DNA of 54,789 bases from an uncultured Methanosarcinales archaeon (GTDB taxonomy: Archaea > Nanobdellota > Nanobdellia > Woesearchaeales > CAZKBD01). Below, piece after piece: positions 1 through 54,789 of the stretch (positions are counted from its first letter, which is position 1; each line of letters begins with the position of its first letter). The DNA is taken from NCBI GenBank assembly GCA_964550945.1, contig CAZKBD010000003.1, positions 1 to 54,789 of the forward strand. The letters run 5' to 3'. A program made the position numbers and the translations under genes. The notes under the pieces are model-generated. The model searched no databases. It worked only from the letters and a program-made list of their open reading frames with translations, and was not told where the DNA came from.

Positions 1-41
1 CTCGCCATTGTTATTTTTTGAACTATGAATAAGAAAAAACT

Positions 42-341
42 TTAAGCTAATAGCCCTTCTATCTTCGCTAACTTCTCTCTTTTACATTCTCTTTTTGGAG
101 ATTTCACTAATGACTGGTATGGCTCACCCTGGTATTTGCACTGAAAAAGAGGATTATTGCAAAGAGTGACAATTCCGTGGATACCTGTTGCGTATTTGCA
201 TGGATCATCCCTTGGCAGATTATCAATATACCTATTGAACTCTTCTTGAGTGTTTTCCTTAAAACCGAAAGAATTCTGTATTCTTAGCTCTCTTAGACTC
301 CTCTGTTTCTCTCTAATCCTCTCTAGCTGAGAACTTAACAA
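42..341 (-). CDS. Hypothetical protein (99 aa, several Cys)
   Basis: ORF with a GGGGG SD-like tract and a TTTAAATA TATA-like box upstream; no recognised family. Confidence 0.6.
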   Translation of the reverse strand: MLSSQLERIREKQRSLRELRIQNSFGFKENTQEEFNRYIDNLPRDDPCKYATGIHGIVTLCNNPLFQCKYQGEPYQSLVKSPKRECKREKLAKIEGLLA

Positions 342-403
342 TTTTACCCCCGATTTATGACGAAAGATGCCATCCTATTTAAATTTTTCCAATAAATTTA
401 TAT

Positions 404-562
404 ATGTCAGAAACTTACCACTTAGTCTGTGATTAGTGGCAAGCTTTGCTTGCTTTCAATTTTCGTAGCATGGTAAGTTTCTGAGCATGCTCAAAAACCA
501 CATAAATACTATTAGCCATGCTAAAATCTCGCCGCCCGTCTCGGATGGGTGGTTTTTGACAT
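404..562. repeat. Double-hairpin palindromic element, copy 1 (expanded loops)
   Basis: ATGTCAGAAACTTACCA...TGGTAAGTTTCTGAGCATGCTCAAAAACCAC...GTGGTTTTTGACAT; same scaffold at 12643-12733 and 21635-21680. Confidence 0.85.
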
Positions 563-583
563 CTACAAATACTAACAAAAAAA

Positions 584-1501
584 ATGAAAAAATTGGCTTT
601 ATTTGTGATATTACTTCTGGCTGTTGATATGGCCTCTGCATCAAGCATTTTCCTAAGAGATGTGGTTTATGAAGGCGAGACCAAGATATACAAAACAGAC
701 GATGGAATGTATGTTCTTGAAGTGCTTATTGTTTCAGATTCAGCAAAATCTGTAAAATTCAGATTAAACAACGGACAATCTGATGTGCTGAAGGACGGAG
801 AGAGCTATGAATTTGGCGATAAATCCCAGGTTGTTGTAAACAGCATCACTCCACTAAAATCCAGCAAGGGGCTTGATGAGGTTAATATATACTTTTATGG
901 GTCAGGAAAGGCACCCATACATCTAGAAGATCCTGCGTCATTCAATGCGCAGGAGTTTAATGTTAAGAACTGCAATTTTGATGGGCAGTGCATAAACGAA
1001 ACAAGAGATGACTGCTGCTATGATTGCGGATGTAAAGTAGGATCTATGTGCATAGACGATAGATGCCTCAGAGCGGAGGAATGCTCAAAAAATAGCGATT
1101 GCGCGGATGGGAATTCATGCACAACAGAAGAGTGTGTTAATAGCATCTGCACATACACTCGAAAAGAAGGCTGCGAATTGGGAGATACCTGCATCAGCAT
1201 CGGGCATTCTACTATTGATTCGTATTGCAGCAGCGAGGGCTGGCAAAAACTAAAACAAGCGAAAGACCCGTGCAATAATGATTATGAATGCGCTACAGGC
1301 GTCTGCAAAAGGGATATGTGCAAAAACTCAGGGATCATTGGCAAGATAATTGCCATTAGTCTGCTTATACTGCTGATAATAGCTATAATTTGGGTAAACC
1401 AAAAAGGGTTTTCAGTAATAAATAAAAATTGGGCGCAAAAAGGATTAGAACTGCTCAAAAAGATATTCAAGAGAAGAAAAAAGATAAGGTTTAATTTTTA
1501 G
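584..1501 (+). CDS. Secreted Cys-rich surface protein with C-terminal TM anchor
   Basis: N-terminal signal peptide, disulfide-rich middle region (CSKNSDCADGNSCTTEEC), TM helix and basic tail. Confidence 0.8.
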   Translation: MKKLALFVILLLAVDMASASSIFLRDVVYEGETKIYKTDDGMYVLEVLIVSDSAKSVKFRLNNGQSDVLKDGESYEFGDKSQVVVNSITPLKSSKGLDEVNIYFYGSGKAPIHLEDPASFNAQEFNVKNCNFDGQCINETRDDCCYDCGCKVGSMCIDDRCLRAEECSKNSDCADGNSCTTEECVNSICTYTRKEGCELGDTCISIGHSTIDSYCSSEGWQKLKQAKDPCNNDYECATGVCKRDMCKNSGIIGKIIAISLLILLIIAIIWVNQKGFSVINKNWAQKGLELLKKIFKRRKKIRFNF

Positions 1502-2401
1502 CTACATAGATTCTAGCCTTTTTATCCTTTCATCAATTGGAGGGTGTGTTGCAAACAGGCTTGCAACAAAACTTTTTTTTCTGAAGGGCGTTGAAATGAA
1601 CAGATGAGCGGTTGCCTTGTTTGCTTTGTCTACCAATGGATCAGGGTCTTTTGCAATCTTTTTCAAAGCGCTTGCAAGGCCAGGAGGATAACGAGTGAGT
1701 ATTGCGCCATTTGCATCAGCCATGAATTCTCTTTTTCTGCTGATAGCGAGCTTGATCATCTCGCCAATTATTGGGCTCAATATAGCTAATAACACAGCTA
1801 GGACAATTATGATAATTGTAAAACTACCTGCGCTTTTTGTAGCTCTTTTATTCTTGCCCCCGTATAAGAAGCTTCTTAACAAAAAATCACTAAGAAGGGT
1901 GATTATTCCAACCAATACTACTGTTAACATCATAAACCTTATATCATAATTTTTGATATGCGACATCTCATGGGCAACAACCCCTTCAAGCTCCTGCCTG
2001 TTCATAGCATTTAATAAACCCGTAGTTACTGTTATTGAAGCGTTTTTAGGATCGCGGCCAGTTGCAAACGCATTTAATGCTGAATCATCTATCACATATG
2101 CTTTTGGAGTAGGAATGCCTGCTGAGATTGCCAGGCCTTCAATTGTATGGTAAAGATAAGGATATTCTTTTTTTGTAACTGGCCTTGCGCCAGACATTGC
2201 CAAGATCATCGAATTGCCAGAATAATAGCCGATAAGGGAGTATATCATAGAAAAAATAACTGCCATAACCAGCCCTAAAAAAAGGCTATTGTAAACCAGG
2301 CCAATAACCGCGCCAAGCACGCCAATAAGGAGTATAAAAAAAGAAACAAGAATTAAAGATTTTAACTTATTATTTCTGACCTCATCGAACATTATCTTCA
2401 T
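1502..2401 (-). CDS. htpX: M48 zinc metalloprotease HtpX
   Basis: NAFATG, AHEMSH, SRKREFMAD and THPP motifs; directly downstream of lemA. Confidence 0.95.
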   Translation of the reverse strand: MKIMFDEVRNNKLKSLILVSFFILLIGVLGAVIGLVYNSLFLGLVMAVIFSMIYSLIGYYSGNSMILAMSGARPVTKKEYPYLYHTIEGLAISAGIPTPKAYVIDDSALNAFATGRDPKNASITVTTGLLNAMNRQELEGVVAHEMSHIKNYDIRFMMLTVVLVGIITLLSDFLLRSFLYGGKNKRATKSAGSFTIIIIVLAVLLAILSPIIGEMIKLAISRKREFMADANGAILTRYPPGLASALKKIAKDPDPLVDKANKATAHLFISTPFRKKSFVASLFATHPPIDERIKRLESM

Positions 2402-2414
2402 TTAGAGCACCGGA

Positions 2415-2966
2415 TCAGAACTTTACTTTAATGTTCTTCTTCTCTTCTTCTGCAGCCTCAAACATGGCTTCTTTTTTGAAGCTTAACATGTTTGTGAAGA
2501 TGTTATTTGGGAATGTCTCGATCTTTGTGTTGAAAACCATCACAATGTCGTTATAATGCTGCCTTGAATAGGCTATCTTATTTTCTGTGCCAGTAAGCTC
2601 TTCCTGAAGCTGCAGGAAATTCTCATTAGCTTTTAGCTGGGGATAGTTTTCTGAAACAGCGAATAAAGACTTTAACGTGTCAGATATCATATTAGACGCG
2701 TTTGCTTTTTCTGTCATTGTCGTTGCTTTCATCATTGCAGCTCTTGCCTTGGTTATCTCTGTCAACACCTCTCTTTCGTGCTTCATATATCCCTTTACAG
2801 ACTCTACAAGATTGGGAATCAAGTCATTTCTTCTCTTCAGCTGGACATCAATCTGCGCCCATGAATTTTTGACTTGGTTTCTTAATCTTATTAGTGAATT
2901 GTATAACAAAATCAGAAATAAGACTACTACTCCCAATATAATGCCTATAATCAGTCCTGTCTTCAT
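2415..2966 (-). CDS. lemA: LemA family protein
   Basis: [19 protein letters not shown] and [12 protein letters not shown] motifs. Confidence 0.95.
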
Positions 2967-3014
2967 TTAAACCACCTCAAAATGCAATTAATCTGGTTGA
3001 ATTTAAAAAGATTG

Positions 3015-5684
3015 TTATTCTATTATAATAGCTGGCTTTCCAGGCATTGCTTGCTTTCCTTTTTCTTCTTTGCTTTCCTCTGCTTTTTCTACAATAACTT
3101 CGCAGTTAAACTCTTTGCCAATAAGCTCGATGCTTTCCTTAAGATTGCTAAACTCTAACTCCTGGCTCAATACTTCAGCAGGAATCTTAGAAGGATCCTT
3201 GACAAAAGAAGGGATTAACTTAGAGATGTCAGCGCCATATTTTTTCAATTCGCCTTTCATACAAGCAGCGATCAAAGCTTTAATGTCCCTTGTTTTCTCT
3301 AGTTCGCTCTTGAAAATGCCCAAGAATGAATATTTCCATTTTGGGCTGACTATCAACTTAATCTGTTTTGGCTTTTCAACTTTTATTAACCTCAAAACAC
3401 TGTTGATATCTGAAATGGTCTTGCCTATTATCCCTTCCAAAGCATCTAATTTGCTGTTAATCCTGCTTTCATCATAAGCTGGCCATCTTGCCAAAGAGCA
3501 AAAATCCTTATGGCCTAACTTGTTCCATAGCTCCTCGCAGATATGTGGAGTAAAGGGGCTCATCATCAAAACAAGCTTCTCAGCAGATTCCTTTGAAACA
3601 GCCTCTTTGTTGGTGAACCAATTGGTGAACTGCATCAACTCAATTATTGCCTTGCTGAACATCATATCTCCAAAACAGGCAGTTACATTTTTAACAACTT
3701 TGTTCAATTTGCTGGCTTCTTTGTCATTGATTTTTTCTGTAATTTTCTTTTCACTGATTAAACTGAAGAATTTATTCAAAAACCTAAAACTTCCTTCAAT
3801 CCCTTCATCACTCCATTCCATATCCTTGTCTGGTGAAGCAACAAACAATAAAAACAAGCGAGCGGTATCTATCCCATATTTTTCAGCAATCTCTCCAGGG
3901 ATAACGACATTTCCTTTGCTCTTGCTCATAACCACTCCATTTTTATGCAGCATTCCCTGATTAAACAGATTTGGAGCAGGCTCGCCTATCTTCAATAATC
4001 CTAAATCTCTTAAAAATTTTGTAAAGAACCTAAAATAAATCAGATGCATGGTTGCATGCTCTTTGCCGCCAATATACATGTCAATGGGCATCCAATAAGC
4101 GACCTTTTTCTTGTCAAATATCTCTTTATCATTATTTGCATCACAATACCTTAAGAAATACCATGAGCTGTCAACAAAAGTGTCCATTGTGTCTGTTTCC
4201 CTTTTTGCTTTCCCGCTGCATTTAGGGCATTTTGCATTTACAAACTCGCTGCAATGCTCCAATGGATTGCCTTTGCCGATCTCAAATTTGAAATCTTCAG
4301 GAAGCTTTACAGGAAGGTCTTTTTCAGGTAAGGGCACAACGCCGCATTTGTCACAGTATATTATAGGGATAGGGCAGCCCCAGAATCTTTGCCTTGAAAT
4401 CAGCCAGTCTTTTAATTTATAATTAGTTGTCCTTTTTCCCCAGCCTTTTTTCTCTGCGAAATTCGCAATGTCTTCCATAGCATCCCTGTTGTTCATTCCA
4501 TTGAAATCACCAGAATTAACCATAATCCCATCATCAACATAAGCTCTGGACATCTTTTCAACATCCAGCTCCCAATCATCTGGGCTTATAACAACCCTTA
4601 ATGGCAGTTTGTATTTTTTTGCAAACTCAAAATCTCTCTGATCATGGGTAGGAACAGCCATAACAGCGCCGGTCCCATAATCATATAAGGCGTAATCAGC
4701 AGCCCACAACGGGCATTTCTCATTTGTGAATGGATTGATGAAATATTTTCCAAGAAATATGCCGTTCTTTTCTTTTCCTTCTGCTGTTCTCTCAATAATG
4801 CTTTGTTTCTTCACTTTAGAAACAAACTCCTTAACCTCTTTCTCAATCTTTGTTCCCTTTGTCCATTCAATGACCTTGGGATGCTCTGCTGCCAAGACAA
4901 GATATGTTATGCCATAAACAGTATCCACTCTTGTGGTGTATGTTTCAATCTCATCAATCTTTTTTCCTTTTTCGTCAACAACCTCAAACTTTAAAGTGAT
5001 ACCATAACTTTTGCCAATCCAGTTGCGCTGCATCAGCTTGACATCCTCAGACCAGCCGACTAATTTCTCAATATCAGTTAACAATTCCTCAGCATAATCT
5101 GTTATCTTGAAGAACCATTGGTTAAGCTCTTTTGGCTCAACTTCTGTATCAGCATGCCTCCAACATTTACCATTATGGACTTGCTCATTAGCCAGGACAG
5201 TATCACATTTCGGGCACCAGTTAACTGCTGATATTTTCTTATATACGAGCCCTTTCTCATGCATCTTTAAGAAAATCCACTGGTCCCACCTGTAGTATTT
5301 GGGGTCATGAGACATAATCATTCTTGACCAATCATAACTAAGCCCAAGAGCTTTTTGTTGCTTAACAAAACTTTCAATCGCTTTATCTATGAATCTCTTT
5401 GGGTGGGATTTGAATTTAATAGCAGCATTTTCTGCTGGTAAACCAAAGCTGTCATAACCCATTGGATAAAGGACATTAAAACCATTCATTCTTTTGAAAC
5501 GAGCAAATGCATCACCAATGCAATAGTTTCTGGCGTGACCCATATGTAAGGAACTCGAACTTGGATAGGGATACATTTCTAAACAATAAAATTTCTTTTT
5601 ATTGGGTTCTTCCTTAACCTCGAATATTTTGGCCTTCTCCCATTTACATTGCCACTTCTCTCCAATTTCGTTAAAGTCTACCAT
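3015..5684 (-). CDS. leuS: Leucyl-tRNA synthetase (bacterial-type core)
   Basis: PYPS...HMGH, TTRVDT, GTGAVMAVPTHDQRD, DWLISRQRFWG, MDTFVDSSWY and MSKS motifs. Confidence 0.97.
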   Translation of the reverse strand: MVDFNEIGEKWQCKWEKAKIFEVKEEPNKKKFYCLEMYPYPSSSSLHMGHARNYCIGDAFARFKRMNGFNVLYPMGYDSFGLPAENAAIKFKSHPKRFIDKAIESFVKQQKALGLSYDWSRMIMSHDPKYYRWDQWIFLKMHEKGLVYKKISAVNWCPKCDTVLANEQVHNGKCWRHADTEVEPKELNQWFFKITDYAEELLTDIEKLVGWSEDVKLMQRNWIGKSYGITLKFEVVDEKGKKIDEIETYTTRVDTVYGITYLVLAAEHPKVIEWTKGTKIEKEVKEFVSKVKKQSIIERTAEGKEKNGIFLGKYFINPFTNEKCPLWAADYALYDYGTGAVMAVPTHDQRDFEFAKKYKLPLRVVISPDDWELDVEKMSRAYVDDGIMVNSGDFNGMNNRDAMEDIANFAEKKGWGKRTTNYKLKDWLISRQRFWGCPIPIIYCDKCGVVPLPEKDLPVKLPEDFKFEIGKGNPLEHCSEFVNAKCPKCSGKAKRETDTMDTFVDSSWYFLRYCDANNDKEIFDKKKVAYWMPIDMYIGGKEHATMHLIYFRFFTKFLRDLGLLKIGEPAPNLFNQGMLHKNGVVMSKSKGNVVIPGEIAEKYGIDTARLFLLFVASPDKDMEWSDEGIEGSFRFLNKFFSLISEKKITEKINDKEASKLNKVVKNVTACFGDMMFSKAIIELMQFTNWFTNKEAVSKESAEKLVLMMSPFTPHICEELWNKLGHKDFCSLARWPAYDESRINSKLDALEGIIGKTISDINSVLRLIKVEKPKQIKLIVSPKWKYSFLGIFKSELEKTRDIKALIAACMKGELKKYGADISKLIPSFVKDPSKIPAEVLSQELEFSNLKESIELIGKEFNCEVIVEKAEESKEEKGKQAMPGKPAIIIE

Positions 5685-5718
5685 GATACTATCAGAAAGA
5701 ACGCTTAATTTAAAAGAT

Positions 5719-6690
5719 TTACGGTGATATTGATGCGATTATCTCTTCAAAAATTTTTTGTTTCTTTTTATCGGGTATTTTAATAATATTAACTAAGTTT
5801 AAGAGATTATCTTTTCTTGATATTCTTATTTGCATTCGTACTTTCTCTATCCCTTTCTTAGTTGGGTAACTTCCAATATTTTTGACATCATAACCTATCC
5901 CTAAATTATCAAGCATTCTGCATTCATCAATATTCAACTTAAACTCACAAAGATTTTTATTAAAAGACCTTCTCCAAATAATCTCTCTCCTATACTCTTC
6001 AGGTTGATACTTGACTTGCCCTTCATCAGCAATGGTCTGTTCAATCCATCCAAGCATTAATTCCTTATCATCAAATATAAAACCCGGAATCAAGGGATTA
6101 TTAACTGATTTTTCTCCTTTGAAAGAGGTTATTATGTCAAGGACGTCTCTTACTATCGAATTAAATGCAATGAAAAAAGCTCCCCTATTCCTAAATTCTT
6201 TACTTATTTTAGAACCAAATATCTTTTCTGCGTCTTTTACTACAGAATCTCTAAGGGAATCTTCATTATTGTTGTACATAACCCTCCCATAACTAAACCT
6301 TCTCCCAGCCCTGTAACCATTAGTGATACAACCATCATTACAAATAGCAGCGATAAATCTTGCAGAAGCTCTTGAATCGAACTTAAAAGGTAATCTTGGT
6401 TTATTAACACCTAAACTATTGTTATTACCTATCCATATTACCTTTCTTTCAATTTGGTCCAAAGGAATTTTTGTTGATTCCATTATTCTCAATAAAAAAT
6501 CAAGTCTTATCTTTTTATTCTCTTTCCTAACAAACCTTTTTAATGCTGATTTTGAAATTCCAGTTATTCTACTAGCATTAGCAACAGTCCCAGAAATACT
6601 CAATAATTTAGAGAAAATATCATCATGGAATTGTTCTTTTAATATTACATAATTCCTTTTCAAAGGCAATTGGTTTATATGAACTTTCAT
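5719..6690 (-). CDS. Free-standing LAGLIDADG-like endonuclease-fold protein with N-terminal HTH
   Basis: Two LAGLIDADG-like helices (FIAAICNDG, IEQTIADEG) and an HTH (VANASRITGISKSALKR); ATG at 6690 follows GGAGGTGA. Confidence 0.7.
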   Translation of the reverse strand: MKVHINQLPLKRNYVILKEQFHDDIFSKLLSISGTVANASRITGISKSALKRFVRKENKKIRLDFLLRIMESTKIPLDQIERKVIWIGNNNSLGVNKPRLPFKFDSRASARFIAAICNDGCITNGYRAGRRFSYGRVMYNNNEDSLRDSVVKDAEKIFGSKISKEFRNRGAFFIAFNSIVRDVLDIITSFKGEKSVNNPLIPGFIFDDKELMLGWIEQTIADEGQVKYQPEEYRREIIWRRSFNKNLCEFKLNIDECRMLDNLGIGYDVKNIGSYPTKKGIEKVRMQIRISRKDNLLNLVNIIKIPDKKKQKIFEEIIASISP

Positions 6691-6699
6691 ATCATTCAC

Positions 6700-6731
6700 C
6701 TCCAAGATTTCTATTCTCCACAATCTTGGAG
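6700..6731 (-). promoter_or_regulatory. Hairpin overlapping the SD of the LAGLIDADG-like gene
   Basis: 10-bp perfect stem CTCCAAGATT/AATCTTGGAG; its 3' arm includes the GGAG of GGAGGTGA. Confidence 0.6.
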
Positions 6732-6738
6732 ATCCAAT

Positions 6739-6822
6739 AAAAGAGGACGTTAAGCGAAACTGCGTAATAGATTTTCTATATAATGGAAAATCTTAATTCG
6801 GCAGTTTTGCGTGCCCTCTTTT
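6739..6822 (+). repeat. Long imperfect hairpin; right arm recurs at 7507-7546
   Basis: Nested stems AAAAGAGG/CCTCTTTT, GCGAAACTGC/GCAGTTTTGC and AGATTTTC/GAAAATCT. Confidence 0.7.
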
Positions 6823-6995
6823 TCAGAATTTGTGCTTGTTTATAAGTGCTGCGCGTGAATGTCCAGTGCTAATGGTAAAAATCCAAAACTATTTATGTTT
6901 CTATACGACCTAAACACCAAAAAATGGCAAACTCTCAACATTTTCCAAAATACCACCGTAAATTTTATATATAATACCCTATTACTAATGCTACT

Positions 6996-7130
6996 ATGGA
7001 AACAGTAACTATTCCAAAAGTAGAATACGAGAAATTAAAACAATTAGAACAACTCGACTTTGACCTGATTAGGCAATTTGCTAGCAGCTTAGCCGACCTA
7101 AAATGCGGTCGCTTTAAGAGACTTGCTTAA
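6996..7130 (+). CDS. Small antitoxin-like protein (44 aa, not in ORF track)
   Basis: METVTIPKVEYEKLKQLEQLDFDLIRQFASSLADLKCGRFKRLA*; TTTTATATA box upstream; resembles short archaeal RelB-like antitoxins. Confidence 0.65.
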   Translation: METVTIPKVEYEKLKQLEQLDFDLIRQFASSLADLKCGRFKRLA

Positions 7131-7431
7131 TAATATCTTCAGCTGCAGTTCTGAATTCATCTAAATTCCCTTTTATATGGTCTATAGTGGCTTGTTGATC
7201 TTTCTTACCGCTAGTGGCTACTAAGAGTACTAGCTTCAGATCATCATAAACCAAATAATAAACTCTTCTTTCTTTTACTCTTTTCTCCCTCAAAAATTTA
7301 TATCCTAATGGCGAACCGCCATATGGATTCATATAGAGTTGTTTCGGAAATTTTTCAGCAATCAACTTATCTGCTCTAGGCCACTTATTAAGCTCTTGTA
7401 AATAAGTGTCAGTTCCAATAACCTTGAACAT
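7114..7431 (-). CDS. RelE/ParE-like toxin
   Basis: 105 aa; NPYGGSPL...LREKR...RRVYYLVY..LVLLV pattern typical of the RelE fold. Confidence 0.65.
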   Translation of the reverse strand: MFKVIGTDTYLQELNKWPRADKLIAEKFPKQLYMNPYGGSPLGYKFLREKRVKERRVYYLVYDDLKLVLLVATSGKKDQQATIDHIKGNLDEFRTAAEDIIKQVS

Positions 7432-7662
7432 TTTAGATTGAATTAATCAGGATTACTATAAATAGTTAACTAAATCATATCCCTAGAGTCTGCCATTAAA
7501 GTCTTCAATTTGGCAGTTTTGCGTGTCCGATTTTTAGAATTAGTACACTACTAAATAAAAAAGCCAGAAAAATGTCAAAGGTTCAGATTATTAATAGAAA
7601 TGGCTAAAATGTTCTAAAACAATATCAAAATCTGCTCCAGATAAAATAGATAAAAAAATAAT

Positions 7663-7860
7663 TTAAAACTTCTTAAACTCAGCCGATGTGTCAATAAGAT
7701 CAACATGGCCTAAAAACAAAGCCCTGCAGCAGTATCTTTCTAAGCCTAACTCGTCCATCACTTTTTTCCTGTCTTCTCCTTTTTCAACTCTCTCTTTAAA
7801 TTCTTCCCACAAATGGCCTACTGGTTTGCCGCATGCATAACATCTTATTGGAATTATCAT
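7663..7860 (-). CDS. rpoN: RNA polymerase subunit N (Rpo10)
   Basis: MIIPIRCYACGK...LERYCCR. Confidence 0.97.
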   Translation of the reverse strand: MIIPIRCYACGKPVGHLWEEFKERVEKGEDRKKVMDELGLERYCCRALFLGHVDLIDTSAEFKKF

Positions 7861-7864
7861 CTTC

Positions 7865-8266
7865 TCACCTGTAGCTTTTTTGAACCTTTGCCCTTGCCTG
7901 GCCGTGCCTGTTTGGTTTTGAGGCCTCTTTCCTTCTTACATCTGCTACTAACAGACTCCTATCGTATTTCAAAAATATATCCTTTAATCGCTCACTTTTT
8001 GAATATTCATACAATGCTTTTGCAATTGCCAATCTTGAAGCGTCTGCCTGCGAGCTTATACCACCGCCTTGCACATTGACATCTATGTCCACTTTATCAA
8101 TCAACTCTTTGGCTAGTATCATTGGCTCTCTTAATCTTAGCCTGTATAATTTTGGCTCATAAATATCTAAGGGGGTTTTGTTTACCCGGATAAGGCCTTT
8201 CCCTTCTCTTAAGGTAGCCCTTGCTACTGCAGTTTTTCTCTTTCCTGATGTGTTTATAATTTTCAT
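7865..8266 (-). CDS. rps9: 30S ribosomal protein S9
   Basis: SGKRKTAVARA, GGGISSQA, ARAKVQKSYR; ATG overlaps the rpl13 stop. Confidence 0.97.
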   Translation of the reverse strand: MKIINTSGKRKTAVARATLREGKGLIRVNKTPLDIYEPKLYRLRLREPMILAKELIDKVDIDVNVQGGGISSQADASRLAIAKALYEYSKSERLKDIFLKYDRSLLVADVRRKEASKPNRHGQARAKVQKSYR

Positions 8267-8682
8267 ATCTTTGCACCCAATGATCTGCAAATATCTTTTA
8301 TAGTTATGTAATGGATATTTTTTTGAGATAAAGCGGCGGTTTTGATTTTTATATGCTCTCCTTTTAAGTTGTCAGGAGCGCCCTGATAACATTTTATGTT
8401 CTTTAAAGCAATTTCTCCTCTTTCTCTCTTGCGGGGCAGCATGCCTCTAACAGTCCTTTTAAAGAATTTCTCAGGATTTTTGTATAAAAATGGCCCTTTG
8501 CTAGGAATTCCTCGGTCATAACTTTGCTTGTATTTAGCTATTATCCCTTTTCTGTCACCTATCACTATTGCTTTTTCACAATTAATTATGTCTATCTTGT
8601 CTCCTAATAATGCTCTCTTAGCTATGAAAGAAGCGGCTCTTCCAAGTATAAGATTTTCAGCGTCTATTATCATTTTAACCAA
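8263..8682 (-). CDS. rpl13: 50S ribosomal protein L13
   Basis: IIDAENLILGR and RTVRGMLP motifs. Confidence 0.96.
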   Translation of the reverse strand: MVKMIIDAENLILGRAASFIAKRALLGDKIDIINCEKAIVIGDRKGIIAKYKQSYDRGIPSKGPFLYKNPEKFFKRTVRGMLPRKRERGEIALKNIKCYQGAPDNLKGEHIKIKTAALSQKNIHYITIKDICRSLGAKI

Positions 8683-9037
8683 TTATCCTTATTCTTTTGC
8701 CCTTAGGGCTTTCTTTGGATATCTCATCTAGAGCAACAACCTTTGCTCCTGCTTTGATTATTTTATCCAAAGCACCTTGTGAAAAATTAAGAGCAGCAAT
8801 AGTCAACTTGTGATCAAGGGTTCCAGAGCCAAGCACTTTACCTGGGACAACAATAGTCTCATTCTCTTTAGTATGCCTGCTAATCCTTGACAGGTTGACA
8901 GCCCTCCTTTGTCTTGTTGGCTTTTCTAGGTCTTCAGCGATTCTTTTCCATAAGTTAGCATCCTGCTCAATAGACCTTTTCTTTAACTCACTAATCAAAT
9001 CGTTCAATATCGGGTTTGTTGGTCCTGTTCGTTTCAT
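8675..9037 (-). CDS. rpl18e: 50S ribosomal protein L18e
   Basis: AVNLSRI and VVPGKVLGSG motifs; the start may be the GTG at 9052. Confidence 0.95.
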   Translation of the reverse strand: MKRTGPTNPILNDLISELKKRSIEQDANLWKRIAEDLEKPTRQRRAVNLSRISRHTKENETIVVPGKVLGSGTLDHKLTIAALNFSQGALDKIIKAGAKVVALDEISKESPKGKRIRIIG

Positions 9038-9106
9038 TTCTAATGGTTTCACCCTATAGGGTGTCTTTTTGTTTTTTTATTTTATTTTTTGTGATGTATC
9101 CTAAAA

Positions 9107-9201
9107 TGCGAGGGACGAGGTTCGAACTCGCGTAGGCACTAAGCCACAAGGCCCTCAACCTTAGGCATTTTTTGCCCGTTTGGCCGCTCCGGCACCCTCG
9201 C
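9107..9201 (-). tRNA. tRNA-Leu(GAG) with 11-nt intron at 29/30 (intron 9161-9171)
   Basis: Acceptor GCGAGGG/CCCTCGC+A, long variable arm, T-arm GCGAG-TTCGAAC-CTCGT; removing AAAATGCCTAA restores CAAGG-TTGAGGG-CCTTG. Confidence 0.9.
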
Positions 9202-9265
9202 GAATTACACTGAGCGAGGATCAGGAAATCTTTGATTTCCTCTGCCCTCGCGTAATGCGAGAGCC

Positions 9266-10048
9266 CTATTTTAACTTCTTGACTAATTCAACAACTTCAT
9301 CCAATCTGGCCTCAAAGATATTGCATGCTTCAGCAACTATCTTTTTTGGTGGAAGCTGCCCCCACGATTCAACATAAAAAACATAGCTTGTTGGGTCACG
9401 CTCTACTTTAACCAAATCATCACAAATACCTTCGCAAGCGTCAATTAGAACAGGGGTATTTATCAAATTCCTGTCTATCTTTCCATCCTGGCCGAATATT
9501 TGTGGGGGATATTTATCTGCAAACTTTTCAAATTTTTCCTGATTATGGTCTACAGTGATTTTTGGCAGGTAAGAATAATAAACCTGTGCAGGGCTCCATT
9601 TCATATGCTCTTTGCCTTTTCCCAAAACAGCAGTAGCTTCTAGCTCTAAAGCTTGGCCTTTTAATAACTTGACAATAGGAGTTTTTGGATATACTGGCTT
9701 TACTGCAGGGTCTTTTGATTTGATTTCAGATGCATAGACAATTGAGGGGCCTTTTGCCTTTAAGCTCATTTGCAATTGGCATCTAGCACAACCCTTGCCT
9801 TGGCATTTACATTCCTCTGGTAAATTATATGACTTAAGGTCAGTTGTTAATGGAATCAATCCCAATCTATGGGCAATCATTTCATCATATAATATCGAGC
9901 TGTTTTTCTTGAACTCAACATCCTCAATAGCCATAACAGGCACTTCATCCTTCATCATTCTTCTCAAGGCATTCGCAAAAGATGGGTTTGAATTTTTCAA
10001 AACAAAAGACAACTTTTGCTTATCACTTTCAAATAATCTTATTTCCAT
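9266..10048 (-). CDS. rpoD: RNA polymerase subunit D (Rpo3)
   Basis: ANALRR, DEMIAHRLGLIPL and VESWGQL motifs. Confidence 0.97.
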   Translation of the reverse strand: MEIRLFESDKQKLSFVLKNSNPSFANALRRMMKDEVPVMAIEDVEFKKNSSILYDEMIAHRLGLIPLTTDLKSYNLPEECKCQGKGCARCQLQMSLKAKGPSIVYASEIKSKDPAVKPVYPKTPIVKLLKGQALELEATAVLGKGKEHMKWSPAQVYYSYLPKITVDHNQEKFEKFADKYPPQIFGQDGKIDRNLINTPVLIDACEGICDDLVKVERDPTSYVFYVESWGQLPPKKIVAEACNIFEARLDEVVELVKKLK

Positions 10049-10446
10049 TATACCCTCCTGCCTCGTTTACCCCCTTTTTTTCTGCATCCATCATGCGGTA
10101 AAGGAGTAACATCTTCTATAATCCCAATTCTTAGTCCTCTTCTTGACAATGCTCTTATAGCTGCCTGAGCTCCTGGCCCTGGATTGCTAGGCCCATTATG
10201 GCCGCCCGGGGCTTTTATTTTTACATGAAGGCCGTTAATCCCCTTTTCAATTACCATATCTGCTGCTTTTTTTGCAGCCATCATTGCAGCTGTTGGCGAG
10301 CTTTCCATCCTATCGCTCTTAACAACCTGGCCACCAGAGGTTCTAGCTAATGTTTCTGTGCCAGTTATATCAGTTATATGAATGATAGTGTTATTATACG
10401 AAGTGTAGATATGCGCTACTCCCCATCTAGTATTATCTCTTGCCAT
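10048..10446 (-). CDS. rps11: 30S ribosomal protein S11
   Basis: [28 protein letters not shown] and [10 protein letters not shown] motifs. Confidence 0.97.
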
Positions 10447-11014
10447 ATTTAGACCTTCTTTGAATTGGTTTTTTCTTAACAACCTTCTTCTTTTTTTCTT
10501 CCTGAGGCGTTCTTTCTGGATGGTTTATGTCATTAAGAGTAGATGATGGGCTAAAACTAATCTTGTCTTCCTCTGCTTTTGTTACTATATAGCTAGGGGT
10601 GGTTATCACTTTGCCAGCTACGCTTATATGCCTATGAGTTATGAACTGCCTTGCTTGTTTTACTGATCGTGCAAGATTTTTCTTATAAACTAAAGTCTGT
10701 AATCTTCGTTCAAGAACGCTCCTTAAATTAATTGTTAAGATGTCCTCTAATTTTGCGTTCTTGTCTGCAAGGCCGTATGTTATCATCCTTTCCAAAAACT
10801 GGGCTTTTTCAATTTCAGACTGTTTTGTTGCTAATGAGGATAATCTTTTTGCTTGGGAAGCAATCTTTCTTAAAAGAGAATCAGCTTTCCAAATCCCCTT
10901 CTTGTTTTTGAAGCCATATTCCTTAGTTAATATCTTTTCTTCCTCAATCCTTGTTTTTCTCCAAGGATGCTGAGGTGTTGCGTACTTTTTTCTTAATCTT
11001 CTTGGGCTTCCCAT
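10433..11014 (-). CDS. rps4: 30S ribosomal protein S4
   Basis: TPQHPW, LERRLQT and [11 protein letters not shown] motifs. Confidence 0.97.
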
Positions 11015-11016
11015 TT

Positions 11017-11499
11017 TTAGACCTTACCTGCTTTTGAGCCGGATCTTCTTTTTACACCAAGAACATTGCCCTTGTTCTTTCTGAAATTTGATTTTGTTCT
11101 TTGGCCCCTGACTGGCAATCCGTATGCGTGCCTCATCCCCTTATAACTTCTAATCTTTTTCATCTGTTTGATGTCGTTTTCTGTGTTAAACTTCAGGTCT
11201 CCACTCAATACATGCTTATCTGCTCCAGTTTCAACATCCTTCCTTCTGTTAAAAAACCAGGAAGGTATATCAAATTTAGAAGGGTTCTCCAAGACAGCCT
11301 CTATCTTTTTTATCTCGCCTTCTTTGGCGTAACCAGCTTTCTGTTGCGCATCTACCTTAGCAGCATGGCAAACAGCATTAGCAAACATAAAACTGATTCC
11401 CTTGATCTTTCTTAAACCCTGCAGAATAGATTTATTGCCATCTAAATCAGTATTGGCTACCCTTACAAGATATCTGAATTCTGGATTTTGCTCTGCCAT
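11017..11499 (-). CDS. rps13: 30S ribosomal protein S13
   Basis: VRVANTDLDG and SYKGMRHAYGLPVRGQRT motifs. Confidence 0.97.
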   Translation of the reverse strand: MAEQNPEFRYLVRVANTDLDGNKSILQGLRKIKGISFMFANAVCHAAKVDAQQKAGYAKEGEIKKIEAVLENPSKFDIPSWFFNRRKDVETGADKHVLSGDLKFNTENDIKQMKKIRSYKGMRHAYGLPVRGQRTKSNFRKNKGNVLGVKRRSGSKAGKV

Positions 11500-11515
11500 T
11501 TTATAAGTGATTATA

Positions 11516-11589
11516 TTCAACTAAATAGCATTAGAATTAAACACCAAGTTTAACCCTCAAACGCTATTCACTCGGGCTATTTAGCTGAA
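11516..11589 (-). promoter_or_regulatory. Structured 5' leader of the rps13 operon
   Basis: 14-bp stem TTCAGCTAAATAGC/GCTATTTAGTTGAA enclosing GGGTTAAAC/GTTTAATTC; G-U pairs favour the mRNA strand; TTTATAAA at 11604-11611. Confidence 0.55.
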
Positions 11590-11628
11590 GAAACAAATAT
11601 CCATTTATAAAGCTATCGGAATAAAAAG

Positions 11629-11791
11629 GGTAGCTGCCGAGACTTTCAACCTCTCCGCAGATTCGTTGGATTGAGCGAATGCGAAATCCAACTTAAGCGC
11701 ATTCTTTGCTCATTTCTTCTGCGAAGAAATGTTTGAACTCGGTCTAGGAGATCCACAGTCTCCAGTGCTGCCAGGTTACACCACAGCCACC
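11629..11791 (-). tRNA. tRNA-His(GTG) with encoded G-1 and an 89-nt T-loop intron at 59/60 (intron 11643-11731)
   Basis: G-1 plus GTGGCTG/CAGCTAC plus C73; anticodon arm GGAGA-CTGTGGA-TCTCC; T-arm CCGAG-TTCAAA^T-CTCGG; full BHB motif. Confidence 0.92.
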
Positions 11792-11967
11792 ATAATCTAA
11801 TAGAGAATTCCTGTGTTTTATAAGTTTTTCTGATTGTCATTACTAAATTGAGTGATAGTTATAATCTCATCAACTATATACTAAGAGAGTATATGGCCTA
11901 ATCCAGGTATTATAAAATAGACTGGTTAATCGGGGGATTTATAAGTGCAGATGCAACCCCAAACAAA

Positions 11968-12528
11968 ATGGATTGTGATCTAGAAGCAAGGATGGTAGAT
12001 GCAAGTAGGATTGTGGTAACTGAAGACAACACCTACAAAGAAGAGAATAGAGATATATTTGGAGATACCCGGGCTAGTGTAGGTGAGGCTATAGTTAATG
12101 GTAGAGCAAGTGATGTTCCTCCGATTGTAGTTTTTCACTGCCCCTATGATAACCTAAGTGCAGCCATTGATGAATACACTAGATATATTCTTATTAGGTA
12201 CAATGAGGGGGTAAGCGAGGAGGATAAAAGAGGCATCAAAGAGATATTTGAGAATAGGTTATTGCTTTGTTATAATGGCCATAGAAGGCTTGAAGAATTC
12301 CAGAAAGCAGGGGCTCAAATATCAGCATATGTGATAAACTCTCAGGAGCAATTTCTAAAAATCCCAGAAGAAGAGAGAAGGTTCCCTAAAGGTATTCTTG
12401 ACAGATGCTCCTATAAAGAGGTATTAGATGAAGTTATAGACTCAAATTATGAGCTATCCTATCTTAGCATGTTAAGGGATGCTATTAACCTAATGAAGGG
12501 GTTAATCAAGACCATTAAATGCGCTTAA
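11968..12528 (+). CDS. Hypothetical protein with ParB/Srx-like motif
   Basis: PPIVV...LCYNGHRRL resembles the ParB-N GxxR motif. Confidence 0.5.
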   Translation: MDCDLEARMVDASRIVVTEDNTYKEENRDIFGDTRASVGEAIVNGRASDVPPIVVFHCPYDNLSAAIDEYTRYILIRYNEGVSEEDKRGIKEIFENRLLLCYNGHRRLEEFQKAGAQISAYVINSQEQFLKIPEEERRFPKGILDRCSYKEVLDEVIDSNYELSYLSMLRDAINLMKGLIKTIKCA

Positions 12529-12642
12529 TGCTCATAGTGCTATTCTAGCTGCCAGTAAGAACTGATTGAACATGGGAGATTAGATGCTCTATTGATACTA
12601 TCCCCCTAGACCCCTACGCCTATACTACTATCTCTTTTTTAT

Positions 12643-12733
12643 ATGTCAGAAATCGCAGGTGCACGCTCTAATACTTTAGCTCAGAACAAACTAGCGATTT
12701 CTGAGCATGCTCAAAAATCTTCGATTTTTGACA
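12643..12733. repeat. Double-hairpin palindromic element, copy 2
   Basis: ATGTCAGAAATCGC...GCGATTTCTGAGCATGCTCAAAAATCTTCGATTTTTGACA; overlaps the 3' end of CDS 12691-13197. Confidence 0.85.
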
Positions 12734-13197
12734 AAATTATAGTGCAGGTAAGGCAGAATAAAAGATATAGCATAAGTAAATCCGACCAATAATAAGCTGT
12801 GCTGATCGTTATTTAATCTCAAAGTGATCTCCAGGCTGTTTGTTATGACTGTGATGATATACAAATTAATTATAGCAAGTATGGGCACATAGAAAATTGC
12901 GATCACTTTGCGCGTATTTGCCATATTTTCCATGTCTCTTACCAAAATGTCAAAAAGAAGGCCAAAACAAACGCCTAATAAGGCGATAATCGCGTATAAA
13001 GTGTAGCTTTTCAGAACAAGCAGCACCGGTATGAGCATTACAGAGGCAGCAATATTGCCTAAAATAACAACTATAATCACAATCCAATAGATTGACTTAT
13101 CTAAATTCTTAATTGCTTTGGTTTTTTCTGTCTCTGCTTCTTTTAGTATCCTTACAGCTTTCTCAACTTCCGGTTTATCCCATTTTCTCTCGATCAT
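12691..13197 (-). CDS. Membrane protein (4 TM) in the minD operon
   Basis: Hydrophobic helices; start overlaps the minD stop. Confidence 0.8.
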   Translation of the reverse strand: MIERKWDKPEVEKAVRILKEAETEKTKAIKNLDKSIYWIVIIVVILGNIAASVMLIPVLLVLKSYTLYAIIALLGVCFGLLFDILVRDMENMANTRKVIAIFYVPILAIINLYIITVITNSLEITLRLNNDQHSLLLVGFTYAISFILPYLHYNFVKNRRFLSMLRNR

Positions 13198-13898
13198 TCT
13201 TCTCCAATCAATTCAGCCAGTTTTATAAACTCAATAGAAGCAGCAGAATTTGGATGAGACAGAACAACAGGATGCCTTGATAATAATGCCCTTTTGATGT
13301 TGGCATCTTCAGGAACCTGAGCAATAATAGGTATTCCTAAATACTTCTTGGCATTACTTAAATTATACTCATTTTTATTCCCCTTTAGCTTATTCAAAAC
13401 CGCTCCTATAACAATGCTGCCTTGGTTTTCTGCCAAGCCAATTGCCTTTTTTGCGTTAAATAACGCAAGCCTGTCCAGATTGGTTACAATAATTGTCTCG
13501 TCAGCTGGCTTTACAGCTTCGGCAACTTCCTTGTTAAGGCCTGCTGCAGAATCAATAATAACAATATCATTTTTTCCGAACAAGTCAATAACAGCGCTGC
13601 TGATATCTTTGGGAAATCTTTCTTCAGGATTATGATACATGCTGGCTGGTACAAACTTCATTCCAGACGCATGCAAATAGGTTGCTTTTGATATGTGGCT
13701 TTCATCTCTTAGGACGCTGTGAAGATTAGGAACAAGCTGAGGAAATCCCAAATAGTTAGCAATATCGGGAGAGCTTAGGTTTGCATCAACTAAGGTTATT
13801 TTCCTGCCAAGGTTGTTTAGGGCAACAGCCAGATTGATGGCGCTAGTTGTCTTTCCAGTTCCTCCTTTTCCTGATATTATTGAGATGAATCTAGTCAT
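13194..13898 (-). CDS. minD: MinD/ParA family ATPase
   Basis: Deviant Walker A SGKGGTGKTT, VDANL, IIDSAAG. Confidence 0.85.
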   Translation of the reverse strand: MTRFISIISGKGGTGKTTSAINLAVALNNLGRKITLVDANLSSPDIANYLGFPQLVPNLHSVLRDESHISKATYLHASGMKFVPASMYHNPEERFPKDISSAVIDLFGKNDIVIIDSAAGLNKEVAEAVKPADETIIVTNLDRLALFNAKKAIGLAENQGSIVIGAVLNKLKGNKNEYNLSNAKKYLGIPIIAQVPEDANIKRALLSRHPVVLSHPNSAASIEFIKLAELIGEE

Positions 13899-14355
13899 TT
13901 TTTGGATCTACAATATTGGATATAAACTCAACAAATTTTTTTGTTTTTTCATGGTAAACTTCAAGCTTGTCTATATCAATCTCTATCATCCCATCTGTAT
14001 CAAGCGATGCTATCATTGTGACGTGCCTTCTATATTCCTCTCTTCTTGTGAATTCTGCTCTGCTAACCTTTCTTAGCAATAGGTAAAAATCGAGATATTC
14101 CAAGAGCTCTTGGTTGTCTTTGAAGGTTTTTTTTAGCAAATTAACCTTAGGGCCTGGAGCATTAGGATATTCTTTAATCATCTTCTTTTCTTTTGAATGC
14201 TCCAAAAGCTCCAAAATAGCAAAGTCAAATGAGTTTAGTATCCTTTCTATCACACTTTTGATCACATCAACTGTCCTAGTGTACTTTAAACTCACATAGA
14301 TTAAGTGATCAACCCTTTTTAGCTCGTCTAAAGCGTCAATTAAATATCCCTTCAT
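13891..14355 (-). CDS. Hypothetical helical protein (HEPN-like pattern)
   Basis: ELKRVDHLIYVSLKYTRT and EYRRHVTM; translationally coupled in the operon. Confidence 0.75.
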   Translation of the reverse strand: MKGYLIDALDELKRVDHLIYVSLKYTRTVDVIKSVIERILNSFDFAILELLEHSKEKKMIKEYPNAPGPKVNLLKKTFKDNQELLEYLDFYLLLRKVSRAEFTRREEYRRHVTMIASLDTDGMIEIDIDKLEVYHEKTKKFVEFISNIVDPKND

Positions 14356-14821
14356 CTTTACTTACAATACTAGAAGCTTCTTGTATAAATAATTTTGCTT
14401 TGTTTAGGTAGTTCTTTATCTGCTCAGGCGTTATAGACCTCATATTATAGCTTTCTGAGCAAATAACCAGCATATCCTTCTTTATAAACTCAACAGGGCT
14501 TTGCTTGTGCAAAACAATCAGCTCTTTTATTGATTGGATTAACATCAGATAGCTTTCATCCACTTTGTATTTTCCCTGCACTTTTTCCCTGAATAAGTCA
14601 AGTTTTGATGCAAAATTTTCAGGAAAAGGAGGAATTCTCTTAAAAAGCCGCTCATAGTATAGAACAGAGCTCATAGCGTTAGTCATTCCTAGAAAGATGT
14701 TTTCCAGAACCACAAGCAGCAGTTTCGTGTCCTTGACCAAAGGATATGTAGTGGTTAGAATGTGGTCTGCCAATTGGATCTTATTCTTAGCAACCACCCT
14801 AAGCTCCTGAAACTTCTCCAT
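14336..14821 (-). CDS. Hypothetical protein, distant paralog of its neighbour
   Basis: IQLADHILTTTYPLVKD parallels LKRVDHLIYVSLKY in the adjacent gene. Confidence 0.75.
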   Translation of the reverse strand: MEKFQELRVVAKNKIQLADHILTTTYPLVKDTKLLLVVLENIFLGMTNAMSSVLYYERLFKRIPPFPENFASKLDLFREKVQGKYKVDESYLMLIQSIKELIVLHKQSPVEFIKKDMLVICSESYNMRSITPEQIKNYLNKAKLFIQEASSIVSKDEGIFN

Positions 14822-14853
14822 AATCAGAAGTATAGTTTAATAAGTTTAAATAG

Positions 14854-14884
14854 TTTTCTTAGAAATCATCGGTTTTTGAGGAAA
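14854..14884. repeat. Single degenerate hairpin of the element family
   Basis: TTTTCTTAGAAATC-ATC-GGTTTTTGAGGAAA, compare CTCAAAAATC-TTC-GATTTTTGAC. Confidence 0.5.
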
Positions 14885-14916
14885 GGTTTAAATAAATCGG
14901 TTTACCAATCTTTCTT

Positions 14917-15744
14917 ATGAGCACGAAATGGAATATTTTTACGATTTTAGGAATTGTAGGTTTAATTCTCTTTTTTATTGGAGTATTCACTTCTGGTGCT
15001 ATATCTGTAATAGGCGGACTATTAGGTTTGTTTTTGATTTTTATTTATTTCGTTAGGTTATCAATCAAACTTATAAAAAAAATTATTGAGAAATTAAAAA
15101 TTCTAACTACTTTCACAATTGAAGTTGAAAAAGGGGTAGGTAAGGAAAAGGTGGAAAGTAGTAGAGAGGTAAAGATTACTAAAGTAGAAACAGTAAAAAA
15201 GAAACCCATATCCAAAAGGCAATTGGCTTTTAGAGCTCTTAACAAGATTAGGGTACCCGATTCAGAAAGTAATAGCAAAAATAAACCTTATTCAGTAAAG
15301 GAAGTCAAGTGGCCTTATCACCATTATAATATATTCGACAAAAATGGAGATTATTCGCATGATGTTGATGAAGAAAAGATTATTAATTCTCTCATAAAGC
15401 ACAAAAATAATGTAGAAAGTGCCTTAACAGAATTAATCGAGGAACATAAGGATATTTTAGTGAAGAAAGAGATGGAAAGATTAAAGGAAGCTGAAAAAAG
15501 AAGAGTAGTAAGAGAAGAAGCAGAAAAGCGATTATATGGCAAAGTCAAGAATGAGAGAGAAATTCTAAGTCCAGATTTAAAGGAAGCCGTTTATTTAAAA
15601 TATAAGAGCGAGTGCTCTATATGCGGGACTAAGGAAGGCTTACACATACACCATAAGGATAATAACCCCAAAGATAACAGACTGGAAAATCTTATTTTGC
15701 TGTGTGGTGTGTGTCATAAAAAGATACATATGAAAGTTAGATGA
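14917..15744 (+). CDS. Membrane-anchored HNH endonuclease
   Basis: Two N-terminal TM helices; C-terminal CSICG...HIHHKD...NRLENLILLCGVCHKKIH. Confidence 0.85.
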   Translation: MSTKWNIFTILGIVGLILFFIGVFTSGAISVIGGLLGLFLIFIYFVRLSIKLIKKIIEKLKILTTFTIEVEKGVGKEKVESSREVKITKVETVKKKPISKRQLAFRALNKIRVPDSESNSKNKPYSVKEVKWPYHHYNIFDKNGDYSHDVDEEKIINSLIKHKNNVESALTELIEEHKDILVKKEMERLKEAEKRRVVREEAEKRLYGKVKNEREILSPDLKEAVYLKYKSECSICGTKEGLHIHHKDNNPKDNRLENLILLCGVCHKKIHMKVR

Positions 15745-15763
15745 GTAAAAAAATTGATTAAAA

Positions 15764-16384
15764 TTACTTAATTTTTGCTGTTGCTTTTTTAGATAAGTCC
15801 TTTAATAATTCGTAATCAGTTGTAGTTCCCGACATATAAATTGATTCATAAACATCCATTTTGATAAATTCTATTTGATAATATCTCAGTTCTGTGTCAA
15901 ATTCATCTTTTAGGGTTATCCTAAATGCTCTACTATTATCACCTACATTTGGGTTGGATAATCCATCAAAGGTTATATTCTCATTCGATTCCCGTGGTAA
16001 AGTTAAAATTTCGGATATATGTTCTATTGGATAGATTGAGATAGCCTGTTCTATGACAGTTATATCAAGGAGGTTATCTCCAACTCTTGCATATTTTACA
16101 TAATACCCACCTTTCCAGCCCAAGTCTATCGCTTTTTGATTGACATCAGATTTTACCCTTTCTGCCCTATCTTTTATAGCATAGTTAGAAGAAAAATCAG
16201 AAAGTTGGAGTGCTAGTTCGGAGGGTTCTAACGTAGATAATTTTGGTTTCGGCAGCTCTGCCGGTCTCGTTGTTTGTTCTTTACCAGTTCCAGAGGGGGT
16301 TATAGTTTGTTGAACACAACTACTCACACAAATTACACCAATTAACAAAACTACTAATAAAAAGGCATAATAATTCGGCTTCAT
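15764..16384 (-). CDS. Putative lipoprotein
   Basis: Signal peptide ending VSSC followed by a Thr/Pro linker. Confidence 0.7.
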   Translation of the reverse strand: MKPNYYAFLLVVLLIGVICVSSCVQQTITPSGTGKEQTTRPAELPKPKLSTLEPSELALQLSDFSSNYAIKDRAERVKSDVNQKAIDLGWKGGYYVKYARVGDNLLDITVIEQAISIYPIEHISEILTLPRESNENITFDGLSNPNVGDNSRAFRITLKDEFDTELRYYQIEFIKMDVYESIYMSGTTTDYELLKDLSKKATAKIK

Positions 16385-16501
16385 ATCAGATTGTAGAGTT
16401 CTGATGCTTAAAAATATATCGTTTTGTTGTTGGAGGGTCTTAGACTAATTTAGTTTAAAACTGATTATTTCTTCTCTTAAAATCCATAATCACTTTCATA
16501 A

Positions 16502-16879
16502 TCACAAATTTCGTGCAGACGCTATACCAACTTGCGGAGCGCTAGTATAACCCATTTTTGGCTTTTCTTCTGACGCTTCTTCTATAATCTTCCAGTAGTA
16601 TTCAACGAACTTTTTGACTACAGCATTTTGTATGTTCAATTTATACATCTTGGCTCTTCCCACATATCTTGTGAATACTACCCTTTTCTCTTTAACAAAC
16701 TCTTTCCATAGGTTCTTTAGCATTGCGTAAGATACTTTGCTGTGCTTTGCAATGTCCATCATAGAATAGTCGTCTTCTACTGCAAATGTAACTAAGAATT
16801 CTATAATCCTATTTTTAGGAGTATTCCCTTCATACATTATAAATGCGCTTGTCATATTAATATCGTTAATATGGCTCAA
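16502..16879 (-). CDS. Winged-helix DNA-binding protein
   Basis: YSMMDIAKHSKVS...TRYVGRAKMYKLN. Confidence 0.75.
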   Translation of the reverse strand: MSHINDINMTSAFIMYEGNTPKNRIIEFLVTFAVEDDYSMMDIAKHSKVSYAMLKNLWKEFVKEKRVVFTRYVGRAKMYKLNIQNAVVKKFVEYYWKIIEEASEEKPKMGYTSAPQVGIASARNL

Positions 16880-16961
16880 TATTTAAATGTTACTATTTTA
16901 GCCATCAGTGGCTATTATTTTAGCCTAAAATTTATAAATGATTGAGTTTACCTTATTTCTC

Positions 16962-17242
16962 ATGACGAAAATAAAAAGGAGCGAGTATATAATCATATCC
17001 AAAAAAATAATCAGATTGCTGTTAAGAGAAACCTGTTGGGGAAAGGGATCAATGTNNNNNNNNNNGAAATTCCTTTAGTTGAAATGGTAATTAATGGTTT
17101 AGTAAAACAAGCTTTAGTCATAAAGAAAAAACATAAGTATGGCTGGAAATATTCCTTAAATAATGCAAAAAGAGAAAAGTTGTTTAGTATAGCAAAAGAG
17201 ATTGGCAAAAGAACATCAAACTTTATATTGTTTATTTTTTAA
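16962..17242 (+). CDS. Small winged-helix-like protein (spans a 10-N gap)
   Basis: MTKIKRSEY...CWGKGSM before the gap and ...GLVKQALVIKKKHKYGWKYSLN after it. Confidence 0.55.
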
Positions 17243-17254
17243 CAAATTTTGCGA

Positions 17255-17611
17255 TTAAGAATTATCCCCTTTCAGCTGCATTATAGCAGCAGCAAGATCT
17301 CCTTTATTTTCCTTTATCGCTTCCTTTGCTTCCTTTTCACTAACTCCAGCCTGCTCCATCACGGTTTTTATGTCTTCTTCATTAATCTCTGGCTCTGAAG
17401 ACTCTGAAGAAATAGCCCTTTCTTCAACATTTCCAGAAATCTGGAAAGTCTCCTGGCCCATCATATTCACTTTAGAAACAGAAGGATTTGAGATAACAAG
17501 CTCTTTGTCAGCTGTTTTTATAATGACCTCAGTAGCATCTATCTCTTGTTGCTGTATGCCCAGGCGCCGCATAGCCTGTTTCATAGCTCTGGGGTTCATT
17601 CCTGGAATCAT
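17255..17611 (-). CDS. nac: Nascent polypeptide-associated complex protein
   Basis: MNPRAMKQAMRRLGI and UBA-like EDIKTVMEQAGVS...GDLAAAI. Confidence 0.95.
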   Translation of the reverse strand: MIPGMNPRAMKQAMRRLGIQQQEIDATEVIIKTADKELVISNPSVSKVNMMGQETFQISGNVEERAISSESSEPEINEEDIKTVMEQAGVSEKEAKEAIKENKGDLAAAIMQLKGDNS

Positions 17612-17662
17612 CTCAGATCGCCTCCAGTTGTTTGGAATGATTTAAGCTCTTTGATTGCAATA

Positions 17663-17839
17663 TCATTTTATTCCTAAAAGACTAGCTCCAAAAGAATATA
17701 GAAATATCATTATTGCGATAACCACCATGCATAAAAGTATAATATGGCCTGGCTTGAACTCTATCTTGCTCTTGTATTCATCGAAATATCTTACCAATCC
17801 CCCCATTCCTGAGGGCATCTGAATTTTGTCTGAAGCCAT
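17663..17839 (-). CDS. secG: Preprotein translocase subunit Sec61beta
   Basis: MPSGMGGLVRYFDEYKSKI..KP followed by a single TM helix. Confidence 0.9.
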   Translation of the reverse strand: MASDKIQMPSGMGGLVRYFDEYKSKIEFKPGHIILLCMVVIAIMIFLYSFGASLLGIK

Positions 17840-17851
17840 TTTTGATAGTGA

Positions 17852-18214
17852 AGGGCAGGAATAAGCCACCTTCTGTAGGAACCTAAAAAACCCGTAGGTT
17901 TTCTTAGGTCCTAAAATCCAGTAGATTTTAGGAACCTTGTGCTTATATAGGATAAGCGATGCTCCTTCTTAGTATTTAACTAAGCCTCTTAAATAGAGTT
18001 GCACTGGTTAGGGCTCACCGTTTCATCCTTTCCTTTAAGAACGTCTGCTTGTTATCTTGCTTTTGTCGCCAAAAGCTTCGAGAGCATCATTCTCCTTAAA
18101 GGCGGTCTCGTTTCTGAGTGGTTGCCTTCCATTACTGGAACTCGTTAAGTAACCTTTTTGAAGTGGGTGGACTTTCCTCGGTTAATGAATAACCGGTAAC
18201 TAAGCTCCTGCCCT
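17852..18214 (-). ncRNA. rnpB: RNase P RNA
   Basis: P1 AGGGCAGGA/TCCTGCCCT; CR-I GAGGAAAGTCCACC pairs with CR-V ACAGAAGGTGGCTTA (P4); AGAAA and TGAAA conserved regions. Confidence 0.92.
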
Positions 18215-18231
18215 GCAGCTTTAAGAAATTA

Positions 18232-18579
18232 TTAGTGATTTATAAGCATTTCTATTTCTTTTGCTATATCCTTTGATTCTGAGACATTATATTTCATCTT
18301 CTCTACCAACCTTTTTAGTTGCGCAATTGTTCCCATAACAAGAACATCTGACTCAGCAACAGTACAATTTACAGCCCCATTGTTAACAGCAGCATCAGCT
18401 CCAACTGATAAAGCCTCTTGTTTCAGGATATTGGCCATAGCATTTCTTATTCCATAGAGTTTAATCCTTCTAAACCTGCCTTTTGGCAAAAGGATAGGCA
18501 TTGCTCCCTTATTCACACCAATTGCCTTCAGTTCTTTTTCAACATCTTCTTCTTTAACAAATTCAGCTTGTTTTTTCAT
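18232..18579 (-). CDS. Stand-alone domain resembling the N-terminal extension of some dihydropteroate synthases
   Basis: ELKAIGV...ANILKQEALSVGADAAV...VLVMGTIAQLKRLVEKM. Confidence 0.6.
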   Translation of the reverse strand: MKKQAEFVKEEDVEKELKAIGVNKGAMPILLPKGRFRRIKLYGIRNAMANILKQEALSVGADAAVNNGAVNCTVAESDVLVMGTIAQLKRLVEKMKYNVSESKDIAKEIEMLINH

Positions 18580-19336
18580 GTTTGTTCACCTTCATCAGGA
18601 AATACCCTCCAACAGCAATCATAAACAAATTCAAAATCTGGCCTAAAGTCAGACCAAAAATAAAGCCAATCTGGGAATCAGGAGCCCTGAAGAACTCAAT
18701 GAAGAACCTTAGGATCCCATACATAAATACGAAAAGCCATAACAAAAAGCCCTTGGCTAGCCTTTTCCCTTTAAGATTCCACAGAACAAAAAATATCAAT
18801 AGGTTTTTCAAGGACTCATAGAGCTGGGAAGGATGCCTGCATCCAGAATGACCCTTAAAATTAACGCACCAAGGAACATTAGTTTCTCTGCCAACAAGCT
18901 CACCATTAATGAAATTGCCTATTCGCCCTAAAAATAAGCCAAAAGCTAATGGGATAACCAAGATATCTGCAAGCTCAAAAAAATCAAATTTCTTCTTTCT
19001 GCAAAAAAACAACAAGGCTGCAATACCTCCAATAAATCCGCCATGAAAACTAAGGCCGCCGTGCCATACTGCAATGATGTCAATAGGGTGGCGCAGATAA
19101 AAGCTGAAGTTGTAAACAAGGATGTAAAACAAGCGGGCTCCAACTATCCCGCTAATAAGCAATAATAAAAATAGATAGTCAATATCATCTACGCTAAGAT
19201 TTATATCTTTCTTCTTGACCAGATGCTTTACCAAGAAGTAGGCTATAACAAACCCTAAGAGCCAGATAATGCCATAATATCTAACTTCCAAGGCACCAAT
19301 CTTGAACAGCACTGGATTGATATCTAAATAAAACAT
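18563..19336 (-). CDS. lgt: Prolipoprotein diacylglyceryl transferase
   Basis: RYYG, VGARL, GGLSFHGG, GRIGNFINGEL.GR, HPSQLYE and RFFIEFFR motifs. Confidence 0.95.
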   Translation of the reverse strand: MFYLDINPVLFKIGALEVRYYGIIWLLGFVIAYFLVKHLVKKKDINLSVDDIDYLFLLLLISGIVGARLFYILVYNFSFYLRHPIDIIAVWHGGLSFHGGFIGGIAALLFFCRKKKFDFFELADILVIPLAFGLFLGRIGNFINGELVGRETNVPWCVNFKGHSGCRHPSQLYESLKNLLIFFVLWNLKGKRLAKGFLLWLFVFMYGILRFFIEFFRAPDSQIGFIFGLTLGQILNLFMIAVGGYFLMKVNKHEKTS

Positions 19337-20092
19337 CTAACCACCTTTATCAGTTATTACATAAAAGTATATCCTATTGAAAGCCAAAATAAAATACAAA
19401 ACAAGCAAGGTTATAACAGAGAAAACCAAAGCATAGGCATTATAATAACTTGACATCCAATCGTAAAGAAACCGTTTCAATAAAAAACCGATTATAGAAT
19501 ATAACAAGAAAAATGCAGCAATAAGAAAAACACCAAACCCATAAACAGCTAAGTAGCTGTTTACTTTTGTAAAATGGTATGCTCCTTTCTTGATACTCTC
19601 CTTAATAGAAAATCCGTGAATAAAAAACGAATGGGTCAGGTTTAATAAAGGATAAGCCAGCATTACAAACAAAACAAAGATTATCCTGATTATGATTGTT
19701 TTGTATTCCTGCGATATAACAGAATATACTAATGCAGCTAAAGCAAGAAAAATAGCAAACAGCGAATTAATAATAATAAAATTCAGGCCAAAAAACTCAA
19801 GAAGCCCTTTTAAGCCAAACCTGATGTTCTTTACCACCTTGTTGATAAGATTTAGAATAACAAACTTGCAGAATGAATACACCAGGATGGCTAATAAATA
19901 ATAACCTAGAAGGACAAAGACAGCAGAAGAAGGGTTAATGAAATCTCTAATCAAAATGTTAAGCAAGCCAATGAAGAGCAGAAAAAGAAAGTCAAAAAGA
20001 GACATAAAAACAAATGAGAACGAATTCGTTTTTATATACTTAACAGTCTCTAAAATATCGCTTCTCCACCTCTTTTTTAGCTTATGTTCCAC
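19337..20092 (-). CDS. Multi-pass membrane protein
   Basis: About 6 hydrophobic helices; co-directional and abutting in the operon. Confidence 0.8.
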   Translation of the reverse strand: MEHKLKKRWRSDILETVKYIKTNSFSFVFMSLFDFLFLLFIGLLNILIRDFINPSSAVFVLLGYYLLAILVYSFCKFVILNLINKVVKNIRFGLKGLLEFFGLNFIIINSLFAIFLALAALVYSVISQEYKTIIIRIIFVLFVMLAYPLLNLTHSFFIHGFSIKESIKKGAYHFTKVNSYLAVYGFGVFLIAAFFLLYSIIGFLLKRFLYDWMSSYYNAYALVFSVITLLVLYFILAFNRIYFYVITDKGG

Positions 20093-21605
20093 TTAGTAAT
20101 GCCTCAATAACAGCCTTGAATTCAGCTTTCTCAGCTGGAAGGTCGCTTGAATCTTCATAAGCATTTCCAATCCTGTAATACTTGCAGCCAAACACAAATG
20201 TCGGGACAGTATTTTGAGGATTGTATTTTTTGAATACCTCTAATTCATCTTTAGGTATCGCCTTCTCAACTTCTGGTGTTAAAGTATCATCGCCAGCGTC
20301 AAGCTCCCAGTGATACGCAACTATGCTGTCCCCATATTCTTTAACAGTATCGTCAAAAGTAGTTTTGATCCATTTGCAACGAGGGCATGTTGTTGTTGAG
20401 AACAGCCTTATTATCGGCTTTCCGTTTTCAGTACAAACGTTATCTGAGGTTGTTTTGAATGTTTTTATAGCGGAAGCTGCTGTTGGCTTTGTGATAACCG
20501 CTTTGCTTCTCAATTGATCGAGATAACCGGTTATGGCTTTTCCCATATCTTCACTAACTAGCCTTTGTTCATCTATCCTTGCCTCTGACAAGCGCTTTTT
20601 TTCCTCTTGGTTTTTGTCTATTAGTTTGATTATATGGTAACCAAAGTCTGTCTTAACAACATCAGATATCTGGCCTATCTCCAAATCAAAAGCAGCGTCT
20701 TCAAATTCTTTGACCATCTGCCCTTTTGTGAAATAGCCTAAATCACCGCCTTTGATCTTACTGCCAGCATCTAAGGATTTTTCTTCTGCAATCTTAGCAA
20801 AATCAGCCCCTTTTTCCAGCTCTTCTTTTATTTTCTGGGCTTCTTCTGAGCTGTTCACTAATATATGGCTTGCCCTTATCCTTCCAGGCAAGGTTACATC
20901 AGTTTCAGCGAAAACTGTTTTGTTGAGGAGGTCACTTATGGTGATCTGGTTTGTGTAATATCCTCTTATGTAGTCAAGAGTGATTCCCTGGGTTTTTAGC
21001 TTGTCTTCAAACTCCTGAATAGTAATCTTATTCTGCGAAATTATGCTATTGATAATGTCATCTACCCTTGTTTCATCAACATTTATGCCCTGTTTTTTAG
21101 CTTCCTGCAACAGTAGCTTTTCATCAATAATCTGGTCTAAAAATGCTTCTTTTGTCATCACTAGCTTATACTGCGCTGGCAGAACTTCATACTGATTGTT
21201 CAATTCTTCCTGAGTTATTGGTTCGCCATTGACCACAGCAGCAACATCGCTTTCTTTTGCAGCTTCTTTTTTTGGGAATAAATAACTTATGTTAGCAATA
21301 AACAAGATGATTGCAATAATCACTATAAGAACGATAATTGTGGTTATTATCTTACCTGCCCTTTTTTTCTCTTTTTTTGGCTCTTCGTTGTTGTTTTCTG
21401 CCTTCTCCTCGCTCAGCTCGTTATTCTCTTCCTCTGTTTTTTCTGTCATGGTCTCCTTTTGGGCTTCCTTTTTCTCTTCAACTTTCTTTGCAGGCTTTTT
21501 TTTGGCCTTTTTCTTTGGCTTAGGATTATCTTCTTGCTCCTGAACTATCTCTTCTTCATCTTCTTTTTTCAGCTTCATAGTTTCCACCCTATCATCTTTT
21601 ATCAT
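20082..21605 (-). CDS. Membrane-anchored SurA/PrsA-type foldase with parvulin PPIase and C-terminal thioredoxin-like domain
   Basis: AAVVNGEPIT, IRASHILV, GGDLGYF..GQMVKEFE, TDFGYHII; C-terminal FSTTTCPRC...VPTFVFGC. Confidence 0.9.
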   Translation of the reverse strand: MIKDDRVETMKLKKEDEEEIVQEQEDNPKPKKKAKKKPAKKVEEKKEAQKETMTEKTEEENNELSEEKAENNNEEPKKEKKRAGKIITTIIVLIVIIAIILFIANISYLFPKKEAAKESDVAAVVNGEPITQEELNNQYEVLPAQYKLVMTKEAFLDQIIDEKLLLQEAKKQGINVDETRVDDIINSIISQNKITIQEFEDKLKTQGITLDYIRGYYTNQITISDLLNKTVFAETDVTLPGRIRASHILVNSSEEAQKIKEELEKGADFAKIAEEKSLDAGSKIKGGDLGYFTKGQMVKEFEDAAFDLEIGQISDVVKTDFGYHIIKLIDKNQEEKKRLSEARIDEQRLVSEDMGKAITGYLDQLRSKAVITKPTAASAIKTFKTTSDNVCTENGKPIIRLFSTTTCPRCKWIKTTFDDTVKEYGDSIVAYHWELDAGDDTLTPEVEKAIPKDELEVFKKYNPQNTVPTFVFGCKYYRIGNAYEDSSDLPAEKAEFKAVIEALLSGT

Positions 21606-21634
21606 AATAATCCATCACCTCTCCTTTTAGAACA

Positions 21635-21680
21635 GTCAGAAACCAAATGATTTCTGAGTACAACAAAAACCCAATAAGGG
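21635..21680. repeat. Double-hairpin element, degenerate copy 3
   Basis: GTCAGAAACCAAATGATTTCTGAGTACAACAAAAACCC. Confidence 0.65.
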
Positions 21681-21735
21681 CTATATTAAATGACATAACT
21701 AGTAGTAATATTTAAAGCTTTTGAAAAAAATAGAA

Positions 21736-22746
21736 TTAACAACTGCCTGTGGCAGTTGCGCTAGTCCCATCTAGCTTATTTTTGCATGTGTCTGGCTCTA
21801 CTTTGAAACCAGAGCAGATAGCAGTTTTATAACCGTCTGCTGTTCTTGCACCCTGATAGGTAACTCCATTTATTATCAGTGTAGGAGAGCCGCTAACACT
21901 AAACTCATCAGCAGCTTTAACATTTTCTGCTAACAGCGCCTTTCCTTCTTCGCCTTCTGAGCACTCTTTAATCACTTTTGCGTCCATCTTGTTATCTGTA
22001 GCGCATTTTTCCCATACTTTAGCAGCATTTCTGTAGTCATTATTAACACATAATATATAGTTAAAGTATTCCTTTGGATAGTGTTTCGCTGCACAAACCT
22101 GCCTTAGGTCTTCATCAACCTCAGCCTGCCCATGCAAGCTTGTAAACGTGCCATCTCCATTGTCGTTTGCAATGAAATTTAAGCTGAAATCAAACTTACT
22201 ACCCATAAGGCTAAGCACAGGAGCCATTGCTTTCTCTGCTATTGTCCCATAAGGGCATTGTGACATCACAAACAACTTTACATCAGCTTTGTCTTGTTTT
22301 GGAATCGAAGTAGCTTCTGGTGCTGGTGCCTGTTCAGGCACTTCATTAAGATCAATAGCATTTGGGAATAACAACGAGCCATCCTTTGTAACATAAGAGT
22401 CAAACGCCCTCCCGCTTATATCAAACTTCACATTGTATAGGCTGCCTTTGTCCTCCACAGATTTAAAGGTGGCAGTAGTGCCTGGTTGTAATAAATTATC
22501 ATTGATGTATTTTACGGCTTTGTCAGAAGCTTCTTTAGTTGTAATCTGGCCTACAACTGCGCCAGTTGCGCCACCAAACCTAAAACCATAAGTAAATATA
22601 GAAATAATCAGCAATAAACCAAGAACAACAGTTGCTATTTTCCAACTAGCGGATTTTGATATGGCTAGTTCAATTTTGCTTTCTTTTTGCTCAACTTCAT
22701 CTTTATTAGTATCTTGCATAGTTTCGTCTTCCATAATTTCACCCAA
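21736..22746 (-). CDS. Membrane-anchored thioredoxin-fold (DsbA/GILT-like) protein
   Basis: LFVMSQCPYG, SLHGQAE and VSGSPTLIING motifs. Confidence 0.8.
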   Translation of the reverse strand: MGEIMEDETMQDTNKDEVEQKESKIELAISKSASWKIATVVLGLLLIISIFTYGFRFGGATGAVVGQITTKEASDKAVKYINDNLLQPGTTATFKSVEDKGSLYNVKFDISGRAFDSYVTKDGSLLFPNAIDLNEVPEQAPAPEATSIPKQDKADVKLFVMSQCPYGTIAEKAMAPVLSLMGSKFDFSLNFIANDNGDGTFTSLHGQAEVDEDLRQVCAAKHYPKEYFNYILCVNNDYRNAAKVWEKCATDNKMDAKVIKECSEGEEGKALLAENVKAADEFSVSGSPTLIINGVTYQGARTADGYKTAICSGFKVEPDTCKNKLDGTSATATGSC

Positions 22747-22784
22747 ACTCTGCGAATAGCTTCCTTTTTATAAAGATTATGGTT

Positions 22785-23180
22785 TTAAGAACCTGACTTT
22801 TTCTTTTCATAGTCTTGGATTGCTTTGTGTAAGCCATCTGCTGCTAGATTAGAACAATGGACTTTAATGGGGGGCAACCCATCTAAGGCTTCTTTAATAT
22901 CATCCCTAGCTATCTTTTTCGCTTCTTCTAATGTTTTCCCCATAGCCAAATCAGTTATCATTGAAGAAGTGGCAATAGCTGCAACGCATCCAAATGTCTT
23001 TACTTTAATGTCTTTCAGAATATCTTCTCCTTTTTCGTTTTTGCCTACTTTAATATAAACCCACATAACATCTCCGCATGTAGGATTGCCAATCTTTCCA
23101 ATGCCGTCTGGGTCTTTTATCTCACCTAAATTATGGGGATTTTTAAAGTGCTGCATAACCTTCTCAGAGTACATTAACAT
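22785..23180 (-). CDS. iscU: Fe-S scaffold IscU/NifU
   Basis: YSEKVMQHFKNPHN, GNPTCGD, FGCVAAIA and KVHCS motifs. Confidence 0.95.
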   Translation of the reverse strand: MLMYSEKVMQHFKNPHNLGEIKDPDGIGKIGNPTCGDVMWVYIKVGKNEKGEDILKDIKVKTFGCVAAIATSSMITDLAMGKTLEEAKKIARDDIKEALDGLPPIKVHCSNLAADGLHKAIQDYEKKKSGS

Positions 23181-24328
23181 TCACCTTTAGTTAGCGGGCT
23201 TATCTTTCTTAGATCTTCCACGATTTTTGGAACTACTTTTAAAACATAATCAATCTCTTTTTCAGCATTATACTTACTCAAGCTGAACCTTAATGAGCCA
23301 TGGGCAACAGCTTTTTTCAAGCCAATCGCAGTTAATACATGGCTTGGCTCCAGGCTTTGTGATGAGCATGCGCTTCCTGTTGATACTGCAACCCCTTTCA
23401 TATCAAGATGCAACAACATTGATTCCCCCTCAATAAAATTAAAAATTATATTCACATTATTGCATAACCTCTTACTGCCTTTTGGTCCGTTTAACTGGCT
23501 GTTTGGGATTCTTAACAAACCTTCTATCAATTTATCCCTTAGTTTGGCCATATTGACAATGTCTTCGGCTTTTGCAATCTCAACAGATTTTGCAAAGCCA
23601 ACAGCTCCAGGAACATTCTCTGTTCCGGCTCTTTTCTTGAATTCATGGCTGCCGCCATCAATCAATCTTTTTATTTTAGCACCTTTCTTTATATATAGGA
23701 CTCCAATGCCTTTTGGGCCATGGATCTTGTGAGCGCTAAAACTCATTAGGTCTATATTTATTTTTTTTACATCAATTGGAACTTTTGTAAAGCTTTGTAC
23801 AGCATCTGAATGGAAATAGATTCCTTTTTCTTTGGCGATTCTGCCAATCTCCTCTATAGGCTCTATTGTGCCTATCTCATTGTTTGCATGCATTATTGTT
23901 ATTAAGATGGTTTTATCTGCAATTGCTTTCTTTAATCCATCTAAATCTACAATTCCATCTTTGTCAACGCCTATATAACTAACAGTAAAACCTTCTTTTT
24001 CAAGCTCCTTACATGTTTCCAGCACAGCATGATGCTCAATACTGCTTGTTATTATGTGATTGCCCTTGTTTCTGTTTGCGTAAGCTACCCCTTTTATTGC
24101 TAGATTATCACTTTCAGACCCCCCACTAGTAAAGATTATCTCTTCAGGCTCTGCGTTTATCTTTTTGGCAATAATGGATCTTGCATTTTCAAGCGCCTCT
24201 TTTGCATCCCTTCCAAACTGATGCAGGCTAGAGGCATTGCCATATTTTTCTGAGAAATAAGGCAGCATAGCTTTAACAACTTCCTTATCTGTTTTTGTTG
24301 TGGCGCTGTTATCCATATATATATTCAT
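23174..24328 (-). CDS. iscS: Cysteine desulfurase
   Basis: YMDNSATT, FTSGGSES, SAHKIHGPKG and STGSACSS motifs. Confidence 0.95.
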   Translation of the reverse strand: MNIYMDNSATTKTDKEVVKAMLPYFSEKYGNASSLHQFGRDAKEALENARSIIAKKINAEPEEIIFTSGGSESDNLAIKGVAYANRNKGNHIITSSIEHHAVLETCKELEKEGFTVSYIGVDKDGIVDLDGLKKAIADKTILITIMHANNEIGTIEPIEEIGRIAKEKGIYFHSDAVQSFTKVPIDVKKINIDLMSFSAHKIHGPKGIGVLYIKKGAKIKRLIDGGSHEFKKRAGTENVPGAVGFAKSVEIAKAEDIVNMAKLRDKLIEGLLRIPNSQLNGPKGSKRLCNNVNIIFNFIEGESMLLHLDMKGVAVSTGSACSSQSLEPSHVLTAIGLKKAVAHGSLRFSLSKYNAEKEIDYVLKVVPKIVEDLRKISPLTKGEC

Positions 24329-24630
24329 TTTTTTAGCTCCTTGCATGATTCGCAGCAATATTGTTTTACGTGTTTTTTTACCAGGTCCATTAAAGGGACG
24401 ATAGTGCCCATATTCAGCGAATAAATCCTATTTTTGCCTTCCCTCTTAGCATCCAAGAAATGGCAGCCGGTTAATTTTTTAAGGTTGTGGGATATCTTGC
24501 TCTGCTCTTCTCCTAAAGATTTGCATATCTCAGTTACATTCATTGGTTTTTTCTCCAGAAGCTCAATTATCCTGACCCTTAACCTGGGAGATATAGTTTC
24601 AAAAAAGAGATTATATGAAGGGCATTTCAT
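24325..24630 (-). CDS. ArsR/SmtB family regulator
   Basis: RVRIIELL...NVTEI...QSKISHNLKKL...REGKNRIYSL; Cys-rich tail; TTCATATGAA palindrome over the start. Confidence 0.9.
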   Translation of the reverse strand: MKCPSYNLFFETISPRLRVRIIELLEKKPMNVTEICKSLGEEQSKISHNLKKLTGCHFLDAKREGKNRIYSLNMGTIVPLMDLVKKHVKQYCCESCKELKK

Positions 24631-24791
24631 ATGAATAGTAAATCATAAGTTATATATAAGCTTTACTATTCTAGCAATAATGATCTCTAGCAAGCCTTTA
24701 AAAATTCGCATCAATTGCCCCAGTAAAATCTTATTCTCCACCAGTGTATCTCACTAGTGGATTGCTGTCAGTTATGTAATCAAAGGGAAAA

Positions 24792-24876
24792 TGAGAACAA
24801 GAAAATCGACCCGAGCGAAGCGAGCATACATACAGTCTATTGATTAGGGGTGATCGATTTTTTTTGATTGTTATCA
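24792..24876. repeat. Hairpin enclosing CGAGCGAAGCGAG
   Basis: AAAATCGA/TCGATTTT stem around a GA-GC-GAA-GC-GA mini-hairpin (24812-24824). Confidence 0.55.
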
Positions 24877-24980
24877 AGAAGAGAATTCTTTTAGCTAGGA
24901 GCGCTTTTTATTGTGTTGTATCTATATAGTGATGACAAAACAATAACATTTAAATACTGTTATAAACCTCCTATCCAATT

Positions 24981-25571
24981 ATGCAGGATAAATCCCTTAC
25001 TGAGCGTGTATCAACCGAATCCAAACCGCATGTTAGAAAAATCGACTTAGTTAGGACTCCAACCACCGCACAAGGATATATGCTTCCTTTTCCGAGAGAA
25101 CACGGGCTTGTCCCCATTTCTCAAGGATTCCATGGCAGACACAGCCATTTTGCTAAGGAAGTTGGTTTGTACAGGTTGGTAGTTGATGACAGTTATGCTC
25201 TTGATTTTAGCCTTCCGTTAGGAACAGCAGTTACTGCTGCCAAGGAAGGTAAGGTACTCGCTATTGTAACTAATGATGATTCTTACTACGAAGGTCTAAA
25301 CCCCGAGATAGGGTTAAGCATGCGGACAAATTATATTTTATTAGAACATGATGATGGATTCTGCACTCTTTATTCTCATCTTGCTAAAGATAGTTCAGTG
25401 GTGCGAAGAGGAGACGAAGTAAAATGCGGAGACGTTCTTGCGTATACAGGCAAATCCGGCTGGATTGGAGGGATTCCCCACCTTCATTTTGAAGTGTGTA
25501 CAGTAGTTACTAGACAAATGGATGGAATGAGGGTTGGAAGAATGAGCTACCCAGTAACATTTGACAATTAG
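24981..25571 (+). CDS. M23 family metallopeptidase
   Basis: SH...YALDF, GTAVTAAKEGKV, TLYSHL, GKSG...PHLHFEV. Confidence 0.9.
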   Translation: MQDKSLTERVSTESKPHVRKIDLVRTPTTAQGYMLPFPREHGLVPISQGFHGRHSHFAKEVGLYRLVVDDSYALDFSLPLGTAVTAAKEGKVLAIVTNDDSYYEGLNPEIGLSMRTNYILLEHDDGFCTLYSHLAKDSSVVRRGDEVKCGDVLAYTGKSGWIGGIPHLHFEVCTVVTRQMDGMRVGRMSYPVTFDN

Positions 25572-25631
25572 AGGGACTCATAGAAAACCTAAGATGAATT
25601 GTTTCTATCAATAAAGATGATGCTTCCTAAT

Positions 25632-25689
25632 CAAAGGCATTCTTTTAGCTTCAGGAGGCATTGACAGCCCTGTTGCCGCCTGTATGATG
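25632..25689 (+). pseudogene. Duplicated 5' fragment of the thiI-like gene
   Basis: 25632-25676 matches 27927-27971 at 42/45 nt; reads KGILLASGGIDSPVAACMM. Confidence 0.8.
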
Positions 25690-25786
25690 GAATTTCTGGT
25701 GATGGCACCCCTTTTTTCACAAGATTTAAATAGTATCTATGCATATTCATAGTATGTTACATATTGTATCGCCTATGTAATATAAT

Positions 25787-25972
25787 ATGAAAGCTCATAA
25801 TGACAAAATAATCAAATTTGTAAGGGAAAACAGGGTTGTAACCAGCTCTGAAATTGCAAAATATCTTGATGTTTCTTGGAATACTGCTGATAAATACCTG
25901 CTTGAATTAGTTGTTGAAGGCAAGCTCCAGAGAATAAAAAAAGCAGGAGTGAATCTATGGATGGCAAAATGA
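25787..25972 (+). CDS. Small winged-helix HTH protein
   Basis: VTSSEIAKYLDVSWNTADKYLLELVVEGKL. Confidence 0.85.
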   Translation: MKAHNDKIIKFVRENRVVTSSEIAKYLDVSWNTADKYLLELVVEGKLQRIKKAGVNLWMAK

Positions 25973-27864
25973 AAAAGAGCGCGCTTTTACTGGTTTGCAT
26001 AGTTCTTTCTGCTAGTCTCACAATTGCCCTTACCTCACCGCCAACTGATTGTACAGACCCAATCATTCAGTCAACATGGGATTCAGTTTTCAAGCAACCT
26101 TCTTCAGGAATAGCCGTTTTTGCGAATGGCTCAATTGTTGGATCATGGTGCGGAAAGTATTTTGCATACAAGCATGTTGGTGCTGCAACTTATATCTTGT
26201 TCGGGCATACTGAACTTATAACTAGCTCTGGAAATAGTTTTAATGAAACATTTATTTACGCAAGATATGCAAATCTTACTGATGATGGAAAAGATTTGGT
26301 TGATAGTATTACGAATATTAATGAAGCAGCGGAGTTATTTTTTCCAAATGGAACTGATTTTTATTATGAAAACACCAGTTTTTATGAAAATTATGTTAAT
26401 CTAAGAGGTTCAAGTTTAGCAATTGGCTATTCTACTGATGAATATAGCGCTTATTATAGATCAACCCCTGGCGCTTGGGCAGCAAGCGATCATGCTGGAA
26501 ACAGAGAATACTCATTTACTAAGAATGTGAGCAATAATGAGTATAGGATGTATGAATCTGGAACTATCAACAATAACTACACCTATGATGGGTATACTTT
26601 TTCTAAGAGGCTTTGGCCACCCCCATTAATCTGCGCTCCAAACTGGAACTGCGGCTCATGGGCAGCTTGCCTAAACAGCTCACAAAAAAGAAATTGCACA
26701 GATTCAAATAATTGCGGAAATAATGCTACTAAACCCTTTGTAACCCAAACCTGCACTTGCACTTCAAACTGGAGTTGCAGCTCCTGGGCAAATTGTTCTA
26801 ATGGCACCCAAACACGAGACTGTAATGATATGAACAATTGCGGAAATAACGCTACTAAACCATTTGTAAACCAAACCTGCTGCACTCCAAACTGGAACTG
26901 CGGCTCATGGGCAGCTTGCCTAAACAGCTCACAAAAAAGAAATTGCACAGATTCAAATAATTGCGGAAATAATGCTACTAAACCCTTTGTAACCCAAACC
27001 TGCACTTGCACTTCAAACTGGAGTTGCAGCTCCTGGGCAAATTGTTCTAATGGCACCCAAACACGAGACTGTAATGATATGAACAATTGCGGAAATAACG
27101 CTACTAAACCATTTGTAAACCAAACCTGCTGCACTCCAAACTGGAACTGCGGCTCATGGACCTTGTGCTTGAATAGCACACAGACAAGAGCATGCAATGA
27201 TAGGAATAACTGTGGAACTGCTATTGGCAGACCACCTCAAAACCAATCATGCGCACAAAATGAATGCGCATCTAATTCTGACTGTGATTCTGGAGAAGCA
27301 TGTTCTGATAATGAATGTGTCGCAGCCTCACTCAGCCCAAAACGATTTAATGTTTTGTGGCTTTTTGCCCTGCCAATTCCTCTTGCAGTAGTTATCCTAA
27401 TAGTATTCAAAAATCAATTGTTTGGAGCCAGCTTCGAACCTAAGAGATATCGCCCTGCCCCACCTCAACAACCTAGGAGGGCGCAATGGCCCACCCAAGC
27501 GCCATATCCAAGGCCTATCCCCTTAACTCAATCAGTTAGGCCGTATTCAAGCGCTACAAGACACTCAATAAATCAAGCGCAATATCAAAAACTTCAGGCA
27601 GCAAAAGAGGTCAAAGAAGCTTTTGCTCAAGCATTTGGGCCGACAAAGGCACCAACACAAACAAAAGAAAATAGTATACCTATTCCACAAGAGATAAACA
27701 TCCCTCAAGTATTTAAGCCATGCCCAAAGCCAAGAATAGAAGATAAGGTTATCAAATTATCCAGGCCCAAAACCCTAAAAAAAACCAAGTATACTCTTAC
27801 ACAAATATACAAACCATCAGAGCCCAAAGACACCTTTGACAAGCTTAGAGAATTGTACCAATAA
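25969..27864 (+). CDS. Surface protein with Cys/Trp tandem repeats, TM anchor and Pro-rich cytoplasmic tail
   Basis: Signal peptide; repeats C.PNW.C.SW..C....Q.R.C.D.NNCG (TSP1-like); TM at ~aa 465-485. Confidence 0.85.
   Translation: MKKSALLLVCIVLSASLTIALTSPPTDCTDPIIQSTWDSVFKQPSSGIAVFANGSIVGSWCGKYFAYKHVGAATYILFGHTELITSSGNSFNETFIYARYANLTDDGKDLVDSITNINEAAELFFPNGTDFYYENTSFYENYVNLRGSSLAIGYSTDEYSAYYRSTPGAWAASDHAGNREYSFTKNVSNNEYRMYESGTINNNYTYDGYTFSKRLWPPPLICAPNWNCGSWAACLNSSQKRNCTDSNNCGNNATKPFVTQTCTCTSNWSCSSWANCSNGTQTRDCNDMNNCGNNATKPFVNQTCCTPNWNCGSWAACLNSSQKRNCTDSNNCGNNATKPFVTQTCTCTSNWSCSSWANCSNGTQTRDCNDMNNCGNNATKPFVNQTCCTPNWNCGSWTLCLNSTQTRACNDRNNCGTAIGRPPQNQSCAQNECASNSDCDSGEACSDNECVAASLSPKRFNVLWLFALPIPLAVVILIVFKNQLFGASFEPKRYRPAPPQQPRRAQWPTQAPYPRPIPLTQSVRPYSSATRHSINQAQYQKLQAAKEVKEAFAQAFGPTKAPTQTKENSIPIPQEINIPQVFKPCPKPRIEDKVIKLSRPKTLKKTKYTLTQIYKPSEPKDTFDKLRELYQ
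26636..27159 (+). repeat. 249-bp tandem repeat (2 full copies plus a partial third)
   Basis: CTCCAAACTGGAACTGCGGCTCATGG at 26636, 26885 and 27134; copies appear identical. Confidence 0.9.
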
Positions 27865-27918
27865 GTTTTCTAACCATATTCCGATAATGTTTTAAATACT
27901 GTTTAATTAGCGCCCTAT

Positions 27919-28542
27919 ATGGGATACAAAGGCCTTCTTTTAGCTTCAGGCGGCATTGACAGTCCTGTTGCTGGTTACTTAATGAAGCAGCTTAATGTGG
28001 ATGTTATTGCAATTCACTTCGATAATTACCCTTATGCAACCAAGAGGCCATTAGAAAAAACAAGGAAACTAATGAAGAAGATTAATGTCAAAAAGCTATA
28101 TGTGGTTCCAATGGGGGAATATGTCCAAAAAGAGCTTGTGCACCTATATAGAAGATTTCAATGCATTTTCTGCAGAAGGATGATGTTCAGGATTGCAGAA
28201 AAGATAGCAAAAAAAGAGAAATGCGATTTTTTGATAACAGGAGAAAATCTTGGCCAGGTCGCTTCCCAGACGTTAACTAATCTAACGACAGCGATGGAAG
28301 CAGTAAATATAGCCATAATGAGGCCCTTGCTATGCAATGATAAGCAGGAAACCGTAGATCTGGCAAAAAAGATAGGGACCTATGAAGCATCAATAGAGCC
28401 GGGATCATGCTGCAACCTGGTTCCGCAAAAGCCGCATACAAGAGCAAAGCTTGAAAAGATTAAATTCGAGGAGAAAAGAATAAATATAAACGAAATAGTC
28501 AGTAAGGCAGTTAAAAATACAAACATAGAGCTGTTAGAATGA
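27919..28542 (+). CDS. ThiI-like PP-loop sulfurtransferase lacking THUMP/NFLD domains
   Basis: SGGIDS, CIFCRR, TGENLGQVASQT, RPL..DKQE and SCC motifs. Confidence 0.85.
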   Translation: MGYKGLLLASGGIDSPVAGYLMKQLNVDVIAIHFDNYPYATKRPLEKTRKLMKKINVKKLYVVPMGEYVQKELVHLYRRFQCIFCRRMMFRIAEKIAKKEKCDFLITGENLGQVASQTLTNLTTAMEAVNIAIMRPLLCNDKQETVDLAKKIGTYEASIEPGSCCNLVPQKPHTRAKLEKIKFEEKRININEIVSKAVKNTNIELLE

Positions 28543-28700
28543 AAATAAAACTCCTATCCATATTTCTGGTTGCTATTCTTTTAGTTAATATGGTATTATT
28601 TGCATTAGGTATGATAAAAGGAATTTATTTCTGGATGATCATAATCATTATTGGCGTAATCGCCTACAAAGTCATCCCGTTAGTGAATAAAATACGGTAA
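28539..28700 (+). CDS. Small 2-TM membrane protein (53 aa, not in ORF track)
   Basis: MKIKLLSIFLVAILLVNMVLFALGMIKGIYFWMIIIIIGVIAYKVIPLVNKIR*; ATGA overlap with the upstream stop. Confidence 0.7.
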   Translation: MKIKLLSIFLVAILLVNMVLFALGMIKGIYFWMIIIIIGVIAYKVIPLVNKIR

Positions 28701-28931
28701 TTTATTAAAAATTGTGCGAAAGTGATTTTCAGTCGGTAATAATTAAAAAATAATATTATCCATAAAAGTTTAAAGTCAAAATATAAATAAACACAATAAA
28801 CTAACGACAGTAATCAGTAATTTTAACATTAATGGTGGTTATTGACCATTATATAAAAATCAATAATAAAAATAATAAATTATTACCAACCACTCTCGCA
28901 AGTGAACAACCCTCCATATATTTGATTAAAG

Positions 28932-29492
28932 ATGAAAAAAGAAATCAGGATTGTTGGAATTGATGATGCGCCTTTCGATAAATTCAAGAAAGGGCAGGTG
29001 CTTGTTGTGGCAACAATATTTAGAGGAGGCCTTTGCATTGATGGGATAATGTCAACAAAAGTAGATGTTGATGGAAACGACGCAACAAAAAAGCTTGTTG
29101 CTATGATAAATAAATGCAAATTCAAATCCCAGCTGCAATGTATCTTGCTTGATGGCATCGCATTAGGCGGTTTTAATATAATCGATATCAATGAGCTAAA
29201 TAAAAAAACGAAAATACCTGTTATGGTCGTTATAAGGCGCTATCCGGACTTCAAAAAAATAAAAGAAACACTAATTAAAATAAAAAAGGAAAAAAAATAC
29301 GAGCTAATTGAAAAAGCAGGAAAAGTGCATAAAGTAGAAAATATCTATATCCAATTAGCTGGCTTAACATTGAATAAAGCAAAAGAAGTCCTGAGAATAA
29401 GCTGCACACGTTCATTTATTCCAGAGCCAATAAGGCTAGCTCACTTAATAGCTGCTGGGATTGTAAAAGGAGAAAGCAGAGGAAAGGCTTAA
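28932..29492 (+). CDS. DUF99 family (endonuclease V-like) protein
   Basis: RIVGIDDAPF, LLDGIALGGFNIID and PEPIRLAHLIA motifs. Confidence 0.9.
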   Translation: MKKEIRIVGIDDAPFDKFKKGQVLVVATIFRGGLCIDGIMSTKVDVDGNDATKKLVAMINKCKFKSQLQCILLDGIALGGFNIIDINELNKKTKIPVMVVIRRYPDFKKIKETLIKIKKEKKYELIEKAGKVHKVENIYIQLAGLTLNKAKEVLRISCTRSFIPEPIRLAHLIAAGIVKGESRGKA

Positions 29493-31246
29493 CTATAATA
29501 CAATTTCCCTTTATCTTTTTGCTCTCTGTCTAGATAAGAACCCGGCTTGTTGATTCTTGGCCTTCCGGTTTCTTTTTCCCGCCTTAATGAGATTTCCACA
29601 TCAACCAACAAAGAATTCATGCCTTCTTCCATTGCAAAAGGGCCGTTTGCAACACCATGCTTAGCAGGCTCTCCTTCAAAAACCAATAATCGATCGCTCA
29701 AATAATCAATAAACAATAAGTCATGGTCAACAACCAAAGCAGAAATACCTTTTGTTTCGCAGACATTCTTTATTATCTTTGAAACTCTCAATCTTTGCTC
29801 AACATCCAAATAAGCAGAAGGCTCGTCTAATAAAGCCAAGTCAACTTGCCTTGACAGGCATAGCGCTATCGCCACTTTCTGCAATTCACCACCACTTAGC
29901 TCATTTATCTTTCTCATAAGCAATGATTTTAGGTTTAATGGATTTATTATGTCACTAGTGTGTTTTTTGATTGCTTCCTGCAAGACATTGACAACAAGCT
30001 CATCAGAATCTGTATCAATGTATTGCGGCTTGTAACTCACTTTTATCTTTGTGTCAATCTGGCCTTCGTCTGCCTTTAGGTCATTAGCCAATATCCTGAC
30101 AAAAGTAGTCTTTCCAATGCCGTTCTCTCCCAAGATGCCAATAATCTCATGTTTGTTGATGTTGCCTGGCTTGGCTTCTAAGCTGAATTTGCCTAACATT
30201 TTCCTAATCAAAGGCCATTCAACTATTTTTGAAATCTCTTTTTTTTTGCTTGGAGGCTTAACTTCAAAACTGATCTTATAAGGCCTGAATCTTATATTTT
30301 CCTCTCTTAAGAACCCTTCTAAATATTCGTTAATGCCTATGTTTGTTGTTTTTAGCTGGCTGCAGACGCCATAGCAAGCTTCTTTGCCGTACATTATATG
30401 CACTAGATCAGTCATATAATCAAGAGCAATAAGGTCGTGCTCAATAACTACCACAGCAGTTTCTTTGTCTGCCAGCTGCCTGATAAACTTTGCAACCCTC
30501 AGCCTTTGTTTTATATCCAAATAACTTGTTAGCTCATCAAAGATGTATAAATCGGCTTTTTTGAGGACGGTTGCAGCTATCGCGACTCTTTGCAATTCGC
30601 CGCCAGAGATCTTGCTTATATCGTTGTCTAATATATTTTCTATCGCAAGCTCTTTTGCGATCTCTTTTAGCTTCTTTTTTTCATCCACTTTTTTCAACAA
30701 TTCTCCAATTGTGCCTTTATACTGTCTTGACAATAAATCAACCTGCTGGGGCTTATAGCTTACTTTTATCTTGTTGTCTCTTATTTTTTCAAAGAAGCCT
30801 TGGGCTTCATTGCCTTTGAAATACGCAATCAACTGATTGTAATCCGGCTCTTTTTTAGGATCGCCTAAGTTGGGCTTTAAGACTCCTGCCAAAATCTTTA
30901 TTGCAGTGCTCTTGCCAATGCCATTCACCCCTAAAACACCAATGACTTTGCCAAATAAAGGAGTTGGCAAGCTGAATAGGGCAAATCCATTATCATCATA
31001 CCTATGAATTGGCTTTTCAGTCAGTTCTTCTGGAAGATTAATCACAGAGATCGCTTCAAACGGGCATCTGTTGACGCAGATTCCACAACCACTACAAAGC
31101 TCTTCATTGATTTTTGGCTTGTCATCATCGCCTTTTACAATGCACTCCTCTCCACTCTTGTTGATAGGGCAAACTCTAAAGCAAAGAAGGCCGCCACAAC
31201 CATTTGGATTGCATTTCTGTTTTTCAATTACTGCTATTCTGGGCAT
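29489..31246 (-). CDS. rli: Ribosome recycling ATPase ABCE1/Rli
   Basis: N-terminal Fe-S domain (CSGCGICVNRCP) and two ABC cassettes (NGIGKST, SGGELQ). Confidence 0.96.
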   Translation of the reverse strand: MPRIAVIEKQKCNPNGCGGLLCFRVCPINKSGEECIVKGDDDKPKINEELCSGCGICVNRCPFEAISVINLPEELTEKPIHRYDDNGFALFSLPTPLFGKVIGVLGVNGIGKSTAIKILAGVLKPNLGDPKKEPDYNQLIAYFKGNEAQGFFEKIRDNKIKVSYKPQQVDLLSRQYKGTIGELLKKVDEKKKLKEIAKELAIENILDNDISKISGGELQRVAIAATVLKKADLYIFDELTSYLDIKQRLRVAKFIRQLADKETAVVVIEHDLIALDYMTDLVHIMYGKEACYGVCSQLKTTNIGINEYLEGFLREENIRFRPYKISFEVKPPSKKKEISKIVEWPLIRKMLGKFSLEAKPGNINKHEIIGILGENGIGKTTFVRILANDLKADEGQIDTKIKVSYKPQYIDTDSDELVVNVLQEAIKKHTSDIINPLNLKSLLMRKINELSGGELQKVAIALCLSRQVDLALLDEPSAYLDVEQRLRVSKIIKNVCETKGISALVVDHDLLFIDYLSDRLLVFEGEPAKHGVANGPFAMEEGMNSLLVDVEISLRREKETGRPRINKPGSYLDREQKDKGKLYYS

Positions 31247-31329
31247 AATACCTATAAAATGCACAAATAAATATAAAGTTGGCGGTTTTATAGAATAATT
31301 TTATAAATCTCCTGTTATTCTTACTAACC

Positions 31330-31488
31330 ATGAAATGCGCAATATGCTCTAAAAAAATTGAAGAGACTTTCCTCAAGAAGATTGTGGGCACTTACATCAA
31401 GGACAAAAACAGGAAAAAGCAGGCTGTCTGCTTCGAATGCCAGAAGAAGTTTCCTAACAAAGAAGATTTGATTGCTAATATAAAATGA
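31330..31488 (+). CDS. Small zinc-finger protein (52 aa, not in ORF track)
   Basis: MKCAICSKKIEETFLKKIVGTYIKDKNRKKQAVCFECQKK...; two CxxC; TTTTATAAA upstream. Confidence 0.75.
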   Translation: MKCAICSKKIEETFLKKIVGTYIKDKNRKKQAVCFECQKKFPNKEDLIANIK

Positions 31489-31499
31489 TTTATTAAGCA

Positions 31500-31646
31500 G
31501 AAAACGCCGACAACAATGGCGAGGACGAGGCAGGGGTTGTCCCGTGACATGCGAGTGAGCTCGTTCGAGAGCGAACTCGCTCACAAGTCACTGGGTGCCG
31601 AGTAGGTCGAAGACCGTCCGAAGCCATTTTTGTTGTTGGCGTTTTT
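31500..31646 (+). other. GC-rich multi-stem structured element (ncRNA or ssDNA repeat)
   Basis: Closing stem AAAACGCCGACAAC-AATGGC/GCCATT-GTTGTTGGCGTTTT; inner GGAC/GTCC, GGCA/TGCC, GTGAC/GTCAC and GGTC-GAA-GACC. Confidence 0.75.
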
Positions 31647-31670
31647 ACGGAATAATACCTTAATAAAGAT

Positions 31671-31743
31671 GCCCCCGTAGCTTAGCCAGCAAAGCGCGAG
31701 TTTCGTAAACTCGAGATCGAGGGTGCAAATCCCTTCGGGGGCT
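31671..31743 (+). tRNA. tRNA-Thr(CGT)
   Basis: GCCCCCG/CGGGGGC+T; anticodon arm CGAGT-TTCGTAA-ACTCG; T-arm GAGGG-TGCAAAT-CCCTT. Confidence 0.88.
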
Positions 31744-31819
31744 TTTATTACTTTTTTTATATTATTCTTATAAAAAATAGCAAAATTTATATATTGGTAT
31801 AAAATAAGTAACAAATAAA

Positions 31820-32473
31820 ATGATAATCTACAATCCAAATGATGAAAATATGATGAAAGAAAAAATAGAAGAAGCGCAAAAAATCCTAGATAGCATTCCA
31901 GCCAAATACTGCTTTATCAGCGGCTCTTTCTTGTTCAAAAAGAGCTATAGAGACATAGATGTGTTTATAATAAGCAGGACAAAGAAAGAGATTAAACTGA
32001 TCAATAAAAAAATAAACCTAATTATGATTGACTTTAATGAGCTATATTCTCTATTTTACCATTCAGTTTCAAAAAGCTGTATTGCCAAAAATCTACTTCC
32101 AAAAAAGCCGTTAAAAGTGACTATTGCAGATTATTGGGATGTTATAAATGAAGCAATCCCAACAATATTAAATGAAAAAAACAAGTATCATAAAAATATC
32201 AGGTTTTTAATACTTTATACAGAGTACTTCAAATATAACCGGATTCTGGATACCTATGAATTACGAAGAAAGATCGAAAAATTCAGAAATTTCAGGGAAA
32301 TTCTGGATTATGCCAAGAAAGAGATTCCTTTAACCATAAACAGCCATATAAAGAAAAGTTATATCAAAAGATATTTTTATACTCAAGCAGGCTATTATAA
32401 AGATTCACTTGATTACAAAAGCCAAAGGTATTTATACGAACTTTCACATAATATAGTCAAAGGTGTTGCTTAA
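31820..32473 (+). CDS. Nucleotidyltransferase (MNT/Pol-beta)-like protein
   Basis: FISGSFL...RDIDVFII (GS...DxD motif). Confidence 0.65.
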   Translation: MIIYNPNDENMMKEKIEEAQKILDSIPAKYCFISGSFLFKKSYRDIDVFIISRTKKEIKLINKKINLIMIDFNELYSLFYHSVSKSCIAKNLLPKKPLKVTIADYWDVINEAIPTILNEKNKYHKNIRFLILYTEYFKYNRILDTYELRRKIEKFRNFREILDYAKKEIPLTINSHIKKSYIKRYFYTQAGYYKDSLDYKSQRYLYELSHNIVKGVA

Positions 32474-32851
32474 ATGGTTGAACCTCAGGAATTTAAGGAT
32501 AAAATAAGGGGTATAATCTCGCAGGAATACGCCATAGAATTTCTTGGCACTAATTTTGACCAGATAGCTACTCTACTCACAGATTCAAAAGTGCAATCTA
32601 TATACGATTGGATACAAAAAGTTATTGAGAGAAAAATACAGCCAATAACTATAGGCTCAAAAAAACAATACAGAAATTGGAAAATAAGTGAATTAATGAC
32701 ATTTAGGCATGCATTTAACCTAAGCAATGTTGAATATAGGATACTGTTTGTTAAGGTTAAGAACTCATTCTACATTGAATTTCATCTCGGAGACCATAAA
32801 TATTATGACAAGGTTAGAACAAGCTTGGATATTAAGAAAAGGAATTACTAG
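32474..32851 (+). CDS. Hypothetical protein, possible RelE-like toxin
   Basis: C-terminal YRILFV...FHLGDHKYYD; abuts the MNT gene. Confidence 0.5.
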   Translation: MVEPQEFKDKIRGIISQEYAIEFLGTNFDQIATLLTDSKVQSIYDWIQKVIERKIQPITIGSKKQYRNWKISELMTFRHAFNLSNVEYRILFVKVKNSFYIEFHLGDHKYYDKVRTSLDIKKRNY

Positions 32852-32852
32852 A

Positions 32853-33815
32853 ATGAAACAAACCCATTTCGAACGCGCAATATTTATCTCTTGGTATTGC
32901 TCCAAGCGAGACTGTTCTTTTTGTTACCTATCAACTAAGAACTTCAAGCAAGACCCGATGAAAGATAGAAGAACCTTAGCTTCAATCCTTGCTGAGGTTA
33001 TTATCTGCAAATCCTGCGGCTGGAAGATTGAATTTTTGTCTGGAGGCTGTGAAAGCTGGCCAGATGACGAGTTATTGTTATTATTAAAAAATATTTACGC
33101 GATTAATGGCGAAAAACAATGGCTGAATATAGGTGTTTTAAACAAGGAGCAACTAAGGAAATTTAAGCCCTATATCCAAGGAGTTTGTGGAACAATAGAA
33201 TGCATAAATCCTGGTTTGAGAGAGAAAATATGCCCTAGCAAGCCTTTGAAGCCAATTTATGGAATGTTTAAGTTTTGCGATGAGCTTAAATTGAAAAAAT
33301 CAATAACAATAATCATCGGATTAGGGGAAACAATTGAGGATTTCGATAATCTAAGAAAACTGATTAATGAATATAAAATTGACAGAGTTACTTTTTATAG
33401 GCTAAAATTGCATAAAGGAATCCCATTCAAAAAAGCTCCTGAAACAGGATATTATGCTGAATGGGTCAAGAAAACAAGAGAAGAATTTCCAGATATCGAA
33501 ATAATTGTAGGCTCCTGGCTGACTCATCTAAATGAAATCCATCTTTTGCTTGAGGCTGGTGCAGACGCAATAACCAAATTCCCTTCTATAAAATTGTTTG
33601 GATCAGATTATGCGAGGACTATTGAAGAGGAAGCAAAGAAAGCAAAAAGGAAATTTATCGGAACATTGACAAAAAAACCAAAGATTGATCATAAAACGAT
33701 TGATAAGTTAGGTGTTAGCGATAAGCTGAAAAAAGATATAAACTTACAATTGGATTCTTATGCTAAAAACCTATCTGGCATATCTCGAAAGTATCAGGAT
33801 CGTAGTCCCATATAA
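32853..33815 (+). CDS. Radical SAM protein (BioB-like, CX4CX2C)
   Basis: WYCSKRDCSFCY, FLSGG, CPSKP and IIIGLGET motifs. Confidence 0.85.
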   Translation: MKQTHFERAIFISWYCSKRDCSFCYLSTKNFKQDPMKDRRTLASILAEVIICKSCGWKIEFLSGGCESWPDDELLLLLKNIYAINGEKQWLNIGVLNKEQLRKFKPYIQGVCGTIECINPGLREKICPSKPLKPIYGMFKFCDELKLKKSITIIIGLGETIEDFDNLRKLINEYKIDRVTFYRLKLHKGIPFKKAPETGYYAEWVKKTREEFPDIEIIVGSWLTHLNEIHLLLEAGADAITKFPSIKLFGSDYARTIEEEAKKAKRKFIGTLTKKPKIDHKTIDKLGVSDKLKKDINLQLDSYAKNLSGISRKYQDRSPI

Positions 33816-34278
33816 GCTCAGGATATGATTTTATCAATTGAGCATACTGTTCTGATTTTAGAAGATTAGTAATGTACTCCTTGTATTCGTCAAACTCTCT
33901 AGCAGGAGTAGCCTCAAGGCCCTTGCATAAGCATTTATCAAAGCAAACGACATAAGCCCCTTCTTTGCCTTTAACCCTAGCCAGCATAAACGGCCATAAT
34001 TTGCAATCAAATGGCCTTATTTCATATATCCTGCATAAATGAGCTTCCTCGTCCAGGAAAGGGCAAACATAAAACCCCTTCTCAGATTTCAGCATCTTTA
34101 TCTGAAAAACCTTTTTGGATCCCTTATACTCCATGAAATATTCAACATTTCCAAACTTCTTCTTTATTTCCTCTACTTCTTTATCCGTAAAAAGAGGAGA
34201 AAAATATAATTCACTGTTCTCAAATTTACAACATTCGCGGCATTTAAGGCAATCTTCTGATTTAGTTATCGTTTTCAT
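33763..34278 (-). CDS. YkgJ family cysteine-cluster protein
   Basis: CLKCRECC, CPFLD, CRIYEIRPFDCKLWPF. Confidence 0.9.
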   Translation of the reverse strand: MKTITKSEDCLKCRECCKFENSELYFSPLFTDKEVEEIKKKFGNVEYFMEYKGSKKVFQIKMLKSEKGFYVCPFLDEEAHLCRIYEIRPFDCKLWPFMLARVKGKEGAYVVCFDKCLCKGLEATPAREFDEYKEYITNLLKSEQYAQLIKSYPELIWDYDPDTFEICQIGF

Positions 34279-35657
34279 ATTACCTCTGGAGTTGGCTCTA
34301 TTGGCTGCATATGTTTGCCTTTTTTCCATGTCCCTAGCTTGAACCAGATAACAGAGGTAATGCCTGTTAAGACAGCGGATAACATCACTCCAATCCAGAT
34401 TCCAGTAACGCCATAATCAAACACAAAAGCAAACAAGCAAGCAAGAGGAATTCCTAGAAAGAATAATCTCAGCGATGTCAAAACTAAAGAAGGCACGCCT
34501 TTTCCAGCCCCCTGGAATGCTCCTGCAATAATCATCACAATCCCAGTGAACATATATGTTAATGAGACTATCCTTAAGTAACTGGCGCCAAATCTGACAA
34601 TATCAGGATTTTTATTGAAAATATTCACCCAAAACTCAGGCGCCAAGAAAAATATTAAGCCAACAAGCTCCATAAACGCAGACGCTAATAAAACTGCTTT
34701 CCATGTTGTGCTTTCTGCGCGGTCAAATTTCCTTGCGCCGACATTATGGCCCACAATCACTATGGCTGCTCCAGCAATCCCTATTGCAGGCAATATCGCA
34801 ACTGAATCAAGCCTGCTGACTATCCCGTAAGCTGCTATTGCATACGGCCCAAAATAAGAAACTATCTTCAACATAAAAAACATCCCTAATGAAACAACTG
34901 ACTGAGATAATGAAGCAGGAACTCCGACCCTGAATATATCCTTTATTATGCCCCAATCAAATTTAAACCATTTTAGATCTAGCTTCAGTAAAGCATTGCC
35001 TCTGAACAAGTACCATAAGATAAATGTTGCAGAGACTAATTGAGCAATGACTGTAGCAAGAGCAGCGCCAAAAATGCCCATTCTTGGAAATATCCAGATT
35101 CCAAATATAAAAAGGGGATCAAGAATGATATTAATCACATTAGCAAGAATCATCCTCTTCATGGGGGTTTTTACATCACCTTCTCCTCTTAAAATGTTGC
35201 TGCCTGTAAATGCAAGCAGCATAAAAACGCTTCCAATAAACATTGTATAGTTATATTGCAAAGCCATTGACAATACTTCATCTTTAGCCCCTAGGAATAC
35301 AAATAAAGGTTTTGAAAAAACCAAACCACAAACAGTAAAAATGATTCCGAGTAAAAAAGACAATACCAAGCTATGCTTAGCCGCTTTCTTGGCTTCATCA
35401 ATCCTTTTGCTTCCAATAAGCCTTGCTATATAAGAAGTAACTCCTATACCTACACCTGATGCAAGAGCTATTATCAAGAATATCACTGGAAAGGTTATTG
35501 AAATTGCAGTAAGGGCTAAGTCACTATACCACCCTATAAACACAGTATCAACAATATTCAAACTGACCTGCAGCAAAAATGCAACTGCCATGGGCCAGGC
35601 TAAATGAATAATATTTTTTGTTACACTTCCATCAGTCAAATCTCTTTTCATATACAA
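34275..35657 (-). CDS. MATE family efflux transporter
   Basis: LAWP, NIVDTVF, LRGEGDVKTP, NIILDPLFI and GAALAT motifs; ~12 TM. Confidence 0.95.
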   Translation of the reverse strand: MYMKRDLTDGSVTKNIIHLAWPMAVAFLLQVSLNIVDTVFIGWYSDLALTAISITFPVIFLIIALASGVGIGVTSYIARLIGSKRIDEAKKAAKHSLVLSFLLGIIFTVCGLVFSKPLFVFLGAKDEVLSMALQYNYTMFIGSVFMLLAFTGSNILRGEGDVKTPMKRMILANVINIILDPLFIFGIWIFPRMGIFGAALATVIAQLVSATFILWYLFRGNALLKLDLKWFKFDWGIIKDIFRVGVPASLSQSVVSLGMFFMLKIVSYFGPYAIAAYGIVSRLDSVAILPAIGIAGAAIVIVGHNVGARKFDRAESTTWKAVLLASAFMELVGLIFFLAPEFWVNIFNKNPDIVRFGASYLRIVSLTYMFTGIVMIIAGAFQGAGKGVPSLVLTSLRLFFLGIPLACLFAFVFDYGVTGIWIGVMLSAVLTGITSVIWFKLGTWKKGKHMQPIEPTPEVI

Positions 35658-35736
35658 AAGAAATTAGCCTTGTTTTAAAAACCTATTCATACATTAATGT
35701 CCGTAACTTCGTTCCTTGGTATTAGCGTTACTCGTT

Positions 35737-36948
35737 TCATTCGTAACGTAATGCATCAACTGGGTTCTGCTTAGAGGCCCTTATTGCAGGCAGGAAGCCA
35801 GAAGACGCTCCTACTAATGTGGCGAACAATAAACAGCTAAGAATGAGATACCATGGAAATACTGGTTTCAGCATTGCAAATCCAGCTCCAGCTGCAATCT
35901 TGCCTCCTGTAAACGATATCAAAAAACCGAGAATTACTCCTGCAACCCCTCCTAAGAATCCCAAAAATCCTGATTCAAAAACAAACACCAATAAAATCTC
36001 ATTATTCTGGGCGCCTATTGCTTTCATCACTCCAATCTCTTTTGTCCTTTCAAGCACAGCAGTGTACATTGTGTTCATAATATTAACAGCAGCAACTACA
36101 AGCGATATCAAAGCAATGAGAACCAAAATTCCGTTCAATATGTTGATGATCATCCCAAAAGTTTCCATAGCATCTGCAAAGGTCTGAACATAAAATGTTT
36201 CTTTTCCCTTCTCTTCATCTTTGAATTTCCTCAGCTTTTCCTTGATCTTGTCTGCCAGCTCTTCAGGATTAACATTTTTTTCAGCTTTGCCTAAAACATA
36301 TCCAAATTTGTTTTTGGAGCTGGGATAAAGCATTTCAAAAGCTTCCATAGTTATGTATATTTGCGAATCATCTGATGGATTCCCCACTTCTTCATAAAAT
36401 CCGATAACTTCAAAATCATAGCTATTAATCTCAACCTTGTCTCCAAGCTTTACAGCTTTTTTGAAGACCTTGTTTTCAATCTGATAGAGATAGCCCAAAA
36501 CAACTTTGCTGGTTTCGCCTTTTTTCAACTGCCTGCCTTTTGTTATATCAATCCCAAAAGCCTTAAGGATAAAGTCGATATTGCTGATGTCCATGCCCAT
36601 AACAAAACTGTATTTTTTCTCTTTTCCAAATTTAAGCTCTCCAGCCTTCATATACATTCCGTCTGCTTTGTACACGCCTTTAACTTTCTTGACATATTCA
36701 ACTTCATCTGAACTTAAAGAAAAAGTCTCATCAGAGCCAGGCGCACCAACCCCTTTGGACATGATATAGAAAGTATCAGTTCCGGCTTCTTCAGCCAATA
36801 CATCCATATACTCCTTAATTCCAAGCCCGAAGCTGATTATAGCAAATATAGCAGCAATGCCTATGAGTATTGAGAGGATAGTAAGAAAACTTCTAAGCTT
36901 CCTGTGCCAGAGATTTTTTAATGAATAAATTATTTCGTCTATCTTCAT
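35737..36948 (-). CDS. ABC transporter permease (MacB/FtsX family)
   Basis: KLRSFLTIL, IMNTMYTAVLERTKEIGVMKAIGA, PVDALRYE. Confidence 0.93.
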   Translation of the reverse strand: MKIDEIIYSLKNLWHRKLRSFLTILSILIGIAAIFAIISFGLGIKEYMDVLAEEAGTDTFYIMSKGVGAPGSDETFSLSSDEVEYVKKVKGVYKADGMYMKAGELKFGKEKKYSFVMGMDISNIDFILKAFGIDITKGRQLKKGETSKVVLGYLYQIENKVFKKAVKLGDKVEINSYDFEVIGFYEEVGNPSDDSQIYITMEAFEMLYPSSKNKFGYVLGKAEKNVNPEELADKIKEKLRKFKDEEKGKETFYVQTFADAMETFGMIINILNGILVLIALISLVVAAVNIMNTMYTAVLERTKEIGVMKAIGAQNNEILLVFVFESGFLGFLGGVAGVILGFLISFTGGKIAAGAGFAMLKPVFPWYLILSCLLFATLVGASSGFLPAIRASKQNPVDALRYE

Positions 36949-38171
36949 TTGGCTGACCTCAGCGATTCAACTGGCTGCAGCCTAGAAGCCTGCAATGCAG
37001 GCAATACTCCAAAGATTGTGCCTATAAAAAACGAAAACATCAATGAGCCTACTATCAGAAAAATGCTGGCATGCGCCTGTATAAGGCCAATGCCTAACGC
37101 CAATCTTCCAATAAAAGATAAGCCATATGCTAAGATCAAGCCGATAATTATCCCAACAATCCCTCCAACCATGCCCAAAAGGCCAGATTCAAAAAAAAAT
37201 ATGGTGAATATGTTCGAGTTTCTTGCTCCGATTGATTTCATCACTCCAATCTCTTTTGTCCTTTCAAGCACAGCAGTGTACATTGTGTTCATTATGCCGA
37301 TCCCGCCAACAAGAAGAGATATTATGGCGATTATATATACAAATAACTGCACTGCAAATAAACTGCTGTTCAAAGACTCAAGTATCTTTTGGGGGCTTTG
37401 GACTTCAAAATTTTCCTCTCCTTTTTTCACGTTTCTCTCTTTTCTTAGCATCTTTTCAATATCCTCCTTTACTTTGTCCATCCTGTTTGGATCCTTGACC
37501 TTAACCCCTATAACACTCACAGTTCCATCATCGCCAAAATCTTTTAACAGCTGATCCTCATTGATTATAACAGCACCATCCAGCAAAAAACTGCCTTTTT
37601 TCTTCATAATCCCAATCACTTCATAAGAAATATCATTTATCAAAACACGGTCTCCTGACTTGATGCCTTTCCCATTCCACATATCAGGATTTGTGAACAT
37701 ATTGCCAAGGAGGACTCTTCTTGCATCCCCTTCTTTTAGCAATCTTCCTTGCTCAGCTTTTACATTTAATATCTCTTCAGCGATATTTCTATGTTCTCCT
37801 GATGGCATAGACATCGCAAAACCTATCCCTTGGATATTGTTGAATTCCATCGTGCCTGTCCTTATATACCTATTAATAGCAGCCTTGACACCATCAATCT
37901 TTTCAATCTTAGCAGCAAGATCATCTGTCAAAGGCTCAGCAGCACCAGTTCCAGGAGGGCCAGCATATGTAATCCCAGCAGCTTGTACACTCAGAACATC
38001 AGTCCCAAGAAAACCAAATTGGGATGTGATAGCAACCCTCAAACCTTCTCCAAGGCTGATTAAAGAAACAACCGCAGCTACTCCAATAAATATTCCAAGC
38101 ATAGTGAGCCAGCTTCGCAATTTTCTATGCCTAATACTCTTTAAAGAATAAACAAAAAAATCTTTAATCAT
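36945..38171 (-). CDS. ABC transporter permease (MacB/FtsX family)
   Basis: KLRSWLTMLGIFIG and GGIGIMNTMYTAVLERTKEIG. Confidence 0.93.
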   Translation of the reverse strand: MIKDFFVYSLKSIRHRKLRSWLTMLGIFIGVAAVVSLISLGEGLRVAITSQFGFLGTDVLSVQAAGITYAGPPGTGAAEPLTDDLAAKIEKIDGVKAAINRYIRTGTMEFNNIQGIGFAMSMPSGEHRNIAEEILNVKAEQGRLLKEGDARRVLLGNMFTNPDMWNGKGIKSGDRVLINDISYEVIGIMKKKGSFLLDGAVIINEDQLLKDFGDDGTVSVIGVKVKDPNRMDKVKEDIEKMLRKERNVKKGEENFEVQSPQKILESLNSSLFAVQLFVYIIAIISLLVGGIGIMNTMYTAVLERTKEIGVMKSIGARNSNIFTIFFFESGLLGMVGGIVGIIIGLILAYGLSFIGRLALGIGLIQAHASIFLIVGSLMFSFFIGTIFGVLPALQASRLQPVESLRSAK

Positions 38172-39415
38172 TTGGATTTTTTCTTTCTTCTTTTTTTGAT
38201 ATATATGAACAAGCCTACTGCAACAATAACTATTATTATAATGAACCCTACAGAGCTATTGCCCTTCTGAAGGCCTAACTCCTTAGACTCCTTGTTCGAA
38301 TACAGCTTTAATGGCAGCATAACCTCTTTATGATATCCTTTGTTGTTGGCGTCTTTGTATTCTATTGACAATGGGAGGATTATGTCTTCTTTTGCTTTTG
38401 ACTGCACGAACAGGCTGAATTCAGCAGTCTCGTAATCATCTGAATCAATATTGCCGACATAAACCTCTTCATTAGATTTTGTTATTGAGTTCTCGATATT
38501 ATTCAGCTTTACATTAAGGAATTTTATGTCTGTTGCTCCTTTATTCACGAATTTTATTGAAACGTCTCCAGCCATTCCAGCTTTATAGATGGTTGTGCTG
38601 TCTATGATAACATCTAGCTCAGGGGCAGAGCCCACTATCAGGCCGATGGTGCTGTTCTTTGAGTATTTTGTGCCTAGCTCATCGACATATTCAAATATGA
38701 CCGGCATTTGATAAACATCAGCATCAGCATCACCTTCTGCAATTAAATTGAAACTTAAGTTGATGTATTCGCCTGGTTTTAGATAAAGGATGCTTTTTTG
38801 ATTTGAAGATCCAACAGGCGCAAAAGGCTTTCCTTTTATGTCAAGGGTAACCCTTATATCCTTTATTATTGAATTGGCTATGTTTTGAAGCAGAAGACTG
38901 ATAATAGCGGTTTGCCCTGGCGCAATCTCTTTTGGCTCTGAGACAACATCTTTTATCGCAAGTATCAATTCATGCGTCTGAATATCTATATCAAATGTTT
39001 CTGTGAGCCATGCTTTTCCAGCAACATTATATCTCATTTTAAGCTCGTTAACTCCATCAACAGCATCATTATTCACCCTTACATGATATTTTACAATTGC
39101 TCCGTCATCTCCCATCTGCCTGCTGTGCAACGATCCAATGTTTTTCAGGGCAGATGTTCCTGAATCAAGAGAAAAAGGATATTCAGGAATGAGCTCAACC
39201 TCAATATTATTAGCAGGACCACCGCCTATATTTTCAAATTTAAACCTGATATCAACATAATTTCCTGGCTCAGCAGGATCCGGCTCCTGGTTGACTAATG
39301 TAACCTGCACATTCTCGTCGTCTGAAATTGGCATCTCTGTCAAAGTGCCTTGCACTAGCGTGGCTGACAATAACACCAGAGCCACAGTTCCAACCATTAA
39401 TATATTTAGTTTCAT
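38168..39415 (-). CDS. COG1361-type S-layer-like protein
   Basis: Signal peptide, QEPDPAEPG Ig-like repeats, C-terminal TM and KKRRKKK. Confidence 0.85.
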   Translation of the reverse strand: MKLNILMVGTVALVLLSATLVQGTLTEMPISDDENVQVTLVNQEPDPAEPGNYVDIRFKFENIGGGPANNIEVELIPEYPFSLDSGTSALKNIGSLHSRQMGDDGAIVKYHVRVNNDAVDGVNELKMRYNVAGKAWLTETFDIDIQTHELILAIKDVVSEPKEIAPGQTAIISLLLQNIANSIIKDIRVTLDIKGKPFAPVGSSNQKSILYLKPGEYINLSFNLIAEGDADADVYQMPVIFEYVDELGTKYSKNSTIGLIVGSAPELDVIIDSTTIYKAGMAGDVSIKFVNKGATDIKFLNVKLNNIENSITKSNEEVYVGNIDSDDYETAEFSLFVQSKAKEDIILPLSIEYKDANNKGYHKEVMLPLKLYSNKESKELGLQKGNSSVGFIIIIVIVAVGLFIYIKKRRKKKSK

Positions 39416-39468
39416 ATTTTCACCTCAAATTTATTTTTTGAGACAAGGGAAATTGTTTTCCCGCTGCC

Positions 39469-40152
39469 TCAAAGTTTTTTAACAATCTGGCCATCTTTAA
39501 GATATGCAACCCTATCGGCTTCTTTTGCAAGCCTTGAATCATGCGTTACCATCACAATTGTCTTGCCTTCTTTTTCATGCAGCCTTTTCAGGAAGCCTAA
39601 AACATTCTCTCCTGTCTTTGTGTCCAGGTTGCCAGTAGGCTCATCTGCCAGGATAACATCTGGATCATTGACCAAAGCTCTGGCTATGGCAACCCTTTGC
39701 TGCTGGCCGCCGCTCATCTCATTTGGCTTGTGATAGATGCGATCACTAAGCTCTACCATCTCAAGCAATCTTTTTGCTTTGGCTATCCTTTCTTCTCTTG
39801 GGATATTCTGGAAGATCATGGGCAAAGTGACATTTTCCAAAGCAGTTAATGTGTTTATCAGATTGAACTGCTGGAAAATAAAGCCGATTATCTTTCCTCT
39901 AACTTGGGCTAAGTCAGATTCAGATAGCTTAGAAATGTCCCTATGCTCTAAAAAAATTCTGCCTCTAGTCGGCTTGTCAAGGCACCCAACCATATTCATT
40001 GCAGTGCTTTTGCCGCTTCCTGAAGGGCCTTGTATCGCAACAAACTCTTCTTTGCCAATCTCAAGATCAATTCCGCATAAGGCATTTACCTCTATGTCAC
40101 CAACCTTGTAAATCTTCCATACGTTTTCAAGCTTGATTATTATGTCTTTCAT
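39469..40152 (-). CDS. ABC transporter ATP-binding protein (LolD/MacB-like)
   Basis: GPSGSGKST, SGGQQQR, LADEPTGNLD and VTHD motifs. Confidence 0.95.
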   Translation of the reverse strand: MKDIIIKLENVWKIYKVGDIEVNALCGIDLEIGKEEFVAIQGPSGSGKSTAMNMVGCLDKPTRGRIFLEHRDISKLSESDLAQVRGKIIGFIFQQFNLINTLTALENVTLPMIFQNIPREERIAKAKRLLEMVELSDRIYHKPNEMSGGQQQRVAIARALVNDPDVILADEPTGNLDTKTGENVLGFLKRLHEKEGKTIVMVTHDSRLAKEADRVAYLKDGQIVKKL

Positions 40153-40298
40153 TTTTTGTCAAAATACCCTTTTTCTGATAGATAAGCGATTATAACACTT
40201 TTTAGCCTTTGGGCGTCCATCGTGCCAATGCCTTTTATGCCCCTGATTATTCTGATGACATCCTCATCAAGATTGACCAAAATCCTAGTTGATTTCAT
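40149..40298 (-). CDS. Small CopG/RHH-like regulator (49 aa, not in ORF track)
   Basis: MKSTRILVNLDEDVIRII...VIIAYLSEKGYFDKK*; stop overlaps the ABC ATPase ATG. Confidence 0.7.
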   Translation of the reverse strand: MKSTRILVNLDEDVIRIIRGIKGIGTMDAQRLKSVIIAYLSEKGYFDKK

Positions 40299-40545
40299 TT
40301 ATGATATATTTATGATACTATTTTCATACTAATTTATATCTATTTTGTAACTAGGTTGTATATAAATCTTTTGATTTTTAGGAGTGTGGGACAGAATTGG
40401 TTGATCCTTTTTTAAGTGCCAGAAATATTTGATTTCTTTGTGTTTTTCTGAAAAAGAAGATATTTCAAGGCAGTAGTTAGTAATGGGCGAGAAAACAGCA
40501 ATATTTATAAGTATGTGTAGCTATTTGCTTTAGTGGGTGGGTTTT

Positions 40546-40875
40546 ATGAAAACTAAAAACATCACATTAAAAGTAAATTCTAAACTTATTGCATCTTGGT
40601 TAAAAAATAAGGGTAAAATGCAAGGTAATATTTATCAGATTGATAAAGAACCACTATTAAATATACCAATAAAAACAACAAATAACATCAACCAAAAACC
40701 ATTCATCCAATTAGCTGACCAAATCCTCTCCATCACTAAATACGATGATTATTTGGACAATCCTGGCAAACAAGCAAAAGTCAAGAAATTAGAGAAAGAG
40801 ATTGACCAATTAGTCTATAAGCTGTATGACTTAACCACCGAAGAGATTAAGATTGTTGAGTGGTTTGGAAAATGA
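40546..40875 (+). pseudogene. C-terminal fragment of a type IIG restriction-modification enzyme
   Basis: NSKLIA.WLK.KGKMQG..YQIDKEPLLNIPI and EIDQLVYKLYDLTTEEIKIVE; no methylase motifs. Confidence 0.7.
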
Positions 40876-41720
40876 AAATAGGAAGAAATGAATCATGCCC
40901 ATGCGGCTCAGGAAAAAAATATAAGAAATGCTGTCTAGAAAAAGAAATGGAAAAAAATAGTTTAACAGGAGAAAGCCTCCCTATTTACAAATGCTGGATT
41001 TCGAATCCAAACGGGAGTAGGATAGCAGTCATATCCCGGATTAAGCCTAACGGCAATTTCGAAATAGCCTCTATGCTTGTAGATGAATGGAAGATGGGAT
41101 TGAAAGACGGGTTTGGAAATTACAACCTCACAAAAGACCAATTGGATGAATATACGGGCAGGGGAGACTTTAGAGAGGCAACTATAGAAGAATGCAAAAA
41201 CCTCATCAAAAGAGGCATTTTCATAGCAAAAAGTCTTGGTTTTAGGTTGCCGAAAGAATATGAACAATACAGTGGAATCATAGGTAATATGGATAGCATT
41301 GCAATAAACGGCTCTTTATACAAATGCTATGCATGTGGAGAAAACGATTTAAGTGAAGAAACTGCCTCTATAATCAAAGAAGTAACACTAAAAGATGCAA
41401 CTAAAGGGGTCTGCGGAACCCCTAATGAAACGATGATTTATTTTACATGTGATAAATGCAAAGAAAAAATGAAAACTAATTCAAACATTGAAGAGTATGA
41501 AGACGAAACTCCAGAAGAAAATGGCCTCTGGGCAGAAGGCTCTTTTATCGAATCAGTAAGCCCAGAAGAGATGAAACAAAAAGAACGCACCATTCATATG
41601 AAGCATAATGAAGAAATGAATTACAACTGCAAACAATGCAACGTTAAAATATCTGCGCATAATAAAGACTGGCACGCAGGAATGTGCGATAAATGCTTTG
41701 ACAGGATGATGGATGGTTAA
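40872..41720 (+). CDS. SEC-C motif protein with extra CxxC pairs
   Basis: KIGRNESCPCGSGKKYKKCC; CYAC, CDKC, CKQC, CDKC. Confidence 0.85.
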   Translation: MKIGRNESCPCGSGKKYKKCCLEKEMEKNSLTGESLPIYKCWISNPNGSRIAVISRIKPNGNFEIASMLVDEWKMGLKDGFGNYNLTKDQLDEYTGRGDFREATIEECKNLIKRGIFIAKSLGFRLPKEYEQYSGIIGNMDSIAINGSLYKCYACGENDLSEETASIIKEVTLKDATKGVCGTPNETMIYFTCDKCKEKMKTNSNIEEYEDETPEENGLWAEGSFIESVSPEEMKQKERTIHMKHNEEMNYNCKQCNVKISAHNKDWHAGMCDKCFDRMMDG

Positions 41721-41727
41721 TGTTGAA

Positions 41728-41847
41728 ATGGCATCAAAAAATAGCTTCATGGGAAAATGGCGCATTACAAGCATGAGTGGATGGGATAAAGAGTATTGCG
41801 ATATGGAAGCCCCAGCTTTACTTCAAGTTCTGCTGGAAAGCTTATAA
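41728..41847 (+). pseudogene. Probably truncated hypothetical gene
   Basis: MASKNSFMGKWRITSMSGWDKEYCDMEAPA resembles the N-terminus of a longer uncharacterised protein, then stops at codon 40. Confidence 0.45.
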
Positions 41848-41934
41848 ATCCTTGATTTGAAAGAGCTGGATTTATTTTGGGAGTATGTTGTTTTAGAAAA
41901 AATTATAAAGAAAAACCATTTCTTAAGCATTAAG

Positions 41935-42507
41935 ATGAGAAAGGAGAAAAATAAAAAAACAACTCAAGCACTATTAGTCATCTTCATATCTTTTATAATG
42001 GTCACTTCTGTGATTGGGTTTATATGGTCAGGGAGCCAAAATATAAGGTATGGCAAGTTTTCTTTTGAGCAAATTGGGAATGGATATGCGACAACAATAC
42101 AAGGCAAAGAGATATTGTTTAATTATCTTCCTCAGGAAGTTGAGAAAATTCAAATAGATCCTGAAATCATAAATAGGCTGGCTAATACGCCCCAGATAGA
42201 CTCGACATCTTATGTGAACGATACAAATAAGGAAGCTATAGCTTTGGCGCAATATGATCTGACTCAAATTATGGAACCTACTCTGAATATATATCTGAGG
42301 CAGGGGTTCACTACAAACAGCAGCTATAACCTGCCAGTAATAGACTGTGATGTCTCAACAAGAATCCCTATATTGTATTTTAAGACCTCAAACCAGACAA
42401 AAGTTTCTTCTGAGGAAAGCTGCATCATAATAGAATCAGAGGATGCTGTTGATGTCCTAAGAGTTAAAGACCGCTTATTGTATTCTTTGTTAGGTGTAAT
42501 CAAATAA
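41935..42507 (+). CDS. Membrane-anchored hypothetical protein
   Basis: N-terminal TM; C-terminus CIIIE...DRLLY.LLGVI shared with the next gene. Confidence 0.8.
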   Translation: MRKEKNKKTTQALLVIFISFIMVTSVIGFIWSGSQNIRYGKFSFEQIGNGYATTIQGKEILFNYLPQEVEKIQIDPEIINRLANTPQIDSTSYVNDTNKEAIALAQYDLTQIMEPTLNIYLRQGFTTNSSYNLPVIDCDVSTRIPILYFKTSNQTKVSSEESCIIIESEDAVDVLRVKDRLLYSLLGVIK

Positions 42508-43214
42508 TGGCAGTAGAAAATCAGCAAATGCCCCAGCAGGAACAAAATCAGGGCCATGAAGAAGAGCCTGAAAGAAAAATCTCAGATAAGATATTAGTGT
42601 GGGCAATAATCCTTATTGTGCTGGCTTTTATCTTAATATTCAGCTTAACTTTCTTTCACAACAAAACACCTTTGACATTAGATGAAATGAGCTCTGCATG
42701 CTTAGAAGGGAAACTTGATAAGGATATTTGTTATGTTCACAAAGGAGCTTATGTTTTTGTAAAGATTGAGGGGCTTTGGTACACAAGGATAGAAAGCGAA
42801 GGGTTAAAAGTGGGGATACCTTTGCATTTCAATCCAGGCGATTTGGAGAATATTCCTGTTGCTGGAAGCTATAATCATTCACTTTTTAACAGCACTCCTT
42901 ATTTTTACATAACTTTTGATCCTCTTGGAAGCCAGTTGAATTATGTTGCTTTAGCGACAGGAGAGTTCGACAGGAATATGCTTTCTGCTTTTGGGAAACA
43001 GCCTATAGCATCATGCATAGTGAATGAGACAGATGCATGCAAAGACAGGCCGATAATAACCTGCACAAATACAAATGAGCCGGTTGTTTATATGGAGCAA
43101 TCAAATAAGACAGCGGTTATTATGGACAATAATTGCATAAGAATCAAGGGAGAAGGCCCGGATATAGTCAAAGCAACAGACAGATTATTGATGATGTTTT
43201 ATAGCATAATGTAA
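42507..43214 (+). CDS. Membrane-anchored hypothetical protein (paralog of upstream gene)
   Basis: TM; PIITC...NCIRIKG...DRLL. Confidence 0.8.
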   Translation: MAVENQQMPQQEQNQGHEEEPERKISDKILVWAIILIVLAFILIFSLTFFHNKTPLTLDEMSSACLEGKLDKDICYVHKGAYVFVKIEGLWYTRIESEGLKVGIPLHFNPGDLENIPVAGSYNHSLFNSTPYFYITFDPLGSQLNYVALATGEFDRNMLSAFGKQPIASCIVNETDACKDRPIITCTNTNEPVVYMEQSNKTAVIMDNNCIRIKGEGPDIVKATDRLLMMFYSIM

Positions 43215-43215
43215 A

Positions 43216-43964
43216 ATGCCACATTATTATTCAGAGCAACAAACATCGAGGTTCATTCCAAAGAAAATCAACGCTAGACTAATGGGGGTTTCTTTTGAAT
43301 TCTACACTTCTTCAGGAGTTTTTTCAAAGAAAAAGATAGACAAGGGAACTGTTTTGCTGGCAAATGAGATGATAGTAAAAAAAGATGCATTTGTATTGGA
43401 TATTGGAACGGGCATTGGTGTTCTTGGGATAACAGCAGCAAAACTATTCCCAGAAACAACTGTGTTGATGACCGATGTGAATAAAAGGGCAGTAAAATTA
43501 GCTGATATGAATCTTGAGCTTAATCTAATAGCTAATGCTGAAGCAAGAAATTCAAACCTTTACGGGAATATCAAAGAGAAATTTGATGTGATATTAACAA
43601 ATCCTCCGCAGACAGCTGGCAAAGACATATGCTTTAAAATAATTGAAGGGGCTAAAGAGCATCTAAATAAAAATGGATTGCTTGAATTAGTTGCGCGGCA
43701 CAATAAAGGGGGAAAAGAGCTGGAGAAAAAGATGAANNNNNNNNNNNNNNNNNNNNNNNNNNNNNNNNNNNNNNNNNNNNNNNNNNNNNNNNNNNNNNNN
43801 NNNNNNNNNNNNNNNNNNNNNNNNNNNNNNNNNNNNTTGAATTAGTTGCGCGGCACAATAAAGGGGGAAAAGAGCTGGAGAAAAAGATGAACGCTGTTTT
43901 TGGAAATGTTAAAGAGATAGCAAAGAAATCAGGATATAGGGTTTATGTTTCTAAACTTCTCTAA
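43216..43964 (+). CDS. RsmC-like small SAM-dependent methyltransferase (spans an artefactual gap)
   Basis: GVFSKKKIDKGT, LDIGTGIG, TNPP; after collapsing the duplicated gap flanks it ends KKSGYRVYVSKLL*. Confidence 0.88.
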
Positions 43965-44006
43965 AAACCAGCACTTAGAAAGTGCACATATGCACCATTG
44001 GATAAG

Positions 44007-44060
44007 CTGTCCACAAAGTGTGTACAACTGAAATTGGAAGCTTCAGATGGTAAAAAATAT
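44007..44060 (+). pseudogene. BRO-N family gene fragment
   Basis: Translates LSTKCVQLKLEASDGKKY; lies between 14-bp direct repeats at 43951 and 44111. Confidence 0.6.
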
Positions 44061-44110
44061 CTTAACCTTGAAAATAAGAAAGAAACGAGAAAATTACCCC
44101 ATTCTAATCC

Positions 44111-44461
44111 CTAAACTTCTCTAATGCCTTCCTTTGTCAGCGCAATAAACCTGATGCCTAATCCGATCTTTAATAAAGCAGACATCAACGCCATATTTAC
44201 CTTGCCAGAACCGCAGACAAGGTTTACTGCAACTTCAATCCCATCAATTTTTCCTTTTAGCTTATCATTAATTAACCAGGTTAATTCAGAGATGGTGTTT
44301 TTTTCATCAAGCAAGATCAATTCAAATCTTTTAGATAAGTTAACAGGAAAGTTCTTGGATGCTATTAAGAATATCTTGTTCCATTCTTCTCCTTCAACAA
44401 CCTTCTTTACGTGATTAAACAATCCAGACTCATCAGAGACGCAAGCAACTAAATCTGTCAT
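44111..44461 (-). CDS. Small Rossmann/CARF-like hypothetical protein
   Basis: LVACVS...KIFLIAS...VAVNLVCGSGKVNMAL. Confidence 0.6.
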   Translation of the reverse strand: MTDLVACVSDESGLFNHVKKVVEGEEWNKIFLIASKNFPVNLSKRFELILLDEKNTISELTWLINDKLKGKIDGIEVAVNLVCGSGKVNMALMSALLKIGLGIRFIALTKEGIREV

Positions 44462-44514
44462 AACACAAGGAAAAAGAGATACCTTTATATATTTTTTTAA
44501 AACCTAAACCTAAT

Positions 44515-45084
44515 ATGTTTATAACAATATGGGAGATATTTGACATATTATTCATGACTTTAGGTATTGGATTTATCTTCTCTGATTATTTCAAAAGAGA
44601 GCCTTTAGAAGGATATGACCCTTTGAAATATTACAGCAAGCCGCCTTGGTGGGAGAATATAAAGTTTGCAGCACTAATTGCTGCTCCAGCTATCGTATTG
44701 CATGAATTGGCCCATAAATTTGTGGCAATGTCATTTGGAGCGCAGGCAACATTGCATGCTCCATACACGATGTATATGGTAGTGATGCTTCTCAAGCTGA
44801 TGAACTTTCCGTTAATATTCTTTGTTGGAGGTTATGTCTCTCATACAGCACTTCCTCACTTGCCTTCTGCTTTAGTTGCAATCGCAGGGCCTTTAATGAA
44901 TTTCTTGATATGGCTGGGAATCTGGCTTGTGGTGAGGTCTAAATTCGTGCACAAAAAATATTATAAAATTCTTGAGCCAATGGCAAAGATAAGCCTGTTT
45001 CTTTGCGTATTTAATTTAATACCAATTCCCGGCTTTGATGGATATAACTTTATAACGAGCGTATTTAAAGCATTTACATCATAG
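44515..45084 (+). CDS. M50 (site-2) intramembrane metalloprotease
   Basis: HELAH, AIAGP and FNLIPIPGFDG motifs. Confidence 0.92.
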   Translation: MFITIWEIFDILFMTLGIGFIFSDYFKREPLEGYDPLKYYSKPPWWENIKFAALIAAPAIVLHELAHKFVAMSFGAQATLHAPYTMYMVVMLLKLMNFPLIFFVGGYVSHTALPHLPSALVAIAGPLMNFLIWLGIWLVVRSKFVHKKYYKILEPMAKISLFLCVFNLIPIPGFDGYNFITSVFKAFTS

Positions 45085-45126
45085 TGGTAAAGAATGTTTT
45101 TATACTCTGATTTTTAAGTAATCCTT

Positions 45127-45396
45127 ATGGGAAAGGCCAAAAAAGCCAAAAAATCAACAAAAACGCCTTATTTGGACAATCTGGCAAAAAAATCCAAGAT
45201 AGAAAGGCAAAAGCTGGCGATACATAGGTTCTATGTTGCTGTTTCAACATTAATAATAGTTATTGCATTAATAATGATAGCGATAAACCCAGCCAACTAT
45301 CTTAACATGATAACCGTGCTTCTCCTAACGTCAATCTTGCTTTTGTCTATAGAGAATATACAGCTGCATAGATTAAAGAAACCGCAAAATTTATAA
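45127..45396 (+). CDS. Small membrane protein
   Basis: Basic N-terminus and 2 TM helices. Confidence 0.65.
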   Translation: MGKAKKAKKSTKTPYLDNLAKKSKIERQKLAIHRFYVAVSTLIIVIALIMIAINPANYLNMITVLLLTSILLLSIENIQLHRLKKPQNL

Positions 45397-45479
45397 ACAA
45401 AATTCTACTTCTTTATGTATGCTAAAAACAAAACGTTTATTAATGACTTATTCTAAAGGCATATCAGGGGTGATAGTTT

Positions 45480-47195
45480 TTGACTAAATATATTGTGATA
45501 GTGGGGGGAGTTATTTCAGGTGTAGGTAAAGGAGTCACTACATCATCTATCGGCAGAATTCTTCAGGAGTATGGCTATAAGGTCACAGCAGTCAAGATTG
45601 ATCCATACATAAATTATGATGCAGGCACATTAAGGCCAACTGAGCACGGCGAAGTATGGGTTACAGATGATGGAGGAGAGATAGACCAGGATCTTGGCAA
45701 TTATGAAAGATTTTTTGGAATTGATATGTCAAAGCGCAATAATATAACCACTGGCCAGGTCTATAAGGAGATAATTGACAATGAAAGAAAAGGAAAATAT
45801 CTAGGCCAGACAGTGCAGTTTATCCCGCACATTCCTGATGAGATAAAACGACGCATTAAAGAGGCAAGTTCAGGATATGATTTTGCTCTTGTTGAAATTG
45901 GCGGAACAGTAGGCGATTTTGAGAATATCCCTTATTTGTTTGCAATGAAGAGCCTTGAGCACCAGGTTGGAAAAGAGAATATAATCTATGTTCTAATAAC
46001 CTATCTTCCGACACCTGCTCATATAGAGGAGATGAAGACCAAGCCAACACAGCAGGCGATAAGGATGCTGAGCGAGAATGGCATCATCCCTGATTTTATC
46101 ATCTGCAGAGCAACCAAAGCTTTAGATTCAGTCAGAAAAAAGAAGATAGAGACTTATGCAAATATTGTTTCTGACCACGTAATTTCAGAGCCTGATATGG
46201 ATACGCTATATTCTATACCTATTGACCTTGAAAAGGAAAAATTAGGCATTAAGATATTAAAGGAATTTAAGCTCAAACCGAGGAAAAATCCGAACTGGAA
46301 GGAGTATAGCAGGCTATTAGCCAGGATAAAAAACCCATCCGGAAGAATAAAGATAGGGATAGTCGGCAAATATGTGGATATCGGCGATTATAGCCTTGCA
46401 GATTCCTATATATCGATCAATCAAGCGCTTGTTCATGCAGGAGCCAAGCTTAATGTGGGTGTTGATATAAACTGGATCGATTCAAAAAGATTCGAGAAAA
46501 ATGGCAGTGAGCTTAAGATGTTAAAGGAGTTTAATGGCATTATAATACCAGGCGGTTTTGGCTCTTCTGGAGTTGAAGGAAAGATAAAGGTTATCCAATA
46601 TGTCAGAGAGCATAACATACCTTTTTTAGGCCTTTGCTATGGAATGCAGCTTGCTGTTGTTGAATTTGCAAGAAATTTGTGCGGATTTAATGATGCAAAT
46701 ACGACTGAGGTTAATAAAGACACAAAATACCCAGTAATAGACATATTGCCTTCACAAAAAAAGATTATGGATGAAGGCCAGTATGGAGCAACCATGCGCT
46801 TAGGAGCTTATGCAGCAATGTTGAATAAGGATACAAAAGTGTATAAGCTGTATAAAGAATCAACACGAATAAAAGAGGATGCCAAAAGAATCAGTTTATT
46901 GAGAAGCCAGTTCAGGCTGGGGAGATTGGAAAAGAATAAGCCAGTAATATTAGAACGGCACAGGCACCGTTACGAGGTAAATCCAAAATTTGTTGATGTT
47001 CTCGAGAAAAAAGGCATGGTATTTTCAGGTTATCATATAAGAAATGATGGCACTAAACTGATGGAGTTCATTGAGCTGCCATGGCATAAATTCTTTATAG
47101 CCACACAAGGCCACCCAGAGTTCAAAAGCAGGCTTGAAAAACCCTCTCCTTTATTCTATGGTTTTATTAAAGCAGCTATAAACAAAAAATCATAG
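45480..47195 (+). CDS. pyrG: CTP synthase
   Basis: GGVISGVGKG, KIDPYIN, KTKPTQ, GLCYGMQ, ERHRHRYE, QGHPEF; TTG start after GGGGTGA. Confidence 0.97.
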   Translation: MTKYIVIVGGVISGVGKGVTTSSIGRILQEYGYKVTAVKIDPYINYDAGTLRPTEHGEVWVTDDGGEIDQDLGNYERFFGIDMSKRNNITTGQVYKEIIDNERKGKYLGQTVQFIPHIPDEIKRRIKEASSGYDFALVEIGGTVGDFENIPYLFAMKSLEHQVGKENIIYVLITYLPTPAHIEEMKTKPTQQAIRMLSENGIIPDFIICRATKALDSVRKKKIETYANIVSDHVISEPDMDTLYSIPIDLEKEKLGIKILKEFKLKPRKNPNWKEYSRLLARIKNPSGRIKIGIVGKYVDIGDYSLADSYISINQALVHAGAKLNVGVDINWIDSKRFEKNGSELKMLKEFNGIIIPGGFGSSGVEGKIKVIQYVREHNIPFLGLCYGMQLAVVEFARNLCGFNDANTTEVNKDTKYPVIDILPSQKKIMDEGQYGATMRLGAYAAMLNKDTKVYKLYKESTRIKEDAKRISLLRSQFRLGRLEKNKPVILERHRHRYEVNPKFVDVLEKKGMVFSGYHIRNDGTKLMEFIELPWHKFFIATQGHPEFKSRLEKPSPLFYGFIKAAINKKS

Positions 47196-47203
47196 TACAA
47201 AAT

Positions 47204-48502
47204 TTATTCAGCGTATATTAGAACTTCACTTAAGTTTAAAATCTTAATATCCCCCATAGGAATCTCTGGTTTATATGCCAGCGAAAGGCCGCACACCTTA
47301 AATAGGCAGTGATCAGATTTGCCATCAGCCACTCCAATGCATTCTTCTGGCTTTACATTCAATTTTTTCATAAGCTCTTTTGCAGCATCAGCTTTACAAA
47401 TAATCTTATCACAGCATTTAGAGTAGTATTTTGTTTTTGCAATAACCTCACCAGTAAATACATTATTCTTATCTTCAACTAGGATAGGGCATACAATGTT
47501 CTCTTTTTTTATGCCTATCTTTTCAGCAAAAAATTCTTCAATAGGTGAAAACGCAAGAGAAATAATTGCCAGTTCATACATTCTTTTTTTTAGTCTCTCC
47601 ACAACTTTAAGGGTTGTTCTCCTTAAATTAATATGCGGGTAAACTTTTTCAAAGTCCTTTTTTGTTTTTCCTTTGATAAGGCGCGCGAGAGCTAGCGTTA
47701 TCTCCCAGTCTTTTATCTTCTTGTTTTTATAATCCCTTTGCAATTTTTTAAGCTCCTTCTCAAACCCAAATTCTTTACTAATGATCTCTATGCTGCTTTC
47801 TCTTATCAGAGTCTTATCAAAATCAAATATGACAAGCTTATGCTTGTTTGCGATTACTCCCAGTTCAGATAGGATTGTTTTTATAACCTCTTCAGACATA
47901 ACTGCAAGATTCTCAATAGGTTGTTTTTTATGGATTAATCTGCCAATGTCAACTTCTGCAATTCTGGCTCCTTTTTTTATCATCTGAATAAGTATTTGGA
48001 TATCTACCCCCCACTTATCATCAATCTTAAGCTCATTCATAAGTTTTCTTTTGACAGCGAATTGGCCACTCAATGGCTGTTTAAAATCAACGAATGGAAA
48101 TACCACTCTGAACAATGGCTTTACAACAAGCTCAGTAACCCTCCCTCTTTTTCTTCGGAAAGAAGTTTTAACAAAGTCAGCCTCATCATTTCTTAATGGC
48201 TGTATTATAGAAGCAATCTTTTTTGGAGAGATATTATATAGATCTGCATCAATGAACAGAATTATGTCTCCATGCGCATGTTTGCACCCTGTTTTTATTG
48301 CTGCGCCTTTACCTTTATTTGTTTCATGCCTTATTACCTTGACGCCTTTTAATTTTGCATTTTTGTAAGTGGCATCTGTTGAGCCATCATCTACAACTAT
48401 AATCTCATCTATAGTTTCCACTTTCTTTACCACCTTGAGGACATTCTTTATTGTGGAGCTTTCATTAAATGCAGGGATAACACAGCTTACTTTTATCTTC
48501 AT
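47204..48502 (-). CDS. GT2/GpgS-like glycosyltransferase fused to a SerB-like HAD phosphatase
   Basis: IPAFNE, VDDGSTD, FIDAD, GRVTELVVKPL, QPLSGQFA; C-terminal FDFDKTL...K...DGKSD. Confidence 0.85.
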   Translation of the reverse strand: MKIKVSCVIPAFNESSTIKNVLKVVKKVETIDEIIVVDDGSTDATYKNAKLKGVKVIRHETNKGKGAAIKTGCKHAHGDIILFIDADLYNISPKKIASIIQPLRNDEADFVKTSFRRKRGRVTELVVKPLFRVVFPFVDFKQPLSGQFAVKRKLMNELKIDDKWGVDIQILIQMIKKGARIAEVDIGRLIHKKQPIENLAVMSEEVIKTILSELGVIANKHKLVIFDFDKTLIRESSIEIISKEFGFEKELKKLQRDYKNKKIKDWEITLALARLIKGKTKKDFEKVYPHINLRRTTLKVVERLKKRMYELAIISLAFSPIEEFFAEKIGIKKENIVCPILVEDKNNVFTGEVIAKTKYYSKCCDKIICKADAAKELMKKLNVKPEECIGVADGKSDHCLFKVCGLSLAYKPEIPMGDIKILNLSEVLIYAE

Positions 48503-48554
48503 AATAAGGTTAAAAATATAAAGAGTATATATAATTTTTTATTATCACTTTTAA

Positions 48555-49581
48555 TCAAGCCTTGGCTAACTTAACTTTTTCTTGTTCACAATACGCATCA
48601 AAAGGAGACCAGTTAATAACAAACTCACGAAATATTCGTGAGACATCANNNNNNNNNNTAGGACATATAATGGTCAAAAAATCTCCGTTTGAATTCTGCA
48701 AGTATATTCCTTAATTGAGAATCATTCTCTACATATAACTCCAAACTAAGATCATATTTCCCTAACATCTCATAAGCAAAGATACATGTATTGGTGGTAT
48801 CAAAAAAGTCTATAACTGCACCGATAATATCAGGATTTTTTAAGTTAATGTCTATCTGAACAAATTCTCTTCCAACCAATTTAAGATTTAATGCAGTGAA
48901 ATAGCCAACAATAATCCCTTTTTGTTCTAATTTTTTTATATGATAGTTTATTACCCTCGGATCTTTTTTGATAGTTTGCGCCAAATCAGTAAGTTTCATG
49001 CGGGCGTTTACAGAGAGCAGCTTAATAACCTTTAAGTCTATGCTATCAAGCCCGTATTCGTTAGTTTTACCTTGATAAAAAACTATCTTTTCAGTTTTCC
49101 CTGGAAATAAAACTTTTTGATTTAATTTATAGCTTGTAATAATATTATGCATGCTTTTTTCCATTATATAGTCTCCAAAATGCTTACTAAACTTATGTAA
49201 AAATTCTTTAAGTTCGTTGAGGTGCCTATGCATACTGACAAAACAGAGGTCATAAGTACCTTCCATTATTCTAAGATTTGCACAGCTTTTCTCGTTTCTA
49301 ATATACTTAATTGTCTTTTCTTCAATCTCAGGGGTTATTTTATTGAGCTTAAAGAATATCCTATAATATTGGTATCCAAAACGTGAAGCATTGATTATTG
49401 CGTAGAAGCGCTCAATATACCCTTTTTTTAATAAGCGCTTTATTCGAAAATTTACAGTTTCCTTTGGCAAACGTATCTTTTTTGCTATACTTGAGGCTGA
49501 AGCGCGTGCATTAATGCCTAATTCAAACATTATCTTCCTATCATAAACATCCATTTCTTTGGCATTTTCCAATTTTTTCAT
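48555..49581 (-). CDS. Tandem Lrp/AsnC family regulator (spans a 10-N gap)
   Basis: Two HTH+RAM units; after the gap the frame continues DVSRIFREFVINWSPFDAYCEQEKVKLAKA*. Confidence 0.88.
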
Positions 49582-49677
49582 GGTTTTATTAACAATTATC
49601 CAAAAATTATTTATAAAAGTTTCGTTTTTTGCAAAAAAATAGTAATATATTTTAATTATACCCTCACTATATCCTTT

Positions 49678-49965
49678 ATGAATAACAGGGAAATGAATAT
49701 AACTAAAGAAATAACTGGAGATATTGCACTAATTTTAGGCTTGATTAGTATTTCATTAATTATTATCCCTTATTTTGGTTTTCAAGAATTTCTTGGAGAA
49801 ACTAAAAATACAATTCTTTCATTATTATTGGGCATTATAGGTTTAGTTCTTTCAAAAGTCCAATCTAAAATTTTTGTGGATGATGTGTCAAAAACAGCTT
49901 TAGGGTTAAATCTAGCAGGAATAATCATTGCAACAATAAACGGGGTAGTTATTTTTATAAAATAG
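49678..49965 (+). CDS. Small membrane protein (3 TM)
   Basis: Hydrophobic helices. Confidence 0.7.
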   Translation: MNNREMNITKEITGDIALILGLISISLIIIPYFGFQEFLGETKNTILSLLLGIIGLVLSKVQSKIFVDDVSKTALGLNLAGIIIATINGVVIFIK

Positions 49966-50080
49966 GCTTTTGATTTTTAGGTAAGATTATCCTATAAATG
50001 GGGCGATTAGATTAAACTTATTACAATTTAAGTGCACCAAAAATCTGTTGCGCACTCTTTTTAGGAGGTGAAAAAATTAA

Positions 50081-51097
50081 ATGATAAACACAGATATCCT
50101 GATTTTTGCAGTAGTACTCGCAATATCAATTGGCATAGCCAAATTAGCTGGCTTCATTTTAGATAAATATATTAAGAGGATTACACAAAAAACAAAGACA
50201 GATATTGATGATAAGCTCTTAGCAGCTTCAAAAAAACCATTAATAGGTTTAATTATTCTTGTTGGTTTTTATTTTTCTCTATGGCAGGTCGATTATATAC
50301 GGCAAAACATCCACATTATGAATAAAATCTTCTTTATTTTAGGTGTAATATGGTTTGTGTTTGTTCTAAACCGCATAGCAAGAGTTATCATGGAAAAATG
50401 GCTATCCGTAAATCCAAATTTCCAGAATATGCCTAAGCTTGTTATAAAAGTAGTAAATGTTTTTGTTTATTTTATTGGGCTAATTATTATATTAAATCAC
50501 TTTAATGTAGAAATAACCCCCTTAGTAGCGACTTTGGGCATTGGCGGAATTGCTATTGGCTTTGCTTTGCAGGACACTTTGTCAAATTTCTTTGCAGGAC
50601 TGCATATTATTTCTGACAAGCCCATAAATATTGGGGATTTTGTTGAATTGGAGGGGAGCATAAGCGGCTATGTAGAAGACGTCGGCTGGCGCTCAACAAG
50701 AATAATAACCTTGCCGAATACGTTAGTTATAGTGCCAAACTCAAAAATAGCATCCACCATTATAACAAACGATTCTTTGCCAGTTCCAGAAATGGGTGTA
50801 GTGATACAATGCGGTGTAGCATATACCTCAGATTTAGACCAGGTTGAAAAGGTGACTATAGAAACAGCTAAAAAAATACAAAAAACAATAGCCGGTGCTG
50901 TAAAAGAATTTGGACCTTTTATAAGGTATCACACATTTGGGGATTCAAATATAAATTTTTCAATTATTCTAAGAGTTGAGACATTTGTGGATAAATACTT
51001 AGTAACTCACGAATTTGTAAAAGCATTAAAAAAAGCATATGACAAAGAAGGCATTGAGATTTCATGGCCTGTAAGAAAGGTATATTATGCTAAATGA
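50081..51097 (+). CDS. mscS: Small-conductance mechanosensitive channel
   Basis: LGIGGIAIGFALQDTLSNFFAG, GDFV, WRSTRI, VPNS and ISWP motifs. Confidence 0.95.
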   Translation: MINTDILIFAVVLAISIGIAKLAGFILDKYIKRITQKTKTDIDDKLLAASKKPLIGLIILVGFYFSLWQVDYIRQNIHIMNKIFFILGVIWFVFVLNRIARVIMEKWLSVNPNFQNMPKLVIKVVNVFVYFIGLIIILNHFNVEITPLVATLGIGGIAIGFALQDTLSNFFAGLHIISDKPINIGDFVELEGSISGYVEDVGWRSTRIITLPNTLVIVPNSKIASTIITNDSLPVPEMGVVIQCGVAYTSDLDQVEKVTIETAKKIQKTIAGAVKEFGPFIRYHTFGDSNINFSIILRVETFVDKYLVTHEFVKALKKAYDKEGIEISWPVRKVYYAK

Positions 51098-51136
51098 TAA
51101 GTATGGATTTTAATAAAAATATCAGGAGGTGAAAAA

Positions 51137-51328
51137 ATGGTAGAGGAACAAAATGCGAAGCTCTCTGCGGAACAGCAACAACAATCTGAGAAAGAGAAAC
51201 CTCAAGAGCAAAAACAGCATGAAAAGAAGAAACCACAACAAGAGCAGGAACAAGAAGGAAGTAAAGAGGGATCAGCCGAAGAAAAAAAAGAAGAAAGCAC
51301 AGAACAGAAACCGGTTGAGAGTCAATAA
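51137..51328 (+). CDS. Small E/Q/K-rich low-complexity protein
   Basis: Strong SD AGGAGGTGA before the ATG; composition suggests a disordered protein. Confidence 0.55.
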   Translation: MVEEQNAKLSAEQQQQSEKEKPQEQKQHEKKKPQQEQEQEGSKEGSAEEKKEESTEQKPVESQ

Positions 51329-51624
51329 GAAGAAAAATCTTCTCTTCTTTTTTATTTCCCACACTTTTGGCATGAAAAGATATACATGAACAGGAAGCAC
51401 TTTAAAAATAGAGATTAGGAGATATTGCAGTAGAACCATCATCAACAATGATTTGATCTATTACCTTAACCTTTTTTACATTTCTGATTAAATTGATACG
51501 TCAGAAATCGCTAATGCATTTGTCCCTGCCGCATTTGCCGCTTATAGATTGCCCTCATTTCAACCAAAATATTCAGATAGCTATCAAAACATTTTTATAC
51601 AAACACATTAAGCAAAATAATACA

Positions 51625-52830
51625 ATGGACTTTTTAACAGCATCCCTGATGGTTAGCGTAATAATCTTTTTTGGATTTTTTGCTGAATTCTTATTTTATA
51701 AGTTTAAGATACCAGATGTTTTATTATTAATCATCTTTGGATTTTTATTAGGCCCTTACGTGTTCAGATATATTGCTCCAAACTCGCTTGAGTTTATTGC
51801 TCCGTTCTTCACGACATTTGCGCTCCTTTTTTTATTGTTTGATGGCGCGTTTAACATGGATTTAGTATCCTTTTTTAAAGGATTGGGTAAGGGCTTGTTT
51901 GTTACTATCTACAATTTTGTCCTATCTTCACTAGCAATCACCATAATCTTAATCCTATTTAGATTTGACTGGGTATACGCTCTGCTTGTTGGATTTATTC
52001 TTGGAGGTATATCTTCTGCATTTGTTATACCAGTAATCAAAAAATTGAATATCACAAAAGAAACATATTCTATACTCACTTTAGAATCTGCAATAACAGA
52101 TGTGCTGTGCATAGTGTTTGCGCTTACTATGATTGAAATAATAAAATTAAATGCACTTAGCTTTAATCTAATTGTAAGTAACTTGGCAGCACTATTTGCT
52201 GTGGCAGCTTTCTTTGGAGTTATTGCAGGCATTCTATGGATAGTATTAATAAGCAAAGTTTTGAAGAAAAATAAGTTTTATATGCTGACTATTGCATATC
52301 TGCTTCTCATATTCACCGTCACAGAATACCTGCATGGCAATGGGGCAATAGCAACCTTATTTTTTGGCTTAGTTTTGCGGAATTCAAAAAAATTGACTTC
52401 TCTGCTGAAAGGAGAAAATTCTATATCTGTTACTTCACCTACAGAGCAACTATTTTATTCACAAATATCCTTCTTTTTGAAGACATTCTTTTTTGTATAT
52501 ATAGGAATCCTATTGGATTTTTCGAATTTAAAGGCTTTGGTAATTGGCGGAATAATAGCTATTGCAGTAATGCTATTAAGAAACACCGATTCCATTCTAA
52601 CAAAAAATTTCCTGCCATACGATAGAAAAATAATCAACTCTATTTTTGCAAGAGGACTTGCTGCAGCTGTCCTAGCCCAATTGGCAATACAGCATAATCT
52701 GCCGAATGCAGATCTGATAGTGAAGATTACAATTGCCGTTATAATGTTCACTGTGATATTAAGCTCTGCAAAAATATTATCATCATCTAGAAGACATGTA
52801 AATAAAAAAGGGCATTCTTTTAGCATTTAA
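51625..52830 (+). CDS. Cation:proton antiporter (NhaP/CPA1-like)
   Basis: IPDVLLL, LLFDG, LESAITD, FFFVYIG and RGLAAAVLA motifs. Confidence 0.92.
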   Translation: MDFLTASLMVSVIIFFGFFAEFLFYKFKIPDVLLLIIFGFLLGPYVFRYIAPNSLEFIAPFFTTFALLFLLFDGAFNMDLVSFFKGLGKGLFVTIYNFVLSSLAITIILILFRFDWVYALLVGFILGGISSAFVIPVIKKLNITKETYSILTLESAITDVLCIVFALTMIEIIKLNALSFNLIVSNLAALFAVAAFFGVIAGILWIVLISKVLKKNKFYMLTIAYLLLIFTVTEYLHGNGAIATLFFGLVLRNSKKLTSLLKGENSISVTSPTEQLFYSQISFFLKTFFFVYIGILLDFSNLKALVIGGIIAIAVMLLRNTDSILTKNFLPYDRKIINSIFARGLAAAVLAQLAIQHNLPNADLIVKITIAVIMFTVILSSAKILSSSRRHVNKKGHSFSI

Positions 52831-52928
52831 CCTCTTTTTTTCAGCAAACACCCGGATTAACACTATCTACAAAGAAATTAACTGATTTTTTCGAAAGAAT
52901 TTTATATAAGCTGCTCTAATCTTTTTTC

Positions 52929-54110
52929 ATGATAGAAGGAGTAATCTCAACCATAGAATTCCAGATGAGCCTTCTTTTATTTGTAGCTCTTGCAGGATAC
53001 CTTCTTGCTTCTAAAATAAACCAATCAGCAGTTATTGGGGAGATATTAGTAGGATTATTGATAGGCCCTAGCTTGTTAGGCTTGATAACTTATACTGATT
53101 TTGTAAAAAGTGTGGCCCAGTTAGGCGCGATTATCCTGCTTTTTGTTGTTGGCCTAGAGTTCAAATTAAAGGATATAATAAATCTGAAATATGCAGTTAT
53201 AGCATCAATAGGAGTTATTGTTCCGTGGATTGGCGGGTTTTACCTAACAAGATTGTTTGGTTACAGCTTTGGAAGCGCAGTTTTTGTTGGCACAGCTTTA
53301 ACAGCAACAAGCATCGCAATCACTGCAAATGTTTTAAAGGAGATGGGAAAATTGCAAACAGATGCAGCAAAAGCAATTATCGGAGCTGCTGTAATTGATG
53401 ATGTTTTAAGCCTTCTTGCCCTTTCAATCTCTGAGCAGATAGTTACAGGATCATTTTCTTTAGCTACAACATCCGTAATCATCATAAAAGCCATTGCATT
53501 TTTGGCTATAGGCGCTTATATTGGAAACAAATTCTTAAGCAAATTGATTGAGAGGATTGACAGAACACATATTGCAAACAAATTTCCAGAGTTTGTTTTT
53601 ATTTTTGCGATGATGATTGCTTTTTTCTATGCAATGGCTGCAGAATTAATCCAGCTATCGGCAATTGTAGGAGCCTTCATCGCAGGGGTTGCGCTTGAAG
53701 GAGCTATTGTAAAACACGGAAAGGATTACAGAGAGGGTGCAGAGTATCTTCATATTATTTTTGCGTCTATATTTTTTGTTTCACTTGGCATACTTGCGGA
53801 TTTTCATGCGCTGACATCAAGCGTTATATGGTTCCTGATAGCTTTGAGTATTGTTGCAGTGCTCACTAAATTCATAGGTTGCTACCTCCCCGCTAAGCTG
53901 CAAGGAATGTCTCACAAAGATGCTTCCATTGTTGGCTTCGGGATGTCGCCAAGAGGCGAAGTAGCAATGATTATCGCTTTGATAGGGCTAAACAGCGGCT
54001 TAATAAAGCAGGATATTTATGTGGCGCTTGTTTTGATGAGCCTTTTAACAACCATAATCACGCCAATTGCTCTAAGAAACTGGTTTTATAAGAAATCTAG
54101 CCTAAATTAG
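52929..54110 (+). CDS. Cation:proton antiporter (CPA2/NapA-like)
   Basis: GEILVGLLIGP, LLFVVGLE, ATSIAIT, AAVIDD and PRGEV motifs. Confidence 0.93.
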   Translation: MIEGVISTIEFQMSLLLFVALAGYLLASKINQSAVIGEILVGLLIGPSLLGLITYTDFVKSVAQLGAIILLFVVGLEFKLKDIINLKYAVIASIGVIVPWIGGFYLTRLFGYSFGSAVFVGTALTATSIAITANVLKEMGKLQTDAAKAIIGAAVIDDVLSLLALSISEQIVTGSFSLATTSVIIIKAIAFLAIGAYIGNKFLSKLIERIDRTHIANKFPEFVFIFAMMIAFFYAMAAELIQLSAIVGAFIAGVALEGAIVKHGKDYREGAEYLHIIFASIFFVSLGILADFHALTSSVIWFLIALSIVAVLTKFIGCYLPAKLQGMSHKDASIVGFGMSPRGEVAMIIALIGLNSGLIKQDIYVALVLMSLLTTIITPIALRNWFYKKSSLN

Positions 54111-54657
54111 CCCCTAAAACCAAGATTACAAAAATCCCGGCAGTATTCAATAAATAAGAGATAATCGAGAATGCCTTTATTGAAACTGCCTTAGAAGCAG
54201 CCAAAAGTGAAATGCCTATCTCATCTGGAAGAGGAGAGGCAATTATAAAACCTGCTAATACAGGAACCAAATATCTTTTAAATAACTGGGGGGTTTTATT
54301 TTTAGCATATATGACTATTTTTTCTTTTGATAATCTTTCAAACTCGTCTTTAAATGAGGATCTAATAAACTTAAATAGGATCAAATCTCCAGCTAAAGCG
54401 CCAAAACCTGCAATAAAGCCAGCTAACAGGATATTTTGTTCTTTTGCCAATATCAATAAAATAGCTGTTGCTGGAGCTGCTGTAAAACCATATACAAAAA
54501 ACAAACCCGCCAAAAAACTTCCTAAATACCCTAAAGACAGCAAAAAATCATGCAAAGGCAAAAATGTCCTGCCATTGAATAATATGTAGGCTATTACAAA
54601 AGTTAAGGCTAACAAACTAAGTTTAGGGTATTTTATTTTTGAAAATATACTTTTCAC
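54097..54657 (-). CDS. Membrane protein (possibly DedA/VTT-like)
   Basis: Multiple TM helices; FTAAPA and IASPLPDEIG. Confidence 0.7.
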   Translation of the reverse strand: MKSIFSKIKYPKLSLLALTFVIAYILFNGRTFLPLHDFLLSLGYLGSFLAGLFFVYGFTAAPATAILLILAKEQNILLAGFIAGFGALAGDLILFKFIRSSFKDEFERLSKEKIVIYAKNKTPQLFKRYLVPVLAGFIIASPLPDEIGISLLAASKAVSIKAFSIISYLLNTAGIFVILVLGANLG

Positions 54658-54789
54658 AGAGTTATTTATTGAATAAGTAGTTTATATAGATATCTTTTTT
54701 GATATTTTACTGCAAATAATGCATTGCCTATAGTAAACTTTATTAATAAATCGCTATTTTTGAGCAATATGGAAGATAATTACCCAAAT

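Follow-up and report, generated by a model that had tools for sequence, protein, structure and literature searches.

Short hairpin units dispersed in intergenic DNA are known from bacteria as REP/BIME mosaics and as IS200/IS605-related PATEs, and insertion of the IS200/IS605 type leaves no target duplication. In archaea, the tRNA-Trp intron carries a C/D box sRNA, and the 2010 study by Fujishima et al. in Mol Biol Evol 27:2233 is said to concern the transposed tRNA introns of the Thermoproteales. According to two reviews and a meeting report, similar BHB introns occur in this group in tRNAs of different identity, which implies copying, and the mechanism of the transposition is stated to be unknown (PMC4090602, PMC4033280, PMC10714607). 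Sugahara et al. (2012; PMC3293823) describe a tRNA gene disrupted by the integration of a 1.8 kb mobile element that encodes a recombinase. Non-canonical BHB introns of archaea are reported in three papers to be cut by a broad-specificity EndA (PMC4090602, PMC4033280, PMC5829648), and the DPANN EndA is given in one of them as an alpha4-type enzyme with an extra loop (PMC5829648). A 2026 preprint on Asgard archaea asked whether introns there arise by copying, through mobile elements or by reverse transcription, and arrived at no general route for intron gain.

The window analyzed here is the whole stretch of 54,789 nt from the assembly of an uncultivated groundwater archaeon (G000, ~92% complete; its contigs are given C-numbers), and its tRNA-His gene is interrupted at 59/60 in the T-loop, which we take to be a previously listed tRNA intron position. 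It is probable that this is a functional tRNA-His whose genuine BHB intron is one copy of an element that has been copied between sites, in a variant of the known archaeal tRNA-intron transposition. As with the transposed introns of the Thermoproteales, close introns lie in different tRNAs of one genome (85/87 and 79/87 identical positions, in relatives of this archaeon). Unlike those introns, the element is hosted by a DPANN order, a single family is bound to 59/60 with one anticodon-loop exception, the family has a conserved two-hairpin core, and copies occur outside tRNA introns, flanked by target duplications; our literature search found no report of non-intron copies flanked by such duplications. 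The arrangement described for the Sugahara element, in which a full tRNA is preceded by an orphan 5' tRNA fragment and foreign DNA separates the two, is matched on C31, C21 and C161 of G000 and at loci L065 and L076, although the insert differs from the one described there in being 56–119 nt long and non-coding, and in belonging to a family that also forms spliceable introns. Like REP/BIME and PATEs, the hairpin units of G000 form mosaics, and Y1-transposase genes are present, with no link to Y1 shown; unlike the IS200/IS605-related PATEs, the elements have target duplications and double as introns predicted to be spliced. A structured RNA inside a tRNA intron recalls the tRNA-Trp case, its release by splicing being predicted here, and differs from it in having no C, D, C' or D' boxes. 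Finally, the hBHBh' motif at a non-anticodon position of tRNA-His resembles that of non-canonical archaeal BHB introns, and, as for those, the host lineage is reported to have tRNA genes that are disrupted and predicted tRNA sets that are incomplete.

With the intron deleted in silico (Table 1), ARAGORN calls a 74-nt tRNA-His(GTG) with the T-loop TTCAAAT, while the unspliced gene is missed both by ARAGORN and by Rfam (16.6 bits in a permissive search). The TATA-like box is kept as TTATAA in a metagenome relative. The 163-nt precursor has an MFE of -60.3 kcal/mol (z -3.83; 0 of 200 shuffles were as good), and its MFE fold is an hBHBh' motif, with an outer helix of 5 bp (CCGAG/CUCGG), a central helix of 4 bp (UUCA/UGAA), an inner helix of 13 bp, and two 3-nt bulges, AAC and AGU, on opposite strands. 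In-silico splicing and this fold bear out the proposal of an earlier note on this DNA that a tRNA-His with an 89-nt T-loop intron at 59/60 lies here, and the complete BHB it had listed, helices and bulges alike, is the motif of the MFE fold.

Table 1. Features of the tRNA-His locus, as positions in the window; the TATA-like box and the T-run are assigned by sequence reading only.
Feature	Position	Strand	Remark
TATA-like TTATAAAAC	11816..11824	minus	~29 nt upstream of G-1
tRNA-His(GTG) gene	11629..11791	minus	G-1 encoded, CCA not encoded
5' exon, G-1 to A59	11732..11791	minus	ends with T-stem strand CCGAG, then TTCAAA
BHB intron, 89 nt, at 59/60	11643..11731	minus	member of the two-hairpin element family
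Hairpin 1, CATTTCTTC-GCA-GAAGAAATG	11711..11731	minus	5' arm doubles as the 5' strand of the BHB inner helix
Conserved AGCAAAGA	11703-11710	minus	directly after hairpin 1
Hairpin 2, GTTGGATT-TCGCATTCGCTC-AATCCAAC, 8 bp, then CGAA	11665..11692	minus	module B of the element family
3' adaptor: inner-helix 3' strand TCTGCGGAGAGGT + TGAA	11645..11661	minus	TGAA pairs with T54-A57 of the T-loop
3' bulge AG^T	11642-11644	minus	after the 3' adaptor
3' exon	11629..11642	minus	T60, T-stem strand CTCGG, acceptor strand CAGCTAC, C73
T-run CTTTTTATT	11620..11628	minus	directly after C73; likely terminator

In the proposed splicing route, the outer helix would come from the host T-stem, the 4-bp central helix would form between the 3'-terminal TGAA of the intron and T54-T55-C56-A57 of the T-loop, bases that are conserved universally, and the 5' arm of the intron would pair with its 3' segment as the inner helix. 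A single EndA would then cut in both 3-nt bulges, at AA^C and at AG^T, and ligation of the exons by RtcB would regenerate TTCAAAT; the anatomy of the precursor and the gene content of G000 point to both steps. G000 has one EndA gene (214 aa, with N-terminal and catalytic domains, PF01974 and PF02778, in one ORF) and encodes RtcB (433 bits). The predicted spliced junction is GAGTTCAAA joined to TCTCGGCAG, and the predicted circular junction of the excised intron is GGTTGAAAG joined to CATTTCTTC. Across 22 sequencing runs, a few words of the window occurred in one RNA run, with no RNA cover, which speaks neither for nor against splicing; the four runs compared with the region gave DNA contigs only and no joint across the intron.

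The intron belongs to a family with a non-coding core, in the order hairpin 1, AGCAAAGA, hairpin 2 and CGRA, to which the intron form adds a 3' adaptor (a purine-transition copy of the 3' arm of hairpin 1) and then YGAAAG. When the 89-nt intron was run by BLAST against the order (Woesearchaeota/Nanoarchaeia members; 400 genomes besides G000), 14 genomes from 12 families gave E < 1e-4 (one of the 14, G315, is unpublished); 342 of the 401 genomes of the order lack a match at E <= 0.05. Scanning 185,579 species genomes for an exact pattern returned 32 archaeal loci in 18 assemblies, together with eight bacterial matches, which fall in what seems to be coding sequence and look fortuitous. That CATTTCT and GAAATGAGCAAAGA do not vary in alignment A1 is due solely to the search pattern, which demanded both; conservation of the element is supported independently by the BLAST result. 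Introns of 79–110 nt at exactly 59/60 account for 17 of the 32 archaeal loci, making 18 with tRNA-His, and after in-silico removal of the intron a tRNA spanning the junction is recognised by ARAGORN in 17 of these 18. At least ten tRNA identities carry the element at 59/60 (His, Trp, Ala, Glu, Leu, Arg, Pro, Ser, Cys, Gly, Val), and one family member sits instead in the anticodon loop.

Pairings in the 18 introns were counted per sequence, the MAFFT alignment A1 having its 3' segments out of structural register. The central helix combines TTCA with TGAA or TGAG in 12, TTCG with CGAA in five, and TTCG with TGAA in one: the T-loop base and the intron base covary, and this sequence covariation indicates that the helix is under selection. 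The hairpin 2 stem is maintained through many sequence versions. Only 6 of the 18 MFE folds show a strict BHB, which counts against the proposed reading. Beyond the T-stem, everything the motif needs is either the universal tRNA TTCRA or borne by the intron, and the element is therefore workable at 59/60 in any tRNA, which is why it is found there in many identities and near-identical in unrelated tRNAs of one genome. Rfam returned no family for the intron at gathering or permissive thresholds. Three other classes were tried and rejected: a C/D box sRNA (no CUGA in the intron and no Rfam snoRNA match above noise), an intron with a homing endonuclease (the intron has 89 nt only, and the ATG in the conserved ATGAGCAAAGA meets a stop after 6 codons), and a coding role for ATGAGCAAAGA itself, where, given the same stop, an in-frame run into the NMNAT-like gene at L064 is a single case.

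Within G000, standard tools find only 12 tRNAs. A strict BHB scan combined with ARAGORN over the whole genome reduced 74,986 candidates to tRNA-His, tRNA-Ala and one dubious call; a T-loop-specific scan was needed, and it yielded at least 11 T-loop introns of diverse sequence, which had hidden at least 11 further genes. Neither BLAST nor nhmmer found a second copy of the exact element in G000. A marginal match on C42 (E = 0.3) is a real relative: a tRNA-Ile there has module B in its T-loop intron, with similarity between the His and Ile introns at the module level only. C31, C21, C161 and C120 bear related ectopic copies, accompanied by duplications of tRNA ends. The hairpins of the intron thus have genomic counterparts (module B on C42, related elements on C31 and C120). 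On C6, the T-loop intron of a tRNA-Ser contains a unit of the abundant palindromic repeat of G000, which has a TGAGCA junction in common with the intron; ~36 short-hairpin composites of the genome are joined at GAGCATGCTC, and Y1-transposase genes are present.

The earlier note had proposed that palindromic elements colonise BHB introns. The T-loop introns, the ectopic copies, the repeat unit on C6 and the turnover at L106 described below therefore support this in part: the element is found in many tRNAs and outside introns, and it is the accompanying idea of regulation by folding that found no support. Also proposed was that the motif of hairpin 2 recurs in intergenic DNA at position 24812 of the window. 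The sequence CGAGCGAAGCGAG is present there, in the loop of a different structured element of ~150 nt that has two copies, and what it shares with the hairpin-2 loops of relatives is only the ~11-nt loop motif CGCTTCGCTC, a weak link.

Because G000 holds no second exact copy, the evidence for copying comes from relatives and from the sister sub-type in G000. In one relative, the introns of tRNA-Ser (L080) and tRNA-Gly (L094) are identical at 85/87 positions and their 5' exons at 29/52, and the compensatory central-helix base is one of the two intron differences; in another pair from a single genome, tRNA-Ala (L069) and tRNA-Cys (L088), the values are 79/87 and 27/53 (the exon comparison took 45 nt of the 5' exon). 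On this sequence evidence we conclude that the element has been copied from one site to another and may in this sense be called mobile, with the reservation that introns already in place could come to look recently copied through gene conversion.

Copies outside T-loop introns carry traces of their own. Flanking direct repeats that beat all 200 shuffles occur at 11 of 15 such copies and at 0 of the 18 T-loop introns. They are 14–101 nt long and duplicate the adjoining gene end, with verified targets at the 5' ends of cytidylyltransferase-like (NMNAT-like) genes, the 3' ends of SRP54 genes, 5S rRNA and tRNA ends. At the thresholds used, no BHB surrounds 13 of 14 non-intron copies; the ectopic copy at L096 has a weak score-6 match (outer 4, inner 2). 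In the five 5'-end cases (two NMNAT-like genes and the tRNAs at L065, L076 and on C31), the duplicated target starts 0–6 nt from the gene start, about where the transcript should begin, and in the tRNA cases the orphan 5' fragment ends in the D-loop, at positions 19–22. The ectopic element always starts exactly at the end corresponding to the intron 5' splice site, and its 3' end is ragged. A-rich tails are seen in 5 of 12 copies (pooled A 0.41 vs. 0.32 in the background).

Several kinds of mobile element were compared with these features. A classical MITE or DDE derivative was rejected, as the flanking repeats are not of fixed length and no terminal inverted repeats were read at the ends, and so was a palindromic element of the IS200/IS605 type (PATE/REP), for which the hairpins are present but the left flanks vary and targets are duplicated. 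By the marks of a SINE-like retroposon, the target duplications are variable in length, the A-rich tails are mixed, and RT is present in 3 of 5 genomes. Neither RT nor Y1 transposase was retained as the mobiliser, RT occurring in three and Y1 in four of the five element-bearing genomes, with no association shown. Adenine mutagenesis of the DGR kind between duplicated SRP54 ends was set aside, since the differences read there are not adenine-specific, and a search for viral carriers with two patterns gave 0 matches.

A more specific and rather doubtful reading is that the T-loop introns are mobile RNA-level elements and the ectopic copies the footprints of their movement. The excised linear intron would be ligated to a cleaved 5' RNA fragment, for example by RtcB, and the product would be reverse-transcribed and integrated at the homologous locus; the exact 5' end, the ragged 3' end and the duplication of a 5' fragment form the pattern expected from such a ligation. 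If true, this would be the first lead on the mechanism by which archaea gain tRNA introns, and it would explain the preference for 59/60, as the palindromic TTCRAA of the T-loop would let one intron dock in any tRNA.

It is possible, if on the unlikely side, that the element is a functional small RNA, protein-binding or trans-acting, matured via tRNA processing, an alternative compatible with copying. Its release by EndA from T-loop introns, and by RNase Z where it directly follows a tRNA 3' end, is conceivable at a similarly low level, as is the view that its conservation reflects function and not mobility. Conservation across at least 12 families extends to primary sequence (AGCAAAGA and the regions flanking hairpin 2) and to the two hairpins, and the 5' end of the element coincides with a processing site, either the 5' splice site or, at L030 and L070, the base directly after the tRNA 3' end. 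Ectopic copies at 5' gene ends also lie just downstream of a promoter and an orphan 5' fragment, and would therefore be transcribed. Against a conserved function, however, stand the absence of C/D boxes and of an Rfam match, the lack of the element in most genomes of the order, a copy number per genome that varies from 0 to at least 6, and the antisense orientation of several ectopic copies relative to the host gene.

It is very unlikely that we are dealing with an ordinary non-canonical intron passed on by vertical descent, its likeness to others reflecting an ancient intron shared by many tRNAs or convergence on the demands of the 59/60 site and not copying. Among the tRNA-His genes of 18 relatives, 13 have no intron and four have a 59/60 intron of unrelated sequence, and a near-identical tRNA-His from a metagenome (L106) has an unrelated 32-nt intron at 59/60; the intron is thus not invariant among relatives, a comparison that the earlier note had suggested. 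These unrelated introns at one site mean that the site itself may be old, and the diversity of the T-loop introns in G000 is likewise consistent with vertical descent. Inheritance alone does not fit the tRNA-Ser and tRNA-Gly introns, near-identical while exon identity is at chance level, nor the different tRNA identities that host the same element in different genomes, the absence from tRNA-His in most relatives, or the copies outside tRNAs with their flanking duplications. The 27-mer spliced junction of an intron-less allele had 0 matches in metagenome contigs, and no presence/absence polymorphism was seen in these contigs or in the runs compared with the region.

We regard as highly improbable a third alternative, in which mutually exclusive folds (hairpin 1 or the inner helix; the hairpin-2 loop or the TGAGC..GAATGCG segment) act as a switch that regulates tRNA-His splicing. 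The pairings that had suggested competition are all present: hairpin 1, a perfect hairpin (9 bp, -7.4 kcal/mol when folded alone), shares its 5' arm with the inner helix and so excludes it, TGAGC..GAATGCG is complementary to CGCATTC-GCTCA, and hairpin 2 exists as the 8-bp pairing of GTTGGATT with AATCCAAC. Pairing of the 5' arm with one partner or the other is possible in 18 of 18 introns, hairpin 1 is favoured or comparable in six of them, and by computation it forms ahead of the 3' partner in the nascent transcript, being the preferred fold only before that partner is transcribed. In the full tRNA-His precursor, however, the inner helix has a mean pair probability of 0.88 and hairpin 1 one of 0.00, and forcing hairpin 1 costs 3.3 kcal/mol; in these computed folds the two are uneven competitors and the splice-competent fold dominates. 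Both pairings thus exist as the earlier note had it, without being evenly matched, and its suggestion that alternative folds modulate splicing finds the thermodynamics against it. Hairpin 1 is moreover equally present in non-intron copies, where there is nothing to splice, the TGAGC/GCTCA plus GAATGCG/CGCATTC pairing, as read from the sequences, is kept in the closest relative (L099) and not in L064, and no ligand or protein partner is known. What had looked like a competitor belongs to the element itself, as its conserved 5' hairpin, and is no dedicated regulator.

Weakest of all, and extremely improbable, is a tRNA-His pseudogene, disabled when a repeat element inserted into it: the gene escapes standard tRNA finders and the insert belongs to a dispersed family, but the BHB is exact, the exons, the encoded G-1:C73 pair, the TATA-like box and the T-run are intact or in place, no second tRNA-His was found in the G000 assembly, and host T-loop and central-helix base covary across the family.

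How archaea gain tRNA introns is an open question, and this family may help to show how such introns spread. It offers what prior studies lacked: a recognisable conserved core, a fixed and universal docking site, near-identical copies in unrelated tRNAs, and ectopic copies that sit at defined ends of genes and have duplicated their targets, which together make the route of arrival testable. Furthermore, tRNAs that seem to be missing from DPANN genomes may be an artefact of annotation, their genes being hidden by T-loop introns.

The tRNA-His gene of the window is interrupted in its T-loop by an intron that forms a complete bulge-helix-bulge (BHB) splice motif, and every detail given for it in the earlier note matches the sequence and the minimum free energy (MFE) fold. 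In that fold, the outer helix is the T-stem (CCGAG/CUCGG), the central helix has 4 bp (UUCA/UGAA), the bulges are AAC and AGU, and the inner helix has 13 bp; the precursor reaches -60.3 kcal/mol (z -3.83), and 0/200 shuffles fold as well. A TATA-like box lies ~29 nt upstream, and a T-run directly follows C73. The unspliced gene is missed by ARAGORN and by Rfam, and ARAGORN calls tRNA-His once the 89 nt are deleted. Elsewhere in the host assembly, G000 (1.97 Mb, 36.6% G+C, 177 contigs, rated 92% complete), no second tRNA-His was found. G000 encodes one EndA (214 aa, N-terminal and catalytic domains), which cuts BHB motifs, and RtcB, which joins the ends; the intron is presumably spliced in vivo. 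An archaeal RNase P RNA marks the window as archaeal, the host being a DPANN archaeon of Woesearchaeales type, and the sequencing runs containing it are mostly groundwater metagenomes.

Features of the window, of G000 and of related loci. C-numbers are contigs of G000, other G-numbers are other genomes of the order, and L-numbers are individual loci read in relatives or metagenome contigs (L031 = L066, L029 = L067 and L040 = L098 in sequence).
Feature	Location	Strand	Details
tRNA-His(GTG), encoded G-1	window 11791-11629	minus	sequence reading; ARAGORN after intron removal
89-nt intron directly 3' of A59	window 11643-11731	minus	sequence, splice motif
Archaeal RNase P RNA	window 17852-18214		
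Class-II-like tRNA (Leu/Ser type)	window 9107-9201	minus	95 nt; intact T-arm, paired acceptor stem
Palindromic composites (2)	window about 405-575; 12641-12735		
~150-nt element	window 24724-24891		second copy at C42:13847-14007
Second intron family	C5:23777-23886; C42:14612-14718		the two introns share this family
tRNA-Ile T-loop intron	C42		module B (CAGTCAAGTGGGAC...GTCCCACGAAC), preceded by another type of hairpin 1, CTTAGGG-ACTGCA-CCCTAAG
CTTAGGG sub-type	C31		upstream of tRNA-Gly; an orphan repeat of that tRNA's 5'-most 21 nt precedes the element
CTTAGGG sub-type	C21; C161		after orphan tRNA fragments, 19-20 nt
CTTAGGG sub-type	C120:1607-1790		antisense, after tRNA 3' end; 14-nt duplication, 74-nt insert
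tRNA-end repeat	C43:7597-7950		last 14-15 nt of tRNA repeated after 236-nt insert
Y1-ORF-RT module (L103-L105)	C153:45-2359; C146:1-2587; G266:C112:10655-13537		short contigs in G000; G266 is of another family
L080 / L094	one genome		Ser(TGA) / Gly(TCC); intron 85/87; 45 nt of 5' exon 29/52
L069 / L088	one genome		Ala / Cys; intron 79/87; 45 nt of 5' exon 27/53
L064, L090	two genomes		first 37-43 nt of cytidylyltransferase-like (NMNAT-like) gene duplicated
L032, L033, L079	three genomes		SRP54 3' end duplicated; element antisense
L081			5S rRNA 3' end duplicated
L065, L076			tRNA 5' ends duplicated
L070, L042			tRNA 3' ends duplicated

The 5' arm of the intron, CAUUUCUUC, pairs either with the nearby GAAGAAAUG as hairpin 1 (-7.4 kcal/mol alone) or with the distal UCUGCGGAGAGGU as the inner helix. 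These and the other hairpins listed in the earlier note are present in the sequence, as is its opposite-strand reading of 11665-11692. Its proposal that the alternative folds modulate splicing finds no backing: in the full precursor the mean pair probability is 0.88 for the inner helix versus 0.00 for hairpin 1, forcing hairpin 1 carries a penalty of 3.3 kcal/mol at 37 °C, and no computation points to regulatory use. In the computed fold of a transcript ending before the distal partner, hairpin 1 does form, and it could therefore act as a transient kinetic trap.

The intron belongs to an element family found across the order. With the 89 nt as BLAST query, 58 of 400 further genomes in the order give matches at E <= 0.05, and 14 of these, from 12 families, at E < 1e-4. 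The unpublished genome G315 is among the 14, and the other results draw on published genomes only. The matches split into two modules: module A, hairpin 1 with AGCAAAGA, and module B, in which a hairpin (hairpin 2) built like AAGTGGGATT-TCGCATTCGCTC-AATCCCAC precedes CGGA or CGAA. A scan of 185,579 species genomes with the exact pattern CATTTCT-N(3-10)-GAAATGAGCAAAGA returned 40 loci, 32 archaeal (18 assemblies) and 8 bacterial; the latter lie in apparent coding regions and look like chance. CATTTCT and GAAATGAGCAAAGA are invariant in the alignment of family members (A1) only because the pattern demanded them, and the independent evidence for conservation is the BLAST matches. The stem of hairpin 2 is kept throughout its variants (GTTGGATT, GTGGGATT, GTTGGGC, GTGGGGC, GTGGCAC, GGGTCAC, GGAGGATAC), so that hairpin 2 is, by this comparison, conserved as a structure. 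The 3' adaptor of larger introns approximates a direct repeat of the 3' arm of hairpin 1 plus AGCAAAG (16/19 positions in L071, by eye). The 28-nt T-loop intron of L059 (G313:C30) consists only of a hairpin-1-like stem-loop and GCGAAAG, and may represent the family in a minimal or ancestral state.

Family introns lie at exactly 59/60 in 17 of the 32 archaeal loci as well as in the tRNA-His of the window, with lengths of 79-110 nt, and their in silico removal yields an ARAGORN tRNA across the junction in 17/18. The hosts are tRNAs for His, Trp, Ala (2), Glu (2), Leu, Arg, Pro (2), Ser, Cys (2), Gly, and Val, with two further doubtful calls; genes with further introns may be miscalled. Two introns of one genome resemble each other much more closely than do their host tRNAs (pairs L080/L094 and L069/L088), and the closest relative of the window intron (L099, 74/91) sits in a different tRNA of another genome. 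We infer that the family spreads by copying. Among the 18 T-loop introns, the closing base of the central helix tracks the host T-loop: TTCA occurs with TGAA or TGAG (n = 12), and TTCG with CGAA (n = 5) or TGAA (n = 1). Of the two differences that separate L080 from L094, one is this base, which provides direct evidence that selection acts on the splice motif once an intron has been copied. The T-stem of the host serves as the outer helix and the central helix draws on T54-R57, present in every tRNA, with all remaining parts of the motif brought by the intron; position 59/60 would suit the element, and be favored, because this docking site is universal.

Among 18 full-length tRNA-His genes read from 40 order-mates, 13 are intronless, one has an anticodon-loop intron only, and in four the intron at 59/60 is unrelated in sequence. 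In L106, a metagenome contig, the exons are nearly those of the window tRNA-His, apart from a compensatory acceptor-stem change, and the 59/60 intron is a different 32-nt hairpin. The tRNA-His intron is therefore not invariant, and its hairpins have related copies elsewhere in G000 (C42, C31, C21, C161, and C120), both in keeping with the earlier note. One relative's tRNA-His (L018, G002:C147) has three apparent insertions: in the anticodon loop, immediately after the 5' strand of the T-stem, and at 59/60.

Standard tools find only 12 tRNAs in G000. A scan specific to the T-loop yields 12 candidate genes whose 59/60 introns measure 18-110 nt, and ARAGORN accepts 10 of them after intron removal (11/13 with the tRNA-Ala on C88). 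With at least 11 such genes (on C5, C6, C31, C37, C42, C71, C86, C88, and C167) beyond the 12 callable tRNAs, standard finders miss about half. Neither ARAGORN nor Rfam calls the class-II-like tRNA of the window, which therefore probably carries a short non-canonical intron. The inserts on C43 and C120 both begin TTCATGCTATTGAG. G000 also has two copies of a conserved three-gene module, in the order Y1 (IS200/IS605-type) transposase, an ORF of ~290 aa that matches nothing in Pfam, and a reverse transcriptase (380-440 aa).

Outside T-loop introns, the archaeal pattern loci comprise 14/32 non-intron copies and one anticodon-loop intron (L091). When left and right flanks were compared by Smith-Waterman (200 shuffles per locus), repeats beating all shuffles were found in 11/15 of these copies versus 0/18 T-loop introns. 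The repeats span 14-101 nt, the left copy ending at -10 to +8 from the element's first base and the right copy starting 44-119 nt past it. The duplicated DNA is the end of the adjoining gene; in L064 and L090, insertion follows GGTTYCAA(A)CC, which is T-loop-like. Repeat copies are far closer to their partner in the same genome than to counterparts in others, so the ectopic copies appear to have arisen independently and rather recently, at sites that recur. Of the 14 non-intron copies, 13 gave no BHB in a search around them and L096 gave only a weak match (score 6); their 3' parts are without the adaptor of the intron form, and A-rich tails occur in only 5/12.

G000 contains ~36 mosaic composites of palindromic units (ATGTCAGAAA..TTTCTGAGCATGCTCAAAAACC..GGTTTTTGACAT), and 40 GAGCA[TC][GA]CTC sites were counted in it versus an estimated ~3 by chance. 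Each composite has two long hairpins joined by a 10-12-nt palindrome, and variants include minimal 50-nt forms and forms with nested hairpins. In the window intron, the TGAGCA after hairpin 1 and the GCTCA closing the hairpin-2 loop are halves of this junction palindrome, and in L062 a CAGAAA..TTTCTG unit occupies the usual place of hairpin 1. The suggestion that palindromic elements colonize BHB introns finds support in the tRNA-Ser T-loop intron on C6, which contains one repeat unit. Kinship of the intron family with the repeats is likely. The intron hairpin had also been equated with a motif at 24812. That motif lies in a hairpin loop of the ~150-nt element, whose two copies share 88% identity and differ by compensatory changes in two of the stems, and which matches no Rfam family in the window at gathering threshold; the C42 copy precedes a tRNA-Ile gene by ~30 nt. 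The reverse complement of the motif, CTCGCTTCGCTCG, does resemble loops that relatives have in hairpin 2 (TTCGCTTCGCTCA in L065 and L080), but a likeness of 11 bases is too little to judge kinship by. The ~150-nt element is a structured element different from that of the introns.

While the splice anatomy, the cutting and joining genes, the family, near-identity across isotypes, central-helix covariation, and flanking duplications are results of computation, the route of copying is a matter of probability. Of three routes weighed, DNA-level insertion at staggered cuts of variable spacing ranks first, though at less than even odds; it fits the flanking duplications, but the element has no terminal inverted repeats and the duplication length is not fixed. 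RNA-mediated copying seems unlikely: the 5' boundary of the element is exact at the splice-site end and the 3' boundary ragged, targets share microhomology with CATTTCT at the 5' junction (L064, L066, L070, and L090), and duplications begin 0-6 nt from the gene start in 5/5 5'-end cases, but a reverse transcriptase was found in only 3/5 genomes, A-rich tails are not a constant feature, and this route does not account for the antisense copies at 3' ends. Site-specific recombination of a miniature circle with a copy of the gene end would fit the gene-end targets and tandem arrays (L042, L062, L095, and L100/L101), and resembles in miniature the model of Sugahara (2012; PMC3293823), but no recombinase is linked to the element, and this route is rated about as unlikely as the RNA-mediated one. 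Other or mixed routes take up the remaining likelihood.

Introns of Thermoproteales are described as transposed between tRNAs, by a mechanism that reviews and a meeting report call unknown (PMC4090602, PMC4033280, PMC10714607). A 2026 preprint on Asgard tRNA introns finds no general route of arrival, and PMC5829648 treats the EndAs of DPANN archaea together with incomplete sets of tRNAs. Full-text literature searches, which covered few subscription papers, turned up no description of this element family, of portable introns specific to the T-loop, or of intron copies at ectopic sites flanked by target duplications, and an earlier account may exist in print. A T-loop intron as such is ordinary for G000. 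On the sequence comparisons made here, the tRNA-His intron is unusual in belonging to a conserved family that has evidently been copied and has left footprints outside tRNAs.

What the first reader, a model, noticed from the sequence alone, without database searches (positions are those of the whole stretch)
31500..31646. Unassigned ~147-nt highly structured GC-rich element upstream of tRNA-Thr
Seen: in an AT-rich genome, a ~20-bp closing stem with G-T wobbles on the + strand, then a GA/GAA internal loop, GGAC/GTCC, a junction containing GAGTA and GGTC-GAA-GACC, and a long arm (GGCA/TGCC, CCC/GGG, GTGAC/GTCAC). The arm ends in a bistable tip (GCGAG/CTCGC versus GTGAGC/GCTCAC). It lacks SRP, hammerhead and C/D motifs. 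Inference: a novel ncRNA co-transcribed with the Zn-finger gene and tRNA, or a second class of mobile palindromic element with a nested insert.
Basis: partly seen in the sequence, partly recalled or inferred. Interest (0 to 1): 0.7.

Follow-up and report, generated by a model that had tools for sequence, protein, structure and literature searches.

The report
DNA-folding three-armed repeat of Woesearchaeota
This GC-rich stretch is not a small-RNA gene of this locus but one copy of an uncatalogued three-armed repeat scattered between the genes of tiny Woesearchaeota archaea; its loops look built to fold as single-stranded DNA, and what copies it is still unknown.

Summary
The structure is real (z -6.9) and matches no Rfam family. 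It is one of about 17 family copies in this genome, found in 36 of 151 same-order genomes, beside unrelated genes, without significant strand bias. Here it is an insertion: the Zn-finger gene and tRNA-Thr are 182 nt apart, mostly 1-38 nt in relatives. All helices covary. The long arm is a separate palindromic module nested in the cap.

New here: arm tips are C(GNA)G triloops (70 of 148; GNRA 1), whereas host RNase P RNAs have none (0 of 232; GNRA 67); a mirror-repeat covariation suggests base triples (237 of 239); doublets are only 5'-to-5' (29:0:0); three circularly permuted copies exist. Best reading: a non-autonomous repeat folding as single-stranded DNA, REP/REPIN-like in behaviour but not a REP. 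No mobiliser was found. An RNA-level element remains possible. The scan noted what is probably this family in other genomes before.

The parts
31489..31667 (+). whole inserted, self-complementary unit (outer 9-bp inverted repeat to outer 9-bp inverted repeat); exact insertion ends not determined
   Evidence: fold of 31489-31668; orthologous spacer mostly 1-38 nt in relatives
31489..31497 (+). outer inverted repeat, left arm (pairs with 31659-31667)
   Evidence: sequence, fold; similar AT-rich flanking repeats in four cap-less copies of this genome, not family-wide
31500..31515 (+). P0, 5' strand: copy-variable outer stem, pairs with 31631-31646
   Evidence: all 8 modelled pairs show two-sided changes
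31516..31524 (+). P1 and P2, 5' strand (with GA/GAA loop in this subfamily; four pairs plus a 1-nt 3' bulge in most others)
   Evidence: covariation
31525..31531 (+). P3, 5' strand (7 pairs with 31597-31603, including tandem G.A, replaced by Watson-Crick pairs in some copies)
31532..31543 (+). cap, 5' half: purine strand a1-a5, linker, and CCC that pairs with GGG at 31593-31595; a1-a3 mirror the purine strand (candidate base triples)
31544..31592 (+). nested palindromic insert (the long arm with the bistable tip); replaces the usual 5-nt N-T-N-C-G loop
   Evidence: separate repeat in run contigs; other hosts and reversed orientation
31593..31604 (+). cap 3' half, invariant bulged T (31596), P3 3' strand and junction A (31604)
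31605..31615 (+). P4 hairpin with C(GAA)G triloop; length-variable in the family
31616..31646 (+). junction GT, P2/P1 3' strands, 3-nt bulge (31628-31630) and P0 3' strand
31659..31667 (+). outer inverted repeat, right arm
31330..31488 (+). host gene: 52-aa Cys-motif (Zn-finger-like) protein, conserved in the order, no Pfam match; not part of the element
   Evidence: (54 of 61 genomes)
31671..31743 (+). host gene: tRNA-Thr(CGT); not part of the element

Best explanation
The element is one copy of a non-coding, non-autonomous dispersed repeat of Woesearchaeota whose selected property is a strand-specific fold of single-stranded DNA: long outer stem, two one-sided bulges, a three-way junction (A / GT), a G-rich cap that may form 2-4 purine base triples, and a free arm ending in DNA mini-hairpin loops. 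Shown: the copies, the covarying fold, the insertion at this site, the loop statistics, the 5'-to-5' doublets, the permuted copies, the exchangeable arm. Inferred: the strand folds when exposed (replication, repair); a protein acting in trans recognises junction and bulges, as HUH transposases do with REP or IS200/IS605 hairpins, and copies or excises it through a single-stranded, possibly circular, intermediate (which would explain permuted copies and lack of target duplication); new copies survive in intergenic gaps; copies then exchange arms by recombination and pick up other palindromic modules. The enzyme is not identified.
For: Multicopy and patchy: 9 full capped copies, 3 partial or decayed, 3 full and 2 partial cap-less copies here; 36 of 151 same-order genomes, 1-17 matches. 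Empty orthologous site, also in a genome with 17 copies elsewhere. No recurrent neighbour among 385 flanking proteins. No significant sense bias in co-oriented gene pairs: 25 vs 16 (p 0.21), 12 vs 11 (overlapping sets). Fold under selection: 96% of cells paired, 22 of 26 pairs with two-sided changes, 0 of 500 shuffles, slid controls 35-56%; one strand preferred (G-T 89, G.A 310, A.C 21 of 2772 cells). DNA-type loops: C(GNA)G 70, GNRA 1, UNCG 0 of 148 arm tips, against 0, 67 and 3 of 232 loops in 30 RNase P RNAs of the same order; GCGNAGC mini-hairpins are far more stable as DNA than RNA (PMC13037366). Mirror covariation a2 = a19 in 237 of 239 caps, a1 with a10-a20 in 146 of 154; purine-motif triplexes are reported not to form in RNA (PMC4666352). 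29 doublets 5'-to-5', 0 tail-to-tail, 0 tandem among 275 cores. No target-site duplication in 116 singlets.
Against: No mobiliser: Y1 transposase in 11 of 22 element-bearing vs 6 of 30 element-free genomes but not found in several of the richest near-complete ones, and no core within about 1.5 kb of 34 Y1 or own RT loci; XerA-like recombinase is near-universal (43 of 54) with a core beside only 1 of 30 fetched loci. No conserved target or guide motif at the ends. The cap loop N-T-N-C-G reads equally well as an RNA UNCG-type loop, and G-T wobbles, tandem G.A pairs and circular permutation are all typical of structured RNAs. Arm sequences are related by descent, so the loop counts are not independent events; the triple rests on three allele sets and only 2-4 triads, in a strand order that is not one of the four simple intrastrand classes. 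Cap-less members exist, so the cap is not required for spread. No close strain pair with a filled and an empty site was obtained.
Confidence: 0.58

Rival explanations
1. It acts as RNA: a multicopy structured RNA, possibly a small self-cleaving ribozyme or a SINE-like element copied by a reverse transcriptase, transcribed from read-through or antisense transcription.
For: Three circularly permuted copies, as known for hammerhead and twister classes (recalled); near-invariant unpaired bases at the junction and cap; UNCG-like cap loop; G-T over A.C excess; reverse transcriptases in 10 of 22 element-bearing vs 3 of 30 element-free genomes.
Against: RNA tetraloops almost absent from the free arm (1 of 148); no Rfam ribozyme match even at loose E-values; no fixed upstream promoter signal in base profiles; no sense bias; RT not found in several of the richest genomes and only one weak partial core in 20 RT loci; no target duplication.
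Confidence: 0.24
2. It is a host-used single-stranded-DNA signal (for example a priming, replication-restart or recombination site), with 5'-to-5' doublets serving both strands, and spreads secondarily by gene conversion.
For: DNA mini-hairpins mark primase and promoter sites in phage G4, RSF1010 ssiA and N4 (PMC13037366); doublets put one fold on each strand pointing outward; three copies lie about 150-190 nt upstream of a XerA-like gene on the same strand (one by coordinates).
Against: Not found in 115 of 151 same-order genomes searched, including single-contig ones; copy number varies widely; same-contig copies occur in both orientations.
Confidence: 0.11
3. It is a cis-acting RNA of this operon (processing, termination or stability signal for the Zn-finger/tRNA-Thr transcript).
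For: It lies on the transcribed strand, 11 nt after the stop codon, and ends in a T run; it will be read through.
Against: The gene pair is conserved without it (14 of 29 relatives have tRNA-Thr(CGT) within 88 nt or overlapping the stop, none with a core in that spacer); other copies lie beside unrelated genes on both strands; not called terminator-like.
Confidence: 0.04
4. Covariation is a mutational by-product: template-switch correction of quasi-palindromes keeps stems complementary with no selected function.
For: Outer stems are copy-specific yet paired; in compact doublets the outer stem of one partner is the antisense of the other's inner stem; the insert occurs flipped.
Against: One-sided bulges, tandem G.A pairs, junction bases and mirror (non-complementary) covariation persist across many genomes; such correction would erase them.
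Confidence: 0.03

Closest known systems
REP / REPIN / BIME elements and RAYT (TnpA-REP) Y1 transposases (PMC3733652, PMC6006769; passages read)
   Same: Intergenic, multicopy, patchy, palindromic, non-coding; singlets and inverted doublets with one orientation favoured; GTAG-like tetramer just 5' of a hairpin and CGTC just 3' of it; no target duplication.
   Different: About 95-130 nt with a covarying three-way junction, not a 20-40-nt hairpin; the GTAG bases are paired inside P3 and vary (GTAG, GCAG, GGAG, ATAG); no Y1 gene beside it; archaeal.
IS200/IS605 ends and their non-autonomous derivatives (PMC6006769, passages; details partly recalled)
   Same: Strand-specific subterminal DNA folds with bulged bases; no target duplication; a circular single-stranded intermediate would fit the permuted copies.
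   Different: No conserved target tetra/pentanucleotide found; no similarity to the surroundings of Y1 genes.
BoxC / PIT / TM intrastrand triplex repeats of E. coli (PMC4666352, passages)
   Same: Dispersed intergenic repeat with a mirror-repeat purine tract that may fold into an intrastrand DNA triplex; no link to neighbouring gene orientation.
   Different: Here only 2-4 triads, in the order third strand - pyrimidine - purine with antiparallel register, embedded in a larger three-way junction and supported by covariation only.
Small self-cleaving ribozymes (hammerhead, twister, twister-sister, pistol, hatchet, HDV-like)
   Same: Three-armed fold, conserved junction bases, variable outer arms, circular permutation, many copies per genome.
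   Different: No Rfam match; catalytic motifs not seen; arm loops are DNA-type triloops.
Integron attC sites (recalled)
   Same: Single-strand DNA hairpin with one-sided extrahelical bases and a variable terminal structure; some copies have AAC...GTT in the outer stem.
   Different: AAC/GTT not conserved family-wide; no cassette arrays; copies among housekeeping genes; outer ends complementary within each copy.

Membership tests
REP/REPIN | multicopy intergenic palindrome, singly or as inverted doublets | tested here: met
REP/REPIN | unpaired GTAG/GTGG tetranucleotide 0-2 nt 5' of a simple hairpin (PMC6006769) | tested here: not met
   GTAG-like bases precede P4 but the first two pair and covary with the P3 5' strand, the last G pairs in P4
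REP/REPIN | cognate RAYT gene flanked by the repeat | tested here: not met
   no core in 30 fetched Y1 loci of relatives or the 2 own Y1 loci; Y1 not found in several element-rich genomes; 16 further Y1 matches were not fetched
MITE | conserved terminal inverted repeats and target-site duplication | tested here: not met
   outer stem differs between subfamilies and is missing in some copies; no duplication excess in 116 singlets
IS200/IS605 derivative | insertion 3' of a conserved AT-rich tetra/pentanucleotide, no duplication | tested here: inconclusive
   no duplication (met); no conserved 5' motif family-wide, but true ends are unknown
Known ribozyme or other Rfam family | score above gathering threshold | tested here: not met
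Self-cleaving ribozyme (new class) | site-specific self-cleavage of the RNA | not testable with these tools
   needs an in vitro assay
Integron attC | RYYYAAC / GTTRRRY cores, arrays of single-gene cassettes, integrase nearby | tested here: not met
   cores not conserved; no arrays, 0 tandem pairs; recombinase rarely adjacent; motif definition recalled
Archaeal bulge-helix-bulge intron / circular RNA | two 3-nt bulges on opposite strands around a 4-bp helix | tested here: not met
   3-nt bulge (71 of the well-paired copies, 4-nt in 19) and 1-nt bulge are on the same strand; motif definition recalled
Intrastrand triplex repeat (BoxC/TM-like) | physical triplex formation | not testable with these tools
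   only mirror covariation; 2-4 triads, below the 6-nt stems of PMC4666352

The most novel reading that the evidence does not exclude
A naturally evolved, tertiary-folded single-stranded DNA element (junction, base-triple cap, permutable arms, like a ribozyme but made of DNA) that drives its own spread in DPANN archaea through a circular intermediate, either by recruiting a housekeeping enzyme rather than a dedicated transposase or by contributing to catalysis itself.
Probability: 0.12. Interest if true: 0.9.

Novelty: new variant of a known kind. Interest (0 to 1): 0.57.

Why it matters
REP-type repeats are studied almost only in bacteria, and conserved folds with covariation are by default filed as RNA. 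This family gives a quantitative case that a complex, covarying three-way junction is selected as DNA, in archaea with reduced genomes, apparently without the usual transposase. It is small enough to test with oligonucleotides. It also warns ncRNA screens against calling such elements RNA genes, and it often sits at contig ends, so it probably breaks Woesearchaeota assemblies.

Tried and rejected
Rfam at gathering and loose thresholds: nothing. 5S rRNA, SRP, tRNA-like, SAM-I, HDV-like, twister and k-turn resemblances considered by eye, none held. Viral contigs: 0 matches to the core pattern; the single match to a looser pattern was not picked up by the model. Plasmids and phages: no match. Expression: no RNA holder listed; contigs of DNA runs only. 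Mobiliser: Y1, RT and XerA-like recombinase not convincingly linked; Fisher values 0.036 and 0.008 (105) ignore kinship and genome size. DDE transposases lie beside 3 copies, one seemingly inside the IS end, too few for a rule (terminal-repeat motif within 300-400 nt of 7 of 275 cores). A flanking AT-rich inverted motif seen in this genome was not family-wide. The loose junction descriptor gave mostly noise. Phylum-level search returned hits only in the same order, but the listed genomes were all of that order, so absence elsewhere is not shown. Four bacterial-labelled and one Pacearchaeota-labelled genome hold one copy each; flanking genes of two look archaeal by eye, so misbinning is likely but untested. 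Systematic search for permuted copies recovered only 1 of the 3 seen by eye, so their number is a minimum. Literature searches finding no description of this family; the cluster database and supplements of bioRxiv 10.64898/2026.10.21.760802 could not be seen and may hold it unnamed.

Full report
Observation. Rfam has no match apart from the neighbouring tRNA-Thr and an archaeal RNase P elsewhere in the window. A 9-bp inverted repeat further out (31489-31497 / 31659-31667) closes almost the whole spacer. The host is an archaeon; relatives carrying the element are mostly titled Woesearchaeota or Nanoarchaeota, so the host is inferred to be of that group.

It is a repeat. The own genome holds 9 full capped copies, 2 partial copies at contig ends and 1 decayed copy, 3 full and 2 partial copies in which the cap is replaced by a plain hairpin, and one stand-alone cap. 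A covariance model from 13 copies found matches in 36 of 151 same-order genomes including this one, 1-17 each, with only 21 candidates scored per genome. Of the 80 titled rows, 54 read Woesearchaeota, Nanoarchaeota or Nanoarchaeia, 19 carry a Methanosarcinales label that I suspect is a submission label, 3 are other archaeal labels and 4 bacterial; those four and the Pacearchaeota-labelled genome have a single copy each.

It is an insertion here. Among 29 relatives' loci of the Zn-finger gene (the 29 best of 53 genomes with a match), 14 have an ARAGORN-called tRNA-Thr(CGT) directly downstream: 12 at 1-38 nt, one at 88 nt, one overlapping; 3 have another tRNA call and 12 no call nearby. None has a core in that spacer, against 182 nt with the element here. 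One of the empty sites is in a genome with 17 copies elsewhere. Neighbours are unrelated: among 385 flanking proteins the largest cluster covers 5 loci and is an ABC ATPase. Of 151 cores, 68 had both neighbours called: 25 sense and 16 antisense between co-oriented genes (p 0.21), 23 divergent, 4 convergent; a partly overlapping set gave 12 and 11.

Anatomy. From 154 distinct ungapped cores: variable outer stem P0; 3-nt (sometimes 4-nt) bulge on the 3' strand; P1; 1-nt bulge on the same strand, or the GA/GAA loop of the window's subfamily; P2; a three-way junction with only A and GT unpaired; a 7-pair P3 whose tandem G.A pairs are replaced by Watson-Crick pairs in some copies; a 21-nt cap; and a length-variable P4. 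On 46 model-aligned copies 96% of cells pair and 22 of 26 pairs change on both sides, with 0 of 500 shuffles reaching this and slid controls at 35-56% (the alignment was fitted to that structure). G-T and G.A (310) greatly exceed A.C, so the strand shown as + is the folding one. In the cap, a purine run on the 5' side mirrors the purine strand of the small hairpin: the triple is G/C/G or A/T/A in 237 of 239 caps with that position left free, and the next one G/C/G, A/T/A or T/G/C in 146 of 154. An alternative hairpin would need a different register for each variant, so stacked purine triples are the simpler reading, but this is inference from three allele sets.

The long arm is a guest. It replaces the 5-nt cap loop in 3 full copies here. 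Contigs of two DNA runs pile up on 31543-31592 with foreign flanks (summed depth 25 and 121 against about 3-8 beside it). Its 15-mer occurs in 3 of 201 genomes (3, 9 and 10 copies); in one genome 3 copies sit reversed in this family and 7 in other repeats with a similar cap. The statement that the arm carries a further nested palindrome rests on the unpublished genome G130, which also gives 12 of the matches, 9 and 2 of the doublets.

DNA or RNA. Folded with RNA parameters, 142 distinct P4 arms end in C(GNA)G triloops 70 times, GNRA once and UNCG never (148 loops), while 30 RNase P RNAs of the same order give 0, 67 and 3 of 232. GCGNAGC mini-hairpins are exceptionally stable as DNA and much less so as RNA, and occur at single-stranded phage and plasmid origins (PMC13037366, passages). 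Purine-motif triplexes are stated not to form in RNA (PMC4666352, passages). Against this, the cap loop fits UNCG as well as the complement of a GNA loop, arms share ancestry, and expression could not be examined.

Clues to spread. Among 275 distinct cores there are 29 doublets, all 5'-to-5', none tail-to-tail or tandem (four doublet regions were fetched on purpose, and some loci may occur in two collections). In 17 of 29 the inner stems are 4-5 nt apart and each partner's outer stem is the antisense of the other. Three copies are circularly permuted: P4 closes the element and P0 is a hairpin. No target duplication or fixed flanking motif was found in 116 singlets. No enzyme could be tied to it; three copies upstream of XerA-like genes and three beside DDE transposases are leads only.

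Comparison. It behaves like REP/REPIN repeats, including a favoured doublet orientation and GTAG/CGTC-like words (PMC3733652, PMC6006769; passages), but fails the defining free GTAG foot and RAYT linkage, so it works like a REP without being one. It is not a MITE, attC site, bulge-helix-bulge intron or catalogued ribozyme by the tests listed. Searches for a published description found none; RepRanger's text does not mention DPANN or Nanoarchaeota (PMC12306157, passages); in bioRxiv 10.64898/2026.10.21.760802 I read the outline, passages and section 2.5 without finding it, but its database and supplements were not visible. PMC3116915 was seen as a listing only. Earlier notes of this scan describe a three-armed repeat in other Woesearchaeota genomes; they give no sequence, so identity is likely but unchecked, and they are not independent support. 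Word searches of those notes for the loop, triplex and permutation features returned nothing.

Verdict. Real, uncatalogued, a new variant of the structured non-autonomous repeat kind; DNA-level folding 0.58, RNA-level 0.24, host DNA signal 0.11. Interest 0.57.

Noticed in passing
window 17852-18214 (-): Archaeal RNase P RNA with two insertions relative to the Rfam model (about 27 nt and about 87 nt near the 3' end, the latter made of palindromic hairpins).
   Followed up: partly
window about 11650-11740 and 12640-12730: Other GC-rich or long palindromic hairpins with C(GNA)G loops, apparently members of further repeat families.
   Followed up: no
window 43682-43736 and 43837-43891: Identical 55-nt direct repeat on both sides of a run of N: a scaffolding artefact.
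   Followed up: yes
window 25957-27864: 635-aa secreted-looking protein with five Cys-rich repeats, two 249-nt blocks 100% identical.
   Followed up: no
window 31330-31488: 52-aa Cys-motif protein with no Pfam match, found in 54 of 61 genomes and often directly followed by tRNA-Thr(CGT).
   Followed up: partly
L047-L050 (own contigs C146, C153): Two loci with a Y1 transposase, a target gene with variable/template repeat pair, a GAA-loop hairpin and a reverse transcriptase: diversity-generating retroelements next to IS200-type genes (DGR label from recall).
   Followed up: partly
own contigs C27:7586-7714, C28:2048-2175, C73:1447-1574, C81, C124: Near-identical cap-less copies whose 35-40-nt AT-rich flanks are only loosely alike and form imperfect inverted repeats; possible target site or true ends.
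   Followed up: partly
L155, L156, L176, L182, L188, L195 (partners upstream): A second repeat family sharing the outer stem and the TAGG-hairpin-CCG junction but with a different core, lying 5'-to-5' with this family.
   Followed up: no
L373:1346 region: A copy lies between a DDE transposase stop codon and what looks like the IS right end, so it may hitchhike in an insertion sequence.
   Followed up: partly
L073:275-1460: XerA/IntI-like recombinase gene flanked by a normal copy upstream and a permuted copy downstream, both on the same strand.
   Followed up: partly
L042 (own contig C137:1-1300): Cluster of several different palindromic elements around a small toxin-antitoxin-like gene pair, with a decayed copy of this family.
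   Followed up: no
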